Made by a program: the position numbers and the translations under genes. Of a stretch of DNA of 391 nucleotides, positions 1 to 391 are shown piece after piece. Position 1 is the stretch's first letter; every line of letters starts with the position of its first letter. The notes beneath the pieces were generated by a model. That model had not been told where the DNA came from. It did not search any database and saw only the letters and a list, made by a program, of their open reading frames with translations. This stretch comes from Escherichia coli (GTDB lineage Bacteria > Pseudomonadota > Gammaproteobacteria > Enterobacterales > Enterobacteriaceae): assembly GCF_003334255.1 (NCBI RefSeq), contig NZ_QOWU01000249.1. One strand, written 5' to 3'.

Positions 1-54
1 CAGGAGGTGCCGTCGGAAGATGCCAGGGCTGATAATCCGTTACAGAGGCTGTAA
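1..54 (+). CDS. possible 3' end of an upstream CDS entering from the left (frame 1, ...QEVPSEDARADNPLQRL*)
   Basis: Frame 1 is open from position 1 to TAA at 52-54, and the translated tail has ordinary mixed charged/polar composition. Only 17 codons are visible, so this cannot be confirmed; frame 2 is also open to TGA at 80-82. Confidence 0.15.
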   Translation, partial: QEVPSEDARADNPLQRL

Positions 55-57
55 TGG
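37..57 (+). promoter_or_regulatory. hairpin (9-bp stem incl. one G-U, loop AGG) enclosing the candidate SD and start codon of ORF 54-290
   Basis: CCGTTACAG (37-45) pairs with CTGTAATGG (49-57): C37-G57, C38-G56, G39-T55 wobble, T40-A54, T41-A53, A42-T52, C43-G51, A44-T50, G45-C49. SD AGAGG 44-48 and ATG 54-56 lie inside it. Any regulatory role is inferred. Confidence 0.35.
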
Positions 58-290
58 TTGCCTCCGGAGCAGTTTGCAGTGATGCCTTTCCCGGGAATGG
101 ATTGCCAGTGCGGGGACTGTGGAGCTTAATTCCGGTGTTGGTGGCCTTTCCGTTGATTTTATGCCAACAGCCCCCTGTGACTGACAGGCTGCCTCGTCAT
201 TCCATTCGTATCTCCAGTAACAGGGGGTTGTATTGTATTTTATTGTGCCGGTTCAGATGTGCGTTTCCCGGCGCGTCTGCACCGGCTTAA
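54..290 (+). CDS. hypothetical small protein (78 aa), doubtful; possibly a small hydrophobic peptide, or a spurious ORF over noncoding structured DNA
   Basis: ATG 54-56 to TAA 288-290. For: AGAGG at 44-48 with 5-nt spacer acts as a plausible SD; the ATG overlaps the TAA (52-54) of upstream frame 1 as TAATG; residues 22-37 (LWSLIPVLVAFPLILC) are hydrophobic. Against: 5 of 7 Arg codons are AGG/AGA/CGG; product is Cys/Pro/Arg/Leu-rich with no recognisable motif; the ORF spans hairpins, a palindrome and direct repeats. Confidence 0.25.
   Translation: MVASGAVCSDAFPGNGLPVRGLWSLIPVLVAFPLILCQQPPVTDRLPRHSIRISSNRGLYCILLCRFRCAFPGASAPA
78..96. repeat. copy 1 of imperfect direct repeat (CAGTGATGCCTTTCCCGGG), core GCCTTTCCCGG at 84-94
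   Basis: Matches 254-272 at 14 of 19 positions by manual alignment; the core matches 261-271 at 10 of 11. A shorter third copy lies at 143-152. Confidence 0.5.
88..97. repeat. 10-bp perfect palindrome TTCCCGGGAA; candidate dimeric protein-binding site, function unknown
   Basis: Reverse complement of 88-97 is identical to itself. It sits inside copy 1 of the direct repeat. At roughly 1 in 1024 per position, chance occurrence in 391 bp is not negligible. Confidence 0.4.
143..152. repeat. copy 2 (short) of direct repeat core: GGCCTTTCCG
   Basis: GCCTTTCC at 144-151 is identical to 84-91; spacing from copy 1 is 60 bp. Confidence 0.4.
167..231 (+). other. nested stem-loop: 12-bp outer stem (167-178 / 220-231, CCCCC/GGGGG core) enclosing an inner hairpin (182-188 / 192-199, loop CTG, one bulged C195); candidate structured RNA element
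   Basis: ACAGCCCCCTGT (167-178) pairs with ACAGGGGGTTGT (220-231). As DNA the match is 11 of 12; as + strand RNA the mismatch becomes a G170-U228 wobble, whereas the minus strand would have a C-A mismatch, so the structure is slightly more stable if the + strand is transcribed. Confidence 0.45.
226..247. repeat. T-rich tandem pentamer array GGTTG-TATTG-TATTT-TATTG-TG immediately 3' of the nested stem-loop
   Basis: TATTG 231-235, TATTT 236-240, TATTG 241-245, preceded by GGTTG 226-230. This is the most AT-rich stretch of the window. Confidence 0.45.
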
Positions 291-337
291 CCAAATTCAA
301 CAGGGATAAAATAGTGGTAAGCGTACAGCCTGAACCG
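249..337. repeat. 8-bp perfect inverted repeat CGGTTCAG (249-256) / CTGAACCG (330-337) bracketing 73 bp
   Basis: Exact reverse complements. The pairing does not extend (C248/T338 and A257/C329 mismatch). Could be a long-range RNA pairing or chance. Confidence 0.3.
254..272. repeat. copy 3 of imperfect direct repeat (CAGATGTGCGTTTCCCGGC), core GCGTTTCCCGG at 261-271
   Basis: See copy 1. Start-to-start spacing between copy 1 and copy 3 is 176 bp. Confidence 0.5.
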
Positions 338-341
338 TCTG

Positions 342-354
342 GTCAGAATCTGAC
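342..354 (+). other. small hairpin GTCAG-AAT-CTGAC (5-bp stem, 3-nt loop)
   Basis: G342-C354, T343-A353, C344-G352, A345-T351, G346-C350. Short and of uncertain significance. Confidence 0.25.
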
Positions 355-391
355 GAATTAGACAAAGTGGTGTCCACCAAATAAGTAGTGG

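What the first reader, a model, noticed from the sequence alone, without database searches (positions are those of the whole stretch)
37..57. Candidate SD and start codon of ORF 54-290 are enclosed in a 9-bp hairpin that also carries a TAATG stop/start overlap
The hairpin CCGUUACAG-AGG-CUGUAAUGG (37-57) contains the AGAGG SD (44-48), the frame-1 stop TAA (52-54) and the ATG (54-56). TAATG overlaps are typical of translationally coupled genes, and SD/start sequestration is a common translational control device, for example in small toxin mRNAs. Either the downstream ORF is translated only when an upstream ribosome melts the stem, or the hairpin belongs to a noncoding element and the ORF is spurious.
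Basis: partly seen in the sequence, partly recalled or inferred. Interest (0 to 1): 0.5.

Follow-up and report, generated by a model that had tools for sequence, protein, structure and literature searches.

The report
Chance hairpin at a gene's stop codon
The hairpin is really there and sits on the stop codon of a real E. coli island gene, but the reading frame it was thought to control is not a conserved gene and the hairpin is not kept in related sequences, so this is most likely ordinary.

Summary
A 9-bp hairpin (8 Watson-Crick pairs plus 1 G-U, loop AGG) at 37-57 encloses GAGG, TAA (52-54) and ATG (54-56). It has a pairing probability of at least 0.89 in every context tested.

Frame 1 is a real gene. 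The TAA ends an annotated 144-aa zinc-ribbon protein (DUF7828 plus Zn_ribbon_11) in an E. coli chromosomal island.

The regulatory reading is not supported.
- **ORF 54-290:** RefSeq never annotates it, and it has no family match. Its 78-aa form occurs only in the near-identical IS66-bearing alleles sampled. All six more divergent E. coli alleles carry one extra C in the run at 171-175 and stop after 43 codons. Three more distant lineages keep GTAATG but have only 9-15 codons after the ATG.
- **The stem:** those lineages have lost it, and no compensatory change is seen.
- **Chance:** a hairpin this stable occurs somewhere in 32% of shuffles of the window.

The rest of the window is decayed intergenic DNA, then the conserved leader and GTG start (314-316) of a UCP030791-family gene. 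That gene is cut immediately afterwards by an IS66-family element (317-391).

Interest is low.

The parts
1..54 (+). 3' end of the annotated 144-aa zinc-ribbon protein gene (WP_001221615.1), encoding ...QEVPSEDARADNPLQRL and the TAA stop at 52-54. This is the variable C-terminal tail, outside the Pfam domains.
   Evidence: The window is 100% identical to E. coli ATCC 11775 NZ_CP033092.2 4156003-4156393, where the CDS ends at window position 54. Pfam DUF7828 covers residues 4-89 and Zn_ribbon_11 covers 93-128, so residues 129-144 lie outside both domains. Other lineages have alternative C-termini.
37..57 (+). The 9-bp hairpin with loop AGG that covers the last five sense codons, the TAA stop and the ATG at 54-56. 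It is real as a predicted structure, but nothing supports a function.
   Evidence: Searches show that it exists and is stable. One search gives the chance level (32% of shuffles). Searches show it is not conserved: L014, L015, L017, L011, L012 and L016 lack the stem, A44T in EC14 breaks a pair, and C49T in two alleles turns G-C into G-U.
54..290 (+). The 78-codon ORF that starts at the TAATG overlap. It is judged spurious. The 78-aa form results from a one-base-shorter C-run (171-175) in the IS66-bearing alleles.
   Evidence: No CDS is annotated here in any record inspected. It matches no Pfam, NCBIfam or PADLOC family. Protein hits are E. coli-like only, 43-107 aa long, with several frameshifted C-termini. 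It is 43 aa in six more divergent alleles and 15, 10 or 9 codons in L014, L017 and L011. Differences from L014 fall mainly at codon positions 1 and 2 of this frame.
167..249 (+). A long imperfect stem (167-183 against 215-231) followed by a U-rich, indel-variable TGTAT/TTTAT stretch (232-249). It lies inside the ORF, looks like a terminator, and was not tested.
   Evidence: the repeat finder reports it as I2, 17 nt and 88% complementary. The fold of 160-250 gives -29.1 kcal/mol with z = -2.9. A weak terminator-like hit lies at 210-228. Deletions of 6 and 12 nt occur at 225-236 among alleles.
194..316 (+). Conserved upstream leader and GTG start codon (314-316) of a UCP030791-family gene. The leader holds a hairpin (core 254-279, outer arms GCCGGT 248-253 and ACCGGC 281-286).
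   Evidence: This stretch is about 76% identical to the region upstream of UCP030791-family genes in paralogous islands. GTG 314-316 aligns with the GTG start of VQITEALL... in L008, L010, L013, L014 and L017. The hairpin 254-279 has -13.6 kcal/mol, reached by 24 of 500 shuffles. The outer arms are kept in L008, L010 and L013.
317..391 (+). Left terminal inverted repeat and left end of an IS66-family insertion sequence. It begins GTAAGCG, and its tnpA starts 18 nt past the window.
   Evidence: tnpA, tnpB and tnpC are annotated directly downstream. The matching right inverted repeat ...GCTGTACGCTTAC lies at L003:10586-10615. The IS-free allele MS14384 diverges from the window after position 316. 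Plasmid copies share identity only from about 316 onward.

Best explanation
The hairpin is an incidental inverted repeat in the last codons of a real gene. That gene is the second of two overlapping zinc-ribbon (DUF7828/Zn_ribbon_11) genes in an E. coli chromosomal island. The TAA at 52-54 is simply this gene's stop codon.

The ATG that overlaps it opens a fortuitous reading frame through decaying, indel-prone intergenic DNA, not a gene. The frame reaches 78 codons only because the island variant carrying the IS66 insertion has lost one C from a C-run. So there is no translational coupling and no SD or start sequestration device to explain.

Shown here:
- The gene end is real.
- The hairpin is predicted to be stable.
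- The ORF and the stem are not conserved.
- The window layout is gene end, decayed spacer, leader and start codon of a UCP030791-family gene, then the IS66 left end.

Inferred: the hairpin has no regulatory role. It may mildly affect local mRNA structure or 3' decay, as any stable hairpin would.
For: - **Gene end:** the annotation and translation show that the zinc-ribbon CDS ends at window position 54. The Pfam domains end at residue 128, so the hairpin lies in a non-domain tail that differs between lineages.
- **ORF annotation and families:** RefSeq/PGAP does not annotate it in the 12 records inspected. It matches no Pfam, NCBIfam or PADLOC family.
- **ORF homologues:** among 5.8 billion proteins, all but one of the 53 hits are 69-100% identical. 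The 13 that carry an organism name are all named as E. coli. They are 43-107 aa long and have several mutually frameshifted C-termini.
- **ORF length by allele:** the four IS66-bearing alleles sampled (window, Nissle 1917, 042, 4/0) have 5 C's and 78 aa. The six alleles without that junction (JML285, NGF1, OkiPb01703, MS14384, EC14, Z1323) have 6 C's and 43 aa.
- **More distant lineages:** three lineages of the same gene keep GTAATG, but the ATG is followed by only 15, 10 or 9 codons.
- **Substitution pattern:** differences between the window and L014 are 7/3/3 and 5/9/5 at codon positions 1/2/3 of the ORF frame, so there is no third-position excess.
- **Stem:** it is absent in L014, L015, L017, L011, L012 and L016. 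The only variation within E. coli is A44T (breaks a pair, changes Q to L) and C49T (G-C to G-U, synonymous). No compensatory pair is seen.
- **Chance level:** 32% of shuffles contain an equally stable hairpin.
- **Known RNA families:** no Rfam family comes near its threshold; the best scores 19.7 bits against a gathering score of 45.
Against: - The hairpin is very stable in context (pairing probability at least 0.89). GAGG lies 5 nt before an ATG that overlaps the stop codon, which is the textbook geometry for coupling.
- The first 43 codons stay open in all ten E. coli alleles sampled. They include a hydrophobic stretch (LWSLIPVLVAFPLIL) like that of a small membrane protein.
- Among these alleles I count about 5 synonymous and 6 non-synonymous changes in those codons. 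This is too few to show neutrality.
- All E. coli alleles are at least about 91% identical, so lack of covariation within them is weak evidence.
- No expression data were available.
Confidence: 0.8

Rival explanations
1. A lineage-specific small protein (43 aa in most alleles, 78 aa in the IS66-bearing ones, with one hydrophobic segment) is translated by ribosomes that terminate at TAA 52-54, melt the stem and reinitiate at ATG 54-56.
For: The geometry fits: TAATG overlap, GAGG 5 nt upstream, and the start codon paired in a stable stem. The first 43 codons are open in all ten E. coli alleles sampled. Residues 22-37 are hydrophobic.
Against: The ORF is not annotated anywhere and has no family match. 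It is lost in L014, L017 and L011, even though nucleotide similarity continues to about 75% over window 90-205 in L014. Its C-terminal half is frameshift-variable. There is no third-position excess in this frame. The stem is not conserved.
Confidence: 0.07
2. The hairpin acts on the zinc-ribbon mRNA itself. It could serve as a 3' stabiliser against exonucleases, a processing site, or a pause at termination, without any downstream gene.
For: It is a stable local hairpin exactly at the end of the coding region. It is identical in seven of the ten E. coli alleles sampled.
Against: No U-run follows it (TTGCCTCCGG), so it is not an intrinsic terminator. The stem is absent from the homologous gene ends of three other lineages. 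The alleles that keep it are too similar for this to count as conservation. A larger terminator-like stem lies further downstream at 167-249.
Confidence: 0.08
3. The sequence after the TAA is a relic, or a low-level read-through extension, of the zinc-ribbon gene itself. The frame continues as WLPPEQFAVMPFPGMDCQCGDCGA*. The hairpin would then sit at an old internal position of a longer gene.
For: Differences between the window and L014 show a third-position excess in that frame: 7 of 13 before a 1-nt indel, and 9 of 19 after it in the shifted frame. The extension is Cys-rich (CQCGDC), like a zinc knuckle. In L014 the frame stays open for 33 codons after the TAA. One metagenomic variant, P0109, has TCA instead of TAA and reads through.
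Against: The excess is 16 of 32, with binomial p = 0.04 before correction for three frames. The TAA is present in all four lineages. blastx of the downstream DNA finds no similarity to any zinc-ribbon homologue other than read-through or frameshift artefacts.
Confidence: 0.03
4. The inverted repeat is a DNA-level site, for example one recognised by the neighbouring YagK/YfjJ (inovirus Gp2-like) protein or by a recombinase.
For: A gene of the YagK/YfjJ family, which shows a weak hit to the REP_ORF2-G2P family, lies about 1 kb upstream in every locus examined.
Against: Loci with the same gene set lack the palindrome. It is not repeated elsewhere in the window. Nothing here ties this protein family to such a site.
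Confidence: 0.02

Closest known systems
Translational coupling at overlapping stop/start codons in bacterial operons (for example the UGAUG overlap of trpE-trpD; from general knowledge)
   Same: It has a TAATG overlap, a GAGG inside the end of the upstream coding region 5 nt before the ATG, and a start codon buried in structure that a terminating ribosome would open.
   Different: The downstream frame is not a conserved gene. It is frameshifted among E. coli alleles and absent in related lineages. The true coupled pair at this locus is the two zinc-ribbon genes themselves, which overlap by 13 nt (L003:7620-7632).
Start-codon or SD sequestration in type I toxin mRNAs (hok/sok, tisB/istR and similar; from general knowledge)
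   Same: It has a small ORF with one hydrophobic segment whose start codon is paired in a stable stem.
   Different: No Rfam toxin or antitoxin RNA family matches, even at E = 10. No promoter-like site was found on either strand. Neither the stem nor the ORF is conserved. The hairpin is a simple local stem inside another gene, not a long-range 5'-3' fold.
Intrinsic (Rho-independent) terminator
   Same: It is a stable hairpin located right at the end of a gene.
   Different: No U-tract follows it, and the stem has only 4 G-C pairs out of 9. The terminator scan does not report it.
IS66-family insertion sequence (for 317-391)
   Same: The terminal repeat starts GTAAGCG, a matching right end is present, and tnpA, tnpB and tnpC follow.
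   Different: No 8-bp target duplication is found, and the right flank is unrelated to the sequence expected from IS-free alleles. This implies a later deletion or rearrangement. tnpC is frameshifted in ATCC 11775.

Membership tests
Translationally coupled overlapping gene pair | The upstream frame is a real gene that terminates at the overlap. | tested here: met
   The annotated zinc-ribbon CDS ends at window position 54. Pfam DUF7828 and Zn_ribbon_11 both match it.
Translationally coupled overlapping gene pair | The downstream frame is a real protein-coding gene that is conserved. | tested here: not met
   It is never annotated and has no family match. It is 43 aa in six alleles, and 9-15 codons in L014, L017 and L011. 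Its C-termini are frameshift-variable.
Translationally coupled overlapping gene pair | A Shine-Dalgarno sequence lies at a workable distance from the downstream start. | tested here: met
   GAGG at 45-48 lies 5 nt before ATG 54. A 4-nt match is weak evidence.
Translationally coupled overlapping gene pair | Downstream expression depends on upstream translation. | not testable with these tools
   This needs reporter fusions or ribosome profiling.
Regulatory hairpin that sequesters the SD or start codon (as in type I toxin mRNAs) | A stable structure covers the start codon or the SD. | tested here: met
   ATG 54-56 is fully paired, and the pair probabilities are 0.89-1.0. The AGG of the SD lies in the 3-nt loop.
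Regulatory hairpin that sequesters the SD or start codon (as in type I toxin mRNAs) | The stem is conserved or covaries among homologues. | tested here: not met
   The stem is absent in L014, L015, L017, L011, L012 and L016. Only single-sided changes are seen within E. coli (A44T and C49T).
Regulatory hairpin that sequesters the SD or start codon (as in type I toxin mRNAs) | It matches a described toxin or antitoxin RNA family, or a partner antisense RNA is present. | tested here: not met
   No relevant Rfam hit appears at E up to 10. No promoter-like site is found on either strand, although that scan is only a consensus match.
Intrinsic terminator | A G+C-rich stem is followed directly by a run of U. 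| tested here: not met
   The tail after the stem is TTGCCTCCGG, and the terminator scan does not report it.
IS66-family insertion sequence (317-391) | Terminal inverted repeats begin GTAAGCG, and tnpA-tnpB-tnpC lie between them. | tested here: met
   The left end is at window 317, and the right end is at L003:10586-10615 with 22 of 30 bases matching. The three genes are annotated.
IS66-family insertion sequence (317-391) | An 8-bp target-site duplication flanks the element. | tested here: not met
   AAATAGTG occurs only once, and the right flank is unrelated to the IS-free allele.

The most novel reading that the evidence does not exclude
E. coli islands of this type encode a previously unannotated small membrane protein of about 43 aa. 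Its translation is gated by a stop-codon hairpin and coupled to termination of the zinc-ribbon gene. This would be a young, lineage-specific gene born from decaying intergenic DNA.
Probability: 0.05. Interest if true: 0.35.

Novelty: not a real feature. Interest (0 to 1): 0.08.

Why it matters
If the coupling model were true, it would add one more small, structure-gated ORF to a poorly understood module of E. coli islands (YagK/YfjJ, two zinc-ribbon proteins, UCP030791). As things stand, the value is a negative result and a caution. Textbook-looking geometry (SD, a TAATG overlap, the start codon in a stem) arises easily by chance at gene ends. A long ORF in a window can come from a single-base indel in one clonal allele. 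The window is otherwise explained by existing annotation plus an IS66 insertion.

Tried and rejected
- **Rfam, both strands, E up to 10:** only sub-threshold eukaryotic lncRNA, miRNA and snoRNA noise appeared.
- **Peptide-pattern scan of 100,044 species genomes with the zinc-ribbon protein:** it returned one near-identical contig labelled as a Collinsella MAG and no diverged homologues. I obtained diverged loci through protein search plus look-up of encoding contigs instead.
- **Census of the C-run allele with 61- and 62-nt megablast queries:** 1006 records match the window allele exactly and 109 match the MS14384 allele exactly. The remaining records differ by nearby substitutions, so exact frequencies of 5-C versus 6-C could not be read off. 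I sampled ten alleles directly instead.
- **NCBIfam and PADLOC on the ORF, both zinc-ribbon proteins and the YagK/YfjJ protein:** nothing of use was found.
- **Literature searches for YfjJ/YagK and for UCP030791, DUF7828, Zn_ribbon_11 and PF11682:** nothing relevant was found.
- **Plasmid matches starting at 292 rather than 317:** I checked whether this meant the IS is longer. Alignment shows only chance similarity before about 316.
- **Intrinsic terminator reading for 37-57:** rejected because there is no U-run.
- **blastx of the downstream DNA against the zinc-ribbon homologues:** apart from weak chance-level matches (E above 0.01), it found only read-through or frameshift artefacts.

Full report
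**What the window is**

The 391 bases are 100% identical to the chromosome of E. coli ATCC 11775 (NZ_CP033092.2 4156003-4156393). About 1,930 of 5,426 complete E. coli genomes hold a place that covers at least 80% of the window. In the annotated record the window begins inside a 144-aa 'zinc-ribbon domain-containing protein' (WP_001221615.1). Its CDS ends at window position 54, and translation gives ...QEVPSEDARADNPLQRL*.

That gene overlaps a first zinc-ribbon gene by 13 nt and follows a YagK/YfjJ ('inovirus Gp2 family') gene. An Ag43 adhesin gene, a GTPase-family gene and the fec genes are nearby, so this is a horizontally acquired island. Pfam places DUF7828 at residues 4-89 and Zn_ribbon_11 at 93-128. 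The last 16 codons, which include the hairpin, are therefore a tail outside the conserved domains.

Eighteen bases after the window, the tnpA of an IS66-family element starts.

**The observation**

The hairpin is exactly as described:
- Pairs: C37-G57, C38-G56, G39-U55, U40-A54, U41-A53, A42-U52, C43-G51, A44-U50, G45-C49.
- Loop: AGG.
- Landmarks: TAA at 52-54, ATG at 54-56, and GAGG at 45-48.

Its free energy is -9.3 kcal/mol alone. It is in the MFE structure of 1-120. Each pair has a probability of 0.89-1.0 when 120 to 696 nt of context, including the upstream gene, are folded.

The hairpin is not statistically special, however. 32% of dinucleotide shuffles of the window contain an uninterrupted hairpin at least as stable, a mean of 0.37 per shuffle. 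From that density I estimate a 1-2% chance for any given stop codon, which means dozens per genome.

**Is ORF 54-290 a gene?**

- **Annotation.** None of the RefSeq or GenBank records I inspected annotates a CDS between the zinc-ribbon gene and the IS66 tnpA.
- **Families.** The product matches no Pfam, NCBIfam or PADLOC family.
- **Homologues.** A search of 5.8 billion proteins returned 53 hits, all but one 69-100% identical. The 13 that carry an organism name are all named as E. coli. They are 43-107 aa long and have several mutually frameshifted C-termini...FRCAFPGASAPA...GSGVRFPARLHRLNQIQQG, or truncation at ...QQPPCD.
- **Alleles.** Direct comparison of ten E. coli alleles explains this pattern. 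The four that carry the IS66 junction (window, Nissle 1917, 042, 4/0; at most 4 differences in 316 nt) have five C's at 171-175 and a 78-codon frame. All six alleles without that junction (JML285, NGF1, OkiPb01703, MS14384, EC14, Z1323) have six C's and stop after 43 codons. They also carry 6- or 12-nt deletions in the TGTAT repeat at 225-236.

The 78-aa ORF is therefore most simply a by-product of a single-base deletion in one near-clonal island variant.

**More distant relatives**

I recovered loci encoding zinc-ribbon homologues of 46-85% identity and aligned their 3' ends. Three lineages keep the hexamer GTAATG at the homologous place, but each has lost both the ORF and the stem:
- **L014 and L015 (85% aa identity):** the sequence there is CAGTTGCAGATACGGTAATG. 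The ATG is followed by 15 codons.
- **L017 (84%):** part of the 5' arm is deleted. The ATG is followed by 10 codons.
- **L011, L012 and L016:** the protein ends earlier at a TGA because of indels in a G-run. GTAATG then lies in the 3' untranslated region and is followed by 9 codons.

None of these lineages forms the 37-57 stem in predicted folds. The most distant relatives (L010, L013 and L018) end at a TGA and show no GTAATG or comparable stem at that place.

In L014, nucleotide similarity to the window continues at about 75% over 90-205. The ORF frame there is nevertheless broken by a 27-nt gap, a 1-nt indel and stop codons. The differences fall 7/3/3 and 5/9/5 on codon positions 1/2/3 of the ORF frame, so there is no third-position excess.

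Within E. coli, the only changes in the stem are A44T (EC14; breaks a pair and changes Gln to Leu) and C49T (OkiPb01703 and Z1323; G-C to G-U, synonymous Leu). No compensatory change is seen.

**What remains possible**

The first 43 codons are open in all ten E. coli alleles and contain a hydrophobic segment. I count about 5 synonymous and 6 non-synonymous changes there, too few to distinguish constraint from neutrality. A young, lineage-specific small protein therefore cannot be excluded, and I give it about 5-7%. A role of the stem in stabilising the 3' end of the zinc-ribbon mRNA is also possible, at about 8%. It is not an intrinsic terminator, because no U-run follows it.

**The rest of the window**

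- **194-316.** This stretch is about 76% identical to the sequence upstream of 'UCP030791 family putative phage-derived protein' genes in paralogous islands. GTG 314-316 aligns with their GTG start codon, which opens VQITEALL....
- **317-391.** The IS66-family element begins at 317 (GTAAGCG...), immediately after that start codon. Its right end lies at L003:10586-10615. There is no target duplication, and the right flank is unrelated to the IS-free sequence, so the gene body was lost. In the IS-free allele MS14384 the gene is also dead, with TAA as its second codon.
- **55-193.** This is a spacer specific to this lineage. In other islands an AlpA-family gene sits between the zinc-ribbon genes and the UCP030791 gene.
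- **Structures.** A long stem at 167-183 against 215-231, followed by a U-rich tail, is stronger than expected from shuffles (z = -2.9). A hairpin at 254-279 lies in the conserved leader.

**Comparison with known systems and verdict**

The geometry resembles translational coupling at overlapping stop and start codons, and start sequestration in type I toxin mRNAs. The defining features that could be tested here are a real, conserved downstream gene, a conserved or covarying stem, and a match to a described RNA family. None of them is met.

The finding is best filed as a real but incidental hairpin at the end of an annotated gene, plus a spurious ORF. Interest is low.

Noticed in passing
window 314-391; L003:8314-10615: An IS66-family element is inserted immediately after the GTG start codon of a UCP030791-family gene. 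There is no 8-bp target duplication, and the right flank is unrelated to the IS-free allele, so the gene body was deleted. About 1,930 complete E. coli genomes hold a place that covers at least 80% of the window, which suggests they share this junction.
   Followed up: yes
window 248-286; L008:~3040-3090; L010 and L013 upstream of the UCP030791 gene: A hairpin (GCCGGT...ACCGGC, core 254-279, -13.6 kcal/mol) lies in the leader of UCP030791-family genes. Its outer arms are kept across paralogous islands that are only about 76% identical, and the paralogues carry a better-paired version (G in place of window T254). It could be an operator or a leader RNA structure.
   Followed up: partly
window 167-249: A long stem (167-183 against 215-231; -29.1 kcal/mol, z = -2.9) is followed by a U-rich TGTAT/TTTAT stretch that varies by 6- and 12-nt deletions among alleles. 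It may be the terminator of the zinc-ribbon operon, but this was not tested.
   Followed up: partly
window 55-190; L014:1556-1660: After the TAA the zinc-ribbon frame continues as WLPPEQFAVMPFPGMDCQCGDCGA*. Differences from L014 show a weak third-position excess in that frame (16 of 32, p about 0.04 uncorrected). One metagenomic variant (P0109) has TCA instead of TAA and reads through. This may be a relic of a longer ancestral gene.
   Followed up: partly
L011:2860-2920, L016:1215-1275, compared with the sequence just upstream of window position 1: The C-terminal tail of the zinc-ribbon protein exists in at least three forms: ...AWGRQEVPSEDARADNPLQRL, ...EGGLQEGNWKDRN and ...AVCTKSVYSYRSDLLLAP. 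The second form differs from the first by indels in a G-run. Several homologues look like mosaics of the two adjacent zinc-ribbon paralogues (P0084, P0086, P0107).
   Followed up: partly
L009 (JAIJJM010000559.1); P0057; P0087: Near-identical copies of this E. coli island gene sit on short contigs labelled Collinsella sp. MAG, Veillonella sp. MAG and Pseudomonas aeruginosa. These are probably binning or contamination errors rather than transfer.
   Followed up: no
L008, L010, L013, L014 and L017: A gene module recurs at one end of these islands: YagK/YfjJ, two overlapping DUF7828/Zn_ribbon_11 genes, sometimes an AlpA-family gene, then UCP030791, followed in two of the loci (L008, L010) by a ProQ/FinO-family gene. 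The three island proteins scanned (YagK/YfjJ and both zinc-ribbon proteins) match no NCBIfam model and nothing significant in PADLOC. The literature search found nothing on the module.
   Followed up: partly

Follow-up and report, generated by a model that had tools for sequence, protein, structure and literature searches.

The window analysed here, a stretch of 391 bases of Escherichia coli DNA, is 100% identical to the chromosome of strain ATCC 11775 (NZ_CP033092.2, 4156003-4156393), and nearly the whole of it is found in 1933 RefSeq records. The gene map given by RefSeq is the same in the three annotated strains ATCC 11775, DA33133 and 042. The features of the window, in its own coordinates, are as follows.

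1-54, + strand: 3′ end of the gene for a zinc-ribbon-domain protein (WP_001221615.1, 144 aa), with its TAA stop codon at 52-54 (RefSeq annotation)
55-316: intergenic gap of 262 bases, in which the RefSeq annotation is empty in the strains compared
54-290, + strand: 78-codon ORF (ATG at 54, TAA at 288-290), judged to be a chance frame and no gene
58-129, + strand: frame-1 mini-ORF MPPEQFAVMPFPGMDCQCGDCGA, placed by MAFFT opposite the Cys-rich mini-gene downstream of alpA in the sister island type
83-94 and 260-271: direct repeat TGC(C/G)TTTCCCGG
84-91 and 144-151: direct repeat GCCTTTCC
85-100: palindrome
167-183 and 215-231: inverted repeat, complementary at 15 of 17 positions
167-231, + strand: long imperfect hairpin formed by these two arms around a 31-nt loop, with the T-rich pentamers of 228-246 after it
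212-226, + strand: T1 hairpin, CUCCAG-UAA-CAGGGG, with one internal A-A mismatch, then UUGUAUUGUAUUUU
228-246: TTGTA-like pentamers, 3.8 copies (Tandem Repeats Finder)
247-286, + strand: H2 hairpin of 16 pairs and an 8-nt loop, in the 5′ leader of a UCP030791 gene
302-306 and 314-316, + strand: Shine-Dalgarno sequence AGGGA and GTG start of the UCP030791 / PF27752 gene, of which the start codon alone survives
317-391, + strand: left end of an IS66-family element, opening with GTAAGCG; tnpA begins at 388 or just past the window

The ORF at 54-290 is the longest in the window, at 78 aa (the runner-up has 42 aa), and falls within the 262-base gap between the zinc-ribbon gene and the IS66-family element. 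The initial annotation had left two readings of it standing, an unusual small membrane peptide or noncoding DNA; the noncoding side was borne out by the comparisons described below and the peptide side was not. It had also stated that, if the ORF were not real, the window would be essentially noncoding, which proved too sweeping, because a real gene ends within bases 1-54 and bases 317-391 belong to an IS66-family element.

All of the sequence features that had suggested a coding function were found. An AGAGG motif at 44-48 lies 5 nt ahead of the ATG, a correct spacing for a Shine-Dalgarno sequence; the ATG overlaps the zinc-ribbon stop codon as TAATG; and residues 22-37 of the product (LWSLIPVLVAFPLILC) are hydrophobic, the highest 19-residue Kyte-Doolittle mean, over residues 19-37, being 1.99. 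These features count in favour of a rival explanation, that the ORF encodes a real, young and lineage-specific small membrane protein, coupled to the upstream gene through TAATG in strains with five C in a C-run within the frame (ATCC 11775, 042 and S88 among them), the broken alleles being losses of function; we consider this very improbable. The ORF does possess a start codon, a ribosome-binding site and a hydrophobic helix, but neither the ribosome-binding site nor the hydrophobic helix is decisive, because the Shine-Dalgarno sequence sits within the final codons of the upstream gene (CAG AGG CTG TAA). It and the TAATG overlap are by-products of those codons and hence are kept for that reason. 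The composition noted earlier as unfavourable to coding was likewise confirmed, with five of the seven Arg codons rare (two CGG, two AGG and one AGA, the remaining two being CGT) and 5 Cys and 9 Pro in the product; the complete lack of Lys and Glu and the rare Arg codons also speak against a membrane protein. Nor does the length of the frame help that explanation, as among 2000 dinucleotide-preserving shuffles an ORF of at least 78 aa arose in 25% when any start codon was allowed and in 12% when ATG was required. The length is at chance level and unremarkable.

Homologous loci were gathered from complete E. coli genomes and, by means of a conserved 23-base pattern, from metagenome contigs, and gave 60 window-type loci, representing 21 distinct sequences; because the sampled genomes are clonally related, the counts of loci are counts of non-independent events. 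Conservation of the frame had been named beforehand as the point on which a coding reading would stand or fall, and frameshifts were found: the ORF is intact in 40 of the 60 loci (10 distinct sequences) and broken in the other 20 (11 distinct sequences). The C-run at 170-174 consists of 4, 5 or 6 C, or reads CCCTCC, and breaks the frame; the T-rich stretch at 223-236 has suffered a 12-nt deletion, further deletions and the gain of one extra G; and one homologous locus has lost 104 nt. Among complete genomes, the 43 bases around the C-run are matched exactly in 1715 of 1990 carrier records (~86%) and differ in 275 (~14%); among the matches listed in this 43-base test, four of five differing carrier rows have a 1-base insertion. 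No feature was annotated under the 43-base match in the RefSeq rows listed, apart from one row in which a neighbouring zinc-ribbon gene overlaps it. A frame intact in two-thirds of the loci (40/60), and in ~86% of carrier genomes at the C-run, agrees with a functional membrane protein in those strains; however, more than half of the distinct sequences (11/21) are frame-broken, and at several independent places.

Variable sites in the ORF fall on codon positions 1, 2 and 3 in the ratio 8/5/8 (n = 21; binomial p = 0.40 for a third-position excess), and the substitutions comprise 14 nonsynonymous and 7 synonymous changes. The zinc-ribbon gene upstream, used as a control in the same loci (39 intact), gave 8/9/21 (binomial p = 0.004), and the test therefore has power in this sample. 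Third-position bias, the second check that had been proposed, is thus absent from the ORF and present in its neighbour, which supports the noncoding reading and weighs against the membrane protein.

Searches for relatives gave the same picture. We found no homologue of the ORF product beyond its own locus among 5.8 billion proteins; the 54 matches were all E. coli or Shigella calls at this locus, from 43 to 107 aa in length and with C-termini in differing frames, and truncated 43-aa forms occur on 162 and 125 contigs. Comparison of the product with NCBIfam and PHROGs returned zero family matches. The exact 78-aa product is deposited in GenBank and UniProt as a ‘hypothetical protein’ on >1000 contigs and has been annotated as such by several submitters, which counts in favour of a genuine small protein, yet the ORF was not called in any RefSeq annotation that we looked at, and both the lack of homologues elsewhere and the differing frames in which the called products end are at odds with one. 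With its frame broken, its codon bias absent and neither an outside homologue nor a family match, the unusual small membrane peptide is not upheld: the 78-codon ORF is a chance product, not a gene. It would be open by accident, as one frame of a GC-balanced, T-rich and stop-poor stretch that happens to be unbroken in the commonest allele.

The ORF resembles other spurious ‘hypothetical proteins’ from enterobacterial intergenic regions in its open frame, whose start and Shine-Dalgarno sequence are acceptable, in being called by some pipelines and absent from the RefSeq PGAP annotations examined, and in its single locus, unconserved frame and odd composition. It differs from them only in spanning an entire structured leader. 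Against the verdict of a chance ORF, the majority allele keeps the ORF intact and encodes a hydrophobic stretch behind a start codon and Shine-Dalgarno sequence that are usable, and its translation in those strains is possible.

The nature of the DNA beneath the ORF is indicated by a sister island type, in which an AlpA/excisionase-like helix-turn-helix gene, matching excisionase/regulator PHROGs (locus L005), lies directly upstream of this leader. Bases 194-316 of the window share 76-79% identity with the spacer that separates the AlpA-like gene from the UCP030791 gene in three loci (L005, L011 and L012); in local alignments the homology reaches weakly to about position 133, where only 133-159 attains p = 0.006. 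Loci that are free of the IS continue from the GTG as GTG CAA ATA ACC GAA..., which in L005 and L011 is the start of an annotated gene of 166-182 aa. The identification of UCP030791 with PF27752 was assigned from precomputed hits, a direct Pfam search of the protein giving no match. All 45 distinct leaders contain a conserved box (...TCTGCACCGGCTTAAC-AAATTC..., also given as CCGGCTTAAC-AAATTC) that is followed either by the UCP030791 GTG CAAATAACC start or by an IS. The window carries the features that mark a UCP030791 leader, namely a position upstream of the GTG CAAATAACC start, the H2 hairpin and the CCGGCTTAAC-AAATTC box, and of the start itself it retains GTG alone. No repeat copy of the leader was found before the first Gp2-family gene of the island, BLASTP detected no similarity between the Gp2-family protein and the UCP030791 protein, and a search for the leader pattern across species-representative genomes found one metagenome-assembled genome only.

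Set beside the demonstrated gene map, homology, frame breaks, absent codon bias, fold energies and pair counts, bases 55-316 are in our judgement very probably an untranslated spacer of an E. coli genomic island, running from the zinc-ribbon gene to the GTG of a UCP030791-family gene, with the 78-codon ORF open in it by chance. Of 28 AlpA-type loci, 26 have an intact UCP030791 gene; of 60 window-type loci, none does. Among the latter, 42 have IS66 straight after the GTG, 15 read GTG TAA, and three retain a 22-codon stub at the junction of island and backbone. In the window, the IS66-family element landed right after the GTG and destroyed the UCP030791-family gene. The downstream gene is always dead in the island type of the window, and the leader is therefore under relaxed constraint and decaying, in keeping with the deletions and homopolymer slippage observed in it. 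The T-rich tract, palindromes and stem-loops of the spacer are explained by its being a conserved leader that belongs to a neighbouring gene and is cut by an IS exactly after the start codon.

The junction with loci that are free of the IS places the left end of the element at 316/317, where it starts with GTAAGCG, and phage and plasmid matches to the window start at the same point. Like ISEc8 and its relatives in the IS66 family, the element has the terminal GTAAGCG followed by tnpA, tnpB and tnpC, which are annotated downstream of the left end in ATCC 11775, DA33133 and 042; both the terminal repeat and the tnpABC set of an IS66 element were therefore recognized at 317-391 and beyond. The copy in ATCC 11775 differs from the type in two respects: its tnpC is frameshifted, and the 8-bp target duplication is absent at its right end, the flanks being AAATAGTG before the left end and TTTTGTTC after the right end (L001, ~8614). 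The missing duplication points to a later deletion or recombination after the insertion. Plasmid matches that begin at 292 were discarded as an alternative boundary of the IS, as they comprise the element itself plus a resemblance at chance level or due to target preference.

It might be supposed that the whole of 55-316 is part of a mobile element (a terminal region of an IS, a MITE or a group II intron fragment), given that IS66, IS100 and IS2 flank or cut the region in different strains and that 181-236 recurs, with 91% identity, beside a group II intron maturase remnant at another locus. We give this next to no credence. The copy of 181-236 lies outside the intron ORF and on the opposite strand, so that a link with the group II intron is ruled out by position and strand; the IS66 boundary at 316/317 is clean when compared with IS-free loci; neither terminal inverted repeats nor target duplications were found around 55-316; and the position and orientation of the spacer before the UCP030791 start are fixed in every locus.

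The palindrome, direct repeats, stem-loops and T-rich pentamer array that had been described beneath the ORF are all present where they were placed. By our own estimate, direct repeats of 8-12 nt occur roughly in the number expected by chance for 391 bases. The stem-loops exceed chance. RNA of the + strand of 55-316 folds with -97.9 kcal/mol (z = -2.74), a value equalled by 0 of 200 shuffles, and the - strand with -74.7 (z = -0.81). The fold of 160-250, which includes the long hairpin, has -29.1 kcal/mol on the + strand (z = -2.9, against -1.1 for the - strand), and that of 228-316 has z = -3.85.

The long hairpin at 167-231 is confined to the island type of the window, and the C-run of 4, 5 or 6 bases that breaks the ORF sits in its 5′ arm. 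The 3′ half of the smaller T1 hairpin doubles as its 3′ arm. T1 itself has a homologue in the sister island type, CGCCAG-UCA-CUGGUG; across 12 distinct sequences 94.4% of its cells are paired, one pair appearing as GU, AU, UG and GC, and its covariation score was matched by 7 of 500 shuffles. A search with a terminator-like consensus picked out one site in the window, 210-228, with 6 pairs (three G-C) and a 7-nt loop, against 0.5 expected from shuffles, and a cleaner site than that of the window at the homologous place in L005. The region resembles Rho-independent terminators and attenuators in having a sense-strand stem-loop and U-rich tract between a stop codon and the next ribosome-binding site, with the consensus site at homologous places in two island types. 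Unlike such terminators, the copy in the window contains an internal mismatch, or a 31-nt loop in its long version, and its U-tract is interrupted.

These structures raise the alternative that the spacer is not a relic but still a working RNA, with 167-247 as the terminator of the zinc-ribbon operon or as a small RNA derived from its 3′ end, which on balance we regard as unlikely. The strand-specific fold of 160-250, beyond both its shuffles and the - strand, and the terminator-like hit would fit such a role, as would an apt position some 115-190 nt past a stop codon on the same strand. However, a 31-nt loop and an interrupted U-tract make a poor intrinsic terminator, the C-run and G-run in the arms vary in length without matching changes between them, and the 12-nt and 104-nt deletions take parts of the structure away in some loci. 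An Rfam match is also absent: a permissive search of the window with Rfam 15 gave as its best hit a eukaryotic lncRNA model (score 19.7 bits, threshold 45, E = 0.19), and the leaders of L001, L005 and L074 gave no match at gathering thresholds.

On the preferred reading, of a decaying leader behind the zinc-ribbon gene, the long hairpin is possibly the transcript-end structure of the zinc-ribbon operon and, with T1 in its 3′ arm and the U-rich tract, would probably terminate or attenuate transcription arriving from upstream. Next, in the leader of the downstream gene, comes the stable 16-pair hairpin at 247-286, and after it an A-rich linker, the Shine-Dalgarno sequence and finally the GTG. 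A scan of the window for sigma-70 promoters was negative, which makes transcription of the leader from upstream the most likely case; the hairpins would then probably shape or attenuate the transcripts that read through. In L005 a single sigma-70 hit was obtained; it lies across the start codon and was set aside as probably due to chance.

Across 23 distinct leaders, 91.8% of the cells of H2 are paired, although the sequence pattern with which the loci were collected had itself fixed most of its 3′ arm, and for the same reason a shuffle control is uninformative for this hairpin. Nine pairs vary one-sidedly in these leaders, through GU, GC and AU changes, and zero changes are compensatory. The helix exists only in RNA of the + strand, because a quarter of the cells are G-U. 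A strong hairpin, both arms of which have been shortened together, is also present in the distant locus L134, where the UCP030791 protein has 52% identity. H2 is weak in a leader type with AT-rich upstream sequence (L135, z = +0.84), in which the gene is sometimes intact.

The AlpA-like gene before the leader, together with the terminator-like hairpin, gives the sister island type a layout reminiscent of AlpA-dependent antitermination in Pseudomonas aeruginosa, where a regulator gene, a terminator-like hairpin and a target gene follow one another (PMC7969949, PMC9371919). Three elements define an AlpA-type unit: the gene for AlpA itself, a promoter containing its binding element, and a bypassed intrinsic terminator. 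The likeness to that system is one of layout, the E. coli protein being known by its excisionase/regulator PHROG matches alone and, in contrast to the P. aeruginosa arrangement, the island type of the window is without alpA upstream.

In the sister island type, the Cys-rich mini-ORF of 30-43 codons located after alpA has variable sites distributed 3/6/17 over the codon positions (binomial p = 0.0008 for a third-position excess); this unannotated mini-gene is probably real. The frame-1 mini-ORF at 58-129, aligned opposite it, could at best be a decayed relative of the mini-gene: it has 8 variable sites and, by our own tally, no codon bias in its own frame. Homology of 55-132 to the sister mini-gene is not claimed, the z values being 1.5-3.8 and those of two of the three comparisons 1.5-1.7. 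We would go further only as speculation, and think it quite doubtful, that the UCP030791 spacer, of which 194-316 would be a decayed copy, is an undescribed cis-regulatory RNA leader in which the AlpA-like regulator and the Cys-rich mini-protein control read-through. If that were true, the leader would consist of a terminator-like hairpin and a second hairpin, with flanks able to pair with the ribosome-binding region.

For annotation, the value of these results is that the 78-aa ‘hypothetical protein’ now present on >1000 contigs should not be counted as a gene, and the locus clearly illustrates how a real upstream gene can produce, as by-products, a favourable Shine-Dalgarno sequence and overlapping stop and start codons. 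Separately, two side observations, the structured leader conserved ahead of UCP030791 genes and the probably real Cys-rich mini-gene after alpA, might help in studying the expression of a poorly understood module of E. coli genomic islands.

The leader, the short spacer that precedes the UCP030791 (PF27752) gene, is a hot spot for insertion, and the elements found within it in different strains (L027, L009 and L012) are as follows.

Insertions in the leader (window positions)
About 209: right end of an IS66-family element
About 236: IS100
316/317: IS66
Sister island type: IS2

In the window, the IS66-family element begins directly after the GTG with which the UCP030791 gene starts (window 314-317). 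The right end of this element, at about position 8614 of the ATCC 11775 locus (L001), lacks the expected 8-bp target duplication, and the remainder of the UCP030791 gene was therefore lost by deletion or by an IS-mediated rearrangement. The annotated start of tnpA (window 388-391) differs between RefSeq records: DA33133 has it at the GTG of window 388, ATCC 11775 and 042 another 21 bases downstream. On plasmids of E. fergusonii and E. coli, the sequence to the left of IS66 copies resembles the corresponding flank in the window, with about 16 of 25 bases in common (L136 1476-1500 against window 292-316), a likeness that could stem from a preference of this IS for certain target sites.

Downstream of the leader in three other loci (L004, L007 and L074) lies a stub of the UCP030791 gene of 22-24 codons (VQITEVLLAESGEASGVLFNRL). 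The stub marks the junction between island and backbone, with a DeoR regulator, rbsK and a fucP-like gene as neighbours, and several differing island contents are found to its left.

In the long hairpin, one arm holds a C-run (window 170-174) and the other a G-run (window 223-227), each of 4, 5 or 6 bases. Their lengths vary independently of one another, a pattern that suggests simple slippage and not compensatory change. The leader segment at window 181-236 recurs with 91% identity at L006 4001-4056, where it adjoins a group II intron maturase remnant within the grp (glycyl-radical propanediol) locus; in this copy the short terminator-like hairpin has a fully complementary stem (CGCCAG-UAA-CUGGCG, then UUUGUAUUGU).

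In the sister island type, which carries an AlpA-like gene upstream of the leader, a Cys-rich ORF of 30-43 codons, starting MKRVVMPVRWQCAKCRRWYCGNQPCPWCWR, is found at L005 3839-3931, and also in L011, L019 and L134 (383-511). It overlaps the stop codon of the AlpA-like gene through ATGA. We consider it probably a real mini-gene, because its 26 variable sites are distributed 3/6/17 over the three codon positions (p = 0.0008) and a distant locus retains the arrangement of Cys residues. Its annotation is very rare, with one partial GenBank entry found. Where a deletion variant keeps the leader open in frame, as happens in some strains, gene prediction joins the mini-ORF to the entire leader and the UCP030791 gene, giving a single 250-residue product (P0058, 226 member sequences).

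The zinc-ribbon gene that ends at window 54 is frameshifted, stopped or truncated in seven of 46 loci (L016, L030, L041, L044, L052, L076 and L082), and it follows that the entire island arm is decaying.

Follow-up and report, generated by a model that had tools for sequence, protein, structure and literature searches.

The orf34-orf46 segment of the SRL pathogenicity island of Shigella flexneri has a gene order (PMC6980539) that is matched by the island in which the DNA described here is located, a 391-base stretch of the Escherichia coli genome that we refer to as the window. A further described system that bears on this locus is AlpA of Pseudomonas aeruginosa, an antiterminator with which RNA polymerase bypasses a terminator (PMC7969949, PMC9371919). 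The third is the insertion sequence ISEc8, whose copy in the Stx2 phage 1717 is 2,442 bp long and has an 8-bp duplication (GGTTATCG) on both sides.

All 391 bases of the window match positions 4156003-4156393 of the E. coli ATCC 11775 chromosome with 100% identity, and many further E. coli chromosomes are also 100% identical to it. According to the RefSeq annotation, the window is enclosed by an SRL-PAI-type genomic island with the gene order Ag43, YeeP-like GTPase, ..., AlpA/Vis-type HTH protein, Hha and YfjJ-like "inovirus Gp2" protein, followed by two zinc-ribbon proteins, IS66 tnpA/tnpB/tnpC, a phytase-like esterase, ..., and fecIR. The zinc-ribbon and YagK/YfjJ island genes lie to one side of the window and the IS66 tnpA/tnpB/tnpC genes to the other. 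An earlier reading of the window from its sequence alone had named housekeeping flanks as a finding that would speak against its proposal of a structured noncoding or leader locus; the flanks proved to consist of island and IS66 genes. The part of the window outside the IS had no match in a phage search, and in a plasmid search it matched solely mislabelled chromosomes or paralogs.

The window is a composite junction in which the end of a zinc-ribbon gene, a non-coding leader and the left end of ISEc8 meet, and we consider it to be ordinary DNA with no new RNA system. The proposal of a structured noncoding or leader locus therefore holds for the interior, in that positions 55-313 are non-coding and 194-313 are leader-like, but not for the window as one locus, since it is a seam that includes a gene end and an ISEc8 end. 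The structured non-coding portion is limited to about 160-313; coordinates of 1-391 are too wide because 1-54 is coding sequence and 317-391 is the end of a transposable element. The features that we assigned are as follows.

1 to 54, + strand: 3' end of the gene for the zinc-ribbon domain protein WP_001221615.1 (RefSeq CDS, L001 7620-8054).
54 to 290, + strand: open reading frame of 78 aa (ORF listing), judged not to be a gene.
55 to 313, + strand: intergenic leader (no CDS annotated among the matches listed; paralog alignments).
167 to 231, + strand: hairpin A, arms ACAGCCCCCTGTGACTG and CAGTAACAGGGGGTTGT, then a U-rich tail at 228-247, TTGTATTGTATTTTATTGTG (inverted repeat and fold).
210 to 228, + strand: hairpin T, ATCTCC-AGTAACA-GGGGGT followed by TGTATTGTAT, terminator-like and nested in the 3' arm of hairpin A (terminator pattern scan).
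219 to 253, + strand: alternative short helix of 219-224 with 248-253 (RNAalifold proposal).
247 to 286, + strand: hairpin B, GCCGGT.CAGATGTGC, an 8-nt loop and GCGCGTCTG.ACCGGC (fold energy, conservation).
275 to 313, + strand: sequence block GTCTGCACCGG CTTAACCAAATTCAAC AGGGA TAAAATA (invariant columns in the leader alignment).
314 to 316, + strand: GTG start of a PF27752 / "UCP030791 family putative phage-derived" gene, its sole remnant (homologous GTG starts paralog CDSs).
317 to 391, + strand: left end of ISEc8, IS66 family (100% identity to annotated ISEc8).

The two ends of the window are readily assigned. The zinc-ribbon gene contributes its final 17 codons and a TAA stop at 52-54, and the C-terminus of its protein, ...GRQEVPSEDARADNPLQRL*, agrees with the frame 1 translation of the window. 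At the other end, positions 316/317-391 match the initial 75 bases of ISEc8 in phage 1717 at 100% identity. As in the annotated left end of ISEc8 (IS66 family; L0013-L0015 of EHEC and the SRL PAI), the element begins at position 317 with the terminal inverted repeat GTAAGCGTACAGC, starting 5'-GTAAGCG, and tnpA, tnpB and tnpC follow downstream (L001 8409-10578). The ATG of tnpA is at window position 409, so that the window stops 18 bases short of this gene. The right inverted repeat, which has GTAAGCGTACAGC in common with the left, is at L001 10615, 2,299 bp downstream. This copy differs from the reference ISEc8 in being 2,299 bp rather than 2,442 bp, in having a frameshifted tnpC and in lacking an 8-bp target-site duplication, its flanks being AAATAGTG and TTTTGTTC. 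These three differences together imply that the far side has been rearranged and that the sequence past the insertion point was lost. The missing duplication thus points to rearrangement after insertion and is no argument against the identity of the IS; we regard the copy as fixed and rearranged.

ISEc8 sits immediately after the GTG start of the PF27752/UCP030791 gene, severing that gene from its leader. The insertion is old and widely inherited: the leader/ISEc8 junction is present in 1,759 of 5,426 complete E. coli genomes, as counted with a 90-base probe centred on the junction and covered at 80% or more. We also considered whether ISEc8 carries part of the leader along when it moves. This was ruled out by locus L141, which shares the IS copy and right flank of the window locus and therefore represents a local deletion, not co-mobilisation. 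A literature search on target choice by IS66 elements found nothing.

The nature of the gene that was lost is apparent from other islands, in which diverged copies of window 194-313 (to 315), with 74-79% identity, lie between an AlpA-family regulator gene (PF05930, E 2.6e-10) and an intact PF27752 gene. Since 194-313 is homologous to the sequence just upstream of a conserved gene in these paralogous islands, we refer to it as a leader. The paralog gene encodes 165-182 aa, starting MQITEALLS... at a GTG homologous to window 314-316. Its protein carries Pfam PF27752 and is named in different sources as "hypothetical", "UCP030791 family putative phage-derived protein" or "inovirus Gp2 family protein". 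The local Pfam, NCBIfam, PHROGs and PADLOC libraries gave no match to this product, and family searches with the protein and its neighbours (NCBIfam, PHROGs, PADLOC, Pfam and PDB sequences) returned nothing useful except AlpA for the HTH gene. Nothing was found on UCP030791 in the literature, and the leader is neither annotated nor discussed in the records or literature that we found. A cross-species search for the downstream gene recovered three loci in 100,044 species genomes, one of which is a spurious GyrB match, and a search of IMG/VR recovered one locus. In essence the gene family does not extend beyond Escherichia and close relatives, so that any covariation analysis of its leader has limited power.

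In the window locus the PF27752 gene is absent, and in IS-free relatives of the window lineage it is a stop-riddled pseudogene, with a nonsense codon at position 2 and many more stops. The 5' part of the intergenic region has a narrower distribution: positions 55-193 are confined to the window lineage and are >95% identical wherever found, and 40-200 is found exclusively downstream of the zinc-ribbon gene. One decayed tail of the PF27752 gene, located beside ilvN'-DeoR-rbsK-fucP, is joined to four different leader types, which suggests that the leader and gene start behave as a recombination joint.

To compare leaders, we collected them by BLAST, by exact motif (in IMG/VR and metagenomes) and via the downstream gene, the last independently of leader sequence, and aligned 23 distinct leaders. 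The 3' arm of hairpin B, GTCTGCACCG, is invariant across every member of the leader family collected, diverged gene-recovered ones included; most leaders were gathered with a pattern that fixes this arm, and those found via BLAST or via the gene also have it intact. Among the seven gene-recovered loci it is intact in the leaders of four (L147-L149 and L153), and the other three are window-lineage copies. The invariant block at 275-313 includes this arm and, at 302-306, a Shine-Dalgarno-like AGGGA 7 nt before the start codon. A candidate sigma-70 promoter in the block (TTAACA-17-AATAGT) was rejected, because other leader types lack it and because it overlaps the start codon.

Among the structures of the leader family, hairpin B is conserved best. 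Its folding energy in the window is -28.2 kcal/mol on the + strand (z -5.07) and -19.9 kcal/mol on the - strand (z -2.53), and it occupies 70% of the ensemble. Of 17 leader-family variants, 15 have it as their minimum-energy fold and all 17 form it more stably on the + strand (means of -20.1 versus -14.6 kcal/mol), an advantage that may partly reflect their G+U-rich composition. The L009 type has lost the hairpin, and the L012 type forms it only weakly. Of its cells in the alignment 88% pair, a share that drops to 23-42% once the partner columns are slid, and its variation consists mostly of C/U opposite G, in the 5' arm. Shuffles equal the observed covariation value; the 3' arm never varies, and covariation therefore cannot be tested for this hairpin. 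The invariance of the 3' arm exceeds the needs of pairing, which could mean recognition by a protein or at the DNA level.

Upstream of hairpin B are hairpins A and T. The inverted-repeat search gave hairpin A arms of 17 nt that are 88% complementary, and its folding energy is -28.3 kcal/mol, with z of -3.03 on the + strand and -1.84 on the - strand. Its long form is restricted to the window lineage, where it extends hairpin T via a lineage-specific pairing of CCCCCTGT with ACAGGGGG. Based on this fold and its U-rich tail, hairpin A probably serves the zinc-ribbon operon as its intrinsic terminator. The terminator pattern, a G+C-rich stem-loop followed by a U-rich tract, is present at 210-228 and its tail, and the same scan flagged it in the paralogous loci L003, of E. 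coli Ch1 (NZ_CP127316), and L004, of AH19B041. In the paralogs the position homologous to hairpin T has C(A/G)CCAG-TCA-CTGGTG and then TTTGTATCGT. For hairpin T, 79% of alignment cells are paired and 5 of 500 shuffles reach its covariation score, a score derived from few independent changes in related sequences. A further candidate, the type-1 hairpin TGACTG/CAGTCA, was rejected as a conserved helix because it performed no better than shuffles.

The alternative helix of 219-224 with 248-253 is a competitor of hairpin T and, through the CCGGT segment, of hairpin B. It is paired in 90% of alignment cells, three of its six pairs change on both sides and none of 500 shuffles reach its covariation score, which likewise derives from few independent changes among closely related sequences. 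The window's own copy of this helix is mismatched at one pair (A222/G250). At -8.1 kcal/mol the RNAalifold consensus is weak, and its covariation term is only -0.97. Hairpin T, the alternative helix and hairpin B would be mutually exclusive in an order that resembles that of an attenuator, although we take this as suggestive only.

Hairpins A and B are the only structures in the window that beat chance. Exact inverted matches of at least 8 nt numbered five, against 1.3 +/- 1.2 in dinucleotide shuffles, 1.5% of which reach five. The fold of the whole window does not differ significantly from shuffles (z -1.49 on the + strand and -0.59 on the - strand), and that of the IS end at 317-391 is unremarkable (z -0.16). 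A candidate stem at 55-147 was set aside, having a z of -0.54 and only borderline similarity to paralog spacers. The density of hairpins and palindromes described in the sequence-only reading is therefore real for 167-231, 247-286 and the excess of inverted matches, but not for the 55-147 stem, the IS end or the fold of the window as a whole. The dense direct repeats of that reading were at chance level, the longest exact repeat being 8 nt, a length matched by 67% of shuffles.

The explanation that accounts best for these observations as a whole, and which we hold to be likely, is a composite island junction together with an attenuator-like cis leader that is a relic at this locus. A pattern scan found no promoter-like site in the window on either strand. 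In the paralog leaders, the sole promoter-like site (in L003) overlaps the start codon, and L004 is without any. As none of these could serve the PF27752 gene, we infer that the leader is part of an mRNA that starts upstream. In the paralogous islands it would belong, as an intercistronic or 5' untranslated portion, to a + strand mRNA that begins with the AlpA-family gene and continues into the PF27752 gene. Roughly 95 nt before the start would come a terminator-like hairpin and its U-rich tail (210-228 in the window, where the hairpin is lengthened to 167-231), and the 5' arm of hairpin B could alternatively pair with the 3' arm of this terminator hairpin. The leader would then exert cis control over read-through and/or mRNA stability of the downstream gene. 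The retention of hairpin B in most variants and the modest covariation of a competing short helix suggest such an attenuator-like leader, which we take to be the likeliest mechanism. An AlpA-linked mechanism would be a reasonable idea for this leader, by analogy with the antitermination by P. aeruginosa AlpA described above. In the window locus itself, hairpin A would most likely merely terminate the zinc-ribbon operon, and hairpin B would be a relic with nothing left to regulate. Since the gene that it served has decayed or been deleted, the leader in the window lineage is probably a relic.

A stronger version of this proposal, which we consider rather unlikely, is that the leader of about 120 nt, with its terminator-like hairpin, competing helix, hairpin B and invariant block, is an undescribed cis-regulatory RNA switch of which the window holds a decapitated copy. 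In one form, the adjacent AlpA-family protein could act on such a switch by antitermination, so that the switch would control the PF27752/UCP030791 gene across a large E. coli island family.

A different and unlikely explanation is that hairpin B and its invariant 3' flank act as DNA, as a site that an island protein binds or cleaves or as a recombination joint, rather than as RNA structure. The protein could be the AlpA-like regulator, a YagK/YfjJ "inovirus Gp2"-like protein or the PF27752 protein, and the site could be the block GTCTGCACCGGCTTAACAAAATTCAAC. The pattern of conservation is consistent with this, as GTCTGCACCG and much of the flank between it and the start codon show no variation, whereas the 5' arm of hairpin B does; moreover, the most conserved piece comprises the leader and the first roughly 100 nt of the gene, and it is this piece that joins the four leader types to one pseudogene tail near ilvN'-DeoR-rbsK. 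However, many stem positions of hairpin B pair as G-U only, which leaves the structure less stable on the opposite strand, or as a cruciform, in 17 of 17 variants, and protein alignments revealed no conserved His-hydrophobic-His motif.

We think it very improbable that the intergenic region is the source of a small RNA acting independently in trans, or of an antitoxin RNA. Its strong local structure and conservation across islands would fit such an RNA, as would the ProQ/FinO-family genes near some paralogs. Against this, neither strand of the window shows a promoter-like site, hairpin B lacks a following U-tract, and the leader is always fixed directly upstream of one same gene in one orientation. 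A search of 4,227 Rfam models (E up to 10) gave no match at or above a gathering threshold; the best match, to an unrelated eukaryotic lncRNA model, is at chance level (19.7 bits versus a gathering score of 45, E 0.19). There is also no adjacent toxin, reverse transcriptase or defence gene. No reverse transcriptase or effector gene was found within 8 kb on either side, and the neighbouring proteins had no PADLOC match. The suggestion in the sequence-only reading that the window might be the RNA component of a protein system encoded in its flanks thus found no counterpart, as the annotated flanks contain IS66 and zinc-ribbon/YagK/YfjJ genes and no reverse transcriptase, toxin or nuclease, and its suggested Rfam search identified no family.

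Least probable of all is that the 54-290 ORF, or its ancestral form of about 45 aa, encodes a genuine small hydrophobic protein whose translation is coupled to that of the zinc-ribbon gene via a TAATG overlap: its ATG does overlap the zinc-ribbon stop codon, as read from the sequence, and its middle (…SLIPVLVAFPLILCQ…) resembles a small hydrophobic ORF, sometimes annotated, that follows the alpA-like gene in paralogs, but the start of that paralog ORF is not conserved in the window, rare codons are frequent (by the usual list of the eight rarest E. coli codons, they make up 11 of 78, or 14%), there is no Pfam, NCBIfam or PHROG match, PGAP did not annotate the ORF among the matches listed, and frameshifts make its frame and C-terminus differ among close relatives as well as among paralogs, a one-base change in a C-run shortening it to about 45 aa in the close relatives L005, L022 and L023. 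This ORF (78 aa, + strand) is the longest on either strand, and the absence of any long ORF and the poor codon usage of the one present had both been correctly described from the sequence. Nor is 55-313 a conserved coding gene that had been missed, as no CDS is annotated there among the matches listed and the 78-aa ORF is frameshifted in relatives.

The value of this analysis is mainly one of clean-up, as it illustrates that a hairpin-rich, ORF-free window can be the mere seam of a gene end, a leftover leader and an IS end. The mildly new item is a leader family, possibly attenuator-like, that is conserved in a widespread E. coli and Shigella island family and for which we found no annotation; the copy in the window is a remnant. 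Should the AlpA-linked attenuator prove true, it would offer a way into the question of how the islands' core genes are switched on.

In comparison with the known systems, the window resembles retron msr/msd and type I toxin-antitoxin RNAs in being a hairpin-rich non-coding stretch in mobile DNA, but differs from them in having no adjacent reverse transcriptase, toxin or defence gene, no Rfam match and no promoter-like site. The closest counterparts of its surroundings are the S. flexneri SRL island and the E. coli CP4-57-type islands (P4-integrase, AlpA, YfjJ/YagK). The order in common with the SRL island is phytase-like esterase, IS66 genes, hypothetical (zinc-ribbon) protein, YfjJ/Gp2, Hha, AlpA/Vis ... 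YeeP and Ag43; the intergenic leader is without annotation or discussion in the records and literature found for these islands. Relative to attenuators and to AlpA antitermination of P. aeruginosa alpBCDE (PMC7969949, PMC9371919), hairpin B is not followed by a U-tract. The leader also has no in-frame conserved leader peptide, and no AlpA-binding element or promoter was identified in it, so that the likeness to the alpBCDE system is by family membership only. The features that the leader does have in common with intrinsic terminators, attenuators and AlpA antitermination are a stem and U-rich tail upstream of a gene, predicted mutually exclusive helices that draw on one common segment and, in the paralogs, an AlpA-family gene immediately upstream.

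Many E. coli genomes carry a copy of the PF27752 gene that is full of stops and adjoins ilvN'-DeoR-rbsK-fucP. The stop-riddled copies lie at the following positions:

L147-L152 (loci recovered through the PF27752 gene), ~1230-2320 in each: stop-riddled PF27752 copy
L005 (IS-free close relative, strain LWY6), 4250-5068: stop-riddled PF27752 copy
L022 and L023 (IS-free close relatives), 4016-4790: stop-riddled PF27752 copy

These decayed copies have one common 3' part, to which four different leader/5' types are joined, and their upstream neighbors vary as well, being zinc-ribbon genes, YagK, UxaA or acuR/adh. The leader and the PF27752 gene start together look like a recombination joint between the islands and the chromosomal remnant. 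In strain LWY6 (L005 3900-4000), the annotated BREX pglX ends within the last ~60 bases of the zinc-ribbon gene; the two genes are therefore fused, with the leader directly 3' of the fusion.

Insertion sequences have repeatedly struck the start of the PF27752 gene (its first ~70 nt) and the adjoining upstream bases, at these sites:

Window, 314-317: IS-struck site
L114 (retrieved locus), ~1057-1090: IS-struck site
L144 (retrieved locus), 3500-3530: IS-struck site
H183-H185 (matches from the PF27752 gene search): IS-struck sites

ISEc8 lies directly 3' of the PF27752 GTG in the window, an IS66-type end (GTAAGCGTGCAGT) is situated 23 nt further inside the gene in L114, and in other genomes transposase genes adjoin the gene at about codon 23. 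On an E. fergusonii plasmid, the 25 nt that flank an ISEc8 copy on its left are similar to another leader type. The PF27752 gene start may be an insertion hot spot.

The ISEc8 copy at the window locus (L001 8317-10615) is 143 bp below the 2,442-bp reference length, has a frameshifted tnpC and has no target duplication. The fragment that flanks it on the right is annotated in strain S88 as a partial DUF6404 gene. Two further loci (L015 1-175 and L141 ~5030-5125) have a truncated leader, from about window position 249 or 252 onward, with unrelated DNA on one side of it and the ISEc8 end on the other. Since L141 has the same right flank as the window locus, it is a local deletion. The unrelated DNA in L015 resembles, by eye, a phage tail gene.

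Within the leader, window 156-165 (ATTTTATGCC) is complementary at nine of ten positions to 303-312 (GGGATAAAAT), which spans the Shine-Dalgarno-like AGGGA, and in the minimum-energy fold of window 55-315 the predicted long-range helix encloses both hairpins. Conservation of this helix was not found, by eye, in the L003-type leader. In the paralogs, the AlpA-family gene is followed by a small hydrophobic ORF (e.g., MKRVAMPALVLRKSALSPMLATLPLIFLLTPLVCQLFVIIS), annotated in some genomes, and in two paralogous islands ProQ/FinO-family genes occur downstream of the leader, at a distance of one or a few genes:

L007 (paralog), 2870-2995: small hydrophobic ORF, homologous to window ~120-175
L003 (paralogous island), 3814-3999: small hydrophobic ORF, homologous to the same window segment
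L003, 4686-5194, minus strand: ProQ/FinO-family gene
L004 (paralogous island), 7945-8105, minus strand: ProQ/FinO-family gene

One of the two ProQ/FinO-family genes is frameshifted. In the small ORF, ~30 N-terminal residues are conserved, and the frame and end vary among the paralogs.

Follow-up and report, generated by a model that had tools for sequence, protein, structure and literature searches.

A GC-rich stem-loop beside an IS66-family element in Escherichia coli as a probable by-product of decay at a genomic-island edge

The short spacer that separates a zinc-ribbon gene from an insertion sequence in many Escherichia coli chromosomes holds a GC-rich stem-loop and a T-rich repeat array, and the question raised by this locus is whether these features form a selected RNA element or are incidental properties of relic DNA. 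A sequence-only reading had proposed a branched RNA element, or an atypical intrinsic terminator or attenuator, acting on the + strand and embedded in a putative ORF. Here, the locus is analysed through one 391-nt stretch of E. coli DNA, referred to as the window throughout; positions are those of the window unless a locus is named.

Genomic setting and anatomy of the stem-loop

Many E. coli chromosomes match the window at 100% identity, including ATCC 11775 (4156003–4156393) and S88, the same allele being carried by O26:H11 11368, and at least 80% of its length is present in 1,932 of 5,426 complete genomes. Its first 54 positions (+ strand) encode the 3' end of the zinc-ribbon domain protein WP_001221615.1, as indicated by translation and by the RefSeq annotation of ATCC 11775 and S88, and the stop codon of this gene (TAA, 52–54) closes a + strand row composed of inovirus-Gp2 family, zinc-ribbon and zinc-ribbon genes. 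Positions 55–316 are unannotated in RefSeq in both strains. The right-hand part of the window (317–391, + strand) is the left end (GTAAGCG...) of an IS66-family, ISEc8-like element, identified from phage and plasmid matches and from the downstream genes tnpA, tnpB and tnpC; matches in the phage and plasmid collections are confined to 316/317–391 and are annotated as ISEc8 or IS66. Copies of the remaining sequence number a median of one and at most four to five per genome and correspond to sister islands, so a mobile repeat of the REP or MITE type was rejected.

Immediately left of the insertion lies the remnant of a gene of the PF27752 (UCP030791) family, represented on the + strand by a Shine-Dalgarno sequence (AGGGA, 302–306) and a GTG start codon (314–316), which were assigned from the sister alignment, the PGAP start in locus L003 and the protein family. 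Because the GTG aligns with the PF27752 start, the IS66 element begins directly after the start codon, the only codon of the gene that survives in the window. The element spans 6317–8615 of locus L001 and its right end was found, and the 8-bp target-site duplication is absent (AAATAGTG on the left, TTTTGTTC on the right); what else there was of the PF27752 gene was therefore lost in a rearrangement, which suggests an IS-associated deletion.

The 12-bp stem described by the earlier reading is real, with the exception that its 3' arm had been placed one base off. The 5' arm ACAGCCCCCUGU (167–178, + strand), delimited by RNA folding and allele comparison, pairs with the 3' arm ACAGGGGGUUGU (220–231, + strand), all or part of which is missing from some natural alleles. 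The segment A167–U178 pairs with A220–U231, with a core of C171–C175 and G223–G227 and a single wobble, G170–U228. The second hairpin said to be enclosed by this stem exists as just a 4-bp helix, ACUG 180–183 with CAGU 215–218 (interior 180–218, + strand; fold and RNAalifold), and the loop around it is C-rich and G-poor, the C/G ratio peaking at 1.86 over 144–221. A local alternative pairing, UGAC 178–181 with GUCA 196–199, is conserved in sister loci, where it corresponds to helix 3 of the RNAalifold prediction.

The T-rich tract (228–246, + strand), defined by Tandem Repeats Finder (TRF) and by variant alignments, consists of 3.8 copies of TTGTA. The repeats are genuine, with a TRF period of 5 and a score of 31, below the default threshold of 50; their supposed position directly after the stem is not, as the T-rich string UUGUAUUGUAUUUUAUUG occupies 228–245 and thus takes in the final four bases of that arm. 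Within the tract, TATTTTAT (236–243) is perfectly complementary to ATAAAATA (306–313), which lies between the Shine-Dalgarno sequence and the GTG, and this complementarity occurs only in window-type sequence.

The + strand RNA of 160–255 folds to −29.8 kcal/mol (z = −2.34; matched by 2 of 200 shuffles) and the − strand yields z = −0.8, so that the wobble is + strand specific, as had been proposed. The hairpin itself (167–231, 41 nt between the arms) folds to −26.9 kcal/mol. Among 500 dinucleotide shuffles of the 391-nt window, 22% have a gap-free stem of 12 bp or more closing a loop of 3–60 nt, and among 150 shuffles, 16% have a 65-nt segment whose fold is at least as stable as −26.9 kcal/mol; stem length and hairpin stability are within chance at the scale of the whole window. 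The entire spacer (55–316) is more stable than its shuffles (z = −2.74; 0 of 200).

Natural alleles and sister islands

Fourteen window-type alleles were sampled, five of them IS66-bearing (the window, L023–L025 and L038). The perfect stem, with a C-run of 5 nt (C5), is present in all five IS66-bearing alleles and in none of the nine others; in the latter, the C-run of the 5' arm is uniformly 6 nt (CCCCCC, as in strain FREC5, or CCCTCC, as in M-17), producing a one-base bulge. The T-rich tail lacks 6 nt in L014 and L040, and its proximal part is replaced by GAGGGG in L005. A larger deletion of 12 nt, the form carried by strains EC0885, SZQ1 and O103 WL1467, removes both TTGTA copies and the greater part of the G-run from L015, L041 and L042, and the zinc-ribbon gene upstream is intact in L041 and L042 despite this loss. 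Predicted stability among these allele folds ranges from −13 to −36 kcal/mol, and the bulged stem is kept in several alleles without IS66 (L013, L014 and L005). A search for compensatory changes in the long stem found none among window-type alleles, whose differences are uncompensated indels and whose divergence is too low for a rigorous selection test. The PF27752 gene is also dead in window-type alleles that lack IS66, where the GTG is followed directly by TAA or stop codons occur later.

Recombination appears to have touched the upstream boundary in one of these alleles: within 1–3000 of L015, an annotated BREX pglX CDS shares its stop codon and at least its last 15 nt with the window zinc-ribbon CDS, which suggests a chimeric 3' end made by recombination.

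Two of the sampled loci carry deletion endpoints at window 210/211 (L016, about 3000) and 218/219 (L026, about 1664). These represent two independent deletions ending within 8 nt of each other, inside a small hairpin described below that may be a deletion hot spot. Such clustering might indicate a DNA-level site, that is, an inverted repeat used for recombination or protein binding, and we consider this very improbable. On its left side, L016 carries DNA of unrelated sequence; the event in L026 turned out to be the simple loss of about 270 nt of internal sequence extending into the PF27752 gene, on which ground a site-specific recombination site was rejected. Two events are all that supports such a site, no direct repeat of it occurs at another junction, and the neutral reading of the hairpin is in keeping with the clustering, palindromes being well-known hot spots for deletion.

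A sensitive search with 55–316 recovered, in addition to the near-identical group, about 600 genomes with copies at ~76% identity. The diverged copies belong to sister islands in the genomes of E. coli, Salmonella and E. albertii, in which a fixed gene order prevails: a YagK/YfjJ (Gp2-like) gene, a ~190-aa gene, an alpA-family HTH gene (PF05930), a ~265-nt spacer and a PF27752 (UCP030791) gene of 166–196 aa, often followed by a zinc-ribbon gene or a convergent ProQ/FinO-domain gene. Window 88–316 aligns to the spacer between alpA and PF27752 at ~76% identity. The sister arrangement can be described as a leader module made up of the alpA-like gene, a zinc-ribbon micro-ORF, a structured leader of ~170 nt and the PF27752 gene, and 55–316 is a degenerate, decaying copy of it. 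At the window locus, the genes upstream are of the zinc-ribbon type and no alpA lies directly upstream. A family search of the neighbouring proteins, the product of ORF 54–290 and the micro-ORF peptide against NCBIfam and PHROGs matched only the alpA-like protein, to excisionase and regulator families. An exact-pattern scan for the conserved leader core, covering one genome per species, returned a single Enterobacteriaceae metagenome-assembled genome, of the same type as one of the sampled loci. Outside Escherichia and its close relatives the leader element is essentially absent, and the diversity available for comparison is accordingly limited.

Several features of the sister islands deserve record in their own right. 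The ProQ/FinO-domain gene lies convergent to PF27752, ~20 nt downstream, in many islands (− strand; L018–L021 3056–3535, L030 2068–2547, L004 4675–5179 and L022 1998–2126). In L027–L029 (1–1500), the distance from alpA to PF27752 is ~1.4 kb instead of ~265 nt; the extra DNA carries minus-strand ORFs (a plus-strand one in L029), the leader includes a ~70-nt extra segment just after CTGACTG, and the interval may be a cargo insertion site. In E. coli MS8345, a fragment 91% identical to window 181–236 is flanked by grpP and the RT gene of a group II intron (L037, 2501–2556); standing alone in unrelated chromosomal surroundings, it is a further remnant of this leader.

Comparison with the sister leaders bears directly on the claim of a conserved element. 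In an alignment of 17 sequences, 11 of them from sister loci, the core positions of the long stem (columns 43/96 and 45/95) do not pair in 11 of 17, namely in every sister sequence, with slid controls reaching 50–54% of cells paired. Alignment of the 5' arm to sister loci is ambiguous, placing it either on the first sister hairpin or on the flank beside a ~18-nt deletion, and the C/G core is preserved in neither alternative. Together with the natural alleles that delete the G-run and repeats beside an intact upstream gene, this argues against conservation of the long stem.

Other helices of the leader are shared more widely. RNAalifold on ten sister leaders recovered a first hairpin, GCUGAC/GUCAGC, which shows one compensatory change and is lost in the window, and the UGAC/GUCA mini-helix equivalent to window 178–181/196–199. 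The small local hairpin AUCUCC-AGUAACA-GGGGGU (210–228, + strand; −4.8 kcal/mol), delimited by the terminator-like scan, folding energy and pair counts, uses the same G-run as the long stem and so competes with it. The inner four base pairs of this hairpin (212–215 with 223–226), which RNAalifold also predicts in the sister leaders, closing the 7-nt loop 216–222, are kept in all three sequence lineages, and it is paired in 16–17 of the 17 sequences, spanning the window type and both sister leader classes. Changes occur on both sides of the helix (columns 83/97, CG:11 UA:5; columns 84/96, GU:6 GC:5 UG:5), giving a covariation score of 0.447 against 0.261 ± 0.03 in shuffles and at most 0.315 in slid controls, over about three independent lineages. 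The G-run thus has an ancestral local partner, with the long stem as a lineage-specific competitor for it.

A second shared structure, the stable hairpin GCCGGU...ACCGGC (247–286, + strand; −27 kcal/mol), supported by energy, RNAalifold and pair counts (helices 5 and 6), is the best-conserved leader block in every lineage, mostly through sequence conservation and G–U changes. It lies ~15 nt upstream of the PF27752 Shine-Dalgarno sequence, corresponds to about 2434–2475 of L007 and falls outside the feature originally described except for base 247. For the sister leader as a whole, covariation scores 0.203, compared with 0.177 in shuffles (a value reached by 2 of 500 is 0.203) and at most 0.08 in slid controls, again with about three independent lineages.

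Coding content of the spacer

The ORF at 54–290, within which the stem-loop lies, would on a protein-coding reading specify a small hydrophobic protein, making the hairpin merely coding sequence; we regard this as extremely improbable. Its ATG overlaps the upstream TAA (TAATG), its predicted product contains the hydrophobic stretch GLWSLIPVLVAFPLIL, and PGAP calls a 79-aa ORF on the homologous region of one sister locus, L003. Against these points, the ORF reaches 78 aa only in the C5 allele and is 43 aa in all other alleles, and it is unannotated in RefSeq. Two frame changes separate the window from the 79-aa ORF of L003, that ORF is not annotated in L004, and the stored gene calls of the other sister loci include no full-length ORF in the spacer, the only call being one of 52 aa in L022. 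Indels of 1, 4, 5, 10 and 16 nt, none a multiple of three, separate the sister spacers, and the predicted product has no family match in NCBIfam or PHROGs. ORF 54–290 is not a gene. The suspicion that it is not a normal CDS is thereby upheld, but the reason given for it, termination of transcription, is not.

Codon-position evidence in the 5' part of the spacer also favours another frame. The first ~100 nt of sister spacers contain an unannotated micro-ORF of 29–37 aa, MKRVVMPVRWQCAKCRRWYCGNQPCPWCW (for example, L003 3843–3956, L007 2230–2343 and L012 2241–2330), whose ATG overlaps the stop codon of the alpA-like gene (ATGA). The encoded peptide has two CxxC pairs in a CxxC...CxxC arrangement of the zinc-ribbon type and no PHROG match. 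Across nine distinct sequences, third codon positions hold 9 of the variable sites, second positions 5 and first positions 2, and three of the four Cys codons change synonymously; this skew to the third position and the synonymous Cys changes make it very likely that the sister micro-ORF is a real micro-protein gene. In the window, alignments, six-frame translation and micro-ORF analysis detect a degenerate remnant at 58–156 (+ strand, frame 1), broken by an in-frame TAA at 127–129.

Termination, antitermination and decay as explanations

Intrinsic terminators have a GC-rich stem of ~5–14 bp, a loop of ~3–8 nt and an uninterrupted U-tract directly 3' of the stem. The stem of the window is consistent with this description, being GC-rich, 12 bp long and built around five consecutive C–G pairs. 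The loop is not short, with 41 nt between the arms, and the compact alternative at 210–228 has only the low stability noted above; both tails, AUUGUAUUUUAUUGU and UUGUAUUGUAUUUUA, are interrupted, with T-scores of 1.9–2.9. The d'Aubenton-Carafa scores (d-scores) are correspondingly poor: −42 for 167–231, −30 for 171–227, −51 for 210–228 and −20 for the 247–286 hairpin. A consensus scan of the window found one terminator-like site against 0.5 expected in shuffles. Rfam returned no match at E ≤ 0.1 and no gathering-level score in the window, the best hit (E = 0.19) being to an unstructured lncRNA model, and no match at E ≤ 1 in the sister leader. The claim of a conserved branched RNA element, terminator or attenuator thus finds no backing in Rfam or in the d-scores of −30 to −51. 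Nor does the T-rich tract read as a promoter, since the window scan gave zero sigma-70-like sites.

The main rival to a neutral reading is a leaky factor-independent terminator, or a 3'-end-stabilizing hairpin, serving the Gp2/zinc-ribbon/zinc-ribbon operon. The C5/G5-cored stem with UUGUAUUGUAUUUUA would then release some transcripts ~180 nt after the stop codon, and the C-rich, G-poor segment 144–221, with its peak in C/G ratio, might also load Rho. Position and strand agree with this reading: the stem-loop starts 113 nt 3' of the last stop codon in the + strand gene row, its fold is + strand specific, and hairpin 210–228 with the T-rich tail is the sole + strand terminator-like match within L001 4900–6450. 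The bulged stem is, moreover, kept in several alleles. Compared with E. coli Rho-independent terminators, the window has in common a GC-cored sense-strand stem and a U-rich stretch downstream of the last gene in a row; unlike them, it encloses 41 nt rather than a 3–8 nt loop, carries an interrupted UUGUAUUGUAUUUUA tail and has negative d-scores. It also differs in its natural deletion alleles, L041 and L042 having lost the G-run and repeats with the upstream gene intact, and these, the complete lack of compensatory changes and a scan result close to the shuffled expectation weigh against a terminator. As the hairpin is the only one with a U-rich tract downstream of the zinc-ribbon operon, we judge a weak terminator role possible but doubtful.

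A lineage-specific regulatory leader of the PF27752 gene, in which the choice of pairing partner by the G-run would control read-through into the gene, can also be envisaged and is, on our analysis, improbable. Under such a scheme, translation of the micro-ORF or an AlpA-type antiterminator would select between the long stem and the local hairpin. The precedent is Pseudomonas aeruginosa, in which AlpA bypasses the terminator tB upstream of alpB (PMC7969949), an antitermination mechanism that has been described. Sister islands resemble the AlpA/tB leader (PMC7969949, PMC9371919) in having a PF05930 alpA-family gene directly upstream of the homologous structured leader. Further in favour, the leader contains conserved helices, some changed on both sides, with the above excess of covariation over shuffles; the small hairpin 212–215/223–226 is kept in three lineages; and the G-run has two mutually exclusive partners. 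In contrast to the AlpA/tB system, scans for sigma-70 promoter-like sites gave none in the window or upstream of the leader hairpins in sister locus L007 (leader at 2234–2503), inspection of the leader sequences showed no copy of the P. aeruginosa AlpA-binding motif GGGACGN5GGTA, and no convincing terminator emerged, a convincing U-tract being absent after every helix in the sister leaders. The window locus lacks alpA directly upstream, its downstream gene is dead, and the covariation rests on about three independent lineages only.

Leader-peptide attenuators of the trp and his type offer a second comparison. Likeness lies in the sister small ORF, whose end falls within or close to the first hairpin of the leader, and in the two alternative partners of the window G-run. 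Unlike these attenuators, the leader has no regulatory codon runs and no U-tract terminator, and the micro-ORF, which the window has only in broken form, specifies a conserved peptide of the zinc-ribbon type rather than a sensor peptide.

The category that best fits the evidence is relic intergenic DNA at an island edge next to an IS. The locus shares with such DNA a dead flanking gene, the absence of a target duplication, internal deletions, and indels at homopolymer and tandem-repeat sites, with no material difference. We consider it probable that the hairpin, as an inverted repeat prone to slippage and not under selection, belongs to a decaying non-coding leader at the island edge, and we infer no selected function for it. 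The local fold (z = −2.34), the fold of the whole spacer 55–316 (z = −2.74) and the retention of the bulged stem count against this neutral reading. Relic DNA, free variation among strains and poor terminator scores nevertheless make the finding most likely an ordinary one.

The history would have run as follows. A ~18-nt deletion in the window lineage alone may have brought a C-rich stretch near the G-run, creating the long stem and recruiting as its partner a G-run that in every lineage forms the 3' half of the small local hairpin. A later one-base loss from the C-run, confined to the IS66-bearing allele, would have perfected the stem and accidentally extended the ORF from 43 to 78 codons. 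Read-through from the zinc-ribbon operon would yield an RNA that folds into the stem-loop, any pausing or termination being incidental and weak.

An undescribed regulatory cassette of E. coli and Salmonella islands, in which alpA-like gene, zinc-ribbon micro-ORF, structured leader and PF27752 gene act together and the leader RNA with an AlpA-type antiterminator gates read-through into the cargo side of the island, is a distinctly improbable extension of these observations. If it were true, the hairpin and U-rich tract of the window would be one lineage's gate, orphaned by gene decay and IS66.

As a functional element, the stem-loop is probably unimportant, a by-product of island-edge decay, and the 78-codon ORF is best taken as an accident of one lost base; for annotation, neither a gene nor an RNA element should be called at the 55–316 feature. 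Its neighbours may merit attention, namely the zinc-ribbon micro-ORF coupled to alpA-like genes and the leader hairpins that precede PF27752 in the sister islands.
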